In this document: positions 1 to 64,000 of the stretch, piece after piece
Layout: the number at the start of each line of letters is the position of its first letter
How positions within the stretch are numbered: the first letter of the stretch is position 1
Source: Escherichia phage vB_EcoM-Ro121c4YLVW
Direction: 5' to 3' (one strand)
Sequence record: NC_052654.1
Length of the DNA stretch: 64,000 bases
Notes under the pieces: model-generated
What the model was told of the DNA's origin: nothing
What the model saw: only the letters and a program-made list of their open reading frames with translations
Database searches by the model: none
Program-made: the position numbers and the translations under genes

Positions 1-1758
1 ACCAGCTACACCGATACCGATACCCCAGTTGGACAGAGGAATAGGAGCGTTAGTCCCATCGATATTAGACAGGTAAATATTCTCAATCACACAACCATCG
101 TCATAATGTTTATTGATGACGTTCAGTTCTATTGCATCACCTTGCATATCCATGAAGGTAAGGTTACGGAAGACACCACGTGTTACTGGTTCCCCTGTTC
201 CTTGTTGAAGGATGCCATACAACCCGTTTTTAAAAGTACAATTATCAATTTCAAAAGTACCTGATATTGGGTTGCCTTGGAATACCAAGCTACCAACTTG
301 ACCTGCGCGAGGAGCACCGTCCCACAAACAATCGAACATGCGCACAGCACCACCCCAATACATAACACGAGAGTTACGGAAAGTTGTGCCTTCTACTGTA
401 GCATTTTGCACACGATAGTCGCGTTGACCACGGAACACACCCCCACGCAAAGTGATACCTTGAATATCAAAAGAGCTTGTCGTGAAAGTCATATCGCAAC
501 CGTAAGCATCGAGAATCTTGCTTTTCGAAGCTTTTGCTGCTAACAGTGCCGCTTGGAAAGCTGCTTCTGGTGTGGTATATGTTGTTGTGTTGTTAGCAAA
601 TTCTGACAAGTAGACAACATCGAATAAATCGTTGTATGTTCCACCACGAGGGGTTAACAGTCCTTCTGTATTGGTCAGAACCCATGCATTTGGACCTAAT
701 CCACCGCTTGTCTCCAATGTATCGGAGGCCAAAATACTTTTTGGTAAACTTCCAGCCCAACGATAACGACCAGCACCACGTCCAATCGTCTGATTTTTAG
801 CTGTCAGAGTTACGTTATTACCAAAGCTTGTAGGCAAATGAACAAACTGTCCACGTTCAACAGCTAGTGCAGAAAGATCTACAGACCCCCCAGAATAAGT
901 CATTACTCCAGAAACAGACAAGGATGTTAAAGTTCCTGTGATGTTAGGAGGTAATGTGTAGGAAGACTGTGCTACTGGATCATACAGAGCTTTAATCCCT
1001 GTTAATGATTGACCTGCTGTTGCGTAAGCCACCTCATCATCTAACAAACCATATTTACGAGCAATAGTTTGCAGAGGGACTTTATCCATGCTTTCTGTTA
1101 GTTCTTCCGTTTTTGTTTCTAAACTAACAAGACGGTTCTCTAGATTAGGATCTGTATCTGCTGAAGCTACGATTTTACCAATATAAGCAAAAAGCTTGTT
1201 TGGTAGTCCTGTTGCAGGATCGTGTCCCAAAGGTTCAGATAAGATGATCTTACTATCTTCTATACGGAAAGCTTCCCCCAGAACCTGAATAACACCATTG
1301 ATCGTAACAATAGCACTATCAAAGATGTAAGGAGGACTAATTACTGTTTCATAACCCGTTGCACCAGAGTATACCCACGGGGTGACTTCTGTTGCTAATT
1401 GTTCTGTTTTCAGTCCCCACAATACCCAGTTGTTATCTCCTACTGGAGTCCCTTGCATAGGGATTGGGTTAACCAATGTAGCGTTAGGGGCATAGTAATA
1501 ACCGCTCAATACTCCATTCTGGAAATAACGAAGTTGGTTAAAAACTGTTTCGTTTGTGCCTTGCGCCCAATCCAATGGGCTTTTAAAGAAAAAGTTGTCA
1601 ACAAGGGCTTTTCTCAGGGTTGGTATCAACCCTGATTCTGTTTCAATACTCTCTGTAGCACTTCCATTAATAACATCATGGAGTTGGTTAGATGAGAAAA
1701 TAACCAGGTCTACGCCCTGTTCGAGAGACGTTGCTGGATATGTTGGGAATGTTGCCAT
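1..1758 (-). CDS. tail fiber/tailspike-like protein, partial (C-terminus beyond window edge)
   Basis: ATG at 1756-1758 on minus strand opens a frame with no stop to position 1 (spot-translated 1-120 and 1381-1757); absent from ORF track because truncated; Gly/Thr/Asn-rich beta-helix-like sequence at distal end of tail module. Confidence 0.5.
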   Translation of the reverse strand, partial: MATFPTYPATSLEQGVDLVIFSSNQLHDVINGSATESIETESGLIPTLRKALVDNFFFKSPLDWAQGTNETVFNQLRYFQNGVLSGYYYAPNATLVNPIPMQGTPVGDNNWVLWGLKTEQLATEVTPWVYSGATGYETVISPPYIFDSAIVTINGVIQVLGEAFRIEDSKIILSEPLGHDPATGLPNKLFAYIGKIVASADTDPNLENRLVSLETKTEELTESMDKVPLQTIARKYGLLDDEVAYATAGQSLTGIKALYDPVAQSSYTLPPNITGTLTSLSVSGVMTYSGGSVDLSALAVERGQFVHLPTSFGNNVTLTAKNQTIGRGAGRYRWAGSLPKSILASDTLETSGGLGPNAWVLTNTEGLLTPRGGTYNDLFDVVYLSEFANNTTTYTTPEAAFQAALLAAKASKSKILDAYGCDMTFTTSSFDIQGITLRGGVFRGQRDYRVQNATVEGTTFRNSRVMYWGGAVRMFDCLWDGAPRAGQVGSLVFQGNPISGTFEIDNCTFKNGLYGILQQGTGEPVTRGVFRNLTFMDMQGDAIELNVINKHYDDGCVIENIYLSNIDGTNAPIPLSNWGIGIGVAG

Positions 1759-1761
1759 TAA

Positions 1762-2097
1762 TTACCCCTTATTCTGTGTACGTTTAACTATGTCATCTAG
1801 CATCATTTGGATAGTCGCATTCTTGAGGTCCATAATCTTTTCAATTTTTTGCTCAAGGGTGTTATTATTTGCCATTAATGTAGAGTTAATTTGATTTAGC
1901 ATCTGGGTAAGTTCGGCTTTAGTTGCATAAGTTGATTCAACAAAGACCAACTTCTTCTCTAGCTCTCGACTTTTCTCCTCCATTTCCTCAAGATCAGAGC
2001 CGAATTTATCCATTTTTTGTTTGAAAAAGAACCAGATGACTCCGATTAAAGGGATTATTGCATCCTTTGCAAGTCCCCATGCTTCTTGAAATTCCAT
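1762..2097 (-). CDS. hypothetical protein with N-terminal hydrophobic helix and coiled coil
   Basis: 111 aa ORF; hydrophobic segment IIPLIGVIWFFF then K/E-rich heptads; abuts next gene. Confidence 0.5.
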   Translation of the reverse strand: MEFQEAWGLAKDAIIPLIGVIWFFFKQKMDKFGSDLEEMEEKSRELEKKLVFVESTYATKAELTQMLNQINSTLMANNNTLEQKIEKIMDLKNATIQMMLDDIVKRTQNKG

Positions 2098-2106
2098 AGT
2101 GATCCC

Positions 2107-2652
2107 TTATTCTGTCGGTAATGTAGGCCAATCTATAGCGTAAGGATAGTCTTTTTGGAGCGGAACACGATTTAGTTTAACTACATAAACTTGAAGATTT
2201 TTAAGATAAGCTAATTCGTCTTCAGTAGCCATTTCTAAATCTTTAGCATACTGTAAAGGTGTTATAAGTGCTACCGCTGTTTCTTGTAAAGAGCGAATTT
2301 TTGCACTAGCTTGTGTCATCAACTCTTCACGGGAATACTCTTTATCCTTAAGAGTTAAGGTTTCTAAATCCAGAACCTTGTTCCTAATATCCTCAAAAGT
2401 ATCTATATTAAAGTCTACTTGTGCTATAGAAAGATCTTCAGGGCAAAGTAGTGTAGGATCAGTATTCCAAAACACAATACGATTTTGATCATCAAAAACG
2501 ACTTTCATTTTATCGTTATTGAATTCTGTGCTACGTAAATCATACCAATCGTAACCTTGATCGCAACGAAGAAAAAGAATGTTCTCTGCTTCTACCAATT
2601 CTTTTAGTTCAGGGTCTTCAGGAATATATTTTTTAAAGTTTGTAAATATCAT
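2107..2652 (-). CDS. putative tail fiber assembly/chaperone protein
   Basis: 181 aa ORF directly downstream of a fiber gene; function by position only. Confidence 0.4.
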   Translation of the reverse strand: MIFTNFKKYIPEDPELKELVEAENILFLRCDQGYDWYDLRSTEFNNDKMKVVFDDQNRIVFWNTDPTLLCPEDLSIAQVDFNIDTFEDIRNKVLDLETLTLKDKEYSREELMTQASAKIRSLQETAVALITPLQYAKDLEMATEDELAYLKNLQVYVVKLNRVPLQKDYPYAIDWPTLPTE

Positions 2653-3714
2653 TTAGCCTCCAATATCGTACCAGTTTCCGTTAACGTTGCGCTGGAGGCG
2701 TTTGAAGTAAACCCCACCGATGTTATCCGCAGAGCTACGTCCTGTTTCCTGTACGATAATACCAGAAAGAACATAACCAGAAGAACAGATATAAGTCCAA
2801 GAAACCTCGTTCCCTGGTGGATAATACACACCTTGGCTAGTATAACGAATATCTCTTACAAAGGTTCCGTTAGCATAGTTGTAGTTATTTGTAATCTGAC
2901 TTTGATGATTACTTTCTACATTGTTTATACGAGAAGAGAGGTTGTTGTTAACATTATTCAAGTTGTTTTGAACACTGTTAATATTCGTCTGCAATGTGTT
3001 CTGAAGGGAAGTCAAACGAGAGTTCAGATAATCTAAACGAACTAAAGCATTTCCGTTAGAAGTATCTTGTCCACTGTTCGATCTTGGATTATCTATTAGA
3101 ACATAACCTGCATCATATAAACGAACACCTGCCGATATACTACCTGTGCTAGGATTTCTACGATAGATGTAAAGCTGACCTCCGCTTTGATACTCGGCAG
3201 AAATCTCACCATTTGTTTGTCCTGCAAAGTTTTTGAAGAACAGTGTTGCAGGATCTGTTGTGGAAGTACCGTTAACATAAACATCGCCACCATAAATAGC
3301 ACCACCCGCATCACGTTTTACCAACACGTTTGGTGTTACTGTTGAACTAGTGGCATCTGTAATGTTTGCCGACAAGTGATTATGACTGTTATCTTGAACC
3401 TGGATAGATAAAGTAACTTCTTTGTTACCGTTCCAAGTAGCCTCACCCGTAGCATCACCTGCCATTGTAATCTTAGTTCCCACTAAAGGCAAGTAGGTAT
3501 TAGGTAAAGTTGGAAGAAAGTCATCCACCAAATAGCGAATCCATAAACCGATATTATTAAGAATCCAGTTCATTTCTTCGCAAGTCATGATTTGACCATA
3601 ATCCATACCAACTGTGCGGATGGTTTCTTTAGGTCTAATTTTGTTTGTGTTTAAAGTTCCTGGGAGCGTTACAGTTTGTGTAGCCCAGTCAGGATAATAT
3701 ATTGGCTTCGCCAT
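2653..3714 (-). CDS. tail fiber protein
   Basis: 353 aa; N/S/T-rich with NNVNNNLSSRINNVESN-type repeats typical of fiber shafts. Confidence 0.6.
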   Translation of the reverse strand: MAKPIYYPDWATQTVTLPGTLNTNKIRPKETIRTVGMDYGQIMTCEEMNWILNNIGLWIRYLVDDFLPTLPNTYLPLVGTKITMAGDATGEATWNGNKEVTLSIQVQDNSHNHLSANITDATSSTVTPNVLVKRDAGGAIYGGDVYVNGTSTTDPATLFFKNFAGQTNGEISAEYQSGGQLYIYRRNPSTGSISAGVRLYDAGYVLIDNPRSNSGQDTSNGNALVRLDYLNSRLTSLQNTLQTNINSVQNNLNNVNNNLSSRINNVESNHQSQITNNYNYANGTFVRDIRYTSQGVYYPPGNEVSWTYICSSGYVLSGIIVQETGRSSADNIGGVYFKRLQRNVNGNWYDIGG

Positions 3715-3723
3715 TTAAACTCC

Positions 3724-4353
3724 TTAATCTATTTGCTTGAGAAGCGTACACATGCGTCCTGTTTCATCCCCAGTAGATTCCATGTACAGGGAACCTAAAC
3801 CACCAATACCATGAGGCGGTTTGGTAGCATAATAAGAACTAAAACCAAAAGCTGATCCTGCTTTTGCTCCAAGACGGTAGCTACTAATAATAGGGAAAAC
3901 ACTTAGCAACTGCTCTAAAGCTTGATCAGATTGAAGACACAGGTTGTAGAAAAACACATCAAAGGTTTTATTCAAACCTACGTAAGTATTAAGCGTTTCA
4001 CGCTCTGTTCCTGTGAAACGGGCGAAGATATCAATTATGTCACCACGAGTCCCCGATGAGGCTACGCGGTAAGCCCTGATTTTTAATATTGTTCTATACT
4101 CTTCATCATCAGAGCCATTACGTTCGATCCCCATTTCTTCCCCTAGAATATCTAAGTATTTGCCTGTGGCTGTAGAGATCAAGCGGTGTTTAGCAAGATA
4201 GATCATTGCCTGATCTATCTTTTGCTTTTCACTGGATACGATGTAGAGGAGCTTGACAATGTTAGGAGAAGATTTAAAATCTTCAATCAGAAGGTTTTTA
4301 ACATCTTCATTGATACTGGCCCAAGTTGTTACATGGTCAACACTCACTGCCAT
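3724..4353 (-). CDS. putative baseplate/tail protein
   Basis: 209 aa ORF immediately downstream of baseplate J-like gene; gpI-like by position. Confidence 0.4.
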   Translation of the reverse strand: MAVSVDHVTTWASINEDVKNLLIEDFKSSPNIVKLLYIVSSEKQKIDQAMIYLAKHRLISTATGKYLDILGEEMGIERNGSDDEEYRTILKIRAYRVASSGTRGDIIDIFARFTGTERETLNTYVGLNKTFDVFFYNLCLQSDQALEQLLSVFPIISSYRLGAKAGSAFGFSSYYATKPPHGIGGLGSLYMESTGDETGRMCTLLKQID

Positions 4354-4355
4354 TT

Positions 4356-5843
4356 TTACACTCCATACTCGTAAGAAATGTTATCAAGGTCAAAAGAAGG
4401 GACAACATTATAAGCAGGAACTATATTATTCTCTGTATATTTACTGTCATCCTCAGTATTAAGTTTAACATAAACACGAAGAGAAGTCAAGCGTCCAAAA
4501 GCAAGTGCTGCATAAATAACACCTTTGATTTGATCGTTCGTTACTGAAGAACCTAATTCAAAGTAAGCTTGCAGGTTTTGTAAAGCTTCTACAATGTTTT
4601 GTTTTTCTGTTCCACTTAAAGTTGTTCCGTTGACAGTTTGATAAACAAGTTTTACGGAATACATAGCAGAAGCACCAGGAGAGAAGCGAATAATTTCTTG
4701 TCCTCCATCTTCTGTTGTAACTGTTATGTTAGTTGTTCCGTGTGTCAAAGTGTTGATTGGTTTGGTTTTATAGATAACATTTGCAATTTCTTCTGCACTG
4801 CCACCATAAACTATAGTCTGGAAAGTCATAGCTGGAGCGTGTTCTTGATCATGTAACGTAGGGTTATCATAAATCTTCACCTTAGTGACACCATCTGTAA
4901 GTAACAGAGCTTTCACAATAGCTGCTCGTGTCCCTGCGTTAGCTTCGTCAACGTTGTCATTGAAACGAGAGCGGAATTCTGCATCTGTCTCAACATCTCG
5001 ACCAGGAGAAAATGAATAGAAGTTACCACTGTCAAGATAACCTGTAAAGGTAGAAGATATCCCTGTAATAGACTCCACACCAACAGGATTGTATCCTTTC
5101 TCTGCTGCAACTACCGGAATCTCACTCCATTTGGTTCCAACCGGAACACTAGCATAAAATTTAATAGGAGTTACCAGCCCCACTGGAGTATCACTGGTTA
5201 AAGAAGTAAAACCAATTGATAAGTTACCTGAATCAGAAAATACAAGACTACGATCAGCTTCTGTTAAATTTGCCTTGATAAAAGTTTCAAGATCGGTTAT
5301 AAATGTAGAAGAACCAGGTGCAAGTGTTTTACTGTTTAGTCCTCCATCGACCGCACTTTGTGCATAAAAAGTAATATTCGGAACACCTGTAGCAGTTGCA
5401 TTAGCACGAGAGATTTGATAAGCTGCAATCTTAGCATTCAACATAGTTGGTGTGCTAACATAGTAGTTCATATCACTATCAGAGTTGAAGTAAATATCCG
5501 TGCCTAGCTCATAAGTCCAAGCTGCTTTGTTATTACTCTTAACATATGCATAACCTGTACTTGCTGCTGCACCTGCTCGATAGAAACCGCGTTTAGAAAA
5601 GATTTCATCAAGATAAATACCTTCTGCACCATCCAGTGTTTGAGTATTATAAACACCTTGCATACCTTCCCACAATGTGTAATCTGTGTATGCAATTATT
5701 CTAAACAGTTGTCCGATCACAGTATCTTCCGAAGTGGCTGCATCTGCACCAAATGTGTTTTTTACTGCTGTCATGTAGTTGTTTAAAACATCGTCAAAAG
5801 TCGGGATTACAAATCCCGCATCTGTCAAACCATATTCGTCCAT
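4356..5843 (-). CDS. baseplate J-like protein
   Basis: 495 aa; N-terminal region resembles baseplate J family as recalled; unverified. Confidence 0.45.
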   Translation of the reverse strand: MDEYGLTDAGFVIPTFDDVLNNYMTAVKNTFGADAATSEDTVIGQLFRIIAYTDYTLWEGMQGVYNTQTLDGAEGIYLDEIFSKRGFYRAGAAASTGYAYVKSNNKAAWTYELGTDIYFNSDSDMNYYVSTPTMLNAKIAAYQISRANATATGVPNITFYAQSAVDGGLNSKTLAPGSSTFITDLETFIKANLTEADRSLVFSDSGNLSIGFTSLTSDTPVGLVTPIKFYASVPVGTKWSEIPVVAAEKGYNPVGVESITGISSTFTGYLDSGNFYSFSPGRDVETDAEFRSRFNDNVDEANAGTRAAIVKALLLTDGVTKVKIYDNPTLHDQEHAPAMTFQTIVYGGSAEEIANVIYKTKPINTLTHGTTNITVTTEDGGQEIIRFSPGASAMYSVKLVYQTVNGTTLSGTEKQNIVEALQNLQAYFELGSSVTNDQIKGVIYAALAFGRLTSLRVYVKLNTEDDSKYTENNIVPAYNVVPSFDLDNISYEYGV

Positions 5844-6085
5844 TAGTCATCCTCTTTGGTAGATTGTGATCTGCCCCAGCGTAAATCAATAAGATTTTTC
5901 ATGAGGCGAGAAGGAGTTATCATGAAAACAAAAGCCCAACCCATCCATTCAGGAATTTCTTTTTCTATTCCTAAAAAGATAAACATGCCTGTCATAACCG
6001 ACATGCCTACAGCGTTCCAGACTTTCGTAGAACTGACTTTATTATCAGGATATGTACAGAACATACCTATTAAAAATTTTCTCAT
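5843..6085 (-). CDS. small membrane protein
   Basis: 80 aa with hydrophobic helices (VMTGMFIFLGI, WAFVFMITP); holin candidate by composition only. Confidence 0.45.
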   Translation of the reverse strand: MRKFLIGMFCTYPDNKVSSTKVWNAVGMSVMTGMFIFLGIEKEIPEWMGWAFVFMITPSRLMKNLIDLRWGRSQSTKEDD

Positions 6086-6390
6086 AGTGCGTTCTCATTA
6101 CTTTTTAAATCACAAGATATAGCTAATTCCCCAAGGTCTACAGAACCCGCTGAATGCACAAGTACAGCAGCACTAAGACTAATGGCAGTAGTACCTGGGG
6201 CAATATCAGCAGGTAGGGAATACGCCCTTTGCGTCTCCTTATCATAGATAACCTTATACCCACCCAAATCCACACCAACTGAGAAGTAAACAACCTCAGA
6301 TTGTTTAACTCCAAAGTGACGGGCTACTGCTTGTTTATTGGTTAAGATTCCGGTTGAACCTTTACCACCTTGGGAGAACATTTCGTTCAT
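6082..6390 (-). CDS. hypothetical protein
   Basis: 102 aa ORF, 4 nt overlap with downstream gene. Confidence 0.45.
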   Translation of the reverse strand: MNEMFSQGGKGSTGILTNKQAVARHFGVKQSEVVYFSVGVDLGGYKVIYDKETQRAYSLPADIAPGTTAISLSAAVLVHSAGSVDLGELAISCDLKSNENAL

Positions 6391-6617
6391 AACAACCTCT
6401 TTGTTTTTCTAAGTAAGCCCCTCTTTGGAGGGGCTTGCAGTGGTAGTGACAACACTTTGAGTTAGTACGATAGTAACTAAAGACAAGATTAACCCTGCTA
6501 CGATATGTTTTCATCATTTTATCACATGGCGATGACATGCACTTGCAGGACATAGCTTGTGTGGATTGTGCTGAATGCAATTTTGGCCTATTGTCATCAG
6601 TAAGAAAGCATTCATTC

Positions 6618-6638
6618 CCCCGCCGAAGCGGGGTTTTT
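6618..6638 (+). terminator. intrinsic terminator-like hairpin oriented on plus strand
   Basis: CCCCGC-CGAA-GCGGGG followed by TTTTT on plus strand, inside a minus-strand gene block. Confidence 0.45.
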
Positions 6639-6639
6639 G

Positions 6640-8928
6640 TTATATAACTGAAGTAACAACACCATTGATTGTTGCTTTTATCTGTGCAGTTGGATGAGGT
6701 CTAACATTAATGGTTCCTCTATTGCTTGATGCCCCAATGAATACATCATACCCTGAAGTTGCGTTGAAATCCGAGAACAGGCTAACCGGGCTTGCATTCT
6801 GAGTGGCAGGCACAGCAGATGATGTTCCATAACGCTTCAGGATACCTGGTGTTGCTAAGGATGATGCAGCATCGCGACGGCAAGTAACGTCAAGATCAAA
6901 TGTGTATCCATCAAACCCGTATTGTGTTGAATCCTGATAAAGTTTCATTACTTCTACTGTTGAACCTCCGACAGAAGAGTTATGGTTAAGTCCTGTGAAC
7001 TTCATTCTGGTAAATCGATTGTCCTGCGCAACTGTATCGAATGTCTTTTCAATTTTAAGGCTGCTTAAACCATATACACCGTTCAGAAGTATAGGGTTCT
7101 GAACACGCGTACTCATGCTTATATCAATAGTCGGCGCGTTATACAGGTCAATCCTGTCACCAATGGAACCTGAACGATCTTTGATATTTACGGCAATAGA
7201 AAATGTAGCATCATTATTATCAATTTTTATTGTCGATCTCTTATCTACCTCTATTGTCATAGATGGAGATGACTCTGCTACTGAAGTTCCTGTTATTGTC
7301 AAAGAACGTGGATATTTAGTTACATATATTTTTGCTTCTTCGCTATAGTTTCCCGCCACAAAGGTTGCCTGGCTGTCTCCTATGCGTATTTCACCAGTTT
7401 CAACAGTTGCAGCAATAACAGACGTTCCAATAATCGGAACCTCTACTTTAGTTCCGGAAGGGAAATCAGATGTCATTGCTCGATCAAGAGTAATGACGTT
7501 TCCCGATATTGCTGTAATTCTTCGAGTCTCAACACCGCCAGTCGAGTTTGTAAAAGCAATCTCAAACCAGGTATCAAAACCAGAGGCATCTGCAACAGTA
7601 ACAGTGTTGTCATTGATAGATGCTGGCGATGTTAGTGTGGTGCTCATACCCTCAATAGACAAAGTACATTGGGCTTTGTCACTACTACCAATGTAACCCA
7701 TCAACTTGATGGAGTTATTACGAACTCGAACACCGTATTTAGTAGCCGTCGAGCCGTTTTTTGTTCCCTGTGAGTGTCCATACCAATACATAACAAGATG
7801 TAAAAGATCGTAGTTGCTGATACGGTGATCAATTGATTTATTACGAACAGTAGCATAAGGCGCAGTATAGATAGCTCTGGCTGCTGCGCTGGCACCATTA
7901 TTAGAAATGTTGCCATTTACGGTGAACCCTTCGACGGTTTGGTGCCAGTGGAAACGGTCACGGTTCCTGTCACGCGGATCAATTCCGACATGGTGCAGTG
8001 AAATGTCAGATGACGTTGACATGATTATTGTTGCGTCATTTCCGGCACCGGAAAAAGTAAATCCTCGACGATCAACATCAAGGTTGATTGTATTTGATAG
8101 ATAACTTCCGGAAGGGAATGATAACTTAGATATTATACTGTTAGCCCTTGCAACCCTGTTTGCTTCATCTATAGCAACTGAGTTTTCATCTGCGTCTGCA
8201 CCGCCAAAACCGAATTCATCATACCCCATGCTCTCTCTTACAATTAAGTTGGCATTAAACCCGCCCGCTATTGGGATTGAGTATGTATCATCATTTTGTG
8301 TTGTTGATATTAACCATTCTGACTCAGATCTTATTCCATGTTTGTTTTTATATGTTTTTACAGTCATCCCTTCGCTGAATGTGGCACCATCCCCTGATGG
8401 CAGAATTCCAGATATTAACTCTGAAACGCTATTAAATATTATAGTTGTGTTTTTATTAACCCACAATCTCAAAGAAGCATCGCCAACACTAACCCACGCA
8501 CTAGGACCAACGCCACCAGTTGATGTAGGGGTTGATTTAGGTGGTACATCTTTAGGGAAACCAGACCCCCATGTGTAGCACTGAGCACCCGCTATGTACC
8601 AGACAGCATCAGTTACACTGCCCACTGTAGCCCCTTCTTCAAAACTACCATCAACAAGAGTTAACCCAGCCTCGGCAAGACTACGACGCCACTGTTCACG
8701 ATCATTAAGAAGATTGTTATTCAACTCTTCCTGAACAGTATTACCATTTGAGGATTGTATTAAATCTGCTCCATCTGTATCTTTCAACTGGGTGGCTAAA
8801 ACCACCCCAGTGTCAGTAAGAAAGTTGGAAACTGTGCTTTTAACAGTCTTATCAGGTTGGTCTAAAACCAGGTAATCAGAACCATTAACTTTTGATGTTT
8901 CGGGTAAATTAGTAATTGTAGTTGACAT
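6640..8928 (-). CDS. tail fiber/tailspike protein
   Basis: 762 aa, Gly/Ser/Thr/Asn-rich. Confidence 0.55.
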   Translation of the reverse strand: MSTTITNLPETSKVNGSDYLVLDQPDKTVKSTVSNFLTDTGVVLATQLKDTDGADLIQSSNGNTVQEELNNNLLNDREQWRRSLAEAGLTLVDGSFEEGATVGSVTDAVWYIAGAQCYTWGSGFPKDVPPKSTPTSTGGVGPSAWVSVGDASLRLWVNKNTTIIFNSVSELISGILPSGDGATFSEGMTVKTYKNKHGIRSESEWLISTTQNDDTYSIPIAGGFNANLIVRESMGYDEFGFGGADADENSVAIDEANRVARANSIISKLSFPSGSYLSNTINLDVDRRGFTFSGAGNDATIIMSTSSDISLHHVGIDPRDRNRDRFHWHQTVEGFTVNGNISNNGASAAARAIYTAPYATVRNKSIDHRISNYDLLHLVMYWYGHSQGTKNGSTATKYGVRVRNNSIKLMGYIGSSDKAQCTLSIEGMSTTLTSPASINDNTVTVADASGFDTWFEIAFTNSTGGVETRRITAISGNVITLDRAMTSDFPSGTKVEVPIIGTSVIAATVETGEIRIGDSQATFVAGNYSEEAKIYVTKYPRSLTITGTSVAESSPSMTIEVDKRSTIKIDNNDATFSIAVNIKDRSGSIGDRIDLYNAPTIDISMSTRVQNPILLNGVYGLSSLKIEKTFDTVAQDNRFTRMKFTGLNHNSSVGGSTVEVMKLYQDSTQYGFDGYTFDLDVTCRRDAASSLATPGILKRYGTSSAVPATQNASPVSLFSDFNATSGYDVFIGASSNRGTINVRPHPTAQIKATINGVVTSVI

Positions 8929-8936
8929 TTTTACTC

Positions 8937-11090
8937 CTATATATAAAATTTTTGTGTTGTTACTAAATCTTCTCCAGATTTAGTAGCTAATGTAATTCCA
9001 CTTATGGTAGCAATCTCAACATTTGCTTGTTTAAGAGTGATATCTTGCAAATAACAATTCAAAGGCACATTACCCATATAGAAAACTTGGGATTGAGAAT
9101 TAACTACCGTGATGGAATCATGCATTATTTGAGGATAGGCCCATATATATTGTGTAAGCCCATTGAACTTATTGGCGTTCAACACTATATTACCTATAAT
9201 CATTTTCCAAAGATACGTGCGGTAGTTTGATTCAGGATCGAAGCCATACAAAGGTGCAAGAGTAGCATCTGGAACAAAACCCGAAAGATAGTGAATATCA
9301 GAATATTCAAAACCTAATTTTTCATGTGGTATGGTAATTGCATCGAATGCTTTCATCATTTTACCTTCCAGAAGCCAGTCGTAACACTCTGAACAGTAAA
9401 AATCAAAAGTTTCAGGAATGTAGTAATCAGACGGAAAGTTAACTTTCTCCATCAAACCGTTGCCAATAATTGACGGTAAGAACGGAAGCAATGTTACTTT
9501 AGCCCCTGGATAAGTTGCTCTGGTGTCTGTTGCAAACTTTGTAACTCTTAACCCTAGTTTACGAGACAAAAATGCATAGTATTCGTCAAATGGTGTTCCT
9601 GTTTTATAATTATCTATTGTTCCTGCATCTTGTGCAAATAAGCCTGTTTCTGTATTGAATGCCAGTTTGGTAGTGTAATCATATATACAAGGCATTTTAC
9701 TTGCTGTATTATACCACCACCAAGGTTCACCAATTTGAATGACGACTGGAATATTGTTAGCTTGAGAAATAGATGCTATTTTGTTAATAACATTTTGCAA
9801 ATATTCCATGCCTTCGTCAATAGTTGGAGACAACACGTAACTAGGAGGCTTATACCCTGTTGCTGCAAGAGCATCGTTCCAATCATGCTGGACCCATTCA
9901 ACAGGACAAACTGTGCTCATCAACTCAAAACTTAAAGAGTTCATTATTGTGTAACCCTTCTCGTTCGCTATAGAATGGAAACTATTTAGCCAAGCTTCTG
10001 TAGCTGGATTCAGGAAGACAGATCTATTTAAAGCCCAAGATGTTCCGTTCCATGAGAACTCATAATAGTGAGACATTCCGTTGTAATGGTTAATCATTCC
10101 ACGATAACCTAGTGCATATGTATTATAAATAACTCTCTCTGGAGTCAGGTTATACATATCATCATAAGATGTGCACATGCGAATATCATGTTCAGGCTGG
10201 ACAAGGTTGCTGACTTTCATCATACTGTAACCAGAAGTAGGTTCAAGAAGAGTGAAAGTAAACCAAGCCTCTTGACTGGCAATAGGTACAATCTCTTCTA
10301 TTTCTTCATACCTTGCTGTAATCAAAGAGAAGAAAATATTATCTACAGCACTCATATCCAAAGGAATATCATTATTAGGGCCAGAAAAGATATTACCAAA
10401 ATCTAACTTTATTGTGGCTGTTTTACCATCTTCTGAAATATCTGAAGCGTAGAATCCTAAACTGACATAATGAACACTTTTATCCAGGAGAGTTACAGTC
10501 AAAGTCGGCACCAAAGGTTCTTCTTTAAAACCTGGCATGTTTTGACTAATTTCCATTTTAAACCAAAGTTTCTCTGAACTTAAATCTGTGTGAGGCAAAT
10601 ACCCAACACCTTTATGGTCATATTTGTCAACTGTGCTCCAAATAACCCCTGCCAAACCTGCTGTTGTTCTGTTTACAAATCTTGCAGTAAAAGAGTCTCC
10701 ATGAGATACAATAGAACAACTTTCCGTTGCTTGAGAATCTATTGTCCAATACATAGGAGAGAACATTTTAACGTCTTTTGTAGTCCAAGTTATTGGAGTA
10801 GTATTTTCTTGGATAGTAGTTATAATACAATTGATGGTTGTTTCAACCATCATGTTATTTTGACTAATCCCTGAAACTTGGAGGGAGAAGTTAAGATCTA
10901 TTGAGTTCTTTGGTCGTTCAAATACTTCAACCACAATAGTAGCAGAATCAGCATCATCAGGGAACACAAGTGTTCCCGATTTTGCAATATAATCTCTACC
11001 AGCGACTGCTGTTCCGTCAACAGTCGTGTAGTTAAATGAACTCGCATTTACTCTCTTGTCTCGCGTGACAGTAAATATAGCTTGTTTCAT
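8937..11090 (-). CDS. large virion structural protein (tail fiber/baseplate associated)
   Basis: 717 aa ORF in tail module. Confidence 0.5.
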   Translation of the reverse strand: MKQAIFTVTRDKRVNASSFNYTTVDGTAVAGRDYIAKSGTLVFPDDADSATIVVEVFERPKNSIDLNFSLQVSGISQNNMMVETTINCIITTIQENTTPITWTTKDVKMFSPMYWTIDSQATESCSIVSHGDSFTARFVNRTTAGLAGVIWSTVDKYDHKGVGYLPHTDLSSEKLWFKMEISQNMPGFKEEPLVPTLTVTLLDKSVHYVSLGFYASDISEDGKTATIKLDFGNIFSGPNNDIPLDMSAVDNIFFSLITARYEEIEEIVPIASQEAWFTFTLLEPTSGYSMMKVSNLVQPEHDIRMCTSYDDMYNLTPERVIYNTYALGYRGMINHYNGMSHYYEFSWNGTSWALNRSVFLNPATEAWLNSFHSIANEKGYTIMNSLSFELMSTVCPVEWVQHDWNDALAATGYKPPSYVLSPTIDEGMEYLQNVINKIASISQANNIPVVIQIGEPWWWYNTASKMPCIYDYTTKLAFNTETGLFAQDAGTIDNYKTGTPFDEYYAFLSRKLGLRVTKFATDTRATYPGAKVTLLPFLPSIIGNGLMEKVNFPSDYYIPETFDFYCSECYDWLLEGKMMKAFDAITIPHEKLGFEYSDIHYLSGFVPDATLAPLYGFDPESNYRTYLWKMIIGNIVLNANKFNGLTQYIWAYPQIMHDSITVVNSQSQVFYMGNVPLNCYLQDITLKQANVEIATISGITLATKSGEDLVTTQKFYI

Positions 11091-11098
11091 TTTACCCC

Positions 11099-13975
11099 TT
11101 ACTCGGTAACGTCCACACTAATGTTTGCCATTGTCAAAACAGTAAGTGCAGGAATATTGCTCGAATCCAAAACAGGTAATGCATTTTGGGGATTAAGTTT
11201 TTTGTATAAAGCATACAACCCAAAACCACGTAACAACTCTCCAGCGTGGAAGCCAAAGAAGACTCCGTTATCACTGTCTGGTCTAGGAGCAGCACTCCAA
11301 CAACCATTCATAACGTGATTAGGACCAAGAACAATATAGTTTTCCTGAATAAGTTCAAAACAGCGGTCTGCTACTATTTTAATGTTAGGAATTTCTGAAT
11401 CATATCCAGCCATCCCCATTATAGCACATCCCGCCATAAAGAGCGCAGACATGTGACTTGTAAAATCATCTACAGGCGCAGCCACTTCTCCATTGGGATA
11501 AAATATTGTTGGTGTTCTTCCTTCGTTGTTATCTTGGAACCACTTCAGATAGTTGATCCAGTTTTTACAAACTGTTAAAAGTTTTTCAGGAACTTCTGCT
11601 CCTCGTTGTTTCAGTTCGTATACTGTATGACACGCACAGAAGAATGCTCGTGCTTCATAACCATCCCAAGCTTTATCGTTCCAATGATACATTGTGAACT
11701 CATTCTTGTTTCCGTATTTATGAGCATCCCAACGATCCCAAACATAAGCTTGTGCCATTGGCCCAGGCATCACAGGGGCAAACTTATTATAAAACCACAT
11801 TTGTGAATCATATAAAAAGTCTATACTGTTGTTCATACGAACCCAGTCAATATCTCTCCCTTTAAAACAATATAAGGATGGGTATTGATAACCTGGGTAA
11901 GGAATACCACGCCAACCGTCATATAATGCTGTGTTAGGATCACTAATATTGGAAAATGGAATGATTCCTGGAGTATAATTCAAACTGTCAAGTTTATAGT
12001 CCAGTATTGTACAATCTCCAAGTTTTGCTGTATAAGGATTTTCAGATGAAACTGTAACCCTGAAATACATTGTGTAATCATCGCCAGCGGCTGAAGAATA
12101 CAAAGATGGGATATCGTTAACGCAATAAAAGTCGATTGCCCCTGTCAAGCCATTTGCAGGTTCAGAATCCAATGCAATGTTGATCTGATCAACAGTAGTC
12201 AGGTTTATTGACGAAGGTTTTGTCTCTGTGTCATTGTGATTAGGTTGCCAAGTGCTTAATTTGAAATCAGCAGGACTTAAAGCTTTAGTAACCCATGCAG
12301 AATTTGTTTTTTCTAACATGGCCCACCATCTCCAACCTGCGGAATCCGTAATAGTGATGTTAAAATCATCTGCGTATGAACGATATGTAATAGATTTTAA
12401 ATTGGCTGTTTTAGTTGGTGTTAACCAAAACCCAACAGTAAAACCACCATCTGAATCCATATTAGCAGAAACTATCTGATCACTATTTGTCCCAGCAATA
12501 CCAGTTGCATATTTATATTGTATCACAGTATTGCTTCCCCAGTCAACAATAATTCTGGGTTCAGCAATAATATATACACCACCTCCAGGAGGTTCGGTGC
12601 GCATAAAACTAGATAAAGGTATATCCATCTTAGTCATATTAGCTGCACCAAGAGGTAAGCCACAACGATATGTCACTGTGTCTGTTTCACTCTTAGTTTT
12701 GCTTAATTCTAGCTCTGGACGGAAAAGAACACCTTCCCCTGCATCATCTACACCTTGAAACTCAATACGCAGTTTTGAATTCTGATCTACTCTGAACCAA
12801 ACTGCCTGTTGTTCTAGAGTTGTTTGTGCTGAAACATCTTGGCGAATTACTGTGTATCCTAATTCGTCACGAGAATATTTAGGTATTGCTGTAGATGGGT
12901 ATGAGTAATCATACGAGATACCATCTGTAAAAGGAATTATTGCTGTCGTAGATCTACGGAAGAATTTATCAAACATATCGATGTTTGAGTAGTCTTGACA
13001 CAACAATAAAGAAGATTGCCAGCAAAGCCAGTATTTTCTCTCTCCTGTGATCTGATACATCAAGTAGTTTGCATCACACCACCACGTTTCAGCATCGGAA
13101 GCATTATCTTGATAGCCTAACTCTACCGGAACGTTTACAGGACGGTTATGCCACATCTCATTACGCTTAAGCAGATATCCACCGTGTTCTACAGGATTGC
13201 ATGTAGCGTAGTTGAATTTATAGTCCCCGTTCACAGAAGCATTTTTAAGTTGCACTGTTCCATATTCTGCAAAGCTATGACCAGTAGATAAAATGTTACC
13301 ATCCCAATCAACTTTACGTCCTAGACGGTCTATAATCCATTCAACGTCCCACTGATCTCCATATTCTTTCCAGTTGGTTGAACCATCTGGGTTAGTTGCA
13401 TAAACTGTTGCGTTAACGGAGTTCCAACCAAGATTGCCATTGAAAGCAAACCAAGCTTTATCTAAGTATTCCCCCCAATGCGGTGCACCTTTAGGAATAA
13501 CAGTCCTTCCGTTAATCCAAGTCATCATGCTACCTTTGAACCCGCCGTGCGTAGGATACCCATCATCTGTGAGAGGGTAATGTGCTAAACGTGGTTCTTT
13601 ACCATTGATGATCCAGTTGGGACGATATTTAGCTGGAGGATCAGGAATAGGTTGGCCCCCGAAGAAGTGATCTATGTAGGCTTGCCAATACTTCTCGGCA
13701 GATTCAAGATATTTTTTATCCCCTGTAGCCAAATATGTATAAGCAAAACCAGTGATAAGCACAGATTGACCTTCGGTAGTAGCGTCACCGTTTGGTTGCC
13801 CTTCCTGCGCTGTCCAGTTAATAAAGTGTCTGTTGTTCGCCAATACGTTTTGTGGGTTGATAATGTAATGCTGAACCGTAGGATCTATGGTAAGCCCAGT
13901 ATTTCTTTCCAAAAACTGAACCAACCCTTCAATCAACTGAAACGTGTTGTCAATATTGTGCTTAACTTTTGACAT
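11099..13975 (-). CDS. large virion structural protein (baseplate/tail fiber component)
   Basis: 958 aa ORF, Trp/Tyr/Asn-rich. Confidence 0.5.
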   Translation of the reverse strand: MSKVKHNIDNTFQLIEGLVQFLERNTGLTIDPTVQHYIINPQNVLANNRHFINWTAQEGQPNGDATTEGQSVLITGFAYTYLATGDKKYLESAEKYWQAYIDHFFGGQPIPDPPAKYRPNWIINGKEPRLAHYPLTDDGYPTHGGFKGSMMTWINGRTVIPKGAPHWGEYLDKAWFAFNGNLGWNSVNATVYATNPDGSTNWKEYGDQWDVEWIIDRLGRKVDWDGNILSTGHSFAEYGTVQLKNASVNGDYKFNYATCNPVEHGGYLLKRNEMWHNRPVNVPVELGYQDNASDAETWWCDANYLMYQITGERKYWLCWQSSLLLCQDYSNIDMFDKFFRRSTTAIIPFTDGISYDYSYPSTAIPKYSRDELGYTVIRQDVSAQTTLEQQAVWFRVDQNSKLRIEFQGVDDAGEGVLFRPELELSKTKSETDTVTYRCGLPLGAANMTKMDIPLSSFMRTEPPGGGVYIIAEPRIIVDWGSNTVIQYKYATGIAGTNSDQIVSANMDSDGGFTVGFWLTPTKTANLKSITYRSYADDFNITITDSAGWRWWAMLEKTNSAWVTKALSPADFKLSTWQPNHNDTETKPSSINLTTVDQINIALDSEPANGLTGAIDFYCVNDIPSLYSSAAGDDYTMYFRVTVSSENPYTAKLGDCTILDYKLDSLNYTPGIIPFSNISDPNTALYDGWRGIPYPGYQYPSLYCFKGRDIDWVRMNNSIDFLYDSQMWFYNKFAPVMPGPMAQAYVWDRWDAHKYGNKNEFTMYHWNDKAWDGYEARAFFCACHTVYELKQRGAEVPEKLLTVCKNWINYLKWFQDNNEGRTPTIFYPNGEVAAPVDDFTSHMSALFMAGCAIMGMAGYDSEIPNIKIVADRCFELIQENYIVLGPNHVMNGCWSAAPRPDSDNGVFFGFHAGELLRGFGLYALYKKLNPQNALPVLDSSNIPALTVLTMANISVDVTE

Positions 13976-14448
13976 TAAATAACTCCTGCTAAAACTAAGC
14001 TACCTGTCCAAGTTGCTCCATTATCATAACTGATAAACTCAAAAGTGTCTGTTGCACCTTGACGATAACTCAAAACTGGGGAACGACCAAAACTCCATTT
14101 TACAGAAGAAGGCCATACGACTTTATTTGCACCACTTCCTTGACGCAAAGCTAAAGTAAAGTTTAAAACTGCATTTGTTGCTACTGGAATATTAGTAAAA
14201 CTAATTGTGCACGTTGCAGAAGATAAAGTTGCTGAAAAATATTCTGCCGAACTAATATCTAATGCCAGGGTGCTAGTTACTGTTCCCCGTGCATTCAGAC
14301 GGTTTCTAGTTACCCCTGCACCACTCAACAACACTTTCAAAGAAGTTTTCTTTGTTATTCCAGCCTGATCTGTTACAAAGAAATCTGTATCAGACACAGA
14401 GGTTGTTTGTGTAAGATCAGAAATTTTGATCGTAGTTAAATCTGCCAT
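13975..14448 (-). CDS. putative baseplate protein
   Basis: 157 aa ORF, start overlaps upstream stop. Confidence 0.45.
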   Translation of the reverse strand: MADLTTIKISDLTQTTSVSDTDFFVTDQAGITKKTSLKVLLSGAGVTRNRLNARGTVTSTLALDISSAEYFSATLSSATCTISFTNIPVATNAVLNFTLALRQGSGANKVVWPSSVKWSFGRSPVLSYRQGATDTFEFISYDNGATWTGSLVLAGVI

Positions 14449-15074
14449 TACTCTTCTACTCCTGTCATAGCTGTTATACCGAAATTATTGTTTGTAGCTA
14501 ATGCATCACCTTTTTCGTTAACCATGATTCTTTCCACTGCTGACTCTGTAGACCATTCATTCCACCAAGTAGAGTAGGTATCACGTGGCAAACCAACAAA
14601 GTTGATAAAGCGATAAAGTCTATTCGAATTCTCAACAATACTGTAAGCTTCACAAATGATCGCTGCATTGTCTTCACCAGCTTCAGGGTAAATAAACTCT
14701 TCAGAAGGTTGAGTATTGAATATAGATGTTACTGTATCTGCTCCTACTGTTACCATAACTGTCATTGAGTAATAACGTTGATCCATATCATAAGCAGATT
14801 TATAACTGTTTATTGTATCTATGTAAACGTTTTTGGCAATCTCTGCTAAAAATATTCTGTCTACAATATCTTTCTTTCTAGCAACACCAATAATCTCTTG
14901 TAAGTAAGGAACACCGAAGTTAGTATTTAAAAACCACTCCCCACGATACGTGTTCAGAGTTATCCCAAGAGTTTGTGCTGCAATTTCTGTTCTGGTTGTA
15001 GTGAGGACCAAATCCCCATCATCCATGATGAGGTCGTTGTTTGGCCCAAGTTTTAAGTCAAAAGGGATTCCCAT
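14448..15074 (-). CDS. putative baseplate wedge protein
   Basis: 208 aa ORF between spike-like gene and wedge genes. Confidence 0.4.
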   Translation of the reverse strand: MGIPFDLKLGPNNDLIMDDGDLVLTTTRTEIAAQTLGITLNTYRGEWFLNTNFGVPYLQEIIGVARKKDIVDRIFLAEIAKNVYIDTINSYKSAYDMDQRYYSMTVMVTVGADTVTSIFNTQPSEEFIYPEAGEDNAAIICEAYSIVENSNRLYRFINFVGLPRDTYSTWWNEWSTESAVERIMVNEKGDALATNNNFGITAMTGVEE

Positions 15075-15075
15075 G

Positions 15076-15810
15076 TTAGGCTCCTGTTGGTTTTAAGGAC
15101 TCGGCACTTGAGTTACCGCTCTGAATGTTACGAACCGTGTGCGTGTGAGTATGGAATCCGATGCCATTACCATCTGTCATCAAACCGTTCTGATCTATTT
15201 TAAGACCATTGATATCTGCCACGCCGCCTTTGAAAGTTAAATTACCACCTTTTAGATCCAAAGTCCCTATGCCATCTGTAATAGTAATACCGGAGGTAGT
15301 AATATCTATTTTCATCCCTTGACTATTCCATATTGAAATATTACCTGTAGGGTCGAAAGAAGCGTACGTGTTTTTGTTATTAGAAATAACTACCTTTTCA
15401 GAATCTACAGCTTCTGTTGAATCTGTTCCTGTAGCTATTTTGGGAATAAAACAAATAGGGTATAATCCACAAGGCTGCATAAAAGTGGATGATGAAGAGG
15501 TTTCTCCACTAGTTTGCAGTGCATTAGAAGGATCTCTTTCAGAAAATATAACAGTTCCTAAATCGCCAGCTTTAATAGGGAATGAGATTCTTCCTGTCCC
15601 ACCCCCATTAACCATAAAAGGAACATCTTCAAAAGTAGGATAATCTATTTCATCTTCACTAGATCGTGTGTTTTTAACAATAGATTCTAAAGTGACAGTT
15701 TTAGCACCATAATTAACGCCAGTCACACGGACTGGCAGGGCTGTATGGACTTCTGCTAATTGTTCTGTCATTAAGCCACGCATTGCTGTGACAAAATTCA
15801 ATGCATCCAT
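15076..15810 (-). CDS. baseplate central spike protein (gpV-like) with C-terminal HxHxH motif
   Basis: 244 aa; Gly-rich C-terminal segment ending GIGFHTHTHTV, resembling metal-binding apex of P2 gpV-type spikes. Confidence 0.45.
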   Translation of the reverse strand: MDALNFVTAMRGLMTEQLAEVHTALPVRVTGVNYGAKTVTLESIVKNTRSSEDEIDYPTFEDVPFMVNGGGTGRISFPIKAGDLGTVIFSERDPSNALQTSGETSSSSTFMQPCGLYPICFIPKIATGTDSTEAVDSEKVVISNNKNTYASFDPTGNISIWNSQGMKIDITTSGITITDGIGTLDLKGGNLTFKGGVADINGLKIDQNGLMTDGNGIGFHTHTHTVRNIQSGNSSAESLKPTGA

Positions 15811-16820
15811 TATTTCTCCTTAGTCATTATTTCAGACACGGATACACATTCCACTTCAGTAACCCACTCTTTACCTTCTTTATCTCCGTTGTGAGAAACA
15901 GAAACTACTTTAAATGGACCATCATAATCTCGGCTTTTTAACCAGATTGTTTTTTCTGGTAATATTGCACCATTCATTTGGCATTTGAATTTAACACCAT
16001 CTGTAGGTTTCTTTGCCTTCTTAGAGGACTTGGTAACTTTTTTAGTAGGTTTTATATCGTTGTGGAATGGTTCTGGACTTCCTATCAGACCAGTTTCAGG
16101 GCTAATATAGGCGCTACGTGCACTAGACATTTGTGAACGAGGAGTGACATAAACAGATCCATCTTGTATTGACACATTGTGATCAATACTTTTACAAATA
16201 TGTTCTAGGTAATGTGAAGTGTTTCCACACATAGCTGTTGCTGAGGATAAGGTTTGATCATTATCTACGTGTATATTACCTTCTGTAGTTCCTAAATCCT
16301 TTACCAAATCTGTCACAACACGTTTGATTTTAGTTCCTTTTGGATAACTGCGGCTTGTTCTTGCTTCTGCAATGTTAATACCGCCATCCAAACAGTGTAA
16401 AGTGGTTTTCCTGTCTACCGAGTCAAAAGTGTCACTAACCCACTGGATAGTTCCTTTGAAGACCATAACCAACTCTTCACCTTCGTATCCTACCGCTAAA
16501 GCAACAGCCAAGTTATTTCGGATACCACGGTTTATATAGTTAACAGTATCATCCGAAAGGTTATAAACTACAATCTCTGCTTGGTTAGGATCTTTGTTAT
16601 TATCTTTCTTAATACTGAAGGTTATTTGATGGTCTTGCAACAAATACAAATTAGAAGAGGATTTTTCTGTTGTTCCTAACTTGGTATCCAAATCTACTGT
16701 AGATTTAAATGCCGAGTTCTTAGTTCTCTTCTGTATTGTGTTTGTGGCAGAACCAATTAATAATTTGTATGCCCTGTTTAAATTAGGGGCAGGAGCTTTT
16801 GTATACTCTCTTTCTGCCAT
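15810..16820 (-). CDS. putative baseplate hub protein
   Basis: 336 aa ORF upstream of spike gene; assignment by position. Confidence 0.4.
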   Translation of the reverse strand: MAEREYTKAPAPNLNRAYKLLIGSATNTIQKRTKNSAFKSTVDLDTKLGTTEKSSSNLYLLQDHQITFSIKKDNNKDPNQAEIVVYNLSDDTVNYINRGIRNNLAVALAVGYEGEELVMVFKGTIQWVSDTFDSVDRKTTLHCLDGGINIAEARTSRSYPKGTKIKRVVTDLVKDLGTTEGNIHVDNDQTLSSATAMCGNTSHYLEHICKSIDHNVSIQDGSVYVTPRSQMSSARSAYISPETGLIGSPEPFHNDIKPTKKVTKSSKKAKKPTDGVKFKCQMNGAILPEKTIWLKSRDYDGPFKVVSVSHNGDKEGKEWVTEVECVSVSEIMTKEK

Positions 16821-16829
16821 ATTATCTCC

Positions 16830-17243
16830 TTACGCCTGATTAGGTTTGTTATCAATATAAACCAATACAAAACGTTTATCTCGACCTGTAGTTGTATACC
16901 CAGGACGACCATTAATCTTAACTGTATCTACTATATACAATTGACCATCTGGCACACTTTCAAGATATTTATAAGGTTTAAGAAGATCTAAACCATTTGT
17001 AACTTTGAAACTTATACTTGGATCATCTCCAGATAATCCTATCTGACATTGCCAAGACTCGTCCCTCGTGTTCCACCTTAAACGAATGTCATAATCAACT
17101 CCATCCAATGTAACTGTATATGTTTGATCAGGGTACTCTTCAGTTTTCAGATACCATGCAAAATAAGTAGAATGGTCCTCCAGATAAACTGCACTGTAGC
17201 CAGTATTACTTGTAGACCTTGTTGTTTTAGAATAAGTTGTCAC
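16830..17243 (-). CDS. hypothetical tail protein
   Basis: 137 aa ORF. Confidence 0.45.
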   Translation of the reverse strand: MTTYSKTTRSTSNTGYSAVYLEDHSTYFAWYLKTEEYPDQTYTVTLDGVDYDIRLRWNTRDESWQCQIGLSGDDPSISFKVTNGLDLLKPYKYLESVPDGQLYIVDTVKINGRPGYTTTGRDKRFVLVYIDNKPNQA

Positions 17244-17245
17244 TA

Positions 17246-17947
17246 TTAACCTCCGTTGTTTGTTGGGGTATTAGTAGCTTCAGCAGTTCTTACTGTAATA
17301 TCTGACTTAGGACCATTAGAAGCGACTTGACCTTTCACATCACCACCAGTTGACTTATTTGGTGCTGTTTTTACAGCAATAGCATTAGTAGTGGCCTTAG
17401 AGACTAGACGAATTTGTTCGAACTCTAAATCAAATTGCATAGCAAATTCAGATTTATAATCATAAGAGTAGCCTTTCAGAATAACATTTTCAAAAGTCCT
17501 GTGTTCTGTCAAAAGAACTATTGGTTGTCTTGACTCAAATATTTGATCTAGATATTCTATTGCTTGAGAAATCCTTGCCCCATTTACACCTGCACTGTAT
17601 AATTGATCTCGCATAAGCCGAATTGGTGTTTCGGTAATTATACCTGAAAGTTTAAATCTGTTGTTTTTTATTTGAACGTGGTCACTTACATCCGATCCTG
17701 ATTCTACTGGAAAACTTGTAACATCTGCCTCACGAGTTACACCTACTTCAGGGACCGAATCGAAAGTAATTGCTTTAAAGTTTTGAATGTATTGATCACT
17801 TGAACTATTATAAACACTTGCTAAAATGCAGAAACCATTATCACCCTTTACAGTAGATGCCGAGGTATTTTTATTCTCGGTAGAGTTGATTTCCTGTTCT
17901 GCCTTATAGACGGCTCTCACCGACTGTTGTGGAGTCATTGCTGCCAT
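17246..17947 (-). CDS. hypothetical tail protein
   Basis: 233 aa ORF downstream of tape measure gene. Confidence 0.45.
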   Translation of the reverse strand: MAAMTPQQSVRAVYKAEQEINSTENKNTSASTVKGDNGFCILASVYNSSSDQYIQNFKAITFDSVPEVGVTREADVTSFPVESGSDVSDHVQIKNNRFKLSGIITETPIRLMRDQLYSAGVNGARISQAIEYLDQIFESRQPIVLLTEHRTFENVILKGYSYDYKSEFAMQFDLEFEQIRLVSKATTNAIAVKTAPNKSTGGDVKGQVASNGPKSDITVRTAEATNTPTNNGG

Positions 17948-18044
17948 GATAACCTCGTAGTAATGATAATGCCAAAAGGAAGATGCAAGATCTTCCCATA
18001 TTGATTATTGTAACACATATAGAAACTTCGTGTCAAGGGAAACG

Positions 18045-18066
18045 AAAAAACCCCGCCGAAGCGAGG
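18045..18066 (-). terminator. intrinsic terminator
   Basis: minus-sense CCTCGC-TTCG-GCGGGG followed by TTTTTT, downstream of tape measure gene. Confidence 0.6.
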
Positions 18067-18073
18067 TATTTTA

Positions 18074-20062
18074 TTAACCACCAGTGTTAGATTGTCCACT
18101 TAGAGTTGAAAGAGACAAACGTTGGAAAATGCTATTTCCGCTATTTTGAATTCTTGCATCAAGAATATTTCCAAACTCTGAAGAAGGGCTGATCGTAACT
18201 TTGATAAGATCACTTGGTATTGCTACCGTATTCTCAACAACAGGTTGATTACGAGCCAAACTTACGTTAGGTGTATAGGCTGATTCACGTAAATCTTCAA
18301 GAGGATTACCAAATCCAAAAGCACGTGTCCTTGTTTGTTCTCCTCTCCACATACGACCAATGTCTTGTGTATCAATACCTGTTAAATTGTACAACCAATC
18401 TGCTACAGGATTGCTGTCTCCACTTTGCGTTGCCTCGTATGCTTTTTGTGCCATAGATTTATTAGGATCTGTGTTGTCTCCGAATGTATCTGGGAATGTT
18501 TCTTTAAGCCAATTGGTAAAAGATCCGAAACCATCTCCCAACTCTTTAGCAAAACCTCCTAATTGAACTGTTGTCTTACCGAGTTCTTCACCTAAATCTT
18601 TGGCAAACTGATCTAGCACTTTAACGTTATCCAACCAAGAATCATCTTTAGGTAAGGCTTTCACAAAACCCTCTAAGAAGTGGTTCTGCATACCTTGACC
18701 TACAAGCTGAACTGTTGCAGCAAAACGAGTAAACTCTTTAGAAGCATCTATTTGTTCTTGAGTTAATGTTGCACCTGTTCTTTGAAGCATTTTCAATACT
18801 TCATTATACCCTTCGCCGTTTTTACTAAACATACGTTGGTAGTGCATAAGGTCATCACCAAGGTTTTCAAGAAGTCGCCCGATTTGAGCAGAGTTCATAC
18901 CTCGACGCTCACCTTCATTAACAGTAGCCTGAATAAAAGCTAAAGGATCGTTCTGTAAAGGTTTAAGCTGTTCTGGATTCCATCCAAACAAGTTCATAAT
19001 GTCATTTATGCCATTATCACCGCCTTTCCACTTCCCTTCTTTTTCATTCCACTTTGCAGCTAAAACGGTATTACCAAGACGTTCACGAACGTCTTTAATA
19101 TTATCTATTGATTTAATAATATTTGCAGAGTCTACACCGTTCTGTTCACCCCAAGCCGTCATTGCCAAAATAGCGTTGGCGTTTGTCTGAACGTTTTCAG
19201 CACCACGGCTTACAAGTTTAATTCTTTCGTTAGTATTCATCAACGTGTTACCAACTACAGAACCACCTGCAAACAGACCAGCACCTATCAAAGAGGATGC
19301 AATCATACGTGGATTAAGACCTGCTGCACCTTCTTTTAATTGTCCGTATCTACGATCACGATCACGTTTCTGTTGAGCTAATTCACGCTTACGGTTGCGT
19401 TCTATATCTCTAAGTTCACGATTTCGCATACGTATACGCATTTTAGCTTCTGCTTCTAGCTCTCTACGAATACGGCGACGACCGCGAACCTCGTCTTCTA
19501 TTTCAGCATTCTTTTCACGATGAGATCTGCGTAAAGCATCCAACTGGTGAGCAAGAGCTTGGTTCATACGTTGAAGAGTTATTTCACCCTTTTTGTATTG
19601 CTCTACAGCTTTACCCATAACGTCCCTAGCTTCTTGCATAGCGCCAGGACTGGCTTTACTAAATGCTCTTGCTCTGTAGTTAAAGTTCTGCAAACGAAGA
19701 TTACCTAAATCTTCCCTACGTGCTGCTGCTTTAGCTTCGCGTTCAGCAGCTTTACGAGCTTTTTCTTCTTCTCTTCCTTGCGGGGTTTTAGGAGTTCTAG
19801 GTCTACCAGATCCTCCTACAGGAGCACCCGCTCCAGCGGGAGTAGGTGCTCGCATAGGTTTTTGACTTTGAGTTTGAGCTTTCTTAAGTTCACGCTCAAT
19901 CTCTTTCATTTGTTGTCTAAACTTGGTCATGTTCATAGTGGGTTGCATTTTATTTGCAAACTTCTGAACACTCAACACGGCATCTTTTGCTTCCTTGAGA
20001 CTGTTCTTGTCCACCTTAAACGTAACCACGTTACTAATTTTGGAGGCGTTAATTTCTAACAA
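18074..20062 (-). CDS. tail tape measure protein
   Basis: 662 aa; Arg/Lys/Glu-rich coiled coil (RRIRRELEAEAKMRIRMRNRELRDIERNRKRELAQQKRDRDRR); located after chaperone pair. Confidence 0.7.
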   Translation of the reverse strand: MLEINASKISNVVTFKVDKNSLKEAKDAVLSVQKFANKMQPTMNMTKFRQQMKEIERELKKAQTQSQKPMRAPTPAGAGAPVGGSGRPRTPKTPQGREEEKARKAAEREAKAAARREDLGNLRLQNFNYRARAFSKASPGAMQEARDVMGKAVEQYKKGEITLQRMNQALAHQLDALRRSHREKNAEIEDEVRGRRRIRRELEAEAKMRIRMRNRELRDIERNRKRELAQQKRDRDRRYGQLKEGAAGLNPRMIASSLIGAGLFAGGSVVGNTLMNTNERIKLVSRGAENVQTNANAILAMTAWGEQNGVDSANIIKSIDNIKDVRERLGNTVLAAKWNEKEGKWKGGDNGINDIMNLFGWNPEQLKPLQNDPLAFIQATVNEGERRGMNSAQIGRLLENLGDDLMHYQRMFSKNGEGYNEVLKMLQRTGATLTQEQIDASKEFTRFAATVQLVGQGMQNHFLEGFVKALPKDDSWLDNVKVLDQFAKDLGEELGKTTVQLGGFAKELGDGFGSFTNWLKETFPDTFGDNTDPNKSMAQKAYEATQSGDSNPVADWLYNLTGIDTQDIGRMWRGEQTRTRAFGFGNPLEDLRESAYTPNVSLARNQPVVENTVAIPSDLIKVTISPSSEFGNILDARIQNSGNSIFQRLSLSTLSGQSNTGG

Positions 20063-20082
20063 AGTATGTTCCTCGTGTTGGA

Positions 20083-20831
20083 TTAAACAAGTTTCTTAAA
20101 CAAATCTGACATTTTATTTGTCTGGTTTTGATGTTTTCTCTTTATTGAAGTGTCTTTAACATACATGGCTTCAACATACTCTTCGTATGTTAAATACTCA
20201 TATAGTTTTAAAAGATAATCTACACCGTAGTTATCCAATGTTTTCAGTGTTTCCGAGGTATCTTTAACGACTTTGCAAAGAATAACCTCATACCACTTCA
20301 AAGTAAGGGTTTTCGTTGCTGTGTCGATAGCATGTTCAATCGCAGGTGTTAATTTGCTGCTAAACTCGTCATCGCCTGAAGCTGTGTGAACAGTTTTCCG
20401 AAACCTCGTTTGAAAAAAGGGCCGTAGTTTACCTCCAGAACTTTAGCAGTAAGATCTAACACTAGTTCTGGGTGAGCCATAAATAATTCATCAAAATTTT
20501 CTGCAACGTTATAACCGTCTTGCGTATAAACCTCATCTAAAATTTTACGCAAAAAGACAGTTAAATTCTTTTCTTCCAAACCTGCAAAAAGTTGGATCAG
20601 TGCCATAGCAATACGTGACTCAAGGTCTTCGTCTGCCGACATTGTTGCTGTGCTATACATAGTCATAGGAACAACCAGAACACTACCCAATTCTGGAATC
20701 CTGTCAAACACTTTAGATGGACTCCACTTCATAATACGGAAAGTAACAGATCTGTTTCCATCTAACGGAATCTCAACTACTTCTTCTGGTCGAGCATATT
20801 TTTGAATTGTGTTATCTTGTTCTTGTGACAT
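20083..20831 (-). CDS. tail assembly chaperone fusion product via programmed -1 frameshift (GT-like)
   Basis: hand translation shows -1 frame open from slippery heptamer at 20412-20418 through track ORF 20083..20301, no stops. Confidence 0.5.
20349..20831 (-). CDS. tail assembly chaperone (G-like, zero-frame product)
   Basis: 160 aa ORF between tube and tape measure; contains slippery U UUU UUC near 3' end. Confidence 0.6.
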   Translation of the reverse strand: MSQEQDNTIQKYARPEEVVEIPLDGNRSVTFRIMKWSPSKVFDRIPELGSVLVVPMTMYSTATMSADEDLESRIAMALIQLFAGLEEKNLTVFLRKILDEVYTQDGYNVAENFDELFMAHPELVLDLTAKVLEVNYGPFFKRGFGKLFTQLQAMTSLAAN

Positions 20832-20848
20832 ATTTTCCTCTCTAATGA

Positions 20849-20869
20849 TAAAAAGGGCATTTCTGCCCT
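20849..20869 (-). terminator. intrinsic terminator after tail tube gene
   Basis: minus-sense hairpin AGGGCA-GAAA-TGCCCT followed by TTTTT. Confidence 0.5.
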
Positions 20870-20876
20870 TTATTTA

Positions 20877-21356
20877 TTATTGAATTGTCAGAGCAGAGAT
20901 TGAGTTAAGGGTGCTCAAACCTACACCAACTTCATTACGCAGAAGGCTTGCATCTTTAAGACCAATAACCCATTGGTTCTCTGTAATCATTTCGCCAATA
21001 GTATCTTCAGGCTGACTTTGAATCCATCCAATCGTGCTAATGTAATAGCCACGTGGGTCTTCCAAGTAAACACTGAATGCTACTTGACGAGTAGAATACA
21101 TTGTTTGTGCATATGTTGCAAGTACTTCGTTAGCTGGAGATGTGCGTTGCAAAGACATTGTGAGTGTTCCCAAACGGTTACGACTCAAAGCTAGTGAAAC
21201 GTCGCCATCAGTCCCTGAATAAGGGTTGATAATATCGTTAGATTTAGCAATAACGATTTTAGTATCAGCCGCAAAACCCCACGGTTCCCAACCACCTAAT
21301 GAAAGGATAACTTGAGATGGGTCGTAGGCCATTACGCCAGTAAGCATTTTATCCAT
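20877..21356 (-). CDS. tail tube protein
   Basis: 159 aa ORF immediately downstream of sheath gene. Confidence 0.6.
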   Translation of the reverse strand: MDKMLTGVMAYDPSQVILSLGGWEPWGFAADTKIVIAKSNDIINPYSGTDGDVSLALSRNRLGTLTMSLQRTSPANEVLATYAQTMYSTRQVAFSVYLEDPRGYYISTIGWIQSQPEDTIGEMITENQWVIGLKDASLLRNEVGVGLSTLNSISALTIQ

Positions 21357-21380
21357 TATAGATCCTCTTTATTTTGATAA

Positions 21381-21397
21381 CGGGGGCTTAACCCCCG
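21381..21397 (-). other. GC-rich stem-loop in sheath-tube intergenic region
   Basis: CGGGGG-CTTAA-CCCCCG perfect hairpin, no U tract. Confidence 0.35.
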
Positions 21398-21402
21398 CCG
21401 TA

Positions 21403-22776
21403 TTAGTTTGCAGTACGGTTAGTCAGGACGTTGACCTGAACTTTAACGTAATGGAAGAAGCCAGCGTAAACATATTCAATCTTCATCCCATCAACCAGAC
21501 GAGCATTGATTTGCGCATCAGTCATATCGGCACGAGAAGGAATATAAACAATAGGTTTCAGATCGACACGCAAACCAGTCTCTTCAGAAGTAACAACTTC
21601 ATTAGCGATGGAACCGTTGAGGATACCTACTTGGATCGGGTTAGCCAGAACAGCTTGTCGAATCAAAGCCAGACCGTTTGAAGTAGCACGAACACCACCA
21701 CCCAGCATAGACTGTTGTTTAAACAGTGTAAACAGTGATTCTTCTGTGCGAGCTTTAAACCACAAAGCATGAACAACATAGTCAACAAAGAAACCGCTAA
21801 CCATCAATCCGTCACGATAGAACAGAGTTCCATGCTCTTTACGATAGATGTTACCGTTCTGTTGAACAATATTGTTTTCCGAAGTCTGATCCAGTTTCTC
21901 GATCTCTACACCTACCAGTGTTTTACCGTGAAGAGTAGTCAAACCAGGTTGACGAGAACAGATTGCACCAACAACTGCTGCTTCTGGGAATACAGAATCT
22001 GCATCGGTCATCCACAAAGCAAAGCAAGTGTTATTATAACCGAGGTCATTCAGTCGTTCCAGAACGTTGTCTTCTGCTTTCGTTTTAATTCCAGGTTCAG
22101 AGCTAGAGAAGAAGTAAACTTTATCATTCTCTTCTACCCATGCAGCCAAAGCTAGAACATCTTCTGTTTCATGGGAATCTGAAAGGGTCCAGAACCAGCT
22201 ACTATCAATATCATGCAGAGCAGCAATATCTTCCGTAATAGCATTAGCATAGACAGTTTCTTGAGTGAAACCTGTGCTGTCAATAGAACCAAACTTACCT
22301 TCTACTGGAGTGAAAGTCATTGCAGCGCCGTTGTTAGCTACTGTAAACAGTGGGCCATAAACAAGATCTGCATTGATCATTTCAGTCAGACCAACTACAA
22401 TCTCTTGTGCAGTTGCAGTGTCATCAGCAATGAATTTAAATTCTTTTTTCTTGGTACCATTTTTGATGGTAATTGTGTAAGTTGCACTATCTTCTACGAT
22501 TGGAGTTAGAGTAAAGTTTGTAACTTCACGCTTACCAACCATGACTTGATCTGGTGGGAACAAACCGTTAAACAGTTTGACTGCCATAATATACGCTGGA
22601 TCATTTAATCCATAACCTGCTTCCAAAAGTGCATCGGAAGAAGAGTAATATTGAATCGCTTCGCCAGTTACGTTCTGACCTGTAAGGATCAGAGGAATAT
22701 CGAACTGGGTTTCACGAATTGATGTAGCACCATACAGTAAAGTTACGGTTGCTACCTTTTCACGAAAAGTTGCCAT
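21403..22776 (-). CDS. tail sheath protein
   Basis: 457 aa ORF upstream of tube gene; size and position typical. Confidence 0.65.
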   Translation of the reverse strand: MATFREKVATVTLLYGATSIRETQFDIPLILTGQNVTGEAIQYYSSSDALLEAGYGLNDPAYIMAVKLFNGLFPPDQVMVGKREVTNFTLTPIVEDSATYTITIKNGTKKKEFKFIADDTATAQEIVVGLTEMINADLVYGPLFTVANNGAAMTFTPVEGKFGSIDSTGFTQETVYANAITEDIAALHDIDSSWFWTLSDSHETEDVLALAAWVEENDKVYFFSSSEPGIKTKAEDNVLERLNDLGYNNTCFALWMTDADSVFPEAAVVGAICSRQPGLTTLHGKTLVGVEIEKLDQTSENNIVQQNGNIYRKEHGTLFYRDGLMVSGFFVDYVVHALWFKARTEESLFTLFKQQSMLGGGVRATSNGLALIRQAVLANPIQVGILNGSIANEVVTSEETGLRVDLKPIVYIPSRADMTDAQINARLVDGMKIEYVYAGFFHYVKVQVNVLTNRTAN

Positions 22777-22810
22777 TTATGCTCCTGTTAGAAACTTAAT
22801 TCCAATGAGT

Positions 22811-23470
22811 TTATTCGGTAGGGTTGTTAAATAATGATCCATTTTGATTAACTGACGAGTATTCGCCTGGAACCAAAGTAATTGCATAAACCCTGTTTAG
22901 AATTAAATCTAAAGGGATAGGATCATTGTAACTATCTCTGAATGAACGGATGTGCATGTTGATTGCTTCTATTGGTGTAGTAGCAATATCTTCAATACTC
23001 ATACGAGTGTTGAACGTCATAACCATACGCGCTCTTAATTCAGTCTTATCTCCGTCTACAATCGTATTGGCTTGAGCTATATTAGAGGCTCCTAAAAAAC
23101 CAAGACCTTTAGAATAGAGATGTTTGTATTTTAATTCCTCTGCACCACGGAGAGCAGCCAGAACATAGCTCATCAAAGTGGTAGGTCTTCCACGATAGGC
23201 TACAAGTTCAATCTCGTAGGTATTATCCATCTCGTAGGAATACATATCATTTTGAATAGAGCTTCGGTAAGACCAACCTCCAGAATCGCTGGAAGTGATA
23301 ATACGTAGTGCTAGGTAAGGAGTATCCGGTTTAATGAATGGCTTATCCATAACATAGACTGGCAACCCCACTAATTCTTGAAGGAAGCCACCTATATTTA
23401 AGTAGATGGCATTTTCGTATGCTTCTATTTGTTGGTAAATATTAGCCAAAGTTTCCTCCTTCTGTTCCAT
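22811..23470 (-). CDS. putative neck/head-tail connector protein
   Basis: 219 aa ORF between capsid and sheath genes. Confidence 0.45.
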   Translation of the reverse strand: MEQKEETLANIYQQIEAYENAIYLNIGGFLQELVGLPVYVMDKPFIKPDTPYLALRIITSSDSGGWSYRSSIQNDMYSYEMDNTYEIELVAYRGRPTTLMSYVLAALRGAEELKYKHLYSKGLGFLGASNIAQANTIVDGDKTELRARMVMTFNTRMSIEDIATTPIEAINMHIRSFRDSYNDPIPLDLILNRVYAITLVPGEYSSVNQNGSLFNNPTE

Positions 23471-23891
23471 AAGACCAGGAGTTGTTTTGATCGTCTAATA
23501 TTGCAACACAGTGATGATGGACTAAGAAAGATGTTCTGGTCCAATCTTTAAGGGAATAAACAGAATACCATTTACCATCTATCAATATCTGATCTGATAA
23601 CTGTTCTGTTCCTTGTTGTAACCCCTTCATTTCTGTTTTAGTCCAGAAACTATATTGAGCCTTAGATCTGTAACCTTCAGGTAGTGCATTCAGTGTTTTA
23701 CCAGATATCGGTTGTAAGCTTGCCGCTTCAATAGTAAATGGTTCATATTCTACACTACTGTCTAAGTTAGCAATAACTGAATCAACTGCCTCTTTGTAGA
23801 TTCGTCTACGACCTTGGTATTCAGTTAGATCAAGGAGAGTAAATTGATCTAGTAACACTTGTATCTCCTTTTTAGTATACATCAAAAACAA
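23442..23891 (-). CDS. putative neck/head-tail connector protein
   Basis: 149 aa ORF. Confidence 0.45.
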   Translation of the reverse strand: MFLMYTKKEIQVLLDQFTLLDLTEYQGRRRIYKEAVDSVIANLDSSVEYEPFTIEAASLQPISGKTLNALPEGYRSKAQYSFWTKTEMKGLQQGTEQLSDQILIDGKWYSVYSLKDWTRTSFLVHHHCVAILDDQNNSWSYGTEGGNFG

Positions 23892-23903
23892 AGTTTATGC
23901 AAG

Positions 23904-24392
23904 TTATTTTTTAGACTTGCTTTTTGTGATTTTTGTTTCGATTGCATTTATCATGTGTGCCGTATCTATTAAGATATGATTAGAATAGTTGCCTTTATCT
24001 TGTCGTATCTTAATTGTCACAGGAGATAAAGGACGATAACGTTGCATTGCAATCGCTTGAGCTATTCCTTCTCTAGAGGCTCTCGCTATAGGCTCAAAAA
24101 CAGCTAACCCGACATTATTCATTAAGTAATTTGCAAACACCTGCTTCATCTTTTTAGCGATATTGTTCTGTGAGATAACAGCGCCATCTGTTATAAAAGG
24201 GCGAGCAGGTATGTTATTTGTTTCATTACCATATTGTTGAATAGCTGCTATTGCAGGAATAGTGAGATCTGATTCAGGATGCCTTTTGTTTGTTAAAAAA
24301 CCAGCTTCGATTTGAACTTGTTCAAGGTCCATCATCTTTTTGATAATGGTTTCCCAATCCGTATCATCACCTGGTAAGATCTCACTTTCCAT
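23904..24392 (-). CDS. putative head completion protein
   Basis: 162 aa ORF. Confidence 0.45.
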   Translation of the reverse strand: MESEILPGDDTDWETIIKKMMDLEQVQIEAGFLTNKRHPESDLTIPAIAAIQQYGNETNNIPARPFITDGAVISQNNIAKKMKQVFANYLMNNVGLAVFEPIARASREGIAQAIAMQRYRPLSPVTIKIRQDKGNYSNHILIDTAHMINAIETKITKSKSKK

Positions 24393-24940
24393 TATTTGTC
24401 CCTACGATAAAAAGAAACAGGTCCATAATTTCGCAAATAATTAACGTTGCGTGTATTACGATCAACACTTGCAACATTACCAAGACCATTTACAGAGTTA
24501 GGATCACTGTTTACTCGATCAATCTCACGAGCATCAACACCACCAATAAGAACTTTACTGGTTGCTCCTCGTCCTGCCGTGCACCCAGGAATGACCATAA
24601 GACCATTTAAATAGTTATGATAGATATCTTCCCACGGAGATTTATAAGTGACTTGACCGTTGTTAAATTTAACTTCAACTTCGACTTCACCCATCTTTTC
24701 TCTGCGGGACATAGCTCCTCCTGTTTGAGTACTGTTGTTAAGAACATCGTTGTTCCATAAATACTCTAAAACAGAAATCAAGCTGTTCCACAATACTGCA
24801 CACTTATCCTTATCTTCATTCCCTATAATATCAATCCAAGTTTGGATGATCTGAATCAGCATCGCATCTGGCAATACTTCTTGAGAAGGGTTATAAACAA
24901 GAATTCGGATCAGTGGTGCCAACTCTACCGCATTCAGCAT
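24392..24940 (-). CDS. putative head-tail joining protein
   Basis: 182 aa ORF. Confidence 0.45.
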   Translation of the reverse strand: MLNAVELAPLIRILVYNPSQEVLPDAMLIQIIQTWIDIIGNEDKDKCAVLWNSLISVLEYLWNNDVLNNSTQTGGAMSRREKMGEVEVEVKFNNGQVTYKSPWEDIYHNYLNGLMVIPGCTAGRGATSKVLIGGVDAREIDRVNSDPNSVNGLGNVASVDRNTRNVNYLRNYGPVSFYRRDK

Positions 24941-24949
24941 AAGCCCACC

Positions 24950-25348
24950 TTATTTTTTACGAAGGGAACGTTTTTTAGCTGGAGTGTCTACCGCTTCTAC
25001 TTTTAAAACTTCTTCTTTGATTTTTACAGGTGCATAGTCTTCGTAACTTACAAGATAGTAACCCATGTGTTCTTCACTTGCAAAAGGATGCACAAGAATA
25101 CCTGTTTCTTCTCTCAAACGCGTGAGGAAGTGAATGAAGTTTCCACCTAATGCAATACGACCATCTTTCAGATAGAAAGACATTGGTGGCGCAGATACTA
25201 ATGTTTTATCAGCATCAATCAGTGGTGAAAGCGATTCGAAATCACGAATCATTTCGTGATAACTAAAGTAACGTTTCAATTCTGGGTTTGACATATCAAT
25301 CTCCTCGTTGTAAACTCTTATTGTAAACAGAAAAGGCTCGCCCATCAC
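24950..25348 (-). CDS. hypothetical head protein
   Basis: 132 aa ORF directly downstream of capsid gene. Confidence 0.45.
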   Translation of the reverse strand: MMGEPFLFTIRVYNEEIDMSNPELKRYFSYHEMIRDFESLSPLIDADKTLVSAPPMSFYLKDGRIALGGNFIHFLTRLREETGILVHPFASEEHMGYYLVSYEDYAPVKIKEEVLKVEAVDTPAKKRSLRKK

Positions 25349-25378
25349 GGACGAGCCTCTAATCTTAACAGAGTTCTA

Positions 25379-26380
25379 TTAAGCCGTAGTCAGTTTAACT
25401 ACCAGTTCTGGACGGGTGTTAACTGCGAGCAGCGAGAATTCAGACTGAAGCTGAATAGTGCGGTGCTGGCTGATCATGAAGGTATACAGTTCACGAGCCT
25501 GGGTGTTAGCCAGTTCTGGAGTATCCGCAGGAGCGTAGTGCGCCTGGAACATACCTTCGATACCCATAGGCAGAACATATGCTTCACCAGCAGGGATGTT
25601 ACCGTGGATATCTTCAATGTAAGTTACACCATTCCATTCAAACACCTGAACATCCATGTTACCGCTAAGGCGGTCACGCAGAAGGTTAGGAGTTCCCTGG
25701 AAATACTGATATGCCTGGCGAACAAATGGAGAGTTAACCAGAGATGCGAAAAATTCACGAGAACACAGAGCTACGATACGAGTAGCGGTAGAGCCATCTT
25801 GTTTAGTATCGATGATGTAAGCACGAGCTTCTTGCTCGATAGTGGCTGCTGGAGAAACAGTGGTAGAAGCAAAGTCTACAGCAACAGATTTCTGGGTAGC
25901 ATTCCACTCGGTATACCAGTTGTATGCAGAGTTAGCTGCACCACCTACGCCGTTATAGGCACGACCCATAACTGCTTCTGCAAAGATTTTCTCTTTGGTT
26001 TTTGCTACGTCACGCAGAATCTGGGACATATAGCGGTTAACAACTTCAGCGTCTGTGCGCAGAGAGTCATTGATTCCTGCCATTGCAAAGCTACGGAAAG
26101 ATTGAATATCTTGAGCTTTGATGTTTTTATCCAGAGGGAAGAACGGAATGCGGAACGCTTTCAGTTCTGGATTTTTCATGGTCAGGAAGTTACGCTCACC
26201 ACCACGCTCACGAGCGGAGATCAGAGCATCTTCAGCTTTTTCTTTACCGATTTCAATAGCGGTAGTTGAATGATAGTCAACACTGAACAGATTCAGGCTG
26301 GCAATCAGTGTATCAGGGGAATCCTGAAGTTCGATCATAGGGCTGAAATCTACAACCTGATCTAAAATTACTGCTGGCAT
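25379..26380 (-). CDS. major capsid protein (lambda gpE-like)
   Basis: 333 aa, size and position after decoration and scaffold genes; family assignment by recollection. Confidence 0.6.
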   Translation of the reverse strand: MPAVILDQVVDFSPMIELQDSPDTLIASLNLFSVDYHSTTAIEIGKEKAEDALISARERGGERNFLTMKNPELKAFRIPFFPLDKNIKAQDIQSFRSFAMAGINDSLRTDAEVVNRYMSQILRDVAKTKEKIFAEAVMGRAYNGVGGAANSAYNWYTEWNATQKSVAVDFASTTVSPAATIEQEARAYIIDTKQDGSTATRIVALCSREFFASLVNSPFVRQAYQYFQGTPNLLRDRLSGNMDVQVFEWNGVTYIEDIHGNIPAGEAYVLPMGIEGMFQAHYAPADTPELANTQARELYTFMISQHRTIQLQSEFSLLAVNTRPELVVKLTTA

Positions 26381-26401
26381 TATATTAATCTCCTATTAAA
26401 A

Positions 26402-26800
26402 TTAAGAAGTGAAAACGACTTTTTCGGTCAGTTTCAGATCATGTGTTTCCAGTGCTGCTACGCCAGCGTCATCTACCAGGGAGCCATCTTTGTAGTATAC
26501 TGCAAAGCGGTTCAGAGTAAGATCACGTACGCCAACAACTGCGGTGAAAGTGTCACCTACTGCTACATCGTCAATACCGAACAGAGCATCAGTCCAAATC
26601 AGAACTTTAGCAGCATCGGCAGCTTCAGCTTTAGCAGCTTCAGTGTTGTCAGCTTTCAGGATAGAACCAATTTTCATGGTTGCTGTTTTAACCAGGTTAA
26701 CTTCACGTACACAGTGTCCAAGGTCAGAGCTAAACACTCCACCCAGAACCAGGTGTCCGAATTCCTGGCGAGAGTTAGATAAAGTAATTCCTTTAGCCAT
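26402..26800 (-). CDS. head decoration protein (gpD-like)
   Basis: 132 aa ORF immediately upstream of capsid gene. Confidence 0.5.
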   Translation of the reverse strand: MAKGITLSNSRQEFGHLVLGGVFSSDLGHCVREVNLVKTATMKIGSILKADNTEAAKAEAADAAKVLIWTDALFGIDDVAVGDTFTAVVGVRDLTLNRFAVYYKDGSLVDDAGVAALETHDLKLTEKVVFTS

Positions 26801-26819
26801 TTAATTTAATCTCCTAAGA

Positions 26820-27935
26820 TTATTGTTTCTGGGCTTTTTTAAGTTCAGCAGCTTTCTGACTAATCAGTTCAGAAGAAGATTTAGCTACAGGTTGAGTATT
26901 GATCACATCAACACCACGTTCTGTTCCAAATTCTTTCTTAACTGCGTCCACTTCTGCACGTGCTTTTTCGAATGCTTTGACGATAGTTTCAGCGATATCT
27001 TTATTGTCTACCAGATATTTAACGAGAGCTTCAACTTTGTCTTCTTCTACGAAAGAATAGGATTTAACAACAGTTGTATATTCTTCTTCGATACGAGCTT
27101 GTTCAGCTTTACGAAGTTCTTCTGCTTCCTGTTCTGCCTTAGCGATTTTTTCCTGTGCTTCAAGTTCTGCGGCTGCACGTGCATCTGCGGCTGCTTTTTC
27201 TACAGCTTCAGCGATCTGTGCTTTCATCAGTTCTTGGAATTCAGCAGATTTCAGGAATTCTTCTTTGTTGATATTTTCCAAAGGGGTTTCTCCTTTATTG
27301 ATTCCAGTTGTGTTTGCAGATTTATCACCTGCGGGGTTAGCCTCTGCATCCACAGAGTTTGTATTAGCTTTAGCGTGAGCTTTCACTAAATAATCTTTAA
27401 CTTGACTTTGTTTCAAGGAACTCTTAACGAGATTACTCAAAGCATCGTCTAAAACGTCCTCAAAGAAATCAATGGAGATCATTACATCACCATCAACAAC
27501 TTGATAATCAGTAACACGAACAACAGGTTTAGCAACCTCTTCAACTTCAACATTCAGTCCGTCAACTTTAAAGCCAACAGAGAACATACCGTTATCTGAA
27601 CAGAAAATTGCAACGTTCGCATCGAAGTCAGCATCAATAACGTAAACCCAATCCCAACCAGCTTCAAATTTTTCACGCACTTTTTCAGAAATGCGATCCA
27701 TCACTTGTTGAATATAGCTTTTACGTAACTCTGTAACATCTTCTCCCATTTTAGTGAGAGCTTCTAACTTTTCAAAAGTTATGTCTGGAGATCCGTCTGA
27801 CTTAAATAAAAGGGGGGTATTGTAACCAGATGCCGCTCCACCTTGAAAATCAAAAGTGTAAGCAATATGAGCACCTAGTGACTCTTCCGTAGCTTTTCCA
27901 GAAAAGTCTACGTTAGTTAAATATGTATTTGCCAC
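26820..27935 (-). CDS. head scaffolding protein (possibly protease-scaffold fusion)
   Basis: 371 aa; C-terminal Ala/Glu/Lys-rich coiled coil. Confidence 0.5.
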   Translation of the reverse strand: MANTYLTNVDFSGKATEESLGAHIAYTFDFQGGAASGYNTPLLFKSDGSPDITFEKLEALTKMGEDVTELRKSYIQQVMDRISEKVREKFEAGWDWVYVIDADFDANVAIFCSDNGMFSVGFKVDGLNVEVEEVAKPVVRVTDYQVVDGDVMISIDFFEDVLDDALSNLVKSSLKQSQVKDYLVKAHAKANTNSVDAEANPAGDKSANTTGINKGETPLENINKEEFLKSAEFQELMKAQIAEAVEKAAADARAAAELEAQEKIAKAEQEAEELRKAEQARIEEEYTTVVKSYSFVEEDKVEALVKYLVDNKDIAETIVKAFEKARAEVDAVKKEFGTERGVDVINTQPVAKSSSELISQKAAELKKAQKQ

Positions 27936-27937
27936 GA

Positions 27938-28417
27938 TTAGTCCTTCTTGACTTTAACGCCCATTGCGCCTATACTCAAACCTTTAAGAACGCCGTCTTT
28001 ACGAGCTTGATATAATTCAGGGTCGTTGAATTGGATTTTAACGAGGGGAGTTCCTTCCACAACGAGTTCGTCACCAATGTAACAATCGACTTCATTTACC
28101 CAAGCTTTAATTGGAGAAAACTTATCGGTGTTCTTCATGTGACCAAGATTACCACTAATATTGGTAATATTCTCATTGAAGTTGTCAACCATCTTCCTGA
28201 TTTCCAAATCAGACATGCGCTCTCCGTGGAGATCGTCTTCTTCAGGTGGACAATACAAGACCTCAATAACCTGCATCTTTTCTTCATCAAATTTATTTTG
28301 TTTGACTAGAGTTTCAGGTTTTTGAGATGGTATAGAATCTTGTTGGGATTCAGAATTCTCTTTAAAACCAGCGAAGGTTTTGAAGAGTTCCCACAGTGTA
28401 TCTTTATTGAGTTCCAT
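27938..28417 (-). CDS. hypothetical head morphogenesis protein
   Basis: 159 aa ORF between portal and scaffold. Confidence 0.4.
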   Translation of the reverse strand: MELNKDTLWELFKTFAGFKENSESQQDSIPSQKPETLVKQNKFDEEKMQVIEVLYCPPEEDDLHGERMSDLEIRKMVDNFNENITNISGNLGHMKNTDKFSPIKAWVNEVDCYIGDELVVEGTPLVKIQFNDPELYQARKDGVLKGLSIGAMGVKVKKD

Positions 28418-28453
28418 TTGAAACCTCTTAAAAACAGATATCCCATAAATCTT

Positions 28454-28482
28454 AGTCTACAGGATATTTGTTGTTTTGTCAA
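28454..28482 (-). promoter_or_regulatory. sigma70-like promoter (minus strand)
   Basis: minus-sense TTGACA, 17 nt, TAGACT upstream of gene 27938..28417. Confidence 0.45.
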
Positions 28483-28510
28483 TAGAAAAATTAAAAAATA
28501 TTAAATATTT

Positions 28511-30076
28511 TTAATTCGACAGGTTTTGTGCTGAAGGATCTAAAGCAGAAACAGTATCAGATGTTCCAGTTCCCGCTGTAGCTAAACCATCTCCTGATCG
28601 TGAAGTTTTATCAGGCATATAGTTATCCATGAATTCAAAGAATTTCTCTTTATTGGCAACAATATCGTCAGGGATGCGATATTCAAAACCAATTTTTTCA
28701 AGGAACTCGTTAATAACTTCTGGGGTTAAAGGTATTGCACCAGAGGCTACCAACTGCTGAATAGCTTTAGCATTTACTTCAATATCAGGATCACCCATTT
28801 CACCACTGACAAACTTAGGCATATCTTCATCAGAAAGGAAGATATTGTTTAGTCGTAGTGTTTGAGGGATCAGTTGAGAGTTTATAGCTTCTACAACAAT
28901 ATCTACATCTCGCTCAATAAAATGAGACAATAGTGTTTGTTTGTTGTCAGAAAGCGCAAAACTTCCTGCATCACCATCACCCATAATCAACACACCCGCA
29001 CCAAAGCGGTTATAAATATCTAGCTTGCGTTGTTTGATTAGTGCTTGAGTGTCAAACTGTTTACCCGTGCCATCAACACCTTGGAATACAAGATCGTATT
29101 GACGCATCACTGTGCCTTCATAAACGTCTGAAGGCAATACCATGTAGGCTTGCTCACCAGAGTGCAGGTTAGCGATGTTGGCTTGGAGAACTCGAAGAGA
29201 TTGTGCTTCATCCCCAGCAGGATCTAAAGATGCCCTGTTTAGAATGTCACTTGGAACCTTAAGAACTGGCATACCGCCTAAATCTTTAGATACCCCAATA
29301 ACCTCAAATTCCTGAATAAGAGATTTTTCACGCCAGCTACGATATACAGCTAAAAGCGGACTAACTCCTAGTGGGTTATTCTCTGTAATGTTACTACCAA
29401 CAAATAAAACTTTACTGAAAGGAATTTCTTTAATACCAGTTTCTAAAGTTGTATTACCTGGAGCTAACATCGTATTGGTGATATTCTGGTTAACAGATAG
29501 AATAGAACGTCCGTCTGCCGAATATGTAAAAGGTTGAGCCATGTGAAGAGTGTCTTGTGGTCTAAAAGCCAGTTTGGTCAATCGCCAATACCCAAAGTAA
29601 GGACTTTTAGGATCTTCATCCAACTCATAAACTTTCTCTGCGAATGCAAAACCATATTGCTTATATGTCAAAAGTGATCTAACATATTGACGTAGAGGGG
29701 CTTGCATATTGCGTAACATGTAATCAATAAACTTAGCAGCTTTTCTTGACTTTGCCGAGTTTACATTGTATTTTATCTTGAAATCAAAGAATGCTCTATC
29801 TACAAAGATATATGTAGCGTCAAGAGCAGTAGCTACATCAGGGTCTTCACCCATCTCTTTAAAAGTGCGAATACATTCTGGGAAACGAGTCTCATAAGGT
29901 TGCATGAAATTCGTAAATGCTTTGATTGAGTTTAATCCGATCGTTCCTATTTCAGGTGACAGGAGTAACGTTTTCTCTTTCTCTGCCTCTTTTGTTGGAG
30001 AGAGAGCAGCTTTATTTGCAGCACCTTTGTCCCAGTATTCTGACTTTTTAGTGTACGTTCTTTTTCCTGTTGACAC
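28511..30076 (-). CDS. portal protein
   Basis: 521 aa ORF directly downstream of terminase large subunit. Confidence 0.6.
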   Translation of the reverse strand: MSTGKRTYTKKSEYWDKGAANKAALSPTKEAEKEKTLLLSPEIGTIGLNSIKAFTNFMQPYETRFPECIRTFKEMGEDPDVATALDATYIFVDRAFFDFKIKYNVNSAKSRKAAKFIDYMLRNMQAPLRQYVRSLLTYKQYGFAFAEKVYELDEDPKSPYFGYWRLTKLAFRPQDTLHMAQPFTYSADGRSILSVNQNITNTMLAPGNTTLETGIKEIPFSKVLFVGSNITENNPLGVSPLLAVYRSWREKSLIQEFEVIGVSKDLGGMPVLKVPSDILNRASLDPAGDEAQSLRVLQANIANLHSGEQAYMVLPSDVYEGTVMRQYDLVFQGVDGTGKQFDTQALIKQRKLDIYNRFGAGVLIMGDGDAGSFALSDNKQTLLSHFIERDVDIVVEAINSQLIPQTLRLNNIFLSDEDMPKFVSGEMGDPDIEVNAKAIQQLVASGAIPLTPEVINEFLEKIGFEYRIPDDIVANKEKFFEFMDNYMPDKTSRSGDGLATAGTGTSDTVSALDPSAQNLSN

Positions 30077-30145
30077 TTGTTCCTCCAGTCAGGTATAAAA
30101 TCGTTAAGGCAAGGCTGTATTATATACAACCTCACCTATCTAGTT

Positions 30146-30174
30146 ATAATACACTTTAAAGTGACTTTTGTCAA
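30146..30174 (-). promoter_or_regulatory. sigma70-like promoter (minus strand)
   Basis: minus-sense TTGACA, 17 nt, TATTAT between terminase stop and portal start. Confidence 0.5.
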
Positions 30175-30177
30175 CAA

Positions 30178-32253
30178 TTATCTTTTACGGACACTATACG
30201 GTTGGTGAAATCCGCTGTTCATTCTACTGTATCCTGTAGGAGCATTTGTTGTTGCAGGGATAGCTACTGCTTTGAAAGTATTCTCTTTTGACAGAGTATT
30301 GAAACAAGAAGCAGCAGCATCGGGAATGTCATCTTTAATAGTGGCTGTAGATCTTTCACCATTGAAAGATTCCAATTCTTTATAAAAGTGGGTTAAAGTT
30401 TCCACATTAGGGAAAGAATCTTCAACAATATAAACAAAACCGTTTTGACACGCACTACTAAAAGGCATAAAACGCTGAAGCTTTTTCTTGTTGCCTGGCA
30501 TAGCATCTGGTTTAACAACAAAACCCTCTAGAATAAGTTTCTTTGCAGACTCTGTATATTCTATTGTCCCAGCACCAGATGGGTCTTTAGGAAGAACTAC
30601 TGTAACTTCTGGTCCATCAATCTTACATTGATTTAGAATCAGGTTATCCCTTTCCCCAGGTAATCTTCGAAACCTTCCGAAAATTTTACTTTTCTCATCC
30701 ACAGCATCATAATCATAGTCACCAAAGATGTAGATATTACCATCTTGGTCTTTACCCATTTTGACAGATGTTGTATAGTCTGGATAACGATAAGTTTCTG
30801 TAGGAACTGAAACAGCTTTATCCCATGCTCGCATTAGTTTAAGATTATTAGGAACATCTTTATAAGATATCTTATGCAACCATTCACGTTGGAAGAAAGA
30901 CTCTTTCTGTATACGTGCAAACCAACAGCCGTCCAAGAGTTGTGCTCTTTTGATTGCTGTTTGTGATTTAAGCTGTGCTAAATAATTAGGGTTAAGCCTA
31001 ATCAATTCTGGGTTATCAAATATTGTCCCACCGATAAATACGAAAGTTTGTGGTTCAATAACAACTGTCTCCCCTGTATTAGGGTTTTCCATGAAACAGT
31101 TTTCTGGATATTTTTCTTTCAGTTCTTCAGGTGTGTCAGCAAAAACAGGTTCATCGTTAACAATGATGAAATATTTTTGTTTACCACACATATCTTCTCT
31201 AGGATAACCGCCCTCATCGAGATAAGGTAGTACCCAATTCAAAACCCAACTATCTGCATCGGGGTTACATGTGCACAACATGAAGCTTGTTTCTGATTCT
31301 GAACGCATACGTCCCAGAAGATAGAGCATTTCATACTGTGTGAAGTGGGTTAACTCGTCAAAACCTACCATTGAATACTGTGTACCCTGATGGTTTGTTT
31401 CTGCGGTTACGTTATCGTTTTCCAAATGGTCAAATTTGAGGGTTCCGCCGCCAGTGGCTTCAAAAATGATATCCATTGTACTTTCTTTTACGTGTGGTTG
31501 TAAAGGAAGATACAAACGTTTTGCTTCTGTAAACAGACCACCTGGTTTACGGTGAGCAGTGGTGTTCTTACGGAAAAGTATTCCACCAAACAAAGGGTCT
31601 TTGTAGGCGTATTTTAAAGCTTTCAGCAATAGCAGACGAGACTTGCCGCTATTCCCAGTAACGAAGCAGTGATCGCCACGTCTAAAGACAATATAGCTGC
31701 TTGGAGTCTCAAAACAATATTTCTTATCATCTGTTGAAATAACCTCGTGTATTTTTAAGTAAGTGCTCTTTTTACCAGGTATGTTAAAAGGAACACGTTT
31801 ACCGAATGGATTTTCTACATAACCTTGCAGGGGTTTTCCTATTTGCTGTAATGCAATAAGATCTCCTACAAGAATCTCGAAATGTTTCTTTGATTTCTTT
31901 TTCTTATAGAATACAAAACGGTGTTCCATACTAAGTTCTTGGAACAATCCTACACCATTTGTTATTCTGTATAGATTATCTCCATTTAAATCGTATTCTA
32001 CAAAGTAAGGTGTTACCAATTCTAAACGCTTATTCTTAGGGTTGTATTGGTAAATATCCTCTCCCGAATATTCACTAATCTGTTTCCAACCATCTTTTGT
32101 AAGATATTCCGTTTCAGCAGAAACACATCCAGCGGCACCACCATAAATCATAACTTCTGGCATTAAATCCATTGCAAGAGTCTGTTTACCTGGTTGAGCC
32201 TTTACTTCAATATCTACTCCAGCTAAACTACCTGCTGCCTTTTTCTTTGCCAC
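30178..32253 (-). CDS. terminase large subunit containing a mini-intein in the Walker A P-loop
   Basis: 691 aa; joining exteins gives Walker A GGAAG-SGKS; Walker B VGFDELTHF. Confidence 0.85.
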   Translation of the reverse strand: MAKKKAAGSLAGVDIEVKAQPGKQTLAMDLMPEVMIYGGAAGCVSAETEYLTKDGWKQISEYSGEDIYQYNPKNKRLELVTPYFVEYDLNGDNLYRITNGVGLFQELSMEHRFVFYKKKKSKKHFEILVGDLIALQQIGKPLQGYVENPFGKRVPFNIPGKKSTYLKIHEVISTDDKKYCFETPSSYIVFRRGDHCFVTGNSGKSRLLLLKALKYAYKDPLFGGILFRKNTTAHRKPGGLFTEAKRLYLPLQPHVKESTMDIIFEATGGGTLKFDHLENDNVTAETNHQGTQYSMVGFDELTHFTQYEMLYLLGRMRSESETSFMLCTCNPDADSWVLNWVLPYLDEGGYPREDMCGKQKYFIIVNDEPVFADTPEELKEKYPENCFMENPNTGETVVIEPQTFVFIGGTIFDNPELIRLNPNYLAQLKSQTAIKRAQLLDGCWFARIQKESFFQREWLHKISYKDVPNNLKLMRAWDKAVSVPTETYRYPDYTTSVKMGKDQDGNIYIFGDYDYDAVDEKSKIFGRFRRLPGERDNLILNQCKIDGPEVTVVLPKDPSGAGTIEYTESAKKLILEGFVVKPDAMPGNKKKLQRFMPFSSACQNGFVYIVEDSFPNVETLTHFYKELESFNGERSTATIKDDIPDAAASCFNTLSKENTFKAVAIPATTNAPTGYSRMNSGFHQPYSVRKR
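31651..32127 (-). other. mini-intein (159 aa, no homing endonuclease domain) in terminase
   Basis: starts Cys (CVSAETEY), block B-like SMEH, ends FVTGN with +1 Ser; coordinates checked codon by codon. Confidence 0.7.
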
Positions 32254-32262
32254 ATTCCCTCC

Positions 32263-32607
32263 TTATTCAGCAATAATACCTTTTTCTTGCAGTGTTTTAA
32301 TATATGTTTGTAAACCTAAAACCTTTCGTCTATCTTGCTCCCAAAGAGCGTTGTTTTGAGTTTGGTTGTTAACAACTTCAGATCTACTAACCCCTTTTGC
32401 AATTTGATTTTTAGTGTATGGCACAGGTGTCGATACTTTATCCATCAAATCCGAATCTGGACCTTTAACCTTTTCTATGGCTACAGCCTTACACTCATCA
32501 ATAAGAACTGGGGAAACTTTTGTTGATGATGAACAACCCGTCATCATTAGGGGCAAAGCAAGACATACTGCCAGAATTAGTTTTTGCATAATTCGTTGTA
32601 TCCTCAT
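32263..32607 (-). CDS. outer-membrane spanin lipoprotein (Rz1-like)
   Basis: signal peptide with lipobox LMMTGC; gene overlaps 3' end of i-spanin gene in another frame. Confidence 0.6.
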   Translation of the reverse strand: MRIQRIMQKLILAVCLALPLMMTGCSSSTKVSPVLIDECKAVAIEKVKGPDSDLMDKVSTPVPYTKNQIAKGVSRSEVVNNQTQNNALWEQDRRKVLGLQTYIKTLQEKGIIAE

Positions 32608-32890
32608 TGATCGTTTGTTTCTTCTTCTCTAAATCTGCTTTTAATTGTGCATTGTTTTTAGACAAGTTGTTTATTTGGGTATTTAATAATGCTCTTTCTT
32701 CATCTGCTCTTTTTTGAAGAACATCAAAATCCTGTTTTGCTTTTGCTTGGGCTGCTTGATATAATTGCGCTTGATAGGCAACACCATCTTTGTAGCCAGA
32801 CTCATGTATCTTGTTATAAGCAAACATTCCGGCAAGAATAAGAACAACAATTAAAACAAAACCTAATACAGTTTTAGTCTTTAGATTCAT
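32498..32890 (-). CDS. inner-membrane spanin (Rz-like)
   Basis: N-terminal TM helix (VLGFVLIVVLILAGMFAY) followed by coiled coil; overlaps o-spanin gene. Confidence 0.6.
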   Translation of the reverse strand: MNLKTKTVLGFVLIVVLILAGMFAYNKIHESGYKDGVAYQAQLYQAAQAKAKQDFDVLQKRADEERALLNTQINNLSKNNAQLKADLEKKKQTINEDTTNYAKTNSGSMSCFAPNDDGLFIINKSFPSSY

Positions 32891-33089
32891 TATCTTCTAC
32901 TTCCTCATAAAATTTTATTTTAGGAAGAGAAGGGGCGTTGTTAACTATCTTCTTCACTTCCATCGGTTGAGCCTCCACTAGGATCTCTTCCCACGTCTTC
33001 TCTGTCATCATAAAGTTCTTCCTCCAAGTTCCAAGCCCGTGTGTAATCATTCTTTTTATCTTTATGATAAGAAGAACGGTTAAAATCAT
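32874..33089 (-). CDS. hypothetical small protein
   Basis: 71 aa ORF. Confidence 0.35.
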   Translation of the reverse strand: MILTVLLIIKIKRMITHGLGTWRKNFMMTEKTWEEILVEAQPMEVKKIVNNAPSLPKIKFYEEVEDNESKD

Positions 33090-33160
33090 TTTTAACTACA
33101 AAATTGCGCATATTTTATCCTCCTCATATCTGATCTTATCACAAAAGTATATACAATTGC

Positions 33161-33193
33161 AAGCATTAAAAATAAAAAGCCCCTAACCTTTCG
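33161..33193 (-). terminator. intrinsic terminator (second of two tandem hairpins)
   Basis: minus-sense hairpin ACCCCT...AGGGG followed by CTTTTTATTTTT. Confidence 0.5.
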
Positions 33194-33252
33194 GAGAGGG
33201 GTGTTAAAAATAACAAGGAGGAGGGGGGCAAAGCCCCAAGAGAGGAGAGGGA

Positions 33253-33549
33253 TTAGATTACGATCTTTTTAGGAACGTCATCTGTATTCTGCACGGCAGG
33301 AGTTTCTTCTTCCATAGCTTCATAATGTTCTTCTAACCATTCTTCTACTTGCTCTTTAATAGCTTTAGCTGCTTGGAAGCGGAGAGGTTTTGCTGCATCC
33401 TTATCATTAACAAGTTCAACAATATATCGCATAGCTTCTAAATAATGCTCTGCAAATAATTCTTTTACACTTGCTTGCGCCGCATCCATTGCGTAGATCT
33501 GTTGCATTTCGGCTGTTGGTCTTCCACGACCACGTTTTAGTTTAGGCAT
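33253..33549 (-). CDS. hypothetical protein (basic N-terminus KRGRGRPT; terminase small subunit candidate)
   Basis: 98 aa ORF with SD GGAGG; first protein gene after tRNA cluster. Confidence 0.5.
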   Translation of the reverse strand: MPKLKRGRGRPTAEMQQIYAMDAAQASVKELFAEHYLEAMRYIVELVNDKDAAKPLRFQAAKAIKEQVEEWLEEHYEAMEEETPAVQNTDDVPKKIVI

Positions 33550-33570
33550 AATAAAATCCTCCTAAACTTT

Positions 33571-33599
33571 ATCTTAACATATAAAAAATAATAAGTCAA
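33571..33599 (-). promoter_or_regulatory. sigma70-like promoter (minus strand)
   Basis: minus-sense TTGACT, 17 nt, TAAGAT upstream of gene 33253..33549. Confidence 0.4.
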
Positions 33600-33617
33600 G
33601 TTTTATTCAATAGATAG

Positions 33618-33641
33618 CAAAAAGCCTCCAATAAGGAGGCT
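33618..33641 (-). terminator. intrinsic terminator closing the tRNA cluster
   Basis: minus-sense AGCCTCC-TTATT-GGAGGCT followed by TTTTTG. Confidence 0.55.
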
Positions 33642-33756
33642 AGTAAATACTGTTAAGTTGAAATGCTTTATTATAATTGTGCGTTAATGAGTCGCACCCC
33701 TCCATCTTAGAAGGAACCAGGCAAGGTCTTCAAAGATACCGCTGGCAAGCGATATT

Positions 33757-33835
33757 TGGAGGCGGGAATCGGATTTGAACCGATGATCTCCAGCATATGA
33801 AACTGGCGAGGACGACCAGACTCCTCTATCCCGCT
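33757..33835 (-). tRNA. tRNA-Met (anticodon CAT)
   Basis: hand-folded cloverleaf; loop TTCATAT; T-arm ATCGG-TTCAAAT-CCGAT; CCA encoded; ends approximate. Confidence 0.7.
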
Positions 33836-33841
33836 ATTATG

Positions 33842-33913
33842 TATCCCGTGCTGGATTCGAACCAGCATCACAATAAGCTGTGGAACTCTTATCCTGTAAG
33901 TCTAACGGGAAAC
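33842..33913 (-). pseudogene. degenerate tRNA-like element
   Basis: canonical T-arm GCTGG-TTCGAAT-CCAGC and pairing acceptor strands but too short; no canonical anticodon arm; no CCA. Confidence 0.3.
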
Positions 33914-33987
33914 TGGTTGTTTCGACAAGAATCGAACTTGTGTCTCACGATTATCAGTCGTGGGTTCTACCATTGAACTACGAAACA
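33914..33987 (-). tRNA. tRNA-Ile (anticodon GAT)
   Basis: acceptor TGTTTCG/CGAAACA; stem CACGA/TCGTG; loop CTGATAA; CCA encoded. Confidence 0.8.
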
Positions 33988-33993
33988 TTTAAT

Positions 33994-34070
33994 TGGTCGG
34001 GACGGAGTGATTCGAACACTCGACCTCTCGCTCCCAAAGCGAGCGCACTACCAAGCTGTGCTACGTCCCG
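33994..34070 (-). tRNA. tRNA-Pro (anticodon TGG)
   Basis: acceptor CGGGACG/CGTCCCG; stem CTCGC/GCGAG; loop TTTGGGA; CCA encoded. Confidence 0.85.
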
Positions 34071-34163
34071 TGATAACATTCTAAAGGTACACCGCAAAAG
34101 AAAGTGTTCGGCGGCTCCTCGTTTTTAACTTCACACTTAAGGTAGTGACTCACCTTTGTTATA

Positions 34164-34239
34164 TGGCTGGTCTGTCTGGATTTGAACCAAACCTACGACA
34201 GTCAAAGTGTCGTGTGCTACCGGACTACACTACAAACCA
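34164..34239 (-). tRNA. tRNA-Gln (anticodon TTG)
   Basis: U1-A72 acceptor; stem CGACA/TGTCG; loop CTTTGAC; CCA encoded. Confidence 0.8.
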
Positions 34240-34337
34240 ATAAATCATTTAATGAAGGGCAACCAGAAGAAGTGTGAGAGAAGGAGAAAACCATGAGTAA
34301 AAGAGAAAGTTTTCTGGCAACCCTTTATTAAATAATT

Positions 34338-34411
34338 TGGAGCGTTCTACGAGGATCGAACTCGTGCCGCCGACTTGGAAGGACGGAATGCTACCGCTAC
34401 ACCAAGAACGC
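34338..34411 (-). tRNA. tRNA-Gly (anticodon TCC)
   Basis: acceptor GCGTTCT/AGAACGC; loop CTTCCAA; T-arm ACGAG-TTCGATC-CTCGT; U73; one stem mismatch. Confidence 0.65.
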
Positions 34412-34422
34412 CATATATATTT

Positions 34423-34452
34423 ACTATACTACATTTTACTATTTGTTGTCAA
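34423..34452 (-). promoter_or_regulatory. sigma70-like promoter inside tRNA cluster
   Basis: minus-sense TTGACA, 18 nt, TATAGT just upstream of tRNA-Gly 5' end. Confidence 0.5.
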
Positions 34453-34725
34453 GACTTTTATTGATTGGGACAGTGACGAGTATCCCGTTGGGTGACTAGC
34501 CCTACGTTCGGTAAGCTAACTTAAAATAATACAAAACCAAAGTCAAATATTATTCTTCGTTGCTGTCGATGGGAGAGCCGCTTCTCATTTTGCCCCATCC
34601 AACCCTACTCCGGTCAAGTTTCGGGTGACTCTTTTTGTGATCAACACAATACTAAGAACACTGTCTTTCGAGCAGACCTTGTGCACAGGATACGACGATC
34701 AATCACAGTGCTCTTAATGTTGTGT

Positions 34726-34800
34726 TGGTGCTCCCACACTGAATCGAACAGAGATCCACGGATTACAAAACCGTTGTAATAGCCATTATACTATAGGAGC
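34726..34800 (-). tRNA. tRNA-Thr (anticodon TGT)
   Basis: acceptor GCTCCTA/TGGGAGC; loop TTTGTAA; CCA encoded. Confidence 0.7.
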
Positions 34801-34806
34801 AATGCT

Positions 34807-34884
34807 GGGACTCGGCAGGATTCGATACCTGCAATTCCAGAAGCCTATTGGCGACTGGGGGGTTTACCTTAACTCTACAAGTCC
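34807..34884 (-). pseudogene. degenerate tRNA-like element
   Basis: pairing acceptor strands and T-arm-like GCAGG-TATCGAAT-CCTGC (8 nt loop) but no anticodon arm; no CCA. Confidence 0.3.
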
Positions 34885-34891
34885 ATAATTC

Positions 34892-34977
34892 TGGCGATGA
34901 GTATAGGATTCGAACCTATATTGTTCTTTCGAACACGGATTAACAGTCCGCCGCTTAAACCATTCAGCCAACTCATC
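34892..34977 (-). tRNA. tRNA with Asn anticodon arm (GTT) and long type-II variable arm
   Basis: 86 nt; acceptor GATGAGT/ACTCATC; arm GCGGA-CTGTTAA-TCCGT; extra arm GTTC-GAAA-GAAC; G73; CCA encoded. Confidence 0.6.
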
Positions 34978-34983
34978 TTAATT

Positions 34984-35071
34984 TGGTGGTGAGTGATGGA
35001 GTCGAACCACCCGAATCGCAATGATAACAGATTTACAGTCTGCCCCGCTACCCCTACGGAATTAACTCACC
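34984..35071 (-). tRNA. tRNA-Tyr (anticodon GTA)
   Basis: 88 nt type II; acceptor GGTGAGT/ACTCACC; loop CTGTAAA; A73; CCA encoded. Confidence 0.8.
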
Positions 35072-35201
35072 TAAATACTAATATTTAAATTCTTTTTAAA
35101 ATAGCCAGTGTTCACACCACTAACTATGAGGTATCGGTAAAGTGGTTACCGCCACTTGCCGAAGATTTACTCTGCTAAAGTAAGCTACATTAAAAAGAAC
35201 T

Positions 35202-35287
35202 TGGCGGTAGATGTAGGACTCGAACCTACACGCCGTTTCCGACTACAGTTTAGCAAACTGTCGTGGCTACCATTTCACCAATCTACC
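35202..35287 (-). tRNA. tRNA-Ser (anticodon GCT)
   Basis: 86 nt type II; acceptor GGTAGAT/ATCTACC; loop TTGCTAA; CCA encoded. Confidence 0.85.
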
Positions 35288-35292
35288 TAATC

Positions 35293-35383
35293 TGGCGGAA
35301 GGAGGGAGAGTCGAACTCCCAAGGCTCTTTCAAGCTCGGCGGTTTTCAAGACCGTTTTCGTCGCCACATCGATTTGCCCTTCC
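35293..35383 (-). tRNA. tRNA-Ser (anticodon TGA)
   Basis: 91 nt type II; loop CTTGAAA; T-arm GGGAG-TTCGACT-CTCCC; CCA encoded. Confidence 0.85.
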
Positions 35384-35391
35384 ATACTTAT

Positions 35392-35421
35392 AATCTAACA
35401 TAAAATAATGTTTGTTGTCAA
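35392..35421 (-). promoter_or_regulatory. sigma70-like promoter inside tRNA cluster
   Basis: minus-sense ATTGACAA then TTAGATT about 17 nt later, just upstream of tRNA-Ser(TGA). Confidence 0.45.
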
Positions 35422-35627
35422 TAGTTTTTTAAAACATTTTACCATGAATGGTGACTCCACCAACCCCCGTTCTCCACGAACGGTGCTCTTCGAGCATTTA
35501 TGTCTTCTAATATAACCGTGGCCTTTGTTTATAATGTCTGACATACTTGCCTCATTCTCTGCCACCATGATCAGTAGTGGGTTCAAATCACTTGAGCTAA
35601 TTCATGTTAAAATGTTCTGGTGTCTTT

Positions 35628-35702
35628 ACAAGGAATCGAACCTTGACTAAGAGTTTAGAAGACTCCTGTGCTATCCATTACACCATAAAGACTTTGGTGG
35701 CC
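35628..35702 (-). tRNA. tRNA-Arg (anticodon TCT)
   Basis: acceptor GTCTTTA/TAAAGAC; loop CTTCTAA; CCA encoded. Confidence 0.8.
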
Positions 35703-35704
35703 CT

Positions 35705-35779
35705 GGCTGGTTTCGATCCAGCTACCTATCGGTTATGAGCCGACAGCTCTCCCATTGAGCTACAGGGCCATAAATGTGG
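35705..35779 (-). tRNA. tRNA with CAT anticodon, tRNA-Ile2 (lysidine) -like
   Basis: acceptor GGCCCTG/CAGGGCC; loop CTCATAA; resembles E. coli tRNA-Ile2 as recalled; CCA encoded. Confidence 0.75.
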
Positions 35780-35978
35780 TAACAGAGACGCTGACGATTG
35801 TAGAGAACCGCTACATTCTCTAAGACCAAGCCCAACTTTCAGCGTAAAAGTTCTTGAGCCGAGACTATTCCTTTTCCTCTTTGGTAGCTAACCTCTGAAG
35901 AAGTAGTCTCTAACACTACCGCAGTGCAAGCCCCTCTTAACAAAAGTCAACGACCCTGTTACCACACTTGATGAACGT

Positions 35979-36008
35979 ATCCTAACATATGAAGGATACG
36001 TTTGTCAA
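35979..36008 (-). promoter_or_regulatory. sigma70-like promoter at head of tRNA cluster
   Basis: minus-sense ATTGACAA, 18 nt, TAGGAT; paralogous to promoter at 35392-35421; about 190 nt leader before first tRNA. Confidence 0.45.
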
Positions 36009-36015
36009 TAGTTAT

Positions 36016-36264
36016 TTAAGCATATTCTGCTACTTCTTCACTATCTTTCTTTTCCAGAAGAGCAACAACCAAAGCTTCTGCGTTAAAAGTGTTAATTTCA
36101 AGATCCATCTCTCGCATCAGAGCCAAGAAATCAATAACTTTAACATCTTTAGTGATTACAATAGAAGTTGTACCATTGTTTTCAGATGTGTATTTTTCTG
36201 GATGGAAAAGAAAAACTGCATTGCCGTTACCATCTTCAAACACGTGTTTTTCTAATAGAGACAT
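36016..36264 (-). CDS. hypothetical small protein
   Basis: internal ATG of track ORF 36016..36330 preceded by AGGAGG. Confidence 0.5.
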   Translation of the reverse strand: MSLLEKHVFEDGNGNAVFLFHPEKYTSENNGTTSIVITKDVKVIDFLALMREMDLEINTFNAEALVVALLEKKDSEEVAEYA

Positions 36265-36272
36265 TGTTCCTC

Positions 36273-36524
36273 CTAATCTGTTAGTTGTTCGTCCTCTACC
36301 AAGTTTGACACGAGAACGTCTGTTATACATTGATGCTGATAAACCCTTTCGGGACTATCATCAAAAGCCAAACCTGTGCAAATAGAACAGAGGTCTGATT
36401 CCTTGATGACTCCATTTTTATCACGTCTGGAGTGGTTTGTCAAATGCCTATTACAAGCACGGCACCTAAAATAAAAACTATTTTGCATATATCCTTCGAA
36501 CCCCAAATGGGGAGTGATCGGCAT
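36273..36524 (-). CDS. small Cys-rich (zinc-finger-like) protein
   Basis: 83 aa with CRACN...CSICTG cysteine pairs; start may be internal ATG. Confidence 0.45.
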   Translation of the reverse strand: MPITPHLGFEGYMQNSFYFRCRACNRHLTNHSRRDKNGVIKESDLCSICTGLAFDDSPERVYQHQCITDVLVSNLVEDEQLTD

Positions 36525-36561
36525 CTCCTCACTTCTAGTTTAGCACGAAGGATATCTTAAG

Positions 36562-36747
36562 TCAACTAGGAATAATTTTATCCTTTTTGGTTTCATAACC
36601 AGTCCAATCTAAATCCTCCCAGCCTTCATCATCGTCTAACACATTGTCATCGTCATAAGATGCAATGTTATAAATAGAACGTGGATTACAAGACATACAA
36701 TCTTTAATAGGTACATGATGCCATTTGCACGGATTCTCGCTAATCAT
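36562..36747 (-). CDS. hypothetical small acidic protein
   Basis: 61 aa ORF, first leftward gene next to control region. Confidence 0.45.
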   Translation of the reverse strand: MISENPCKWHHVPIKDCMSCNPRSIYNIASYDDDNVLDDDEGWEDLDWTGYETKKDKIIPS

Positions 36748-36774
36748 TGCACACCTCCATTCTTGTTAAGATGT

Positions 36775-36975
36775 TCCGTACTGTACTTCATACTGATCTA
36801 TAGATCAAGTATTATTTATAATAATTTATTATTTTATTTTTAATTGATAGAAGTTGATCTGTACGTACCAGTTCTGATACACTGTACCTGTTTGTTAGAT
36901 CTAATAATTATTTATTATTAATATTTAATAATTATTAATCTAGTACGGAGTACAGTACTTGAGTACAGAGTACTA
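36775..36975. promoter_or_regulatory. AT-rich palindromic control region, candidate replication origin / divergent promoter hub
   Basis: inverted repeats GTACTGTAC (36778-36786) and GTACAGTAC (36950-36958) flank AT-rich core; 14 bp palindrome TGATCTATAGATCA; several GATC and GTAC sites. Confidence 0.4.
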
Positions 36976-37227
36976 CATCAACAACCTAAAACCTTAACTC
37001 GCTGCGCTCGTTAATAGATTTCTAGGGTAGCATACTTCGAACACAAAAGTCAAGAGTTTTATTAAAATTATTTTCTGTGTGCAAAAACCTTGCTTAAACA
37101 GGTAGCAATAGTATAGCCTATAACATAAGCTTCATAAGAGGCTCGTAGAGCAAGTTCACTTACTAGGTAAGGTGATTTATCATCTTATATATAAAAAGTG
37201 CGTCAGAGACGCGTTTAGGAGGCTAGA

Positions 37228-37551
37228 ATGAGATTTACAAGACAAGAGGTAGTTGTGCTGGACGAAGCAATGACAATGATCGTCTTTTACTACGAGGATA
37301 TCTTCTGTGCAGCATATCATTTAAATGACATTCAGATCGAATGGCAGCAGATAGCATTTTTGTTGGACAAGAGTACTCATTTGGATGGCTTTGAGTATTT
37401 GGAATGGGATGGTGCAAAGGAAGTTAAAATTGTAGGGTTAAATCACGATCAGATTGTTGACATGCAATGTAAGTTGTGTCATTATCAGTTCTCAAACAAA
37501 GTCAAACTCGAAAGGCAATTGGAGGTGGTTAAAGATGATAGCACTAATTAG
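37228..37551 (+). CDS. hypothetical early protein
   Basis: 107 aa ORF with SD AGGAGG; first rightward gene. Confidence 0.55.
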   Translation: MRFTRQEVVVLDEAMTMIVFYYEDIFCAAYHLNDIQIEWQQIAFLLDKSTHLDGFEYLEWDGAKEVKIVGLNHDQIVDMQCKLCHYQFSNKVKLERQLEVVKDDSTN

Positions 37552-37651
37552 TGAGAATCCAGTCCTGACAACAATTGTTCTGATTTTTGCCATGTGTGTG
37601 GTTCACGATGTTCTGGTAAGTTATTTTGACAACAAAGGAGGTAAGAAATGA
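37535..37651 (+). CDS. small membrane protein
   Basis: internal ATG of track ORF 37454..37651 preceded by GGAGG; hydrophobic 38 aa. Confidence 0.4.
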   Translation: MIALISENPVLTTIVLIFAMCVVHDVLVSYFDNKGGKK

Positions 37652-37842
37652 AAGACGTTATTCAAATGGTATTCCGTGTAACTCTAGATGGTATACACGT
37701 TGTTAAAGGCACACAGAACTACACAGAAGCGAAAGAACACTTCTTAGAGTGGATTGATACACTGAAGACACAAGATGTGTCCTACAGCCGTGTTACGCTT
37801 ACTGGCGACCATACCCCAATCATGGAGTACGTAAAGAAATGA
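37648..37842 (+). CDS. hypothetical early protein
   Basis: 64 aa ORF, ATGA overlap with neighbours. Confidence 0.5.
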   Translation: MKDVIQMVFRVTLDGIHVVKGTQNYTEAKEHFLEWIDTLKTQDVSYSRVTLTGDHTPIMEYVKK

Positions 37843-38078
37843 GCAACTATCCAATTACAGGCGTAACCTATTCTTGTGTAGCAAAAGGTGGTTTATATAC
37901 GGTAGTGGAATTTCCAAAACCTGCCGGAATATCTAAAGTGTTTGATCCTGTGGTTATCTATGAAGATCTTAGAACAGGTCAACGTTACTGGAGATTTGTG
38001 AATGACTTTTTAGATCGTATGGAGGTAGTAAGTGGCGAAAACACCGAAGAAGTTATCAAAGCCAAAGAACGTTACTAA
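37839..38078 (+). CDS. hypothetical early protein
   Basis: 79 aa ORF. Confidence 0.5.
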   Translation: MSNYPITGVTYSCVAKGGLYTVVEFPKPAGISKVFDPVVIYEDLRTGQRYWRFVNDFLDRMEVVSGENTEEVIKAKERY

Positions 38079-38385
38079 GAAACCGAAAAACGAGGTTCTC
38101 AAAGTAGCCAAATCAGTTCCTAAGAAAGATAAATTTGATACGGAGGCATTCGTCTTTGACACACCAATCGAGAAGATTGAAGAAGCGTTGCAACGTCTTG
38201 AGGAGCAGGAGGCAGATCCAATGGCTGAACCACTCACGGCAGACCAAATTTATTGGTGGGGAATATGGACTTTGCAACTACCAGAAGCAAAAAGAAGGGG
38301 AATGACTTCGGTTCCTACTTGTGCAAAAGAAGCGGCTGTGTTAGGTTTGTATGAGAAATCTAAAAAGAGGAGCAAAAAGAAATGA
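38032..38385 (+). CDS. hypothetical Lys-rich protein (possible nucleic acid binding)
   Basis: GTG start with SD GGAGG; Lys-rich N and C termini. Confidence 0.45.
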   Translation: MAKTPKKLSKPKNVTKKPKNEVLKVAKSVPKKDKFDTEAFVFDTPIEKIEEALQRLEEQEADPMAEPLTADQIYWWGIWTLQLPEAKRRGMTSVPTCAKEAAVLGLYEKSKKRSKKK

Positions 38386-38663
38386 TCAAGACTTTCCTGA
38401 AGTGTGTAAAAGCAACAGATAACGAGTGGTACTCTGGATTATTCACTGCTGGCAAGAAATACGAGATCCTCAACGGGACAGGCAAGAAGTTTTCTCTCGT
38501 TGTAAACGATGAAGGCACGAAGCAAATGGTATTTGCTGAAAGTTCTGTTTATGGTATTTTTGAAGTAGTGCAAGAAGGCTCTCCAATGATTCTGGAATAT
38601 CATGGCACTAATAAACCATATACTACTATGGATGTTATCAACAATAAGAGGAATGCAAAATGA
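38382..38663 (+). CDS. hypothetical early protein
   Basis: 93 aa ORF. Confidence 0.5.
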   Translation: MIKTFLKCVKATDNEWYSGLFTAGKKYEILNGTGKKFSLVVNDEGTKQMVFAESSVYGIFEVVQEGSPMILEYHGTNKPYTTMDVINNKRNAK

Positions 38664-38842
38664 TTTTACTTTATTCCGGTAAGGCGAAATACATGCAAGG
38701 TGTTAAACGTGTAGAGGTTACTAAGACAGTAACAATCGGAAAATCTTTTATAGTTTATTATTTCATTATTAATGGGAAGGAGTATGCTGTAGCAAAAACC
38801 TTGGTTGATAATGGTAAAACGTGGAAAGTGGAGGCACTATGA
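38660..38842 (+). CDS. hypothetical early protein
   Basis: 60 aa ORF. Confidence 0.45.
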   Translation: MILLYSGKAKYMQGVKRVEVTKTVTIGKSFIVYYFIINGKEYAVAKTLVDNGKTWKVEAL

Positions 38843-39045
38843 TCCCTGTAGCTGGGTGGGTGGTATTGGCAACACTTAATGGGAATGTTACTGTGGAGAC
38901 TAAAACCATCTTCAAAGCACCAGAAGATTGCTATAACTCCTTGGTAACTTGGCCTCGTGATGATGATGATAAGGCAGAGTATCAGTGTTTTTACATTGAG
39001 GGTAATCCTGTAGAATTTGAGGTTAAAGTGAAGGAGGAAAAATGA
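38839..39045 (+). CDS. hypothetical early protein
   Basis: internal ATG of track ORF 38821..39045 with SD GGAGG. Confidence 0.45.
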   Translation: MIPVAGWVVLATLNGNVTVETKTIFKAPEDCYNSLVTWPRDDDDKAEYQCFYIEGNPVEFEVKVKEEK

Positions 39046-39512
39046 GAATTAAAGTAACTAAAGCTTACGATGATAACCCGAAGTTTATCTCTTTGAATAA
39101 GAGTTATGGTGTCGAAAACGGCGATGAGTTCGAGGTTATCGATCTTTTTGAGGACCACGGTTATATTGTCAAAGCCCCAATCACAGAGCAGGCTATTATC
39201 ATCTTACGCACAGAGGCTGTTGAGGTAGGTTCTGATGAGCCTCAATATGACAGCCCATACATGACAGAGTGGATCGTAGCTGTGGATGTTGGAGGTATGG
39301 TTTCTGTACTGAAGGCTCCTAATCTCCATCCTAGTTTTACAGAGAACGGTAAGACAGCTTTGGATTATGGGTTGCCAGAAGATGTTGAGAATACACCGCC
39401 AGGTATGTACCGTTGGATTTGCTCTTTCCATGAAGAGAAGGATTGGGAATCAGGGCTTGTTGATGATTGGCATTTTGAAGTGGAAAGTTCTTTTTTAATC
39501 ATGCCAGCTTAA
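39042..39512 (+). CDS. hypothetical acidic protein
   Basis: 156 aa ORF, Asp/Glu-rich. Confidence 0.5.
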   Translation: MRIKVTKAYDDNPKFISLNKSYGVENGDEFEVIDLFEDHGYIVKAPITEQAIIILRTEAVEVGSDEPQYDSPYMTEWIVAVDVGGMVSVLKAPNLHPSFTENGKTALDYGLPEDVENTPPGMYRWICSFHEEKDWESGLVDDWHFEVESSFLIMPA

Positions 39513-39522
39513 AGGAGGTTAT

Positions 39523-39867
39523 ATGAAAGTTTGGATAGATGATATGCGGAACCCAGCCGACTATGGACAGGAGGATGCAATTTGGTTTAAAACGTCACAA
39601 GAAGCTATGGCCTTTCTCAACGATCCTGCTAAACTGTATCGAAGAGTAACCGAGTGGTCTTTTGACAATGATTTAGGTATGGAGTCAGACCAAGATGGGT
39701 ATGATGTTTTCCTGTACCTGGAAGAACTTCTGGCGTTTGGTAAACCTTGCTTTGGTTCACCCACCATTTTCGTGCATACTTCTAATCCCGCCGCTGGGGA
39801 TAAATTCATGCTTGCAAAAGAATCTATGCTGCGTTATGGTATTAAAATGATTCGTGTGCACTACTAA
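39523..39867 (+). CDS. hypothetical early protein
   Basis: 114 aa ORF with SD AGGAGG. Confidence 0.5.
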   Translation: MKVWIDDMRNPADYGQEDAIWFKTSQEAMAFLNDPAKLYRRVTEWSFDNDLGMESDQDGYDVFLYLEELLAFGKPCFGSPTIFVHTSNPAAGDKFMLAKESMLRYGIKMIRVHY

Positions 39868-40026
39868 GGAGAGAACATGCATCATTCGGTTTGGTCGGAA
39901 CAAGAAGAGGACGAAGGTTACTTTATCTACCGAGAAGAAGAGGATTGGCCCGACACAAGTAATGATCTTTTACTTCCAGACACTAGTTTTTTCGAGGATA
40001 ACTTAAGAGAGGAGGATTAGGAAACA

Positions 40027-40383
40027 ATGAGTGGTATTGAAAACAATATTTGTTACCAACCTCTTACCTGGATGGGTGAGGGTCATTATGCGCAACGTGT
40101 TATCGTCTGTGCTGCAAATAAGTATATTTTGAATAATGGTGAAGAGTTAATTATTCCTTGTGTTCGACATGCAAATCCTGTACTATATGCACAGTTAAAC
40201 GTGTTGAAAGAAGCAGGTGTAATCAACAAAACTTTGTGCACACCAGATAATCAAGGCTTTATCGATCAGTATTACAATTGGTGGAGTCGTGCGGATGCTT
40301 ACATCATCGCGGAAAATGCTGACCAGATCGACCATGAGCGTAATGGTCACGACCATGAATTATTTAGCGAGGGATTATACTAA
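40027..40383 (+). CDS. hypothetical early protein
   Basis: 118 aa ORF. Confidence 0.5.
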   Translation: MSGIENNICYQPLTWMGEGHYAQRVIVCAANKYILNNGEELIIPCVRHANPVLYAQLNVLKEAGVINKTLCTPDNQGFIDQYYNWWSRADAYIIAENADQIDHERNGHDHELFSEGLY

Positions 40384-40934
40384 TGTTTATTACAAGCGAT
40401 TTGCATTTTATGCATAAACGTATTCGAGAGTTTGCTCCTGAATATCGTCCGTGGGAAGATATGGACCACATGACAGAAGCCTTGATCGAAGCATGGAACA
40501 AATGTGCTACTACTCCTGGTGTTAAGATGTGGCATTTGGGCGACTTCTGTTTCGGAACTGAAGAAGATACCCGTAAAATTGCTTCTCGTCTCCAAGGAGA
40601 TATCACCTACTGTGTTGGGAACCATGACTACAGCAAACACCGAGAAGTGCTTGCAGAGTATGGTGAAGTGGTGTATTATGACGAAGTGAAATATCAGAAG
40701 CTGTTCTTCGTCTTAAGTCATTACCCTATGGCCTCCTGGAATAAACAAGGTCGTGGATCAATCATGCTACACGGGCATTCCCACGGATCTTTCCCTGATG
40801 AAGCTTATGGTAAAATGTTAGATGTGGGTTGGGATGCACACGGAAAAATCTTGCATTTTGATGAGATAATTTCTATGATGAGTAAACGAGATATCGTGAC
40901 TGTAGACCATCACAAAATAATCAAAGGAGAGTAA
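40383..40934 (+). CDS. calcineurin-like metallophosphoesterase (putative 2',3'-phosphatase of RNA repair cassette)
   Basis: motifs HLGDFCFG, VGNHD, LHGHSHG; adjacent to ligase and kinase. Confidence 0.7.
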   Translation: MFITSDLHFMHKRIREFAPEYRPWEDMDHMTEALIEAWNKCATTPGVKMWHLGDFCFGTEEDTRKIASRLQGDITYCVGNHDYSKHREVLAEYGEVVYYDEVKYQKLFFVLSHYPMASWNKQGRGSIMLHGHSHGSFPDEAYGKMLDVGWDAHGKILHFDEIISMMSKRDIVTVDHHKIIKGE

Positions 40935-40935
40935 T

Positions 40936-41868
40936 GTGACTAAATTTAATTGCGACGATTTGGTTGAAAAAGGTTTAGTTCATAAGAAAACATATAAAGA
41001 AGGAGAGTATTCTGGTCTATCTGTTCTTAAGTATAAGAACAAAGTTTTCTGGGATAACTTATGGAGCATTGATTCTCGTCTTCTAGAATGTCGCGGAATC
41101 GTTGTTGATGCTGATGACAATGTTGTTATTTGGCCTTTCACTAAGATTTTTAATCGTTTTGAGAATGGCACAGATCTACCATTGGATGAACTTGTAGATG
41201 TGGTTCGTAAAGTAAATGGTTTTATGGCCTCTGTAGGTGTATATAAAGGTCAACTTATTGTATCGACAACAGGAAGCCTTGAATCAGATTTTGCAAGTAT
41301 TGCAAAGAATCGTATTGTTTCAGAGTGTGATGACATAGAACATTTCATCAAATGGACAGAGAGTGCAAAAGCAACTTTCCTTTTTGAAATCTGTGATCCT
41401 TCTGATCCGCATATTGTCGAAGAAGAACCAGGTGCATACTTAATTGGTGCCAGAATTCAAAATCCTGATGGGACAAGTTTTATGTTACCTGAAGGTGCTC
41501 TTGATGGAATTGCTTCTGTCACCAAATTTAAGCGTCCTGAAGTTCATCCAATGGTTAAGTTTTCAGATGTTGTTGAAATGTCTAAACATTGTAAACACGA
41601 AGGGTTTGTAGTTCGTGAAACAAACTATCCGTTCAACTTACTTTTAAAAATTAAATCACCACACTATCTTACTAAGAAGTTTCTTATGCGCGGTGGAGAT
41701 AAAAAGTGGGATCTGATTTGGGATAATCCAAAAAATGCCAAACAAATGGTTGACGAAGAATATTACGCTTTGTTAGAATGGATTCGAAATAATTTTACGA
41801 AGACTCAATGGGCTGCTTTAAATCAGCAAGAGCGACGTGAAAAAATCGAAAACTTTTTTGGAGGATAA
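40936..41868 (+). CDS. ATP-dependent ligase, RNA-ligase-like
   Basis: motif I KVNGFM (no Arg), III FLFEICD, IV EGFVVR, V LKIKS; GTG start with SD. Confidence 0.6.
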   Translation: MTKFNCDDLVEKGLVHKKTYKEGEYSGLSVLKYKNKVFWDNLWSIDSRLLECRGIVVDADDNVVIWPFTKIFNRFENGTDLPLDELVDVVRKVNGFMASVGVYKGQLIVSTTGSLESDFASIAKNRIVSECDDIEHFIKWTESAKATFLFEICDPSDPHIVEEEPGAYLIGARIQNPDGTSFMLPEGALDGIASVTKFKRPEVHPMVKFSDVVEMSKHCKHEGFVVRETNYPFNLLLKIKSPHYLTKKFLMRGGDKKWDLIWDNPKNAKQMVDEEYYALLEWIRNNFTKTQWAALNQQERREKIENFFGG

Positions 41869-42273
41869 ATGAAACAACTTATCATTTTACGTGGCGTTTC
41901 AGGTGCTGGTAAATCTACAGTAGCAGAAATTATTTCTGAAGGTTATTGGCCTATCTGTGAGGCAGATCAATATCATTACACAGAGAGTGGTGTTTACGAT
42001 TGGAAGCCAGAAAATGTAGGTAAAGCACACGCATGGTGTCAGGGTATTGTTCGTGATGCTATGGCATCTAATCTTAACAAGATTATTGTTTCTAATACTT
42101 CAACCACAGAGAAAGAACTTAAACCTTATCTAGCTCTTGCTGAAGAGTTTGGTTATCAAGTTATCTCTTTAATTGTTGAAAATAGGCACGGTAATGATTC
42201 AATTCACGAGGTTCCACAATATATCCGTGATCAGCAAGAGAAACGTCTTCGTGGTTCACTTAAACTTCAATAA
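41869..42273 (+). CDS. P-loop kinase, putative polynucleotide 5'-kinase
   Basis: Walker A GVSGAGKST; small kinase directly after ligase. Confidence 0.55.
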   Translation: MKQLIILRGVSGAGKSTVAEIISEGYWPICEADQYHYTESGVYDWKPENVGKAHAWCQGIVRDAMASNLNKIIVSNTSTTEKELKPYLALAEEFGYQVISLIVENRHGNDSIHEVPQYIRDQQEKRLRGSLKLQ

Positions 42274-42282
42274 GGAGAAATA

Positions 42283-42609
42283 ATGCAGATTTATACAGAT
42301 GATCGTAAATATGAGACAATTTTAGATGAAGATACTGGACGAATTACCGTTCTCCGTCACGGTGAAGAGTGGCGTGATGAAACGGGAGACAATTATATCT
42401 TGTCTCTGATTCATCTTATTGAACAAATGCGTGATGATTACGCTGAACTGCATTATGAAAATGAGGCTAATAAAGTAAAATTTGAAAATGAATTAGAAGA
42501 GAAAGAATCCGAAATGGTATATCTAAAAGAAGAGATCTCCCGTTTGGAGGAAGAGATTGATGCTCTTCAAGAAGAGATTTACGAACTCAACAACGAACTG
42601 AACGCTTAA
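42283..42609 (+). CDS. hypothetical acidic coiled-coil protein
   Basis: 108 aa, Glu-rich C-terminal heptads. Confidence 0.5.
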   Translation: MQIYTDDRKYETILDEDTGRITVLRHGEEWRDETGDNYILSLIHLIEQMRDDYAELHYENEANKVKFENELEEKESEMVYLKEEISRLEEEIDALQEEIYELNNELNA

Positions 42610-42618
42610 GGAGGGATT

Positions 42619-42810
42619 ATGAAAAAAGATATCGTTGTTGTTGGTTGGCTGACTTGCCCTTGTGGTAGTAATGACATAACTGTAAACACAGAGGGTGATA
42701 AAAATTATTTATTCTACGGGGATAAAATCACTTGCAATACCTGCGGACGTGTTGGTATTATAGAAACCGATGATTGTTGTGCTTTTGAATCTTGGGATGA
42801 AGAAGAATGA
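42619..42810 (+). CDS. small zinc-ribbon protein
   Basis: 63 aa with CPCG...CNTCG cysteine pairs. Confidence 0.5.
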   Translation: MKKDIVVVGWLTCPCGSNDITVNTEGDKNYLFYGDKITCNTCGRVGIIETDDCCAFESWDEEE

Positions 42811-43028
42811 GTACTGCATTTTATGTTCGTAGCGGAGACGAGGATTTTCTAGCTACTTTTGATGACGGTGATCTTGAAGATATGTATGAAGATATGCTTG
42901 ACTATGCCAAAGGGCAAGGTTTCACAAGCATTGATTATATGTTGGCAACATCTACAACGTTACTCGACGCAGATTTGGATGAAGTGTGTAACAGATTGAA
43001 AATTTCAGTTTTTAAATGGGAGGACTAA
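42807..43028 (+). CDS. small highly acidic protein
   Basis: 73 aa Asp/Glu-rich. Confidence 0.45.
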   Translation: MSTAFYVRSGDEDFLATFDDGDLEDMYEDMLDYAKGQGFTSIDYMLATSTTLLDADLDEVCNRLKISVFKWED

Positions 43029-44143
43029 TGCAACAAACAAATCAAACGCTGTATGGTAAAGATTCAAAAGGAAAACTTAAACAGTGGACAGTATATACAG
43101 ATGGTGCAGTTGTTACTGTAGCTCATGGAAGAGTAGGTGGAAAGATCACAGAAAAATCTTATACAGCAGAAGCAAAAAACATTGGTCGTTCCAATGAAAC
43201 AACACCGGAAGAACAAGCTGAACTTGAAGCTTTTGCCAAATGGACAAAACAGTTAAAGAATGGCTATTATAAAACAAAAGAAGAAGCTGAAAACCATGTT
43301 CCTTCCACACCAATGAAATGCCAGGATTATAAAGATTATCCTGAAAGGGTTGTGTTCCCTGGTTATGCACAATACAAACTGAACGGGTTACGTTCTATGA
43401 TTAACATGAAAGGGGAGTGTTTATCAAAAGCTGGGGAAGTGTATAACCTGCCACCTCATTGGAAAGGTATTCCAAACTTTATTAGTGAAGTTGTTGGTCA
43501 TCCTCTTGATGGTGAAGTGTTTGCTGGGTTAGGTGTCCTTAGTCTGCAACAAATTAACAGTGCTTGGAAGAAGCATAATGCAAATACACCTTTGCTGAAT
43601 TATTACGTATACGATATTCCAGTTCCAGGTCTACCGTTTGAAAAACGTGTTGATGCTCTTGCTGCTCTTAAGGCAGTAGTTGAAGATTATGGTCTTGACG
43701 AGCTTATTTGTGTAGTTCATACAGAGTATATTGAAAACCAAGAGCAGTTTGACGCTTTCTATGAAAAAGCTTTACTTGAGAAAGCTGAAGGTGTAGTATA
43801 TCGTAATGCTCACGGAGTTTACGAATTTGATAAACGTTCTTATGACGTTATTAAACGTAAGCCTCGCCACACCCTTGAAGTTAAAGTAACAAATTCAAAA
43901 AGCGATAAAAATGGCGATGGAGTGTTGACAGGTGAGATGGAAAATGGTAAAGTAGTCGAATTCTTAATGCGTAAAGATGCTCATGAGACTATCAATTATC
44001 GTAAAGCAGAGAATGCTTCTACCTTGATTAATCAGTTCGTTGAAATAGAGTATGAAGAATTTTCAGATGAAGGTATTCCAACAAAACCTGTTGGTGTTCG
44101 TATTCGAGAAATGATCCTAGGCACTTGGGAACCAGCAGAGTAA
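43028..44143 (+). CDS. ATP-dependent DNA ligase
   Basis: motif I KLNGLR, IV EGVVYR, V DVIKRK; ATG at 43028 with SD GGGAGG. Confidence 0.7.
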   Translation: MQQTNQTLYGKDSKGKLKQWTVYTDGAVVTVAHGRVGGKITEKSYTAEAKNIGRSNETTPEEQAELEAFAKWTKQLKNGYYKTKEEAENHVPSTPMKCQDYKDYPERVVFPGYAQYKLNGLRSMINMKGECLSKAGEVYNLPPHWKGIPNFISEVVGHPLDGEVFAGLGVLSLQQINSAWKKHNANTPLLNYYVYDIPVPGLPFEKRVDALAALKAVVEDYGLDELICVVHTEYIENQEQFDAFYEKALLEKAEGVVYRNAHGVYEFDKRSYDVIKRKPRHTLEVKVTNSKSDKNGDGVLTGEMENGKVVEFLMRKDAHETINYRKAENASTLINQFVEIEYEEFSDEGIPTKPVGVRIREMILGTWEPAE

Positions 44144-44152
44144 GGAGGAAAA

Positions 44153-44347
44153 ATGTTCTTAGCCATTTTAATCGTTTTCAGTGTACTTTCTTTTTATTGT
44201 ATGAATGCTTCGGAAAACTTTCCTAAGAATTCAAAGAAAAGAACCGTATGTGTTGTGATTGATTCATGTATGTCTGGAGTTGGGTATGCGGTAGTTTCTT
44301 GTTTCTTAGCTTATCATTGTTCAAAATACCTGGAGGCATTTTTATGA
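44153..44347 (+). CDS. small membrane protein
   Basis: 64 aa with hydrophobic helices. Confidence 0.45.
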   Translation: MFLAILIVFSVLSFYCMNASENFPKNSKKRTVCVVIDSCMSGVGYAVVSCFLAYHCSKYLEAFL

Positions 44348-44526
44348 TAATTTTAGCAACAATTCTTATGATGCTGATAGCAATTGCTATTGTAATTCTG
44401 GCATCTTTTCCAGCGGATAAATGGTATTTCAATATTCCACGTATGCTTGTTTTCGGTTTCGCAGGAATTTACATGGGTGAGACTGTAGTAAATATTAGCA
44501 ACTTTCTAGAAAGCTATTTTAAATAA
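44344..44526 (+). CDS. small membrane protein
   Basis: internal ATG (ATGA overlap); hydrophobic MIILATILMMLIAIAIVILA. Confidence 0.45.
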   Translation: MIILATILMMLIAIAIVILASFPADKWYFNIPRMLVFGFAGIYMGETVVNISNFLESYFK

Positions 44527-44535
44527 GGAGTTATA

Positions 44536-45261
44536 ATGATCGAGAATTTTTTTAAAGATATTAAGTTCGATACTGAATTTTTCAAAAATGCAGCGAAGCA
44601 CGTGATTGATTGGAATGCTAAAGCACGAGGTGGTGAACAACCTGAATTCACTCAAGAGCTATTTATGTCCCAAATCGGATTCGTTCGTGAAGAGCTTAAA
44701 GAGTATGAAACAGCCGCGAAAGTAAACGATCATGTAGAACTCTTGGATGCAGCAGCGGATATTTTTGTAGTATCCAGTTATCTGACCTACATGTTCTTTG
44801 GTGAAGAACATACGATGAATTTCTTGGACTATGCTGTAGGCGATGTTTTTACTCCAACTGTGTATACTGATTTTGATGCTTTGGAACAAACATTTACAGA
44901 GCCAGTTCAAATGGCACTAATGGCTGCTGGTATTATGCGTATGTCTCGTGACACTCTAATCCGTTCAAAATATCCAGAAAAGAAAGTTATTAAAGAGGTA
45001 TTGAAAAGTAATGATTCCAAGTATCCAACTAAACAACAGTTGCTGAAAACTTGGAAAACTTCGGATATCGATTCAGCCATTGCACAAGAATGCGCTGCAA
45101 TTGAAGAACGAAATGCCAATCGTCCAGAAGGGGCATACACTGGTGTTCATGCTGTTTATAATGAAAAACAGAAAGTGTATGTGTTCTTTGATGATAAAGG
45201 TAAGATCATGAAACCATCGACCTTTGTCAAACCTAATATTGCAGGTATTATTAACAAGTAA
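44536..45261 (+). CDS. hypothetical protein (possible MazG-like NTP pyrophosphohydrolase)
   Basis: 241 aa; acidic helices EELKEYE...ELLDAAAD; weak assignment. Confidence 0.5.
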   Translation: MIENFFKDIKFDTEFFKNAAKHVIDWNAKARGGEQPEFTQELFMSQIGFVREELKEYETAAKVNDHVELLDAAADIFVVSSYLTYMFFGEEHTMNFLDYAVGDVFTPTVYTDFDALEQTFTEPVQMALMAAGIMRMSRDTLIRSKYPEKKVIKEVLKSNDSKYPTKQQLLKTWKTSDIDSAIAQECAAIEERNANRPEGAYTGVHAVYNEKQKVYVFFDDKGKIMKPSTFVKPNIAGIINK

Positions 45262-45264
45262 TGT

Positions 45265-45290
45265 TGTAAGCCGCCCTTTACGGGCGGTAA
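45265..45290 (+). other. GC-rich stem-loop after gene 44536..45261
   Basis: CCGCCC-TTTAC-GGGCGG, no U tract. Confidence 0.3.
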
Positions 45291-45317
45291 TGTGAGATGT
45301 ATTAAATAGGAGGAAAC

Positions 45318-46196
45318 ATGTTTGTAAAATCTTTTAAATCCGCTCTGCCTATGGTTGTTGGTGACAATGCTTCTGTAGCATCCCTTAACAGCATTACAGA
45401 TATTCCTCTGGAATTTGTAACAGCAGAAGGCTCCCAGTCACACACTATCGGTCTTGTTCGTTTCGAAGATGACTCTAAATTTGTAAAAGAGTTTTCAGAT
45501 CTTGAACTGCTTAATGTAGGTCAATCTGTGAAGAAGGTAGATAAAAAGAAAGTTAAACGTATTCTGAATGAACGTCTAGAAGAAATGCGTCAGGACATGG
45601 AGAGCGAAGGTAAAGAGTTTTATGTCGATAAAGAAGTAGTCAAAGCAATGAAGGAAGATATTGAATTTGCACTATTGCCTGAAACAGAACCTGAAGATTT
45701 CTTTAACTATGTTGTCTTGGATAAAACTACGAATCTTCTTTATGTTCTTAATGGAAGTAAAAAGGTTGCAGAAGAGATTACTTCTTTCCTCCGTTCCGTT
45801 CTGGGGACTTTCCCTTCGGTAGGTTTTAGTGTGCACGAAGAAGCTATTGTAAAAGGTTTTGGTGAATTGCTGGAGAATCACGAAGCAGATCGTATTACTC
45901 TCGGAAATTATATCAAAATGGAGGATAGCGAGGGCGTTGTTGTTTGGAGTAAAGAATCCCTATACGAGTCTAAAGCTGTCGAACTAAAAGAAGATGGTAA
46001 AGATGTTGTTGCAATCGGTCTTGAATATGACGGTGTTGTAGATTTCGTAGTGGATAAAGAGTTTAAACTTTCTAAACTACGTTTTCCGAAATATTTTGCA
46101 GACGAAGAAGGCAGTATTGAAGCTTCAGTCCTTCTGTGCTTCAATGAGATTCGAGGTCTGATGGAAGATTTAACCAAAGCAACAATCCTTAAATAA
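45318..46196 (+). CDS. RdgC-like recombination-associated protein (tentative)
   Basis: 292 aa; segment NLLYVLNGSKKVAEEITSFLRSVLGTFPSVGF resembles RdgC as recalled. Confidence 0.5.
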   Translation: MFVKSFKSALPMVVGDNASVASLNSITDIPLEFVTAEGSQSHTIGLVRFEDDSKFVKEFSDLELLNVGQSVKKVDKKKVKRILNERLEEMRQDMESEGKEFYVDKEVVKAMKEDIEFALLPETEPEDFFNYVVLDKTTNLLYVLNGSKKVAEEITSFLRSVLGTFPSVGFSVHEEAIVKGFGELLENHEADRITLGNYIKMEDSEGVVVWSKESLYESKAVELKEDGKDVVAIGLEYDGVVDFVVDKEFKLSKLRFPKYFADEEGSIEASVLLCFNEIRGLMEDLTKATILK

Positions 46197-46200
46197 GTTC

Positions 46201-46229
46201 TTGACTTGCGGGATTAGTTATGATATTAT
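46201..46229 (+). promoter_or_regulatory. sigma70-like promoter
   Basis: TTGACT, 17 nt, TATTAT; immediately precedes terminator hairpin. Confidence 0.45.
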
Positions 46230-46258
46230 GCCTACCTACTTAATGAGGTAGGCTTTTT
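46230..46258 (+). terminator. intrinsic terminator
   Basis: GCCTACCT-ACTTAATG-AGGTAGGC followed by TTTTT. Confidence 0.55.
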
Positions 46259-46268
46259 AGGAGGCGTT

Positions 46269-46478
46269 ATGAAAAAGATTCTGACAGTCGTTCTTTTAGC
46301 TTTTAGTTTCACAGTAGCAGCAGGTCAAATTACTTTAATCTTGTCTGATTCTGAAGTTAATGGCAATACAAAATATTGCTACTATTCTAACGCTAACCAA
46401 GATGAAGTTATAGCAATCCCGAAAAGTCGTCAATGTCCGTATACTAAAACATTCTCAACAGAGGATGACGATGAATAA
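46269..46478 (+). CDS. small secreted/lipoprotein-like protein
   Basis: 69 aa with signal peptide MKKILTVVLLAFSFTVAAG; SD AGGAGG. Confidence 0.55.
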   Translation: MKKILTVVLLAFSFTVAAGQITLILSDSEVNGNTKYCYYSNANQDEVIAIPKSRQCPYTKTFSTEDDDE

Positions 46479-46919
46479 TTAGGGGGAAATATTAGCGGTT
46501 ATATTTTAATTAAACCTGAAGATCTTCATTTATATGTCAACGAAGAAACAATAGCTGCAATTGATTATGATCAGATCGCTTTCCAAGCAGCGTCTGCATT
46601 AGAGAAAAGAACAATCATTGCGAAGCACATCCCTTCAGGTGCTCAAAAGGAATTTAAAAATAAGACAGAGTTTTGGGGTAAAAGCAAGACTAAAATTGGA
46701 GGTTGGCTAGGAGATACAAATGCAGAAAGAGCCTCCAAAAACAAACGTCCCTTCACAAAGGAAGAGTTCGAAATCATTGATAAGCAATACCCGCCAGAAG
46801 ATATCGGACACACCTTCCAAGCAGCTAAAACAAAAGTCTTAGGTATTCTAAAACATCTACGTTTAGAAAAATATTGCGGAGTTATTGGCGTAGGAAAAAC
46901 TTTCAGACACGCCTTCAAA

Positions 46920-47609
46920 ATGCCTGTAGAATATAAGTCTGAACGATTAGATATCAAACCACTTCAGCTTTCAGAAACCAAAGATTATCTTGTGGAGTTC
47001 CACAATGGTGATGTTGTTACTGTAATAGAGGCTGATGATGAGTTAGAGAAGTATGGTTTCCAAGGTTATAAAGATTATAAAAGGACGGGTAAATTTTCTT
47101 ATATCGTAGTGTCTATAGATAAAGATAGTTTACATACTCCTAGTATCCTTTTTAATTTCTACAAAGAGGATGGAGTATTTAAAAATCCAGATATAATTCT
47201 TATTGACGAGTCTATTGGCGATATATGGATCGTAGATAAAGGTAAAAAGAAAGAAGTTAAAGGTTGGGGCAGTTACTGGTTAGCATATCAGATGCTAATG
47301 GGAGATAAAACAGATAGTATCCGACCTTATCAAGATTTTGATATTAAGTTCGGAGATATTACTTGTTTTAATCTTCTTTCAGCTTGTAAAACTCAAGCAG
47401 AACTTTTCCAAACAGTTAAAGATACTTACTACTCATGGTTCCCAGATGGTGTTAATTTTACTTCTTGGGATGGAGAAGAAGTCCATATGACAACAGATGA
47501 ATGGATAGAAACAATTTTCCAGTTGGTATACATGAAACGCTGGGATAATGACGATACAACATTTGAGAGTATGCTTCAGTCATACATCTCGCAACAGGAG
47601 GCAGAGTGA
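46920..47609 (+). CDS. hypothetical protein; coding frame is open upstream to 46479 without canonical start
   Basis: 229 aa from first ATG; same frame has 147 further sense codons back to TAA stop of upstream gene. Confidence 0.5.
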   Translation: MPVEYKSERLDIKPLQLSETKDYLVEFHNGDVVTVIEADDELEKYGFQGYKDYKRTGKFSYIVVSIDKDSLHTPSILFNFYKEDGVFKNPDIILIDESIGDIWIVDKGKKKEVKGWGSYWLAYQMLMGDKTDSIRPYQDFDIKFGDITCFNLLSACKTQAELFQTVKDTYYSWFPDGVNFTSWDGEEVHMTTDEWIETIFQLVYMKRWDNDDTTFESMLQSYISQQEAE

Positions 47610-48565
47610 GCAGATTAACAGAAGAGCAGAAAGCAGATATCCTTAGTATGAGTGCAGAGGGTATGTCTTCTCGAAATATTGCAGCAATTGTTTTAGGTAG
47701 CCCAACAAGAAAAAGCACAGTAAATGATTTCCTTGCACGTTTCAGTGGAAGTAAACAAGAACCCGTTAAAAAGAAACAACCAGTTATTAAAATTATTGAT
47801 GTTGAAACTGCACCAGAGATTGCATATACTTTCCGTCGATTCAAAGCCTTCATTTCTCCAGACCAGGTGATTCGCAGAGGTTATTTGTTATCCTACTCTT
47901 CTGCTGACCTGTATACTGGTGAAGTGGAAGGTAAGAACTTGTCTTCTTATCCTCTTTTCGATATTGATCATACAGATGATTGGGAGCTTTGCCAAGATCT
48001 TTGGAACCTTCTGAATGAGGCAGATGTAGTTGTGGCACACAACGGATATAAGTTTGACCGTGCATACATTAACCAACGATTTGCATATCACGATATGGCT
48101 CCTCCTTCTAATTATGTAGTCGTTGATACATTGAAGGCAGCTAAGAAACAATTTGCACTTCCTTCCAACTCCCTTAAAGAAATGGGAGCATATTTCGAAA
48201 CAGAAAGTGAAAAACTGGATAACGAGGGGTTCCCTTTATGGAAAGCATGTTGTGAAGGTGATCGTGATGCTTTTGAACGTATGCAGATTTACAATGATGG
48301 CGATGTTGTTTCACTCCGTGATTTGTATATGAAAATCCTTCCGTGGATTCCACAGCATCCTAACTTATCCGCTTATTACCCAGATGAGAAAGTCCGTTGT
48401 TCTCGTTGCGGCAGTGATCATGTTCACGTTGTTACTGGTAAGCAATACCACACTGCGGTAAGTTCTTTCGATATCATTCGTTGTGAATCTTGTGGAGGTT
48501 TGTCACGTAGTAGAGCAAACACCAGATCCAAAGATAAACGAGCAGCAACTATTATTGGAATCTAA
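47606..48565 (+). CDS. DEDDh 3'-5' exonuclease with N-terminal HTH and C-terminal zinc ribbon
   Basis: Exo motifs IDVETAP, HNGYKFDRAYI, YNDGD; C-terminal CSRCG...CESCG; GTG start with SD AGGAGG. Confidence 0.65.
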   Translation: MSRLTEEQKADILSMSAEGMSSRNIAAIVLGSPTRKSTVNDFLARFSGSKQEPVKKKQPVIKIIDVETAPEIAYTFRRFKAFISPDQVIRRGYLLSYSSADLYTGEVEGKNLSSYPLFDIDHTDDWELCQDLWNLLNEADVVVAHNGYKFDRAYINQRFAYHDMAPPSNYVVVDTLKAAKKQFALPSNSLKEMGAYFETESEKLDNEGFPLWKACCEGDRDAFERMQIYNDGDVVSLRDLYMKILPWIPQHPNLSAYYPDEKVRCSRCGSDHVHVVTGKQYHTAVSSFDIIRCESCGGLSRSRANTRSKDKRAATIIGI

Positions 48566-48571
48566 TAATCA

Positions 48572-48594
48572 GGGAGCTTATTGCTCCCTTTTTT
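48572..48594 (+). terminator. intrinsic terminator
   Basis: GGGAGC-TTATT-GCTCCC followed by TTTTTT. Confidence 0.6.
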
Positions 48595-48595
48595 A

Positions 48596-48624
48596 TTGAC
48601 AAAAATTTGATATTAGTGTATACT
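48596..48624 (+). promoter_or_regulatory. sigma70-like promoter
   Basis: TTGACA, 17 nt, TATACT. Confidence 0.6.
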
Positions 48625-48651
48625 CTGCTAACCACAATAAAAGGAGGAAAT

Positions 48652-48879
48652 ATGAGCATTACATTAACAGGTAACGAAATTTTTGAACTGTTTGAAATGT
48701 TAGGTTTGAACTATACCATCGAGAAAGACCCAGATTTACTTGATGTTGAAATAACAATTCAAGAAGATACAGCAATCTACAATAATGATGGTGATGTTAT
48801 CTATCAAGGTAGGGTAGCTTATTATACAGACTACCCAGAAGAAGGCGCAGTAGGAATTCAGGAGGAAAATTATGTCTAA
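48652..48879 (+). CDS. hypothetical protein
   Basis: ATG at 48652 preceded by AAGGAGG. Confidence 0.5.
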   Translation: MSITLTGNEIFELFEMLGLNYTIEKDPDLLDVEITIQEDTAIYNNDGDVIYQGRVAYYTDYPEEGAVGIQEENYV

Positions 48880-49273
48880 TGCTTTTGATAATCAGGTTGA
48901 CGGTGATCACTACACAAAAATGGCAATGCAACCTATTGAACTAGCTTATTTGGTTGGTGGCACACCTTGTTTTTGCAAATTGGCAAAATACGCAACACGT
49001 ATTAAAGGTGAACGTCAGATTAACCTAGATAAAGCTATTCATTGTATTGAACTAGAAAGAACCCTTATGCAAAATAACACGTATATGGTTCGTGAAAATT
49101 ACCCATCTATGACAAATGCAGCTAAACATGATCAAGCTATGCTTCTTATTGATTTCTTCACAAAAGATCCTTTAATCCGAGTGGCACTGAAACACATGTA
49201 TAACTCTTCTTATGTAGATGCAGTTGAAGCTATTAAACAACTTAAGGAACGTATTAGTGGCGAGCAATACTAA
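48872..49273 (+). CDS. hypothetical protein
   Basis: 133 aa ORF. Confidence 0.5.
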   Translation: MSNAFDNQVDGDHYTKMAMQPIELAYLVGGTPCFCKLAKYATRIKGERQINLDKAIHCIELERTLMQNNTYMVRENYPSMTNAAKHDQAMLLIDFFTKDPLIRVALKHMYNSSYVDAVEAIKQLKERISGEQY

Positions 49274-49363
49274 ACAATATGGAGCAGGAGAAGTTTATAA
49301 AATATTCAACCGAAAAGGTGATAAACTTTTACTAACTTTGACTATTCCAGAAACAATGTGCAA

Positions 49364-49391
49364 GGCGGGGTTAGACCGCCTTTTGTTTTTT
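49364..49391 (+). terminator. intrinsic terminator
   Basis: GGCGG-GGTTAGA-CCGCC followed by TTTTGTTTTTT. Confidence 0.55.
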
Positions 49392-49461
49392 AAACACAAT
49401 ATCCCACCAGGGGAATATACAGCTAAAAAGGTGAGCAATATTGGCAGGTGAACCAAAAATA

Positions 49462-50016
49462 ATGTGGGGTGAAGGAACACCCTGGAAAACACAAGCTGAA
49501 TTTTATACTTATCTTAGGGGATGTTTTAGAAAAGCATGGATGAGACACCCTAATAAAATTAAGGTTATCAATGCAAGGCGTTTTAAAGTTGATCGAGTAG
49601 ATAAAGACGGCAATGTGATGATAGACAAGAAAACTGGAAAACCAAAACAAGTTTGGAATTGTGAGTGCGAAATATGTGGACATAGAGGAGGAATGAAAGA
49701 CTTCCAAGTGGATCATATTCACGCAGCAAAACAACTTCAATGTTTTGATGATATTCCTCTTTTTGTTTTCCGTTTAATCTATGTGAAAGAAGAAGATTTG
49801 CGAATGGTTTGTAAATTGTGCAACTCTATTCTTGCTTATGCAGACAAGCAAGGCATATCTTTTGAAGAAGCAAAAGCTGAAAAAGAAGCGATAGCTTTGT
49901 GTAGAGCTAAGAAAGATAAAGCGTGGCTGAAGAAGCGTAAAATAGAACCTGAAAGCACAGTAGCAAAACGCCGTAAACAAATAGTCAAAATCCTATTGCA
50001 GGAAATTGAAAGTTAG
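49462..50016 (+). CDS. Endonuclease VII-like Holliday junction resolvase
   Basis: CECEICGH, VDHIH, CKLCN arrangement as in T4 endo VII; ATG at 49462. Confidence 0.55.
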   Translation: MWGEGTPWKTQAEFYTYLRGCFRKAWMRHPNKIKVINARRFKVDRVDKDGNVMIDKKTGKPKQVWNCECEICGHRGGMKDFQVDHIHAAKQLQCFDDIPLFVFRLIYVKEEDLRMVCKLCNSILAYADKQGISFEEAKAEKEAIALCRAKKDKAWLKKRKIEPESTVAKRRKQIVKILLQEIES

Positions 50017-50052
50017 TATAAGATAACTATACTGAAAGAGAGAGGAGGTTTT

Positions 50053-50661
50053 ATGCAGATAGTATGTGATTGGGATTTAGTTGTGGCTCCATTAGATGTT
50101 GCTTGGTTAGAATGGTTGAATAAGATTAGTGGACTTGGTGTTAAGATAGATACATTCACAAAAAATGCAGACTATGATCTTACCAACTACTTTCCTGGTT
50201 TCAGGGAGGAGTTCAATATAGATCCTTACGGATTTCTGGATAATCCTCATCTCTATGATACAATGGGTTTTGTTCCAGGTATGCCAGATTTCTTAAAGTA
50301 TGTTTCAAGGAAAGGTAGCAATCTTTTGATCGCAAGTGTGACAAAAGGTGGTCACTTAAGTTCTAAACATAAGCATGTTTTAAGAACGTTAGATACGATT
50401 GATTTTAGCAAAGGATCTGGTAACGGCTTTTTTGCTACGAAAGAAAAATACTTATTGCCTTGTGATATAGCAATAGATGACAGGGCTGATAACCTACTAT
50501 ATTTTCCAGATGAAGTGGTTAAAATATATTTTAATACGCCTTATAAAGATAACCATCTAGAAGAACTAAAGAAAAAACCAAATGTTGTGATCACAGGTTT
50601 AGAAGATCAGTGGCTAACATGTTTGGATGTTTTTAACACTTTGAACAATTTTAAAAACTAA
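50053..50661 (+). CDS. HAD-family 5'-(deoxy)nucleotidase
   Basis: motif I VCDWDLVVA (DxD), motif IV IAIDDRADN. Confidence 0.5.
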   Translation: MQIVCDWDLVVAPLDVAWLEWLNKISGLGVKIDTFTKNADYDLTNYFPGFREEFNIDPYGFLDNPHLYDTMGFVPGMPDFLKYVSRKGSNLLIASVTKGGHLSSKHKHVLRTLDTIDFSKGSGNGFFATKEKYLLPCDIAIDDRADNLLYFPDEVVKIYFNTPYKDNHLEELKKKPNVVITGLEDQWLTCLDVFNTLNNFKN

Positions 50662-50670
50662 GGAGAAAAA

Positions 50671-51669
50671 ATGACAAAACAGATTTCGGCTAGTATTATT
50701 GCGCATTCCATCACTGAAGACGGAAAAGAGATTGTAACTTTCGAACTTGAATATCCACGTATTATTCATTCAGAACTGATGACTCACCGCCTGTTCAGTC
50801 GTAACGCTGCTTCTAGCCGTGCTATACCTGTTAAAACATTGATCGAAATGGTGCGAAATCAGCCTGCTCGTCCTTATCGTTTTGGGGCTAACCAACCTGG
50901 TATGCAGGACAAAGGTGTTGACCATGATGCTCTTATTGATGCAGGTTATACTGCTCAAGAGTGGTGGGATCTTGCCGCGCTTAGTGCAGCACGTTTTGCA
51001 GAAGAATTCTCTTTGGCAGGGTACCACAAACAAGTTGCAAACCGTCTTCTGGAACCTTTCCAACGAATTAAAACAGTTCTGACAGCAACAGAATATGAAA
51101 ATTTCTGGTGGCTACGTGATGACAAAGAAGCCGATCCTACTATCGAAGCTTTGGCTAAAGAGATGCACAAAGAGTATGAAGGATCTACACCAGAAGTGCT
51201 GAAACCAGGGCAATGGCACACACCTTATGTAGACCATTTCTATGATAGTATTGGCACAGAAGGTGACGATCATTTTGTTTTTGGTGGATACTACGTTCAA
51301 GATGAATCTGGAGAAGTTGTTGTGCTTACTTTGGAAGAAGCCAAAGCTATTTCAGCTTCGTGTTGTGCACAGGTTAGCTATCGTCGTTTAAATGCAACTA
51401 AAGATAAAGCTTTAGATATCTATGGTCGTTTGCTGACTGGGCGTAAGGTTCATGCTTCTCCGTTTGAACATCAAGCTACTCCAATGCAAGAAACATGCGA
51501 ACAATATGGAGAGAACTGTTTTGAAGATTTGTTTATCAATGCTCCTTGGGATTTTAACTCTTGGGAACCAGGTATTACCCATGTAGATCGTAATGGTAAG
51601 TTTTGGTCTGGCAATTTCAAAGGCTGGATTCAACATCGTCAACTTTTAACAAATCATACTAAATGGTGA
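50671..51669 (+). CDS. thyX: ThyX-like flavin-dependent thymidylate synthase (atypical)
   Basis: ThyX-like THR-x7-SSR where RHR-x7-S is expected; 332 aa, longer than typical ThyX. Confidence 0.5.
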   Translation: MTKQISASIIAHSITEDGKEIVTFELEYPRIIHSELMTHRLFSRNAASSRAIPVKTLIEMVRNQPARPYRFGANQPGMQDKGVDHDALIDAGYTAQEWWDLAALSAARFAEEFSLAGYHKQVANRLLEPFQRIKTVLTATEYENFWWLRDDKEADPTIEALAKEMHKEYEGSTPEVLKPGQWHTPYVDHFYDSIGTEGDDHFVFGGYYVQDESGEVVVLTLEEAKAISASCCAQVSYRRLNATKDKALDIYGRLLTGRKVHASPFEHQATPMQETCEQYGENCFEDLFINAPWDFNSWEPGITHVDRNGKFWSGNFKGWIQHRQLLTNHTKW

Positions 51670-51685
51670 TCTGTTTAAATAGTTA

Positions 51686-51713
51686 TTGACTTTAGTATTA
51701 GTTTTAGTATAAT
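51686..51713 (+). promoter_or_regulatory. sigma70-like promoter
   Basis: TTGACT, 16 nt, TATAAT; followed by 5' UTR hairpin at 51727-51746. Confidence 0.65.
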
Positions 51714-51767
51714 ATAGCACAATACTGGGAGGAGGTGAGTCCTCCCATTCAAAATGAAGGAGAAAAT

Positions 51768-52178
51768 ATGTCATTAGTAAATACTACAACTTGGGCTACC
51801 GTAAGCATGTCTACTGTAATGTCTACCCCTATCTGGAAACTAGAATCAAATAAACACAATGGCAATATCCCACACGAGAAACAAAATGCTGTTATTAGAG
51901 CGTCGCTTGTAATGCTGGGTATGGCTGAAGATTCACACTATTCTGTTGAGCGTAATGTGAATATCCGAAGCAATAACGATAAGCGAGTAGTGTTTGCAAA
52001 TACAACGCTTTTCACTTTCCCTGTTTCACCTAATTGTGGTTTTAAACGAATCTACCAAGAAAATGATATTTTTCATTTTGGTGATGAAGAATTTACAGGT
52101 TGGGGTGCGTCACATATTAAGATGGATGATTTCGGTAACTCTTATGATCCTGCGAAAGCAGATGATACTAATCAATGA
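51768..52178 (+). CDS. hypothetical protein
   Basis: ATG at 51768 preceded by AAGGAG; track GTG start at 51735 lies in UTR hairpin. Confidence 0.5.
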   Translation: MSLVNTTTWATVSMSTVMSTPIWKLESNKHNGNIPHEKQNAVIRASLVMLGMAEDSHYSVERNVNIRSNNDKRVVFANTTLFTFPVSPNCGFKRIYQENDIFHFGDEEFTGWGASHIKMDDFGNSYDPAKADDTNQ

Positions 52179-52429
52179 GAGGGACAATGACTGATAATAA
52201 ATATGAAGGCTGTGAAATCGAAGTCTATTTTGATGAAACTGTTGGTTGTAATGTAACTGTAATTCTAGACACTTCAAAACGTTTATCTCCTAAAAGACAA
52301 GAAGCAGACCGTCGAGCAAAAGCAAAAGGGTTTGATGACATAACTCATTTTGAAGGTTTTCTATATGCTAATGGACTTTTTAATGAAATGAAGTTCGGTT
52401 ATGATGTAGATGTTTTGAATATGCATTAA
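52175..52429 (+). CDS. hypothetical protein
   Basis: 84 aa ORF, ATGA overlap. Confidence 0.5.
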   Translation: MRGTMTDNKYEGCEIEVYFDETVGCNVTVILDTSKRLSPKRQEADRRAKAKGFDDITHFEGFLYANGLFNEMKFGYDVDVLNMH

Positions 52430-52445
52430 TAATAGGGAGGAGAAG

Positions 52446-54686
52446 TTGATTCGTTTTGTAACTAAATCTAACGGTAAGACAGAGGAGTTTAATCCAGAAA
52501 AACTTCGTAAGTGGTCTGAATTTGCAGCAGGTAAACTAAACTGGTCTGAAATTGAATTAGAAGCTGTGAAGCGGTGTTATGACGGTGTGTCTACACGTGA
52601 TCTGCATAAAGCAATGATTGCAGCGTGTATTGACAAGAAAACACAAGCTTACAGTGATATGGCAGGAAGACTTCTTCTGGGTATGATTTACAAACAGGCT
52701 CATGGGGGATACCACAGTATCCCTTCACTGAATACCTTTTATCATGATATGGTAGAACGTGGACATTGGGCTAAAATGGATTATACCGATGAAGAGATCA
52801 AAGAAATCGGTAAGATTGTAAAGCATAATAAAAATCTAACTTATGGTTATTCTGTTTTACGTCAGATGGTAGATAAATATCTTATTCGAGATGCAGTAAA
52901 CGATGTGGTGCATGAGTCTCCACAGTTTCTTTTCATTGGTATCGCAATGAAGGTTATGGAGATCCAACCAAAAGAACGCCGTATAGAAGATATTAAAAAA
53001 CTTTATACTTATGTTAGCGATCTTAAGATTAATCTGCCATCGCCGTATCTGACAACTCTACGAACTCCAATCAAAGGAAGTGCGTCTTGTTGTTTATTCC
53101 GTGCAGACGATACGGCAGAGTCTTTAGCCATTGCTAATTACTTAGCTCATGAGTATACGTTGAATAACGCAGGTATTGGTGTTAATCTTCAAACTCGTGC
53201 CACAGGTCAAGGTGTTAAGAATAATCGTATTATTCATGGTGGTCTTCTTCCGTATCTGAAATGGATGGAAGATAGTGTTGGAGCTTCAAAGCAAGCAAGT
53301 CGTGGAGGTAGTGCTACAGTTACCTTTACCATACTTGAACCAGACTTCGACGATCTGATTCGACTGAAGAATCCAACAACACCTATAGATAAACGAGTAG
53401 ACAAACTGGATTATTCTATTGTTGTTAACCGTTCGTTCTTGCGTCGAGCAGCTAAAAACGAAGACTGGATGTTAGTTAGTTGTGATGATGCTCCTGAACT
53501 TTATGAAGCTTTGTATAAAAGTGAAGAAGAGTTTGATGCAGTTTATGACAAAGTAAGCCGACGTCGCATTAAGAAAAAATTCGTCAAGGCTCGTGATCTT
53601 CTTACAGAGATTATTGTTCAACGTGCAGAAACAGGACGTATTTACATGTTCTTTGCTGACAACGTTAACAACCATACACCTTTCTTGGATACGGTGTATC
53701 AATCAAACCTGTGTCAAGAGATCTTCTTACCAACTAAAGCTTTCCACAGTATGCCGGATCTCTTTACTGGTGAAAATACAGAAGATCAAGAATTGGCTTT
53801 ATGTTTCTTATCTTCTATTGTTGCTGGTCGTGTATTACCTGAAGAATATGAGGATGTTGCATACTACACTGTATTGACAATTGACAACGTTATTGAAACA
53901 ATGGATTATCCATTTAAACATAACGAAATAACTGCTAAAGCACGTAGATCTATTGGTGTAGGCATTACAAACTTAGCACATTACTTGGCAAGTAATTTTG
54001 TAAATTATTCAGATGATTATGCTAAAAAATTAATGCATGAACTTGCAGAACGTCATTACTTTTGGTTGGCAAAAGCCTCTTTGCGTCTGGCTAAGGAAAA
54101 AGGTAATGCAGAATGGATCGATAAGACCAAATGGCCTCAAGGTTGGCTACCAATTGACACCTATGCTAAAGCAGTAGATAGTGTCGGTAACTTTGATCTT
54201 AAAATGGACTGGGAAGGTTTACGTGCTGAAATCATTGAACAAGGTGGTATCCGTAATAGTGTCTTGGCTGCTATTGCACCTAATGAGTCCAGCAGTTTGG
54301 TAAGCAATACTACTAACTCTCTGTACCCTGTTCGTGATACTATTATGTATAAACAAAGTCAGAAAGGTAGTGTATTATTTATTGTTCCAGACTACGAAAA
54401 ACTGAAAATGTTCTACCAATCCGCCTGGGATACTCCGGCTAAAGATCTTGCAGAAATGTATGGTATCTTTACCAAGTTTACGGACCAAGGAATTTCTTGT
54501 GATTCTTGGCTAGATTATTCTAAATTGGTAGGTGGACGTTTATCAGTGAAAGCCGAGATGCAGTTTATTCTGAATTTTGCTAGATTGGGTGGCAAGTCAT
54601 TGTATTACCTTAATAGTAGAACAAAATCAGCAGATTCTTTAGCACAAGAAGATTCTGATGGTGGTTGTGAAGCTTGCAAGATGTGA
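52446..54686 (+). CDS. nrdA: ribonucleotide reductase class Ia alpha subunit
   Basis: 746 aa; N-terminal ATP-cone-like VTKSNGKTEEFNPEKL; C-terminal Cys pair; TTG start with SD GGGAGG. Confidence 0.85.
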   Translation: MIRFVTKSNGKTEEFNPEKLRKWSEFAAGKLNWSEIELEAVKRCYDGVSTRDLHKAMIAACIDKKTQAYSDMAGRLLLGMIYKQAHGGYHSIPSLNTFYHDMVERGHWAKMDYTDEEIKEIGKIVKHNKNLTYGYSVLRQMVDKYLIRDAVNDVVHESPQFLFIGIAMKVMEIQPKERRIEDIKKLYTYVSDLKINLPSPYLTTLRTPIKGSASCCLFRADDTAESLAIANYLAHEYTLNNAGIGVNLQTRATGQGVKNNRIIHGGLLPYLKWMEDSVGASKQASRGGSATVTFTILEPDFDDLIRLKNPTTPIDKRVDKLDYSIVVNRSFLRRAAKNEDWMLVSCDDAPELYEALYKSEEEFDAVYDKVSRRRIKKKFVKARDLLTEIIVQRAETGRIYMFFADNVNNHTPFLDTVYQSNLCQEIFLPTKAFHSMPDLFTGENTEDQELALCFLSSIVAGRVLPEEYEDVAYYTVLTIDNVIETMDYPFKHNEITAKARRSIGVGITNLAHYLASNFVNYSDDYAKKLMHELAERHYFWLAKASLRLAKEKGNAEWIDKTKWPQGWLPIDTYAKAVDSVGNFDLKMDWEGLRAEIIEQGGIRNSVLAAIAPNESSSLVSNTTNSLYPVRDTIMYKQSQKGSVLFIVPDYEKLKMFYQSAWDTPAKDLAEMYGIFTKFTDQGISCDSWLDYSKLVGGRLSVKAEMQFILNFARLGGKSLYYLNSRTKSADSLAQEDSDGGCEACKM

Positions 54687-54694
54687 TGAAACTA

Positions 54695-54716
54695 GGGGCT
54701 TCGGCCCCTTTTTATT
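54695..54716 (+). terminator. intrinsic terminator/attenuator between nrdA and nrdB
   Basis: GGGGC-TTCG-GCCCC followed by TTTTT. Confidence 0.5.
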
Positions 54717-54730
54717 GAGGAGAATTTTAA

Positions 54731-55816
54731 ATGGCAGCAATTAATTTACACAATGAAGTTTACAAAACAGGAAAATATCCAGTATTTTTAGGGGAACAAT
54801 TAGGGATTTTTGATTCTGTTAACGTAACTTATCCAGAGATGCACAAACTCTACAAACTTCAAAAAGCACAAGATTGGGATGAGAATGAAGTCAATCTGGA
54901 TCAAACACGTAAAGATTTCGTAGCTTGTTCTAAAAACAACTATGATGTTATGATTAAAAACTTATCGTTCCAATGGGAAAATGATTCTCTTGCAAAATCA
55001 ATCATCACTTTGTTCTCTCCATTCTTGAGTAACAATGAAGCCTGTGCTATGATGATGAAGCAGAGTGAAATGGAAGTTCTCCATGCGTTAACGTATTCTG
55101 AAATAATCCGTCAATGTACTCCAGATCCAATCGAAGTCATCAATCAGATTATGATTAATGATAAAATTTTCAATCGTATGGGTATCATTGCTGATATCAT
55201 GGGTCAGTTGGAAGAAGCTGGTCATAAGTATGCTCTAGGATTGATTGAAGCTAACGATGAACTTCGACTGCTGATTCTTAAAGGGATGGTAGCCCTGATT
55301 GGATTAGAAGGTATTCAGTTTATATCTTCCTTCTCTGCTACTTTTGCTATGGCAGAACAACAACTGTTTGTTGGGGCTTGTAAACTGATCCAGAAAATTA
55401 TGCTAGATGAAATCTTGCATGTTAAGATGGATTACGCTGTAATTGATGCATTGATGCATGACCCAATTTGGCGTAAAATTTACGAAGATAATATTGAAGA
55501 GTTGACTTTGATCCTCGACACTGTTGTTGAACAAGAGGAACAGTGGTGTGACTACCTGTTTAGTGAAGGGCGTTTTATTGTAGGTCTTAACGCCGAATTG
55601 TCTAAACAGTGGGTTTATTTCAATGCTGCTCCTATTTATCGTCGATTGAAAATGAAAGCCAAGTTTAAAGCACCTAAACATAGTCCTTTAGCTTGGATGG
55701 AAAAATGGTTGAATCCTGATTTGATTCAGTCAGCAGCCCAAGAGATTCAGTTAACTAATTACAAATTGAATTCAGCTAACAAAGATCTCTCTGATGATGA
55801 GGAGCTTGACTTCTAA
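54731..55816 (+). CDS. nrdB: ribonucleotide reductase class Ia beta subunit
   Basis: 361 aa ferritin-like; immediately downstream of nrdA. Confidence 0.8.
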   Translation: MAAINLHNEVYKTGKYPVFLGEQLGIFDSVNVTYPEMHKLYKLQKAQDWDENEVNLDQTRKDFVACSKNNYDVMIKNLSFQWENDSLAKSIITLFSPFLSNNEACAMMMKQSEMEVLHALTYSEIIRQCTPDPIEVINQIMINDKIFNRMGIIADIMGQLEEAGHKYALGLIEANDELRLLILKGMVALIGLEGIQFISSFSATFAMAEQQLFVGACKLIQKIMLDEILHVKMDYAVIDALMHDPIWRKIYEDNIEELTLILDTVVEQEEQWCDYLFSEGRFIVGLNAELSKQWVYFNAAPIYRRLKMKAKFKAPKHSPLAWMEKWLNPDLIQSAAQEIQLTNYKLNSANKDLSDDEELDF

Positions 55817-56025
55817 TGATTTTGAGATGTGTTGGTATAATCGACACATTCAAAGACGTTTTTGATAAAGGGGCTTCTTATGAAGCCTCTGAAATGAAGA
55901 ATGGTTTTTGTGATGTATTCGGTAAACGCCTGAAGAAAAACGGCGATCCTTGGCTAGGAGTTATGTCTTGTGGTCATATTATTGTAAATGGTGTTGCCAA
56001 ATTTGAAATAATTAAGGAGGAATAG
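55816..56025 (+). CDS. hypothetical small protein
   Basis: 69 aa ORF. Confidence 0.45.
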   Translation: MILRCVGIIDTFKDVFDKGASYEASEMKNGFCDVFGKRLKKNGDPWLGVMSCGHIIVNGVAKFEIIKEE

Positions 56026-56177
56026 TGGCTGAAAAACTTATTTTTTGTCCTGTGTGCGGTGGGACGGGACAGATGGAAGTGGAAATTATGGTAACATTTC
56101 CTTGCCTGAATTGTCATGGTGAGGGGCGAGTAGTAGTCTTTGAAAAAGAAGGGTTGGAGGTAGAAGATGGAGAGTGA
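56025..56177 (+). CDS. small zinc-ribbon protein (50 aa)
   Basis: GTG start after AAGGAGG; CPVCGG...CLNCHG; below track size cutoff, hand translated. Confidence 0.4.
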   Translation: MAEKLIFCPVCGGTGQMEVEIMVTFPCLNCHGEGRVVVFEKEGLEVEDGE

Positions 56178-56320
56178 AAAAGAGTATGTCCGCATTCCAC
56201 GAGAATTAACAGATCACATTGCAGAAGCAATAGCTTTCGAAGCTAGATGTTGTGGAGGTATTGCTTACGATATTTATGAAGCAATTATTAAAGCTGCTCA
56301 AGAAGAGGAGGAGATGAATA

Positions 56321-56647
56321 ATGGGTATTGATATCGAATGGCGTATGTTACAGGGTGCACCATATGATAAATGGAAAGAAATATTTGGAGACGACCCACA
56401 AGTTGAAGACCAGTTCGATGGGGACTTTAATTGGTTTCTCTGCGAAGGTTTGGGCTTGGAAAACATTTCCCCGTGGTACGATGCAGATCCTGAAGATTGT
56501 GTCTTCGGTGTCAAGCTGTGTAGCGGCTGTGGTGCTTGTGCCATAGACCTCACAAGCTTAAATAAAAAAGCGAATGAGATCTATTTTGAACTGCTTAATA
56601 AGTATAATATTGAAACTGAAACATTAGTATCACAAAACGTCTGGTAA
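56321..56647 (+). CDS. hypothetical Cys-containing protein
   Basis: 108 aa ORF with CSGCGAC. Confidence 0.5.
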   Translation: MGIDIEWRMLQGAPYDKWKEIFGDDPQVEDQFDGDFNWFLCEGLGLENISPWYDADPEDCVFGVKLCSGCGACAIDLTSLNKKANEIYFELLNKYNIETETLVSQNVW

Positions 56648-56656
56648 GGAGAACTG

Positions 56657-57649
56657 ATGCGCTATCTGGTAACAGGTGGTCTTGGTTTTATTGGGAGTGC
56701 CGTGGTGCGCTCTCTTTGTCAAGATCCTAATAACGAAGTTTTTGTCGTTGATAAGATGAGCTATGCAGCAGATATTGAGAATGTAGGCGATATCACTCAC
56801 GTTAAACTAAGCATGACAGATTTGGCAAACGAAGCCCAAGTAAAAAGTTTAGTAGTAGAGTGCAATCCCGATTTCATCATTCACTTAGCGGCAGAGAGTC
56901 ATGTGGATAATTCTATCAAGAATCCACGAGTTTTCATCGACTCCAATATTATTGGTACATACAATTTATTGGAAGCTGCAAGGCTCCTCCCAAAGAATAA
57001 ACTGAAGATGTTCGTACACGTCTCCACAGACGAAGTGTACGGCGATATGGCAGACTCTGGCGTTCCCTTTACCGAAGAGACAGCTTATGCCCCTTCAAGC
57101 CCATACAGTGCGTCTAAGGCAGCATCTGACCATCTTGTGAAAGCTTGGCACCGTACCTACGATTTGCCTGTTGTGATAACCAACTGCTCCAATAACTTTG
57201 GACCTTATCAACATCCAGAAAAGCTGATCCCAAAAATCATCACAAGTATTTTGACGAATAAAGAGATTCCGGTGTATGGTAAAGGCGATCAGGTGCGAGA
57301 CTGGCTTTTTGTTGAGGATCATGCGAGAGCTATTCTTCAAGTGGCAACAGGTGGAGAACCAGGCCAAACGTATAACGTTGGAACACGTAATCCCAAAACC
57401 AATATGGAGATCATCTATATGGTTTGTGACTACATGGATGCTGTACATCCAGAAGCAGGAACCTACCCTTCTTCCAACTTGATAACTTTTGTTGAAGATC
57501 GTAAAGGACATGACTTGCGTTATGAAATCAATCCTTCTAAGATAGAGTCTGAACTGGGTTGGAGTGCAAACTCTACATTTGAACAAGATCTCTACTCAAC
57601 GATTGAATGGTACTTAAACAACCCTCAATGGTGGAGTGAGAAGATTTAA
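56657..57649 (+). CDS. rmlB: dTDP-glucose 4,6-dehydratase
   Basis: Rossmann GGLGFIGS, catalytic YSASK; close to E. coli RmlB as recalled. Confidence 0.9.
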
Positions 57650-57657
57650 GGAGGGCT

Positions 57658-58536
57658 ATGAAAGGTATTATTTTGGCTGGAGGAAGTGGAACCCGCCTTC
57701 ATCCGGTAACACGCAGCGTGAGCAAGCAATTGCTCCCTGTGTATGACAAACCCATGATCTACTACCCTTTATCGGTATTGATGTTGGCTGACATTAAGGA
57801 TATCTTAATCATCACCACACCAGGCGATCAGGAAGACTTTGAGTATCTTCTCGGAGATGGGTCTATGTTTGGGATAAAACTCACTTACGCAATCCAATCC
57901 GAGCCACGAGGTCTTGCGGACGCTTTCATCATCGGTAAAGATTTTATCGGAGAAGACTCTGTTGCTCTTATTTTAGGTGACAACCTATTCTTCGGACAAA
58001 GCTTTGGTAAACTACTGATTAACGCCAGTGAGATGGTAGATGTTTGGGGCGGAGCTTGTATCTTCGGGTATTTGGTGAAAGATCCTGAACGATTCGGTGT
58101 GGTTGAATTTGGGAGTAATCGTCAAGCTATTTCTATTGAAGAGAAACCTGAAAATCCTAAATCAGATTACGCTGTCACAGGTTTGTATTTCTATGATAAC
58201 TCTGTTGTTCAACGTGCATTAGAAGTAACCCCTTCCGCGCGTGGAGAACTGGAGATCACAGATATCAATCGCAGCTACCTCGAAGACAGGAAGTTACAAG
58301 TGGAAGTTCTCGGACGAGGATTTACTTGGCTTGACACAGGAACACACGCCAGTCTGATGGAAGCTGGTCAATTCGTGCAGACTATTGAGAACCGGCAAGG
58401 ATTGAAGATTGCGTGCCTGGAAGAAATTGCTTTCAAAAAAGGGTGGATTTCTTTAGAGACTTTGGTGTATCATGGAAACTCACTGAAGAAAACAGAATAC
58501 GGGCAATACCTACTCAAATTAGCGGAGAGAAAATGA
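57658..58536 (+). CDS. rmlA: glucose-1-phosphate thymidylyltransferase
   Basis: N-terminal [16 protein letters not shown] signature. Confidence 0.9.
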
Positions 58537-59099
58537 AAGTAGAAAAAACAAAAATTGAAGGTGCGGTAATTATCAAACCAGACGTTTATAAAGATGATCG
58601 TGGTTTCTTTTTAGAAACATATAATGAACAAAAATACGAAGATATTATTGGTAGACAAACTTTCGTTCAAGATAACATGTCTAAATCAAACTTCGGTGTT
58701 TTGCGAGGAATGCACTTTCAAACAAATAATCCGCAAGGTAAGCTTGTTCGTTGTGTAAGTGGGGAAGTATTGGATTTCGCTGTAGACCTACGTAAAGATA
58801 GTCCTACTTACGGTGCTTGGGACGGTGTTGTTCTTCGTGCACGACACCATACACAGTTCTGGCTTCCACCTGGTTTGGCACATGGTTTTATAGTGTTGAG
58901 TATGGATGCTATCTTCGAATACAAATGCACAACTCCATACGACCCTTCCAGCGAACAAAGTTTACGTTGGGATGATCCTGATATAGGGATTGATTGGGGC
59001 TTCGATATGATTTTTGACGAAGATTTTAAACCTATCTTATCAACAAAAGATGCAATGGCTAAGTCTTTTCAACAGCTACGTAGCGAGGGTGTATGCTAA
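58533..59099 (+). CDS. rmlC: dTDP-4-dehydrorhamnose 3,5-epimerase
   Basis: [11 protein letters not shown] and LRGMHFQ motifs; ATG at 58533 overlaps rmlA stop. Confidence 0.85.
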
Positions 59100-59935
59100 C
59101 ATATCTGGTATTGGGCGGTAATGGACAACTGGGACAAGCTTTACGTAAAGTGGCTCCTTCAAATGTATCTTTAATTTATCCTAAAGAACGTGTAGATATT
59201 ACAAATTTTGAAGCTGTGCGAAACGCTATTGTTGAAGATTATGTAGATGGTGTTATTAATTGCGCTGCTTATACGGCTGTAGATAAAGCAGAACATGATT
59301 TTGCTACTGCTTTGGCTGTTAATTCCTACGGCCCTGCAAACATTGCAGCAGTGTGCAGTAAACTTAAAATTGATTTTGTGCATATTTCTACAGACTATAT
59401 TTTTAATTACTCTCATCCTATTTTTGAAGATACTACACCTAACCCAATAAACAATTATGGGTATACGAAAGAACTTGGTGAAAAAATGGTGCGAGGAGTT
59501 AACCCAAATGCATATATTATTCGAACAGCCTCGGTATATAGCGAATTTGGAAATAACTTTCTAAAAACCATGTTGTCTCGCTATAATGATGGACAACGTG
59601 ATTTTATTATTGTTGCTGATCAGTTCTCTTGTCCAACATATGCTCCAGATTTAGCAGAAGCTATTTTTGAAGTATTAAAAACAGGTTGGTCAAGGTCTGT
59701 TAAGACTTACCATTTTGCAGGAAGCCATCTTATTTCTTGGGCGGAGTTTGCGGAAAAGATCTTGACACAGATGCCAGAACCTGTTAAGATATCGGCGGTA
59801 TCAGCTTCAACCTATAATGCTCCAGCAGCACGTCCGGTGAAGTCACAATTAGTAACCAGTCACTATCTTACAAAATCAGATTTAAATAAAGGTATTGAAC
59901 GGTCTTTAGCAGTATTACTTAATAAGGAGAGGTAA
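59093..59935 (+). CDS. rmlD: dTDP-4-dehydrorhamnose reductase
   Basis: LVLGGNGQLGQAL and HISTDYIF motifs. Confidence 0.85.
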   Translation: MLTYLVLGGNGQLGQALRKVAPSNVSLIYPKERVDITNFEAVRNAIVEDYVDGVINCAAYTAVDKAEHDFATALAVNSYGPANIAAVCSKLKIDFVHISTDYIFNYSHPIFEDTTPNPINNYGYTKELGEKMVRGVNPNAYIIRTASVYSEFGNNFLKTMLSRYNDGQRDFIIVADQFSCPTYAPDLAEAIFEVLKTGWSRSVKTYHFAGSHLISWAEFAEKILTQMPEPVKISAVSASTYNAPAARPVKSQLVTSHYLTKSDLNKGIERSLAVLLNKER

Positions 59936-60195
59936 TGGAATTTGTAATTTTTGGTAAACCTAACTGTCAATTTTGCGAAATGTCAAAACAACTATTAACC
60001 ATGCGCAATAAACAGTTTGAATATTTAAGTCTTGACCAAGACTACGATTTAGAATCAATGACTAAAACAGTTGTTGATCTTACCGGAGTTCCTCCACGCA
60101 CATTTCCACAAATTCTGTCTGAAGTGAACGGGGAGGTAACATACGTAGGCGGTTTTACCGAACTGCGTGATCTCATGGCTCAAATTGCGGAGTAA
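59935..60195 (+). CDS. glutaredoxin/NrdH-like redoxin
   Basis: 86 aa with CQFC active site. Confidence 0.7.
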   Translation: MEFVIFGKPNCQFCEMSKQLLTMRNKQFEYLSLDQDYDLESMTKTVVDLTGVPPRTFPQILSEVNGEVTYVGGFTELRDLMAQIAE

Positions 60196-60357
60196 CACTT
60201 ATGAAAAGTAAACAGAAACGTAAGATCTTTTCTCGTGCTTTGGCAAATGAGCTGAAGTCCAACATAAAGAAAACGAAACCAAAACGTGAAACTTCTCCAG
60301 AACATCTGTTGTTTAATGAGTTGGATCACGGAGTAGGAGACGACGAATAGGAAGTAA

Positions 60358-60858
60358 ATGGCTAAAGTAGTAGATGAGTTTGATATGCTACGAGTCGATG
60401 AAGGACTGAAGCTTACTGTTTATCAAGACCATCTTGGTTATTGGACAGTCGGCATAGGACACCTTCTGACTAAAATAAAAGATAAAGCAAAGGCTATTCA
60501 AATCTTAGATAATCTCCTTGGTCGTAAGACCAATGGAGTTATCACAGAAAAAGAAGCCCGTCAAATCTTTGCTGACGATGTTGCAAAAGTGAAGAGAGAC
60601 ATAAAAAACAGTGCTATCTTATCACCAATCTATGATAAGGTGAGTGATACTCGTAAATTGGGAATAATCAACATGGTTTTCCAGTTGGGGTTAAAAGGTG
60701 CTGAAGGGTTTAAAAATAGCTTGACTTTAATCAGCAATGCATATTATACTCAAGCAGGTAAAAACATGCGTAAAAGCCGATGGTATAGCCAGACGCCAAA
60801 CCGTGCTGAACGAGTAATTAAAGTTCTGACTTCTGGAACTTTAGATGCTTACAACTAA
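60358..60858 (+). CDS. T4-type lysozyme (endolysin)
   Basis: MLRVDEGLKLTVYQDHLGYWTVGIGHLL, near-identical in pattern to T4 e N-terminus. Confidence 0.9.
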   Translation: MAKVVDEFDMLRVDEGLKLTVYQDHLGYWTVGIGHLLTKIKDKAKAIQILDNLLGRKTNGVITEKEARQIFADDVAKVKRDIKNSAILSPIYDKVSDTRKLGIINMVFQLGLKGAEGFKNSLTLISNAYYTQAGKNMRKSRWYSQTPNRAERVIKVLTSGTLDAYN

Positions 60859-60862
60859 TAAA

Positions 60863-60880
60863 GGGGCTTCGGCCCCTTCT
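60863..60880 (+). other. GC stem-loop after lysozyme gene
   Basis: GGGGC-TTCG-GCCCC followed by TTCT, no clean U tract. Confidence 0.35.
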
Positions 60881-60895
60881 AAAAGGAGTGCTACT

Positions 60896-61654
60896 ATGGG
60901 AAATAAAACCGCAGCTAAAACACAACGGCAGAAACTGGCTAATTCAGCAAAGATTGAAAGCCGTTATGCAGCAAAAGCGGTAGGTAATGACGATTACCGT
61001 TTAGATGAATTTATGCCTGAAGGGGACCAAAATAAGATTGTTCAAAGCATGATTTGGAATGATCTGACTGTTGTAAATGCTCCGGCAGGGACTGGTAAAA
61101 CCTCTGTTGCTTTATGGAAAGCTTTGCAGATGCTTCGTTCAGGAGACTTCCGTAAACTACTTTTTATCAAGAACCCTACTGAAGTCGGAGATGACCAGAT
61201 TGGTTTCTTGTCTGGGGATAAAACAGATAAACTAGCAGCACACTATGAATCTACAAAACGTATTTTCCAGCAATTCATGACAGCCAACAAATTGGAAAAC
61301 GATATTGGATCAGGTAAGATCGAATTGAATATTCCTAACTATTTGTTGGGGGCTACCCTGGATAATACAATCGTCATTATTGACGAAGCACAACTCATGT
61401 CAACAGAAACACTTAAACTTCTTATTGAACGTGCAGGTATTAATACGCATGTTATTGTATTAGGCGATGTTCGCCAGACATATGCAATTAAAAAACGTAG
61501 CAATGGTCTGCATCAAATTTTGGAACTTTTATATCCAGAAAATGAAGAAGGTGTTCGTGAGCCAATTGTAGATTTTATTGGATACGTTGAACTGACAACG
61601 GACGATAATAAACGTGGACGTTTGTCTAAACTGATTACTGAAGTGTTTATTTAA
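60896..61654 (+). CDS. phoH: PhoH-like ATPase
   Basis: Walker A APAGTGKTS, Walker B VIIDEAQ; ATG at 60896 with SD AAGGAG. Confidence 0.8.
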   Translation: MGNKTAAKTQRQKLANSAKIESRYAAKAVGNDDYRLDEFMPEGDQNKIVQSMIWNDLTVVNAPAGTGKTSVALWKALQMLRSGDFRKLLFIKNPTEVGDDQIGFLSGDKTDKLAAHYESTKRIFQQFMTANKLENDIGSGKIELNIPNYLLGATLDNTIVIIDEAQLMSTETLKLLIERAGINTHVIVLGDVRQTYAIKKRSNGLHQILELLYPENEEGVREPIVDFIGYVELTTDDNKRGRLSKLITEVFI

Positions 61655-61686
61655 TAATGTGGCAGGGAAGCCATTTATAAGGAGGA

Positions 61687-62190
61687 TTGATGGGTGTAGC
61701 AACAATAGCTATCGGAAGAAGCGGTATAGATGAGTGCTATCAAACGGGACTCGTAAAACCTAACGAATTTCGTCAAATTTGTGTAAACCATATTGAAAAA
61801 GAGATTGCTCTTACTTTAGAGAATATGACCCTCCGAGATAAACTGGAAATGTTTAAATGTTGGTGTCTAGGAGAAGATTGGCTTTTAAACCATTTTCAAG
61901 AACTTTCTGATAGTAAAGAAAGCTTGTTTGATTGTATAATAGGAATAGCTGGCTCCGATCCTAGCCTTCTGCACATAACAGAAGAAGAGGCGAAGTTACT
62001 GTTCTTAAGTAATTTGTTTAATAAGAAAGCACTGCTTGTTCGTGATTGTAGTGATCTTCTTAATAACCCGCTCGCAACGTCTGATCAAATTTTTGTTGAC
62101 AAAGAGACACTACGTGCGATAGAATACATCTGCAAATATGTGAATGGCGGGAAAGCGGTTCTTAAAACATTAACAGAGGAGGAAGAATAG
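61687..62190 (+). CDS. hypothetical protein
   Basis: 167 aa ORF upstream of HslV-like gene. Confidence 0.5.
   Translation: MMGVATIAIGRSGIDECYQTGLVKPNEFRQICVNHIEKEIALTLENMTLRDKLEMFKCWCLGEDWLLNHFQELSDSKESLFDCIIGIAGSDPSLLHITEEEAKLLFLSNLFNKKALLVRDCSDLLNNPLATSDQIFVDKETLRAIEYICKYVNGGKAVLKTLTEEEE
62096..62125 (+). promoter_or_regulatory. possible internal sigma70-like promoter upstream of HslV-like gene
   Basis: TTGACA, 18 nt, TAGAAT inside 3' end of gene 61687..62190. Confidence 0.3.
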
Positions 62191-62882
62191 TGACGACAAT
62201 TATTGCAACCAAAAATAAGATTTTGAGTGACGGTAAGGTAACTTTTGGTGGACGTGTAGATTCTATTAATTTCAAAAAGGTCCGAAAAATTGGAGATTAC
62301 CTTGTAGGTGGTGCTGGTCGTCTGACCTCCGTGCTTTCTTTCTTTCAATGGTTTGAACAAAATCTACAGTGCGAAGCAGCACGTGATGCTGTCCCTGGTT
62401 TGATGATTCACTCTGATCCAGATAAAGAAGATGAAGAGTTTATTGCACTTGTTGTTCATCCAGACGGACGTATTTTCCTGCACGAAGGTAATAACCCAAC
62501 ACGTGCATATCCGATTGATGAAGAATATTATGCGGTAGGAAGCGGGTCAGACTTTGCTTTAGCTGCTCTTGATGCAGGGGCAACACCAGAACAGGCTATG
62601 GAAGTAGCTAAAAAGCGAGATGCTTTTTCTGGTGGTGAAACATTTATTGAAGAACAAGACGAGATTATTGAATTAACAGATGATGATTTAGAAAACTTCT
62701 CCAAAGAAGAATTGATCAATCTTTTGAAATTCGGTAATCCCTACGGTGAAGAAGAACCTCGTAACGTGGCAGGTAACGAGGCGGATACTGAAGAAAAATC
62801 TGTTGCAGAAAACAACTTGACTTCTAAATCTGAAAATATTAATCTCGTAAATGTGGCGGATTTCGAAGGAACCGCTATTTAA
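62190..62882 (+). CDS. HslV/ClpQ-like Ntn-hydrolase protease with acidic C-terminal extension
   Basis: N-terminus MTTIIA (Thr after initiator), KKVRK, GGAG and GSG segments align by eye with E. coli HslV; 230 aa. Confidence 0.65.
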   Translation: MTTIIATKNKILSDGKVTFGGRVDSINFKKVRKIGDYLVGGAGRLTSVLSFFQWFEQNLQCEAARDAVPGLMIHSDPDKEDEEFIALVVHPDGRIFLHEGNNPTRAYPIDEEYYAVGSGSDFALAALDAGATPEQAMEVAKKRDAFSGGETFIEEQDEIIELTDDDLENFSKEELINLLKFGNPYGEEEPRNVAGNEADTEEKSVAENNLTSKSENINLVNVADFEGTAI

Positions 62883-62888
62883 CAAACT

Positions 62889-62902
62889 GCCCCTTCGGGG
62901 GC
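62889..62902 (+). other. GC stem-loop after HslV-like gene
   Basis: GCCCC-TTCG-GGGGC. Confidence 0.3.
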
Positions 62903-62927
62903 ATTTCTTAAACATAGGAGATTAATA

Positions 62928-63362
62928 ATGTTACAAGTTCCTGCTAAGTTTGTTGAAGGCGCTATCCACTCTTACCGTCAAACATGTAAGAGGGCAAGAA
63001 ACTGTTTAGATGGTCTGGTGGCAAAAACCTATACTGTTGAAAAGAAGAAACGTTGGTTTGGCAAAGATGTTTACGAAGTTAATATTTTTGGTGAACATAA
63101 ACTAAACCACGATACTCCTGAAAACATGTTAGAAATATTTCTAAGAGATGACAAAATATCTCCTATGGATTACCAACTTTTAAAATTTTATGATTCTTCT
63201 TTGGCTATTGATAAGTTTGTTGAAGATATTCTGTCTAGAAAAACAGATAAAAACACTTATCCTCTAGAGGCTGATCAAATAGGATTATTAAACGAGATTT
63301 CATCCTTTAAAGAGTTGGATAATATTACAAAAGAGGAGATTTTAGATGGCATTAGATTATGA
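62928..63362 (+). CDS. hypothetical protein
   Basis: 144 aa ORF. Confidence 0.5.
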   Translation: MLQVPAKFVEGAIHSYRQTCKRARNCLDGLVAKTYTVEKKKRWFGKDVYEVNIFGEHKLNHDTPENMLEIFLRDDKISPMDYQLLKFYDSSLAIDKFVEDILSRKTDKNTYPLEADQIGLLNEISSFKELDNITKEEILDGIRL

Positions 63363-63855
63363 TCGCCCAACGAGCGATTATTATCCGACACCGCAAAAAG
63401 CAATCAATAGTTTGTTTAGTGTTATAGATTTCAAAAATCTAAAGGAAGAAGGTTGGGTTTTTGCAGAACCTTGCAGAGGTGAAGCTGAAGCGATTTATCG
63501 CCATTTTCCTGAAGGTTCAGAATATTGCGAACTTGAAGAAGGTAAAGATTATTTTAGTCATGAATGGGAAAATCGTCCCGACATTATAATCACAAATCCT
63601 CCATTTAAGTTAGCAATGGAGTTCTTGGAAAAGAGCTTAAAAGAGGCGGATGTTTGTATTTATCTTCTTCGGTTGGGCTTCTTGGAGTCAAAGAAACGAC
63701 GAGAGTTCCATCAAAAGAATCCACCAACAAACCTTATAGTCCTTTCAGAACGGCCTTCGTTTGTTGCAGGTGGAACAGATAAGACAGCATACGCTTGGTA
63801 TGTATACGACCCAAAGAATCGTTTGGGCCTCTCTCAACCATTTTATTTTGTTTAA
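63346..63855 (+). CDS. small DNA N6-adenine methyltransferase (phage Dam-like)
   Basis: 169 aa with catalytic IITNPPF motif. Confidence 0.65.
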   Translation: MALDYDRPTSDYYPTPQKAINSLFSVIDFKNLKEEGWVFAEPCRGEAEAIYRHFPEGSEYCELEEGKDYFSHEWENRPDIIITNPPFKLAMEFLEKSLKEADVCIYLLRLGFLESKKRREFHQKNPPTNLIVLSERPSFVAGGTDKTAYAWYVYDPKNRLGLSQPFYFV

Positions 63856-63866
63856 GGAGTGTGAAC

Positions 63867-64000
63867 TATGGGTAAACTAATTATGACAGTGGCTATTGAT
63901 TTTGATGAAGTAGATGAAAGCCTCAACCTTTCACTTTCTACTGACGTAGATGGCGAAATGGATAATATTGAAGCAGCTACTGCTCTTTTCTTCAAAAAAG
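63867..64000 (+). CDS. hypothetical protein, partial (continues beyond window)
   Basis: ATG at 63867 after SD AAGGAG; open to window end. Confidence 0.4.

Follow-up and report, generated by a model that had tools for sequence, protein, structure and literature searches.

We propose that a packed block of plus-strand genes near the phage tRNA cluster codes for an RNA heal-and-seal repair module whose enzymes are made as separate polypeptides, a reading to which we assign a probability of roughly 0.7. It is supported by the family and fold assignments of the encoded proteins, their conserved catalytic residues, the clustering of their genes in unrelated phages, the matching distributions of ligase and kinase and the fusions between these two, and because neither of the placements that would speak against it, which are taken up below with the ligase and the kinase, was found. 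An RNA-repair role is not new for such loci: GenBank records already use the labels 'putative RNA ligase/RNA repair', 'metallophosphatase' and 'putative polynucleotide kinase', and Iyer et al. 2022 (Viruses 2022;14:1977, section 3.7.3; PMC9503650) predicted an RNA-repair neighborhood in silico in rV5/Mydo-type phages. To this we add one fresh lead, namely a set of residues in the ligase that resembles a 2'-phosphate site and hints at Trl1-like, 2'-PO4-dependent sealing. Our literature search found no biochemical or genetic experiment on these proteins; the enzymatic activities, tRNA as the substrate, the phosphate isomer resulting from healing and the role in counter-defense are what we infer from sequences, models and precedent.

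Layout and extent of the locus

The window, i.e. the whole stretch of 64 kb that was analyzed, belongs to a Phapecoctavirus genome and shows 100% identity with Escherichia phage ESCO13. Its relevant features are:

33757-35769, minus strand: phage tRNA cluster of 10-11 genes, divergent from the cassette
39523-39867, plus strand: cREC gene (PF20274), 114 aa
40027-40383: small gene unrelated to the module, between the cREC and phosphoesterase genes
40383-40934, plus strand: metallophosphoesterase gene, calcineurin-type and binuclear, 183 aa
40936-41868, plus strand: RNA ligase gene, ATP-dependent, Rnl1/Trl1 clade by sequence, 310 aa, GTG start
41869-42273, plus strand: Pnk-type P-loop kinase gene, predicted polynucleotide 5'-kinase, 134 aa
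43028-44143: KLNGLR DNA ligase gene (PF01068, E 6e-9; phrog_114, E 5e-74)
44536-45261, plus strand: MazG-like (PRA-PH) nucleotide pyrophosphohydrolase gene (PF01503, phrog_671), 241 aa

The first-pass annotation had placed three genes for separate polypeptides at 40383-42273, and the three central reading frames fill exactly this span, on the plus strand; all the motifs it quoted for phosphoesterase, ligase and kinase are found in the translations, the family matches of the three (PF00149, PF09511 and PF13671 AAA_33, respectively, and the PHROGs given below) go far beyond what chance would produce, and the canonical DNA ligase that it placed downstream is real by both PF01068 and phrog_114. 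The phosphoesterase stop is separated from the ligase start by a single base, and the kinase ATG follows the ligase stop with no base in between, in keeping with the tight packing described there. As a functional unit, however, three genes are too few, for the module reaches upstream to the cREC gene and probably downstream to the MazG-like gene. Scans for promoters and terminators did no better than on shuffled sequence, and the operon structure is thus not established.

The tRNA genes, said to be about 4.5 kb away, indeed end 4.6 kb from the phosphoesterase gene and 3.75 kb from the cREC gene; ARAGORN recovers 10 of them and Rfam 11, the extra one at 34987-35071. The same layout is seen in rV5, where a divergent tRNA cluster occupies the other strand a few kb upstream, and in Streptomyces phage BRock the ligase gene directly adjoins a tRNA array. 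We regard the cluster as context, its products being possible repair substrates or a possible parallel counter-measure.

Predicted sealing and healing enzymes

On sequence criteria the product of the second gene is an ATP-dependent RNA ligase of the Rnl1/Trl1 clade and the predicted sealing enzyme. It matches PF09511 (RNA_lig_T4_1) with 56.2 bits against a threshold of 28.3 (E 5.9e-15), residues 51-244 aligning onto model positions 1-227 of 227, and phrog_562 with E 1.9e-70, and the family profile recovers T4 Rnl1 (E 3e-10). The nucleotidyltransferase motifs read KVNG (K92), FLFE (E151), EGFVVR (E222, G223) and LKIKS (K238, K240); these residues along with R53 and K70 are invariant in 26 family members, F72 nearly so, and they align in that order with T4 K99, E159, E227, G228, K240, K242, R54, K75 and F77, the N-terminal Arg, Lys and Phe specific to Rnl1 thus being present. 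The lack of an Arg in motif I had been singled out earlier; it is true but not peculiar to this protein, as Rnl1/Trl1 ligases carry KxxG there (KEDG in T4 Rnl1). The adenylyltransferase domain (approximately residues 1-241) is followed by a short helical C-terminal domain (242-307), with no OB domain, and a placement among OB-domain DNA ligases, which the first-pass annotation had held to be damaging to its reading, did not occur. We rejected the protein as a T4 RnlA orthologue because it scores 25.3 bits where the equivalog model TIGR02308 demands 242, and because of its C-terminal domain of about 65 aa, the T4-type tRNA-specificity domain (about 120 aa in T4 Rnl1) not being present.

The kinase, which matches PF13671 AAA_33 (E 3.5e-10), phrog_2071 (E 4.2e-56) and the polynucleotide kinase family phrog_505 (E 1.2e-7), has the P-loop GVSGAGKST at G9-T17 with K15 and S16 in place. 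The best PDB matches of its family profile (E 7e-7 to 7e-5 overall) are Pnkp1 (E 7e-7), CthPnk (E 2e-5), T4 Pnk (E 4e-5) and Mucorales kinase chains that are likely Trl1-type; with an AF2 model of pLDDT 89.9, the top 21 Foldseek matches are T4 Pnk and CthPnk (TM 0.72-0.79, E 1e-6 to 3e-5). A home among nucleoside or dNMP kinases was the other adverse outcome, and the nearest relatives prove to be RNA-repair Pnks instead, the dNMP-kinase PHROG covering the P-loop only (residues 1-35). The general-base Asp after strand 2 (T4 D35, CthPnk D38; part of the Pnkp1 RDD motif) has its counterpart in the invariant D33, and T4 R38, the basic residue three places on, in the nearly invariant H36. The Walker-B-like Asp that ends strand 3 (T4 D85, CthPnk D78) is replaced by S75 followed by the invariant N76 (IIVSNTS), at a position where CthPnk and Pnkp1 have D-A-T-N; the invariant E104, which closes the following strand, might take its place. 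Taken together, sequence and model predict a Pnk-type polynucleotide 5'-kinase that would heal 5'-ends.

The phosphoesterase scores 24.9 bits against PF00149 (cut-off 21.5) and matches phrog_547 with E 6.5e-56; its motifs are HLGDFCFG, GNHD and GHSHG, and none of the metal ligands D6, H8, D54, N80, H81, H113, H132 and H134 varies across seven phage lineages. In a profile search of the PDB the nearest solved structure is Aquifex aq_1665 (1xm7; E 1e-18), a functionally unassigned protein, while COG0622, GpdQ and Rv0805 match weakly and the CthPnkp and lambda phosphatase domains show no sequence link. We propose that it heals 3'-ends as a 2',3'-cyclic phosphodiesterase and/or 2'/3'-phosphatase, because of the precedent of CthPnkp and lambda phosphatase, both of them 2',3'-cyclic phosphodiesterases, an activity proven for binuclear metallophosphoesterases in RNA repair (PMC2190708). 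It is the weakest link of the RNA-repair reading and its family is not dedicated to the module, because many phages have a member of it but no such ligase and kinase: it is found in 1355 phage records, about twice as many as the ligase (678), stands without these partners in phages such as Vibrio phage D411 and Staphylococcus phage K, and is present in Listeria and Bacillus phage genera with no ligase match.

Two further proteins are encoded on the flanks of the module. The cREC protein (PF20274, 63.1 bits against a cut-off of 27, E 3.9e-17) is 59% identical to rV5 ORF83, the product of the gene directly after the rV5 ligase, and conserves with it the Rec-like acidic residues D6, D7, D48 and D50 as well as T86, S87 and K94; among the lineages checked it occurs in rV5 and Phapecoctavirus only. 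It is a predicted accessory phosphoesterase acting on 2',3'-cyclic phosphate or ADPr>P, as put forward by Iyer et al. (PMC7824862, PMC9503650). The MazG-like protein (PF01503, E 2.7e-6; phrog_671, E 7.5e-29) is homologous to rV5 ORF85 (E 4e-15 and 3e-11), a neighbor of Sir2 in the rV5 cassette, and BRock has a PRA-PH/MazG gene two genes downstream of its Rnl1-type ligase, adjoining a metallophosphatase gene; we tentatively regard it as an associated component of the module.

Based on these assignments, a break would be mended in three steps: the 134-aa kinase would phosphorylate its 5'-OH; the metallophosphoesterase, possibly with help from cREC, would open or remove the cyclic phosphate; and the ligase would adenylylate K92, move the AMP to the 5'-phosphate and seal the break. 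To our knowledge, T4 Pnkp and Rnl1 are the sole experimentally understood phage repair answer to tRNA cleavage. The module most likely mends RNA, probably tRNA, cut by host defense nucleases; published work describes tRNA cleavage as a widespread anti-phage strategy, with PrrC, RloC, Cas13a, PARIS, retron effectors and OLD as examples.

Distribution of the module and alternative readings

In phmmer searches six other lineages, namely rV5, PaP1, Vibrio phage Gary (T5-like), Acinetobacter phage P1, phiPsa267 and Aeromonas phage 2L372X, proved to have the phosphoesterase, ligase and kinase genes a few kb apart; the order and orientation of the genes vary between these lineages, and with Phapecoctavirus included the phosphoesterase gene is beside the other two or at most about 1 kb from them in seven out of seven. 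Across 50,697 phage records the ligase is found in 678 and the kinase in 621, and the two counts run closely parallel by genus (Escherichia 197/196, Pseudomonas 175/173, Klebsiella 36/36, Acinetobacter 24/24, Aeromonas 13/13). Metagenomes supply fusions in both orders, ligase-kinase (P0479, P0507) and kinase-ligase (P0420), along with an HD-kinase (P0399) and a kinase-kinase-CNPase protein (P0487). HD phosphohydrolase genes also adjoin the three-gene cluster in PaP1 and phiPsa267; in the window no HD domain protein was found and tblastn with the PaP1 HD protein gave no match. In all, the cassette or its ligase-kinase core is carried by more than 600 sequenced phage genomes, many of them therapy candidates. 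They come from Stephanstirmvirinae, Vequintavirinae, Pakpunavirus, T5-like vibriophages and phages of Acinetobacter and Aeromonas. Should the module act as proposed, it would be a common host-range determinant against RNA-targeting defenses.

This contextual information bears on several other readings of the locus. Kinase and phosphoesterase could clean 5'-OH/3'-phosphate ends for the DNA ligase encoded 1 kb downstream, the RNA ligase being incidental; DNA is commonly accepted by Pnk-family kinases, T4 Pnkp can act on it, and a gene for an ATP-dependent DNA ligase is found no more than a few kb away in Phapecoctavirus, rV5, PaP1, phiPsa267, 2L372X and Acinetobacter phage P1. Nevertheless, we hold this to be quite unlikely: in six of seven lineages the kinase gene has the RNA ligase gene rather than the DNA ligase gene as its direct neighbor, the kinase is fused to RNA ligase, HD or CNPase domains and never to a DNA ligase among the fusions examined, the 15-kb locus of Vibrio phage Gary contains the three genes but no DNA ligase gene, and the match of the phosphoesterase to PdeM, a ligase-associated DNA-damage endonuclease (E 0.0034), is far below threshold at 16.8 bits against 150. 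That the ligase serves mainly as a non-catalytic attachment factor for tail fibers, the second function of T4 Rnl1 (gp63), is suggested by PHROG 562 and many records labeled 'RNA ligase and tail fiber protein attachment catalyst', but this label is inherited from T4 RnlA, from which the low equivalog score sets the ligase apart. With all adenylyltransferase catalytic residues invariant, the family fused to the kinase, and the gene lying among those of replication and nucleotide metabolism with the apparent structural block (as judged by ORF sizes) on the opposite strand, such a role appears highly improbable.

Somewhat less remote, albeit still rather unlikely, is a division of labor in which only ligase and kinase act on RNA and the phosphoesterase, cREC and MazG-like proteins degrade immune signals that are small nucleotides or derive from NAD/ADP-ribose, or else dispose of by-products. 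Besides the many phages in which the phosphoesterase family occurs on its own, such a division would fit the ribose-phosphate pyrophosphokinase and nicotinamide phosphoribosyltransferase genes that the cluster abuts in PaP1, Gary, Acinetobacter phage P1 and phiPsa267, and similar genes about 4 kb from the phosphoesterase gene of phage K; cREC, calcineurin-like and Nudix enzymes have also been considered possible ADPr>P processors (Iyer et al., PMC9503650). Against it stand the proximity of the phosphoesterase gene to those of ligase and kinase in every lineage checked and the need of breaks bearing 2',3'-cyclic phosphates to have their 3'-ends healed, for which the neighborhoods offer no other conserved candidate. 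We also think it unlikely that the module is devoted to routine processing of the phage's own RNAs, e.g. tRNA maturation, splicing or the mending of phage-inflicted cuts. The module is close to phage tRNA genes in Phapecoctavirus, rV5 and BRock, and the ligase resembles Trl1, a tRNA splicing enzyme; yet all the tRNAs are full-length with no intron reported by ARAGORN or Rfam, and no tRNA gene is annotated in the 15-kb loci of PaP1, Gary and Acinetobacter phage P1. Furthermore, the only established role of a phage Rnl1 and Pnk that we know of is the reversal of damage by a host anticodon nuclease (T4 against PrrC).

Known repair systems and the possibility of Trl1-like sealing

The closest precedent for the RNA-repair module is the rV5-type neighborhood, for which such a role was predicted from a T4-like tRNA ligase, cREC, kinase, MazG and calcineurin-like phosphoesterase (PMC9503650). 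The same five families are found here, all between 39523 and 45261, and the proteins are homologous to rV5 ORF80 to ORF83 and ORF85 (E 4e-15 to 7.5e-90). The arrangement differs, phosphoesterase, ligase and kinase genes being collinear in that order whereas in rV5 the phosphoesterase and kinase genes are divergent from the ligase gene. The Phapecoctavirus cassette also lacks the defining sirtuin: SIR2 gave no Pfam match among the plus-strand ORFs scanned at 37-63 kb, and tblastn with rV5 Sir2 was empty across the window. Phapecoctavirus genomes do have a Sir2 homologue about 31 kb from the cassette; in OR062526.1 Sir2 is encoded at 17987-18787 and the cassette at 49221-52021.

The parallel to T4 Pnkp and Rnl1 drawn in the first-pass annotation holds in function, with a phage 5'-kinase, a 3'-end healing enzyme and an Rnl1-clade ligase predicted and with the kinase fold, general-base Asp and ligase catalytic residues in common, but not in the type of phosphatase: in Phapecoctavirus kinase and phosphatase are separate proteins, and the latter is a binuclear metallophosphoesterase, as in bacterial Pnkp, rather than a HAD (DxDxT) enzyme. 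With bacterial Pnkp/Hen1 and Pnkp1-Rnl-Hen1 the module shares the combination of an ATP-dependent RNA ligase, a binuclear metallophosphoesterase and a Pnk-type kinase, whose family has Pnkp1 as its best match by sequence in the PDB, and Pnkp1-Rnl-Hen1 is likewise composed of separate polypeptides (PMC4411300). The differences are that no relation in sequence could be detected between the Phapecoctavirus phosphoesterase and the phosphatase domain of Pnkp and that no Hen1 partner was detected, methyltransferase families including Hen1 giving no match among the plus-strand ORFs scanned at 37-63 kb. The HD-kinase fusion P0399 in turn recalls the HD-Pnk of Runella slithyformis, a type of end-healing enzyme known from work of the Shuman laboratory.

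In the ligase clade Asn94, His159 and Arg252 are invariant, and their distances from the motifs follow those of the 2'-phosphate site in fungal Trl1. By spacing, N94 (+2), H159 (+8), K248 (+8) and R252 (+12) from motifs I, III and V would correspond to the Trl1 2'-PO4 ligands N150 (+2), H227 (+9), R334 (+9) and R337 (+12). The four residues are kept in the fusion proteins as well as in seven lineages of proteobacterial phages, and the set is absent from T4 Rnl1, which lacks N94, H159 and R252, and from the BRock ligase. The sequence profiles of the ligase reach T4 Rnl1 but not Trl1. In light of these residues it is possible, if somewhat doubtful, that the clade seals RNA as fungal and plant Trl1 do, using or tolerating a 3'-OH,2'-PO4 end and leaving a 2'-phosphate at the junction. 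The three genes may then amount to a disassembled Trl1, with the kinase in the role of KIN, the metallophosphoesterase or cREC in that of CPD and the ligase in that of LIG. Candidates for NAD-dependent removal of the junction 2'-phosphate would be the host Tpt1 homologue KptA, for which we know of no natural substrate in bacteria, and phage Sir2, the latter already proposed for this step by Iyer et al. (PMC9503650). Were the ligase 2'-phosphate-dependent, eukaryote-style tRNA-splicing chemistry would be placed in bacteriophages, and a natural source of substrates would be suggested for bacterial Tpt1/KptA and phage sirtuins.

A comparison with Trl1 (LIG-KIN-CPD; Rnl6 clade) as a whole finds the same three activities, as predicted here, although these are fused in Trl1 and separate in the phage cassette, where the cyclic phosphodiesterase would be a metallophosphoesterase or cREC and not a 2H domain. 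Both ligases appear to have a short all-helical C-terminal domain (a five-helix C-module in Trl1-LIG/Rnl6), and P0487 joins a member of the kinase family to a 2H phosphodiesterase of the CNPase type.

Gene layout and genome setting of the cassette

Examination of the window confirmed the three consecutive ORFs listed below, which the first-pass annotation had read as a phosphoesterase, an RNA-ligase-like protein and a P-loop kinase; every motif that it quoted was recovered, with the residue numbering checked by script. The tight packing claimed for these genes also holds: the ATG of the phosphoesterase gene overlaps the stop codon of the preceding ORF (TAATG), a single base lies between its own stop and the ligase start, and the kinase ATG follows the ligase stop directly. 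Profile searches with Pfam and PHROG recovered PF00149, PF09511 and AAA_33 for the three proteins, all strongly, and the protein with the KLNGLR motif encoded downstream is, as had been stated, an ATP-dependent DNA ligase.

Features of the window discussed in the text
33757-35769, - strand: tRNA cluster
40027-40383, + strand: T4_Y16D ORF, 118 aa (PF26092), with translational coupling (TAATG overlap) to the phosphoesterase gene
40383-40934, + strand: phosphoesterase ORF, 183 aa
40936-41868, + strand: ligase ORF, 310 aa, GTG start
41869-42273, + strand: kinase ORF, 134 aa
42283-42609, + strand: coiled-coil protein, 108 aa (phrog_18076), first gene after the kinase
42619-42810, + strand: Cys-rich protein, 63 aa, labeled 'Lar family restriction alleviation' in phage SKA64
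56657-59935, + strand: four dTDP-rhamnose genes, RmlB-like (GDP_Man_Dehyd/Epimerase), RmlA-like (NTP_transferase), RmlC (dTDP_sugar_isom) and RmlD (RmlD_sub_bind)

The genes up to about 33 kb lie on the minus strand, the GC skew changes sign at about 36 kb, and a tightly packed block of + strand genes begins at 37.2 kb, the wider block being devoted to replication and nucleotide metabolism (RdgC-like, RNase H-like, ThyX, ribonucleotide reductase, NT5C-type nucleotidase and PhoH). Scans for an operon showed no enrichment of promoters (32 versus 27.9 in shuffled sequence) or terminators (7 versus 6.2), and an Rfam scan for regulatory RNAs returned nothing besides tRNAs. Within the tRNA cluster Rfam reports an eleventh tRNA (34987-35071, - strand; 39 bits, gathering score 29) that is missing from the ARAGORN prediction. 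The four dTDP-rhamnose genes (E 1e-66 to 1e-80) constitute a complete pathway, which could have a role in DNA or surface glycan modification.

The segment 39500-42300 is 100% identical to Escherichia phages ESCO13 and vB_EcoM_Schickermooser and 95-100% identical to dozens of further Phapecoctavirus genomes (Stephanstirmvirinae). Four records named 'Campylobacter phage', B15 (MG065650.1), C3 (MG065656.1), C9 (MG065661.1) and A147 (MG065644.1), are close to Escherichia coli Phapecoctavirus, Justusliebigvirus or Vequintavirus: B15 is 100% identical over the cassette DNA, C9 matches the Sir2 of rV5 at 99.6% identity, and the A147 ligase clusters with rV5-like ligases. These are probably mislabeled or contaminant genomes.

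Affinities of the ligase and the kinase

The ligase matches PF09511 (E 5.9e-15) and phrog_562 (E 1.9e-70), and a profile built from 26 members of its family recovers T4 Rnl1 at E 3e-10 over the whole nucleotidyltransferase domain. Across these members R53, K70, K92, G95, E151, E222, G223, K238 and K240 are invariant and F72 nearly so; the aligned T4 Rnl1 counterparts are R54, K75, F77, K99, G102, E159, E227, G228, K240 and K242, all reportedly essential in mutagenesis by the Shuman laboratory. Against the T4 RnlA equivalog model the ligase scores 25.3 bits, the cut-off being 242, and it is not an orthologue of T4 RnlA; the database label 'tail fibre attachment' derives from T4 and is without support here. 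The possibility that this protein is a second DNA ligase was considered and rejected.

The ligase further displays a set of residues reminiscent of fungal Trl1, the tRNA splicing ligase with ligase, kinase and CPD domains (LIG-KIN-CPD). According to the Trl1 papers, the pocket for the 2'-PO4 comprises N150 (motif I Lys +2), H227 (motif III Glu +9), and R334 and R337 (motif V Lys +9 and +12), and 2'-P ends are not substrates for T4 Rnl1. Matched by spacing, the window ligase presents N94 (+2), H159 (+8), K248 (+8) and R252 (+12), and shares with Trl1 an arginine at motif IV +5 (R227), a position common to both. All seven lineages of proteobacterial phages retain N94, H159, K248 and R252, as do the fusion proteins described below. 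At these positions T4 Rnl1 carries D, I/V and S; the ligase of Streptomyces phage BRock, with KMDG and SNRIV, is T4-like. If this lead is right, the cassette would amount to a Trl1 disassembled into three genes, a reading that would agree with its associations with sirtuins and with the receiver-like cREC protein (encoded upstream at 39523-39867, + strand). The Trl1-like signature offers a concrete, testable ground for studying the cassette.

The kinase is the most ambiguous of the proteins, its database labels varying between ATPase, dephospho-CoA kinase and polynucleotide kinase. It matches AAA_33 (E 3.5e-10), phrog_2071 (E 4.2e-56) and phrog_505, 'polynucleotide kinase' (E 1.2e-7). The best PDB matches of a 27-member kinase profile are Pnkp1, which belongs to the Pnkp1-Rnl-Hen1 repair complex, Clostridium thermocellum Pnk (CthPnk), T4 Pnk and kinase chains from Mucorales that are likely of the Trl1 type, with gluconate, adenylate and nucleoside kinases far lower. 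Similarly, the 21 best Foldseek matches of an AF2 model (pLDDT 89.9) were all T4 Pnk or CthPnk. The P-loop is intact, and the general-base Asp has its aligned counterpart in D33, which is invariant; unlike T4 Pnk and CthPnk, the window kinase has S75 and an invariant N76 in place of their Walker-B-like Asp. Assignment to the dNMP, nucleoside or dephospho-CoA kinases, the last being one of the GenBank labels, was rejected as those matches span the P-loop only, and the full-length profile and structure matches are to Pnk enzymes, as the first-pass annotation had anticipated.

An exhaustive HMMER search with the kinase yielded 9100 cluster representatives at E <= 1e-10, and among the top matches are natural fusions from metagenomes: ligase-kinase (P0479, P0507), kinase-ligase (P0420), HD-kinase (P0399) and kinase-kinase-CNPase (P0487) proteins. 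Compared with the window ligase, the ligase halves give E 1e-42 to 1e-65. Gene fusions of this sort are a classic line of evidence, here that the kinase acts in concert with this ligase as well as with 2',3'-phosphoesterases.

The phosphoesterase and the spread of the module

The phosphoesterase scores over threshold with PF00149 and matches phrog_547 (E 6.5e-56), and its binuclear-metal ligands are all invariant in seven lineages. Among solved structures its sole close relative is Aquifex aq_1665 (1xm7), a protein with no assigned function, and a PDB profile search detected no sequence relation to the phosphatase domain of CthPnkp or to lambda phosphatase. Binuclear metallophosphoesterases acting as 2',3'-cyclic phosphodiesterases and monoesterases have precedent (PMC2190708); this, together with the gene neighborhood, points to a 3'-end healing enzyme, an assignment that is less secure than any other step in the model. 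The family is present in 1355 phage records, about twice the ligase number, and occurs without ligase or kinase in Staphylococcus phage K and Vibrio phage D411. Of 50,697 phage records, 678 contain the ligase and 621 the kinase, with genus counts that are almost identical.

We surveyed loci around ligase homologues in seven other lineages by searching their ORFs with the window proteins (phmmer). All three homologues lie within a few kilobases of each other, in varying orders and orientations, in six of the seven, namely rV5, PaP1, Vibrio phage Gary (T5-like Demerecviridae), Acinetobacter phage vB_AbaM_P1, phiPsa267 and Aeromonas phage 2L372X. In the seventh, BRock, phmmer found none of the three, and its ligase is a weak tblastn match to the window ligase (26% identity). 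Its locus (L007, 6959-10399) appears to be a different flavor of module: the Rnl1-type ligase directly adjoins a tRNA array, a 401-aa 'metallo-dependent phosphatase' is encoded after it, and a PRA-PH/MazG gene lies two genes downstream of the ligase, but the search detected no Pnk-type kinase homologue there. Among the lineages compared cREC is common only to the window and rV5, and the MazG-like gene at 44536-45261 (+ strand) is a homologue of rV5 ORF85.

Neighboring genes and the published prediction of a repair neighborhood

The T4_Y16D ORF immediately upstream has invariant residues (R47, H48, Q76, G77, F78, R88, S114 and E115) that look enzyme-like, and no PDB relative of it was found. 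It was rejected as part of the cassette, being absent from the other six lineages and occurring elsewhere without RNA-repair neighbors. A homologue in a T4-like phage lies between motA and asiA, and 'anti-restriction nuclease', its name in GenBank, was therefore probably transferred in error from the arn region of T4. Neither of the two proteins encoded after the kinase has a Pfam match over threshold; the coiled-coil protein is labeled 'hol-like chemotaxis' and, by mislabeling, 'DNA polymerase I' in some records. Pfam searches of the + strand ORFs scanned between 37 and 63 kb, and tblastn of the window with rV5 and PaP1 proteins, revealed no partner of the sirtuin, Tpt1/KptA, 2H, Nudix, HD or Hen1 type.

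The cREC domain was defined, and tied to RNA ligases, by Iyer et al. 2021 (PMC7824862), and Iyer et al. 2022 (PMC9503650) described a neighborhood 'prototyped by Escherichia phage V5 and Proteus phage Mydo', for which they proposed clean-up of 2',3'-cyclic phosphate ends, with a sirtuin acting like KptA on 2'-phosphates. The cassette is the Phapecoctavirus version of that neighborhood, differing in that the sirtuin is unlinked in Phapecoctavirus and absent from the window. It is real and belongs to a class of phage RNA-repair modules already published as a computational prediction, and the repair role first proposed from sequence is supported in silico. As this class is published and several GenBank records already annotate the cassette as RNA repair, its novelty is modest; our literature search found no experiments on these proteins in Phapecoctavirus, Stephanstirmvirinae or Vequintavirinae.

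In the sister genome OR062526.1, Sir2 (17987-18787) and the cassette (49221-52021) lie about 31 kb apart, and the Phapecoctavirus Sir2 is about 46% identical to the Sir2 inside the rV5 repair cassette. In phage PaulScherrer the Sir2 match region also overlaps a gene labeled 'putative aminoacyl-tRNA synthetase'. In PaP1, Gary, Acinetobacter phage P1 and phiPsa267 (loci L004, L005, L006 and L008) the repair genes adjoin genes for ribose-phosphate pyrophosphokinase and nicotinamide phosphoribosyltransferase, and in Staphylococcus phage K (L013) the lone phosphoesterase lies about 4 kb from similar genes. These genes look like an NAD+ reconstitution pathway, and their position suggests either an anti-defense island or a source of NAD+ for removing 2'-phosphates.

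Follow-up and report, generated by a model that had tools for sequence, protein, structure and literature searches.

IF3 discriminates against AUU, AUC, AUA and CUG starts in Escherichia coli. The same four codons make up the second tier of E. coli initiators, yielding 1-2% of the AUG level in reporters, and infC and pcnB are the only confirmed natural AUU starts in this bacterium (bioRxiv 10.1101/063800). In other contexts, AUU-class initiation reaches 5-7.5%, and the AUU or AUC start of infC is the target of IF3 autoregulation (PMC5499595). Here, we describe a phage nuclease gene that appears to begin in the same manner. Like infC and pcnB, it would have a near-cognate AUU (AUC in some infC orthologues) as its sole start behind a functional Shine-Dalgarno (SD) sequence; the non-canonical start is phylogenetically conserved, and its expected output is low and IF3-sensitive. 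Unlike those two genes, it is a nuclease gene of a virulent phage, its AUU start is predicted from sequence, and its clade uses AUU, AUC, AUA and CUG. In addition, no feedback loop such as that of infC is implied for the phage nuclease. By analogy, the start would belong to the infC/pcnB kind of non-canonical initiation and would call for no new mechanism. What is new here is the conservation of such a start across a whole clade, together with the interchange among all four second-tier initiator codons.

The window, i.e., the whole stretch of 64,000 nucleotides that was analyzed (NC_052654.1, Escherichia phage vB_EcoM-Ro121c4YLVW), comes from a phAPEC8-like coliphage of the genus Phapecoctavirus, subfamily Stephanstirmvirinae, and 63 GenBank phages match its positions 45300-48600 at an identity of at least 95%. 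The initial annotation had drawn attention to a coding-like frame at 46479-46919 that lacks a canonical start and directly follows the stop of a small upstream gene. A codon-by-codon check bore out this description, as the frame consists of 147 sense codons without a stop, ATG, GTG or TTG. Reading and translation of the sequence likewise placed the TAA of the upstream gene in frame both with that gene and with ATG 46920, and found the AGGGGGA motif just downstream of it, with ATT 46491 in frame. Judged from base composition, the chance of 147 stop-free codons is ~5e-5, and that of 147 codons without a canonical start is ~6e-4. In a survey of every open frame of 120 codons or more across the 64-kb window, the longest distance from a stop to the first canonical start in a genuine gene was the 147 codons found here, compared with 19 codons or fewer in all other real genes; the other frames flagged in the survey were antisense shadows.

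The region at 46920-47609 had been regarded as a gene of its own. The orthologue comparison proposed as a check was run and gave a different picture: the frame upstream of 46920 is homologous to the N-termini of full-length exonucleases, and 46920-47609 represents the C-terminal 229 codons of gene 46491-47609. A tblastn search with the whole 376-codon frame matched 1,211 phage records, which carry the labels exonuclease, exodeoxyribonuclease or RNase H, and 899 of them cover at least 80% of the query with the N-terminal part included. PHROG 107 ('exonuclease') spans residues 10-367 of the protein (E=1e-55) and is also matched by the 143-residue N-terminal piece alone (E=5e-7). Pfam gave no match for the window protein at E<=0.01, and NCBIfam and PDB sequence searches with it gave none either; precomputed matches to PF02739 (5'-3' exonuclease N-terminal domain) are present on the homologues P0035 (50% identity) and several of P0073-P0084. 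The predicted structure shows the fold of the FEN / 5'-3' exonuclease superfamily, a PIN-like nuclease domain with an H3TH. The comparison list comprises a plastid 5'-3' exonuclease (listed value, 16.6), the M. smegmatis flap endonuclease (15.0), E. coli ExoIX (14.6), the T5 5'-exonuclease (14.3) and T4 RNase H (13.8), and Foldseek was consistent with it. At the sequence level, T5 D15, T4 RNase H and ExoIX are only 12-16% identical to the window protein, which is ~100 residues longer than these enzymes through insertions; their genes use ordinary AUG starts. Full-length orthologues with 37-42% identity are found in the Vequintavirinae, namely, rV5 ORF94 ('putative exodeoxyribonuclease') and the certrevirus (PBES02) exonuclease.

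Conservation was read from two alignments, of 31 and 43 sequences, which reach down to 30% identity. No variation is seen at D25, R139, Y148, K149, E180, D182, D183, D210, K211, D212, D272 and D275, and very little at D27 and E38, with D27 kept in at least 90% of the sequences. D25, D27 and E38 are all encoded within the 'startless' stretch. The conserved carboxylates (D25, E180, D182, D183, D210, D212, D272 and D275) would provide for two-metal FEN catalysis, and the alignments are consistent with Asp25 and Asp27 being the first acidic cluster of the FEN active site. Compared with five relatives, the N-terminal 143 codons show a pN of 0.16-0.25 and a saturated pS of 0.67-0.82; with a pN/pS of ~0.2-0.35, purifying selection acts on these codons. 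All 125 isolates that hold the junction between the upstream gene and the nuclease frame have an unbroken reading frame. Because of the homology, the invariant residues and the low pN against a saturated pS, the 147 codons are best read as the translated and selected N-terminal part of a single FEN-family nuclease gene, and sequence and structural model together point to its product as a putative divergent member of the FEN / 5'-3' exonuclease superfamily. The features of the locus are collected in the table.

Table. Features of the nuclease locus and related elements (positions in the window)
Feature	Position	Strand	Basis or remark
tRNA(CAU), 79 nt, initiator-derived look	33757-33835	-	A1xC72, G2:C71, C3:G70, A11:U24, T-loop TTCAAAT
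Second CAU tRNA	35695-35769	-	Acceptor stem GGCCC
Promoter-like TTGACT-17-TATTAT with TG extension	46201-46229	+	
Terminator-like hairpin followed by TTTTT	46230-46253	+	Directly 3' of the promoter-like site; abuts the SD of the 69-codon gene
Upstream 69-codon ORF, signal-peptide-like N-terminus	46269..46478	+	PHROG 4641 (function unknown), E=7e-27; signal peptide annotated in phi92
TAA stop of the 69-codon ORF, followed by T	46476..46478	+	Sequence reading; 12 nt before ATT
SD AGGGGGA	46481..46487	+	G5 run; -9.3 kcal/mol with the 16S tail; GGAGG-type SD at the same place in relatives
Predicted ATT initiation codon of the nuclease gene	46491..46493	+	4 nt after the G-run; aligned codons; start of the ESCO13 CDS
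Complete CDS, putative FEN-family 5'-3' exonuclease / flap endonuclease	46491..47609	+	372 codons + TGA
Codons Asp25-Tyr26-Asp27	46563..46571	+	Alignments; in the model, where the first core beta-strand (residues 16-25) ends
Out-of-frame 40-codon ORF, regarded as spurious	46720..46842	+	Hypothetical protein in phAPEC8 and vB_Ec-G1; AGGAG 6 nt upstream
Internal Met144 codon	46920..46922	+	Used by most annotations as start (229-aa product); no SD; Leu in many homologues
Downstream gene (3'-5' exonuclease / DNA polymerase exonuclease subunit in relatives)	47606..48565	+	Own GGAGG, then 4 nt

A canonical-codon start is impossible for the full-length product because no ATG, GTG or TTG lies upstream of the invariant Asp25. 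The SD duplex at 46481-46487 is stronger than the window mean (-7.8 kcal/mol), and the arrangement AGGGGGA-AAT-ATT sets the ATT at the modal spacing of the window, 4 nt from the G-run, which is shared by 8 of its 17 GGAGG-type sites. As expected of AUU-class initiation, no canonical start stands 5' of the functionally essential residues, a near-cognate codon lies at a functional SD distance, and a start codon occupies the orthologous position in relatives. The last point was obtained from junction DNA gathered from GenBank relatives, IMG/VR, JGI/ENA metagenomes and Logan contigs, which gave a census set of 28 sequences with 24 distinct junctions and protein identities of 50-100%. In every one of the 28, a GGAGG-type SD is followed after 3-5 nt by a codon aligned with ATT 46491, and the SD duplex energies range from -9 to -13 kcal/mol, with two exceptions. 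The aligned codon is ATC in 10 junction types (including phiWec179 and L051, the latter 86% identical to the window), ATT in 8 (including the phAPEC8 and phi92 types), ATA in 5 (including L019, L034 and L049) and CTG in 1 (L020); ATG, GTG or TTG is found in none. Half of the relatives (14 of 28) have no canonical codon at all before the invariant Asp. In two members for which gene callers had chosen an ATG start (L048 and L049), the called ATG is without an SD, and an SD with ATT or ATA stands nine codons upstream. On a neighbour-joining protein tree, ATT appears to be the ancestral codon of the clade, with at least four origins of ATA, at least two or three of ATC and one of CTG.

The interchange of ATT, ATC and ATA alone is no proof of start status, because all three are synonymous Ile codons. 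What supports a start codon here is the spacing from the SD, the stops that flank the codon and the starts used by the outgroups. In four lineages (L018, L030, L031 and L033), an in-frame TAA abuts the ATC on its 5' side (TAGGAGGAGTAA ATC...), and the start therefore does not lie further upstream. The outgroups, unlike the window, use canonical codons, and in both, the start codon stands at the aligned position behind an SD: rV5 has TTG (GGAGGGTCT TTG AGT), and the certreviruses (PBES02 and L021-L024) have ATG (GAGGAGTGAGTA ATG GGT TAT). The G-run of the nuclease SD (46482-46486) is G5 in most phages, G6 in vB_EcoM_01 and G7 in BI-EHEC, and the sequence 3' of the run is unchanged in the G6 and G7 isolates (L054 and L055). 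Since non-triplet indels are tolerated in this run, the stretch from the TAA to the ATT is non-coding. The start is confined to the interval between the G-run and the conserved N-terminus. The G6 and G7 runs themselves are either real variants tuning SD strength or homopolymer sequencing errors.

Overall, of the explanations put forward in the initial annotation, non-canonical initiation at the ATT is the one favoured by the homology, the start census of 28 relatives, the in-frame stops just 5' of the aligned codon and the SD spacing. We put at roughly 85% the probability of the reading suggested by these sequence comparisons, namely, that the nuclease is translated from the rare ATT 46491 as one 372-codon gene, with the weak start most likely limiting its dosage. 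In the proposed mechanism, the AGGGGGA SD would position the 30S subunit on AUU 46491, 4 nt downstream, where the initiator fMet-tRNA would pair with a third-position mismatch; ribosomes ending at the upstream UAA, 12 nt away, may feed the same site. The weak start would most likely hold the nuclease at a low and possibly IF3-sensitive dosage. We infer this role because the clade has kept four weak codons, and never ATG, GTG or TTG, while synonymous sites elsewhere are saturated. Approximately eight independent start-codon changes were counted, with none tallied to G at position 3, an outcome expected in ~4% of cases by chance if that position were unconstrained; the sequences thus modestly favour selection for a weak start. 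Dosage control of a potentially harmful nuclease is a plausible reason for such selection. Escape from host systems that sense phage exonucleases would be a more speculative one; a passage in one report mentions type I-A retrons as sensing phage exonucleases (PMC12916289). The clade lends itself to comparative and experimental work on why weak starts persist, with nuclease toxicity, replisome stoichiometry, IF3-dependent timing and the avoidance of nuclease-sensing host defences as candidate reasons.

Termination-reinitiation could instead be the main route to the nuclease. Ribosomes ending at UAA 46476-78 would then restart at the AUU, and the nuclease would be slaved to the 69-codon ORF with little SD-driven 30S binding. 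In nearly all relatives, an upstream stop indeed precedes the start by 8-12 nt and touches or overlaps the SD (TAGGAGG..., TAATAGGGGGA), which in most of them places it within the few nucleotides expected for translational coupling, and folding of the initiation region gave no significant regulatory mRNA structure around the start that would need unfolding (z = -0.8). However, the strength and conservation of the SD speak for direct recruitment of the 30S subunit. Additionally, the nearest in-frame stop is 10-13 codons upstream in two relatives (L045 and L041), and in L048, the upstream neighbour is a methyltransferase gene, yet the SD and ATT are still kept. As the main route, reinitiation is therefore conceivable but doubtful; it is compatible with initiation at the ATT and fits beside that explanation rather than being a true alternative to it.

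It is distinctly unlikely that the start serves as a regulatory device, with the nuclease gated by the state of host initiation, for example through how available or faithful IF3 is, or by a phage factor that makes start selection less strict. If this were true, AUU, AUC, AUA and CUG starts would be efficient only at a particular stage of infection. One candidate for a start-relaxing factor under such gating would be the phage tRNA(CAU) at 33757-33835, which is conserved in Stephanstirmvirinae. The anticodon stem of this tRNA (CCAGU/GCUGG) is without the run of three G:C pairs by which bacterial initiator tRNAs are recognized. No specific link of the initiator-like tRNA to the ATT start was found, and the tRNA also occurs outside the clade, among others in Erwinia and Felix-O1-like phages.

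Initiation at another near-cognate codon, ATT 46503 or ATT 46509, is very unlikely. Both codons are in frame, and relatives conserve the Ile residues of 'GYILI'. However, they stand 16-22 nt from the SD compared with the 4-nt mode, the SD energy in the window upstream of them is weak, and the rV5 TTG-AGT and the certrevirus ATG align with 46491-46496 and not with later codons.

The view that translation yields nothing but a 229-aa product from ATG 46920, with the upstream 147 codons being an untranslated remnant, has very little to recommend it beyond the fact that this ATG is the first canonical start and is the one used by most GenBank records and gene callers. ATG 46920 has an SD energy of +0.4 kcal/mol, and Met144 is not a fixed residue of the family (see the table). 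The upstream part is under purifying selection and homologous to the N-termini of ~900 full-length homologues, and, judged from the structural model, the 229-aa product would miss at least four core beta-strands and the invariant Asp25.

Readthrough of TAA 46476-78, which would fuse the signal-peptide protein to the nuclease, had also been raised as a possibility; we give it hardly any credence. The two frames coincide in the window with a single TAA between them, and a database protein of 444 aa (P0005) resembles such a fusion. However, the upstream gene lies in a different frame in phi92 and Antha, tandem stops are present in phiWec179, L019 and L020, a second in-frame stop stands right before the start in L018, L030, L031 and L033, and the isolates with G6 and G7, i.e., with runs altered by 1-2 nt, lose the frame relation. 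Neither a frame kept across relatives nor a single leaky stop, as programmed readthrough would entail, was thus found. In E. coli, UAA terminates strongly when the next base is U. Because the shared frame is peculiar to the phAPEC8 type, is not kept in phi92 and Antha and is lost with the G6 and G7 runs, the in-frame arrangement of the 69-codon ORF and the nuclease is incidental. The P0005 protein had looked as though the upstream ORF and the nuclease were naturally fused in it, but this was rejected because the gene caller had decoded a junction TAG in its DNA as Gln. A 379-aa protein (P0092) was rejected as a genuine long version for a similar artefact with one extra G. More generally, public protein collections include artefactual long versions of the gene (P0005 and P0092; Logan SRR30397360 contig L026), in which TAG on short phage contigs was read as Gln, apparently under genetic code 15, so that false fusions with the upstream ORF result.

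A pseudogene with a lost start, or a start missing through sequencing error, would account for the lack of a canonical start in frame but is practically negligible as an explanation, since 125 phages sequenced independently share the junction (63 phapecoctaviruses with an identical or near-identical version, and 62 more distant isolates with the same architecture), metagenomes contain this architecture as well, and the frame shows neither relaxed selection nor breakage, its pN/pS being low and its invariant catalytic residues kept.

One GenBank/RefSeq record, that of ESCO13, already annotates the ATT start with an RBS feature, a choice its curators made independently and one that supports the start proposed here; its ESCO13_00118 (AQM50955.1 / YP_009786567.1), a 'putative exonuclease' of 372 aa, is identical to the window protein and has the same ATT start. 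The ESCO13 genome announcement does not mention this start (PMC5374246), and no published description of the clade's ATT-started exonuclease was found in the searchable literature. The truncated 229-aa version is called on 385 contigs, compared with the one full-length record. The other records that were inspected start at Met144 or at an unsupported downstream GTG or TTG, or contain an extra spurious 40-codon ORF, and the phi92 record carries the remark 'No RBS identified; weak Prodigal statistics'. We considered the 40-codon ORF at 46720-46842 as an overlapping gene and rejected it, as there are stops and no ATG in phi92, phiWec179, L017, L018, L026 and L019; it is probably a call that fills an apparent gap. 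In the annotation of almost all phAPEC8/phi92-type genomes, an essential-looking replication/repair nuclease is thus either absent or cut to 60% of its length, and this mis-annotation affects comparative genomics and the safety annotation of phages developed for therapy. Among the near-identical (99%) or close records, some are labelled as phages of Acinetobacter (vB_AbaM_ABPW7), Campylobacter (A145, A150 and A110a), Klebsiella (ZCKP1), Pseudomonas (PsgM04F) and Serratia; either the claimed host ranges are unusually broad, or the phages were mislabelled or are contaminants.

The surroundings of the gene have several features of their own. The TGA of the nuclease overlaps the GTG start of the downstream gene as GTGA (47606-47609), and from this arrangement, the nuclease and downstream 3'-5' exonuclease genes are probably translationally coupled. 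Upstream of the 69-codon ORF, the promoter-like site is followed by the terminator-like hairpin (GCCTACCT...AGGTAGGC). A transcript from this putative promoter would begin inside the hairpin, and the arrangement could terminate transcripts arriving from upstream while those started at the promoter escape. On the other strand, the two CAU tRNAs belong to a cluster of 10 tRNAs (33757-35769, minus strand), namely, Met/initiator-like, Ile-GAU, Pro, Gln, Gly, Thr, Asn, Ser, Arg-UCU and the second CAU. The GGCCC acceptor stem of the last presumably marks a resemblance to E. coli tRNA-Ile2, the AUA reader that arises through lysidine modification. The initiator-like member is entered as 'tRNA-Pseudo-CAT' in one record, and a relative in an Erwinia phage is annotated as tRNA-fMet.

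Follow-up and report, generated by a model that had tools for sequence, protein, structure and literature searches.

The rml operon of the phage analysed here is already known from its relatives, through prior GenBank annotation as well as discussion in the literature. Annotated rml operons are found in phAPEC8 (JX561091 / NC_020079), in phi92 (NC_023693) and in some 120 further genomes of Stephanstirmvirinae. Olsen et al. 2020 (PMC7552041) described the dTDP-rhamnose pathway as complete and "peculiar", and Maffei et al. 2021 (PMC8594841) wrote of a "putative dTDP glycosylation machinery"; in the literature we found no experimental study of operon function, enzyme activity, nucleotide sugars or glycans for these phages. 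The DNA analysed here, a stretch of 64,000 nucleotides from Escherichia phage vB_EcoM-Ro121c4YLVW (hereafter the window), belongs to Phapecoctavirus, a phAPEC8-like E. coli myovirus with 97.8-98.5% DNA identity to Phapecoctavirus records, and the operon is already annotated in about 45 near-identical GenBank records. Gene content, gene order and location of the operon agree with those in phAPEC8 and phi92 without substantive difference, and the window represents a further isolate of the four-gene (rmlBACD) form, not of the two-gene (rmlCD) form. To this our analysis adds a four-gene glycosyltransferase (GT) cluster that probably uses the sugar, naturally occurring rmlCD and rmlBACD forms as ready-made comparison strains, a pattern in which selection appears to retain the end product and not the 4-keto intermediate, and a view of the operon as an old insertion with a separate phage RmlB clade.

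An earlier note, made from the sequence of the window, had placed rmlB-rmlA-rmlC-rmlD at 56657-59935, and we can confirm this as four plus-strand ORFs score above the NCBIfam cut-offs. Identity was judged by the whole-protein score against the curated NCBIfam equivalog cut-off, with Pfam as a second check. RmlB scored 431.6 bits (TIGR01181, cut-off 365.1), RmlA 468.4 bits (TIGR01207, cut-off 360.65), RmlC 224.6 bits (TIGR01221, cut-off 155.75) and RmlD 235.9 bits (TIGR01214, cut-off 224.05), the last being a marginal pass, and the Pfam assignments of the four proteins were consistent with NCBIfam. Aligned with S. enterica RmlB 1G1A (E 3e-111), RmlB keeps GGLGFIGS at its N-terminal GxxGxxG NAD+ site, and its T124-D125-E126 and Y150/K154 align with T133-D134-E135 and Y167/K171. 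RmlA (against 4HO0, E 6e-126) keeps the nucleotide-binding loop G8-GSGTRL14 as well as K23, D108 (LGDN), K163 (EEKP) and D226 (WLDTGT). The cupin active site of RmlC, made up of H61, K70, Y130 and D173, corresponds to H63, K73, Y133 and D170 of S. enterica RmlC 1DZR (E 4e-56), and RmlD (against 3SC6 and 1VL0, E about 1e-43) retains G8xxG11xxG14 of the NAD(P)H site, T100 (STDY) and Y122xxxK126. Inactivating substitutions at catalytic residues, which had been raised as a possible objection, were seen in none of the alignments of the four proteins. Judged by family scores and active-site residues, the four genes encode a complete and intact RmlB-A-C-D pathway that is predicted to be active. Since the RmlD score lies barely above its cut-off the configuration at C4 of the product is uncertain, and sequence cannot separate RmlD from related Tll-type reductases; the predicted product is dTDP-L-rhamnose, its C4 epimer dTDP-6-deoxy-L-talose being less likely.

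Table 1. Features of the rml-containing region (positions in the window).
Feature	Coordinates	Strand	Description
hairpin after nrdA	54694..54709	+	GC-rich, terminator-like, with T run; upstream limit of the probable transcription unit
nrdB	54731..55816	+	small subunit of class Ia ribonucleotide reductase; opens the rml-containing unit
four small conserved ORFs	55816..56647	+	69, 50, 54 and 108 aa, between nrdB and rmlB; no assigned function
rmlB	56657..57649	+	dTDP-glucose 4,6-dehydratase, 330 aa
rmlA	57658..58536	+	glucose-1-phosphate thymidylyltransferase, 292 aa
rmlC	58533..59099	+	dTDP-4-dehydrorhamnose 3,5-epimerase, 188 aa from ATG at 58533
rmlD	59093..59935	+	dTDP-4-dehydrorhamnose reductase, 280 aa
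glutaredoxin (grx)	59935..60195	+	PF00462, E 1.8e-9; downstream flank of the insertion
second strong hairpin	62888..62903	+	terminator-like; probable unit end, after lysozyme, phoH and hslV-like gene

With nrdB and the glutaredoxin gene as neighbours the operon lies, as previously claimed, inside the phage nucleotide-metabolism region (Table 1). Its reported position between nrdAB and glutaredoxin is also correct, but it does not adjoin nrdAB since four small ORFs intervene. The 108-aa ORF upstream of rmlB had zero Pfam or NCBIfam matches, and the idea that it is a homologue of PVP-SE1 gp140 was rejected because comparison shows no homology. NrdB of the window shares 84% amino acid identity with that of phi92, and the glutaredoxin is homologous to the PVP-SE1 glutaredoxin (E 4e-14). 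The longest ORF of rmlC opens at a GTG at 58413 but the family match starts only at residue 42, and the ATG given in Table 1 has a ribosome-binding site (RBS) and yields a product whose length agrees with the annotation in relatives. Overlapping stops and starts, ascribed to the whole operon in the earlier note, occur at three of four junctions (rmlA/rmlC, 4 nt, ATGA; rmlC/rmlD, 7 nt; rmlD/grx, 1 nt) but not at rmlB/rmlA, where an 8-nt gap contains a GGAGG RBS. In the record of Schickermooser, a phage of the same genus, a terminator is annotated at the site equivalent to the first hairpin (37014-37027), and on the plus strand no strong terminator was seen from 54709 to 62888. This and the tight coupling of the genes speak for a single unit, and the rml genes are probably co-transcribed with nrdB and glutaredoxin as part of the nucleotide-metabolism unit.

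From gene order and protein comparisons, the operon is best described as an old insertion between nrdB and grx that is common to phi92-like phages and absent from PVP-SE1. Gene order in phi92 is identical (nrdA-nrdB-small ORFs-rmlB-A-C-D-grx-lysozyme-phoH), whereas PVP-SE1 has thyX...nrdA-nrdB-gp140-grx without rml genes. The Rml proteins of the window and phi92 share 55-71% amino acid identity with synonymous sites being saturated, and dN/dS was 0.28 for rmlD, the gene where dS could be estimated. Phage-type RmlB proteins are 329-331 aa long, many of them encoded on 143-157 kb contigs, and are 61-95% identical to RmlB of the window, compared with at most 58% for bacterial RmlB. A phylogeny, which the earlier note had proposed for each protein, was run for RmlB and places the phage proteins in a separate clade (NJ bootstrap support 91/100) without recent host origin. 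Recent capture from the host was rejected: the phage rml query matches nearly all E. coli genomes at the DNA level (one or more matches in 5,419 of 5,426), yet none of the 5,426 has a match above about 65% DNA identity, the best one covering 40% of the query at about 64%, and the E. coli order rfbB-D-A-C, unlike the phage order B-A-C-D, also counts against it. Among the E. coli matches listed, most fall in the rmlB-rmlA part of the query. No close bacterial donor turned up among 100,044 species genomes in a pattern-limited scan, the best RmlD being 43% identical and the matches mostly from Bacteroidota, and as RmlA, RmlB and RmlC have their nearest matches at other loci than RmlD no single donor lineage can be named. 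We also considered separate acquisition in the two phage genera, between which RmlA is only 71% identical, about as close as to some bacteria, and in view of the elevated GC content of rmlB/rmlA; the RmlB tree and the shared short RmlB length favour one phage clade. The operon would thus have entered between nrdB and grx in a Stephanstirmvirinae ancestor and would have been kept since by purifying selection.

Natural variants show which part of the pathway is retained. RmlC is at least 95% identical in 63 Phapecoctavirus records and RmlA at least 90% identical in 46; rmlB and rmlA are missing from 17 of the 63, with rmlC and rmlD retained in all. The rmlBA-less phage Mt1B1_P17 has an intact rmlC (187/188 residues identical) and an intact rmlD (277/280), and its deletion junction falls inside a GGAGA common to two ribosome-binding sites, so that the deletion takes out exactly two genes and restores an RBS ahead of rmlC. 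In the AV125 record rmlA is broken into two pieces. The rmlBA-less phages retain the GT cluster described below and grow on laboratory hosts, as has been seen for ESCO37 (PMC10269720), and the full pathway is therefore dispensable there. In these phages host RffH/RffG probably supply the intermediate; rmlB and rmlA would duplicate these enzymes of the ECA pathway and hence be losable. The constant presence of rmlC and rmlD points to a need for the finished 6-deoxy-L-hexose and not for the 4-keto intermediate.

The earlier note had recognised no glycosyltransferase in the window and had concluded that the acceptor was obscure. The first part agrees with our tblastn of the four GTs of relatives against the window, which gave no significant match, and with the equivalent region of Schickermooser, where no GT is annotated. 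The conclusion drawn from it is an artefact of the window edge, as same-genus relatives, in which we could follow the note's proposal to search the rest of the genome, have four GT genes about 70 kb away from rml. In Schickermooser they are consecutive (103701-106845) and lie between primase/helicase and DNA polymerase genes; we infer from such relatives that this phage carries the cluster as well, outside the window. The four genes match PHROG glycosyltransferase families (E 1e-79 to 1e-149) and encode two GT-B paralogues (Glyco_trans_1 type) together with a pair of small GT-A enzymes. Two of the GTs gave high-confidence GT-A models, and the proteins of the cluster lack a membrane segment (maximum 19-residue hydropathy <=1.65). 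Sequence searches of the four against PDB and NCBIfam gave no match. By fold the matches were of the generic GT-A kind (TM-scores about 0.45-0.55) and included UDP- and GDP-sugar enzymes, the wall-teichoic-acid GTs TarP (prophage-encoded), TarS and RmlT, the O-antigen fucosyltransferase WrtF and, in BFVD, GTs of giant viruses; being generic they do not identify donor or acceptor. The best solved-structure match of the gp233 homologue is the viral GT A197 of STIV, again a generic fold, and its match to GTs of cluster F1 mycobacteriophages is weak and partial (26-28% identity over about 130 residues, about 55% of the length, E about 1e-8). The GT genes are found in the phage groups that also have rmlC: 63 records (at >=95%), about 60 phi92-like phages and Klebsiella relatives. 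It is from this shared phage distribution, within one subfamily, that we infer a link between rml and the GTs; with loci about 70 kb apart the co-distribution could also reflect shared ancestry.

On balance we think it slightly more probable than not that a working dTDP-L-rhamnose pathway feeds the phage GT cluster and that a glycan is built on an acceptor other than DNA, a reading that presumes enzyme activity, the link to the GTs and the nature of the acceptor. In the infected cell RmlA would couple glucose-1-phosphate with dTTP, RmlB would dehydrate the product to dTDP-4-keto-6-deoxy-D-glucose, RmlC would epimerise C3 and C5 and RmlD would reduce C4 to give dTDP-L-rhamnose, the four genes being translationally coupled. 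dTDP-L-rhamnose would be the most likely donor for the four soluble GTs of the phage, and the cluster would build a rhamnose-containing glycan for which our guess at the acceptor is virion proteins first and host envelope glycans second. A self-contained system in phAPEC8- and phi92-like phages, where self-made dTDP-L-rhamnose is used by the four phage GTs to decorate capsid or tail proteins with a rhamnose-containing glycan, is a tentative possibility that we would not count on. As to the uses suggested in the earlier note, virion and host-surface glycans are favoured as guesses, DNA glycosylation is the least likely and diversion of dTTP is without support.

Remodelling of the host envelope, in which the phage GTs would use dTDP-rhamnose to change a surface glycan such as LPS core, O-antigen or ECA, seems to us rather doubtful. 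Superinfection could be blocked in this way, or progeny could be kept from adsorbing to debris. GT-B enzymes of the Glyco_trans_1 type and small GT-A enzymes are what one typically finds in the synthesis of LPS and polysaccharides, and the fold matches to TarP, TarS, RmlT and WrtF point in the same direction, as does the recognition of surface glycans by these phages through numerous fibres and spikes, one of them a colanic-acid-degrading spike; the early-to-middle placement of the genes would suit a change before lysis. However, the cluster comes without flippase, polymerase, initiating phosphoglycosyl transferase or membrane segment, surface turnover in one lytic cycle is presumably limited, and serotype-converting GTs are mainly known from temperate phages, which counts against such a role.

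It is quite unlikely that dTDP-rhamnose is moved onto a hydroxymethylated base of the phage DNA, where it would shield the genome from host nucleases in analogy to glucosyl-hmC of T4. A DNA-modification reading was proposed by Olsen et al. (PMC7552041), which counts for it, and is favoured by the location of the operon in the DNA/nucleotide metabolism region and of the GT cluster between the primase/helicase and polymerase genes. An atypical ThyX-like gene near the operon fits as well, but it is also present in PVP-SE1 and rV5, both without rml. The gp233 homologue has weak, partial matches to a TET-associated glycosyltransferase (Pfam E 1.3e-3, below cut-off), to the 'beta-glucosyl-HMC-alpha-glucosyltransferase' family PHROG 842 (40 residues, E 5e-6) and to TAGT models in BFVD (rank 23-24), but the TAGT and PHROG 842 matches span only the nucleotide-binding part of the generic GT-A fold. 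Moreover phi92-like phages, which share the rml and GT genes, were found to be 'exceptionally susceptible' to RM systems (Maffei 2021, PMC8594841), a result reported for these phages and not for Phapecoctavirus itself, and the annotation of the whole 151-kb Schickermooser genome includes neither a dCMP/dUMP hydroxymethylase nor a TET/JBP oxygenase, the ThyX-like protein being the sole candidate for such an enzyme. Restriction-sensitive relatives and the lack of an annotated hydroxymethylase thus both disfavour DNA glycosylation.

Plain metabolic support, by which host dTDP-sugar pools would be kept up or redirected with neither a phage-specific acceptor nor a link to the phage GTs, is just as improbable; examples would be sustaining host rhamnose glycans, draining ECA precursors or buffering dTTP. 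The operon does lie beside, and is probably co-transcribed with, nrdAB, thyX and grx for dNTP supply, and rml-like 'auxiliary metabolic genes' are scattered in unrelated phages (cyanophages, Sphingomonas PAU, Acinetobacter jumbo phages). Yet the retention of rmlC and rmlD even without rmlBA implies that the end product is needed, a dTTP sink would be expected to hinder genome replication, and four conserved GTs would be left without an obvious donor. That the operon is a neutral and now functionless leftover of horizontal transfer is highly improbable and largely refuted by the conservation pattern: the loss of rmlB and rmlA from some records, the split rmlA of AV125 and the viability of ESCO37 would fit decay, but the four ORFs are intact, their catalytic residues are conserved across genera despite the divergence given above, the deletion is precise and every record retains rmlC and rmlD.

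Phage-therapy collections directed at pathogenic E. coli often contain Phapecoctavirus and phi92-like phages. If they make their own rhamnose glycan, on the virion or on the infected cell, antibody recognition, clearance, host range and superinfection could change. If the glycan were on capsid or tail, no 'glycan coat' of this kind would have been described before for a phage infecting E. coli or another Gram-negative host, and the immune recognition of widely used therapy phages would be affected.

Among known systems, bacterial RmlABCD / RfbBDAC (S. enterica, E. coli, P. aeruginosa) has the four enzyme families and the catalytic residues in common with the locus, so that the conversion of glucose-1-phosphate and dTTP to dTDP-L-rhamnose presumably proceeds as in bacteria. 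Besides gene order (B-A-C-D against B-D-A-C in E. coli), the phage system differs by a shorter RmlB (329-331 aa against 350-357 aa), by an RmlD with no more than 43% identity to the bacterial RmlD proteins of the pattern-limited scan, and by its setting in the nucleotide-metabolism unit of a lytic phage whereas the bacterial genes sit in an O-antigen or cell-wall cluster. In the DNA glucosylation of T4 (hmC and alpha/beta-glucosyltransferases) phage GTs also lie among replication genes, but the donor is host UDP-glucose, a dCMP hydroxymethylase is required, none being annotated in Schickermooser, and the modification confers restriction resistance, whereas phi92-like relatives are restriction-sensitive (PMC8594841). 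Glycans on capsid proteins are described for cluster F1 mycobacteriophages (Che8; Freeman et al. 2023, cited in PMC11256854). There too the GTs are phage-encoded, and the gp233 homologue shows the weak, partial similarity to them given above; the hosts are actinobacteria. To our knowledge these mycobacteriophages carry no nucleotide-sugar pathway. Giant viruses combine their own 6-deoxyhexose nucleotide-sugar pathway with GTs for virion glycans, Mimivirus through a UDP-L-rhamnose pathway and chloroviruses through GDP-sugar pathways. A review deals with such autonomous glycosylation (PMC4691112). The hosts of these viruses are eukaryotic and their sugars UDP- or GDP-linked, whereas the sugar of the phage operon would be dTDP-linked.

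Each of the four plus-strand ORFs scored above the curated cut-off of one NCBIfam equivalog model and Pfam gave the same families, confirming the four-gene Rml operon that had been read from the sequence alone. The overlapping stops and starts of the earlier note held for rmlA/rmlC (4 nt, ATGA), rmlC/rmlD (7 nt) and rmlD/glutaredoxin (1 nt), but not for rmlB and rmlA, which lie 8 nt apart, the spacer containing a GGAGG site. Likewise its placement of the operon between nrdAB and glutaredoxin was correct downstream, but four small conserved ORFs separate nrdB from rmlB. One of these has a CxxC...CxxC pattern; the last, of 108 aa, had no family match and is unrelated to the gene at the matching position in PVP-SE1, a Vequintavirinae relative. 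The longest mechanical ORF of rmlC begins at GTG 58413 with the family match starting 41 residues further in, and the ATG at 58533, with GGAGAG upstream, is the start annotated in relatives.

Features of the window and of related phage genomes
Feature	Record	Position	Strand	Details
tRNA cluster	window	33757-35769	-	10 tRNAs
ThyX-like protein	window	50671-51669	+	332 aa
Terminator-like hairpin	window	54694-54709	+	after nrdA
Four small ORFs	window	55816-56647	+	69, 50, 54, 108 aa
rml operon	window	56657-59935	+	rmlB-rmlA-rmlC-rmlD
RmlB, dTDP-glucose 4,6-dehydratase	window		+	431.6 bits (cut-off 365.1)
RmlA, glucose-1-phosphate thymidylyltransferase	window		+	468.4 bits (cut-off 360.65)
RmlC, dTDP-4-dehydrorhamnose 3,5-epimerase	window		+	224.6 bits (cut-off 155.75)
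RmlD, dTDP-4-dehydrorhamnose reductase	window		+	235.9 bits (cut-off 224.05), narrow pass
PhoH-like ATPase	window	60845-61654	+	
HslV-like peptidase	window	62190-62882	+	
Terminator-like hairpin	window	62888-62903	+	
Four consecutive glycosyltransferase genes	NC_048196.1	103701-106845		Schickermooser, 99%-identical relative
Tellurite-resistance-like set	NC_048196.1	108-118 kb		TerD, vWA-TerF, TelA, TerC, PRTase, HAD hydrolase
Mt1B1_P17 deletion junction	NC_052662.1	about 116975-117055		against window 56640-56660 and 58515-58536
rmlA match in two pieces	OR352955.1	124688-125556		Escherichia phage AV125

To inspect catalytic residues each Rml protein was aligned to solved structures. RmlA keeps the GGSGTRL loop, K23, D108 (LGDN), K163 (EEKP) and D226 (WLDTGT) against 4HO0 (E 6e-126), and RmlB keeps GGLGFIGS against S. 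enterica 1G1A (E 3e-111), its T124-D125-E126 and Y150/K154 aligning with T133-D134-E135 and Y167/K171. In RmlC, H61, K70, Y130 and D173 lie opposite H63, K73, Y133 and D170 of S. enterica 1DZR (E 4e-56), while RmlD retains GxxGxxG, T100 and Y122xxxK126 against 3SC6 and 1VL0 (E about 1e-43). No inactivating substitution was seen in the catalytic residues of any of the four alignments, so this test does not refute the complete pathway claimed earlier; the operon is real, complete and, judged from sequence, apparently functional. The RmlD product, from a protein scoring close to its cut-off, may be L-rhamnose or the C4 epimer, which sequence does not separate.

A consensus scan placed strong plus-strand terminator-like hairpins near the operon at only two positions (table), so that nrdB, the small ORFs, rmlBACD, grx, lysozyme, phoH and the hslV-like gene look like one predicted transcription unit. 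The PhoH-like ATPase and HslV-like peptidase are both encoded within it. Elsewhere in the window, the ThyX-like protein has a weak Pfam Thy1 match (E 5e-8) and 31 bits for TIGR02170 (cut-off 87.9); it is far longer than usual ThyX, carries the ThyX motif in the THRLFSRNAASSR version and has annotated homologues in PVP-SE1 and rV5. The tRNA cluster comprises Met (two), Ile, Pro, Gln, Gly, Thr, Asn, Ser and Arg, the one called Asn (anticodon GTT) being 86 nt, unusual for its type.

The presence of the operon is already known for this phage group. Together with 16 kb upstream it shares 98-99% identity with dozens of Phapecoctavirus genomes (among them phAPEC8, ESCO5/13, Schickermooser, ukendt and tuntematon). 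These E. coli myoviruses, with genomes near 150 kb, belong to the Stephanstirmvirinae, and most of their records already name the four genes. Olsen et al. regarded the pathway as complete and called its position within the DNA metabolism region “peculiar” (PMC7552041), Maffei et al. 2021 wrote of a “putative dTDP glycosylation machinery” for phi92-like phages (PMC8594841), and phage ESCO37 lacks rmlA and rmlB (PMC10269720). The literature searched contains no experimental work on the function of the Phapecoctavirus rml operon, and its biological role is a testable question. Our analysis adds a glycosyltransferase cluster, variants with rmlC and rmlD only and evidence for an old phage-specific lineage. 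Four records, MG065650 (Campylobacter phage B15), OP562383 (Acinetobacter phage vB_AbaM_ABPW7), MH252123 (Klebsiella phage ZCKP1) and MW175890 (Dompiswa phage TSP7_1), share 97-99% identity with E. coli Phapecoctavirus across the rml region; either such host labels (Campylobacter, Acinetobacter, Klebsiella and others) seem questionable or these phages were carry-over from E. coli.

The gene order of the window (nrdA, nrdB, small ORFs, rmlB-A-C-D, grx, lysozyme, phoH) is the same in phi92, a Justusliebigvirus. Identities are 63% for RmlB, 71% for RmlA, 63% for RmlC and 55% for RmlD, with 84% for NrdB, 56% for Grx, 78% for lysozyme and 76% for PhoH in the flanks; synonymous sites are saturated and apparent synonymous differences exceed saturation for rmlB, rmlA and rmlC. 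PVP-SE1 has thyX ... nrdA-nrdB-gp140-grx in the same region with no rml genes, and its glutaredoxin is homologous to that of the window. Since phi92 shares the order and PVP-SE1 has the rml-less arrangement, the operon is, on gene order, an insertion between nrdB and grx older than the split of the Stephanstirmvirinae genera. Recent capture from the host was ruled out: across 5,426 complete E. coli genomes the best DNA match covers 40% of the query at about 64%, and the host arranges its genes as rfbB-D-A-C, which also argues against it.

Among 5.8 billion proteins searched, the 23 best RmlB matches are 61-95% identical, all 315-331 aa long and many on contigs of 143-157 kb; bacterial RmlB of 351-357 aa rank next at 58% identity or less, from Pseudomonadota where named. 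The phylogeny check proposed earlier, made here for RmlB by neighbour-joining, separated 26 short phage-type sequences, as a clade of their own, from the 24 bacterial sequences nearest to them (91/100 bootstraps). The closest bacterial RmlD in a pattern-limited scan of 100,044 species genomes are 43% identical, mostly from Bacteroidota, and as these loci are not closest for the other three Rml proteins no single bacterial donor could be named. G+C in the window is 0.43-0.44 for rmlB and rmlA, 0.39 for rmlC and 0.37 for rmlD (whole window 0.39), and in phi92 each of the four has 0.35; with the synonymous differences this hints that the rmlBA half may have a separate history.

For RmlC, 63 phage records reached at least 95% identity, and for RmlA 46 reached at least 90%; rmlB and rmlA are thus lacking from 17 of the 63 Phapecoctavirus records, including Mt1B1_P17, anhysbys, nepoznato, ZCKP1, ETEC-TG, SF1-1 and WPEC1/2/6. 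In none of the 63 are rmlC and rmlD missing. Mt1B1_P17 has the 108-aa gene, 9 nt and then intact rmlC and rmlD, whose products match those of the window at 187/188 and 277/280 residues; at its junction, GTCTGGTAAGGAGA joined to GAAAATG, the pre-rmlB and pre-rmlC ribosome-binding sites of the window are fused at a shared GGAGA. In E. coli RffH and RffG make dTDP-4-keto-6-deoxyglucose for enterobacterial common antigen, and RmlC and RmlD are known there only from strains whose O-antigens contain rhamnose. Consistent with this, the phage rml query has one match or more in 5,419 of 5,426 E. coli genomes, the matches listed falling mainly in the rmlB-rmlA part. We infer that the host can provide the first two steps to rmlBA-less phages and that the phage needs the last two (RmlC, RmlD), hence the finished 6-deoxy-L-hexose. 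In AV125 the match to the operon falls one base short of the query and rmlA matches in two pieces, owing to a frameshift in that isolate or to an error in its sequencing.

As the earlier note had observed, the window contains no glycosyltransferase; none is annotated in the corresponding stretch of Schickermooser either. The search it proposed of the remaining genome, carried out in close relatives, gave four consecutive minus-strand genes in Schickermooser, with primase/helicase on one side, endolysin on the other and a DNA polymerase gene close by. The window does not reach this cluster and from relatives we infer its presence in vB_EcoM-Ro121c4YLVW. The tellurite-resistance-like set lies in the same Schickermooser record. 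Two of the glycosyltransferases (314 and 315 aa) are paralogues, 41% identical, with weak GT-B (Glyco_trans_1) Pfam matches. The 227-aa enzyme (gp233 homologue) has an invariant FIFDDD motif and a confident GT-A fold model (pLDDT 87). Among solved structures this model is closest to A197, the archaeal virus STIV glycosyltransferase, followed by TarP/TarS, collagen glycosyltransferases and WrtF, then the Listeria rhamnosyltransferase RmlT. The 187-aa enzyme is a compact GT-A (pLDDT 92.6) nearest to protein O-glycosyltransferases (LH3, ColGalT1, ppGalNAc-T), RmlT and SpsA. None of the four has a membrane segment. The cluster co-occurs with rmlC in the same phages (63 records sharing at least 95% identity, about 60 phi92-like ones and the Klebsiella relatives), a matching distribution that is suggestive but confounded by common descent, and it is retained in the rmlBA-less phages; it is the likely user of the operon's sugar.

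Evidence on the acceptor is decisive for none of virion proteins, envelope and DNA. Virion proteins are a tentative first guess because a viral glycosyltransferase and protein O-glycosyltransferases rank highest in the structural comparison. Host envelope glycans, our second choice and a somewhat unlikely one, are suggested by similarity to teichoic-acid and O-antigen glycosyltransferases, but there is no flippase, polymerase, priming transferase or membrane anchor. Glycosylation of hydroxymethylated nucleotides, on which Olsen et al. speculated (PMC7552041), is weakly suggested by sub-threshold matches of the 227-aa enzyme to a TET-associated glycosyltransferase and a T-even hmC glucosyltransferase PHROG, but is improbable: these matches span only a short nucleotide-binding stretch, a base hydroxymethylase/oxygenase is absent from the annotation of the Schickermooser genome, the nearby ThyX-like gene is common to rml-less relatives, and phi92-like phages are nonetheless highly restriction-sensitive, “exceptionally susceptible” to restriction-modification systems in the words of Maffei et al. 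2021 (PMC8594841). The guess of virion proteins also draws on kinship with other phages, since the GT-B paralogues are remotely related to proteins of Arthrobacter and Streptomyces phages and the 227-aa enzyme is distantly related to glycosyltransferases of cluster F1 mycobacteriophages, which bear glycans on their capsid proteins (PMC11256854).
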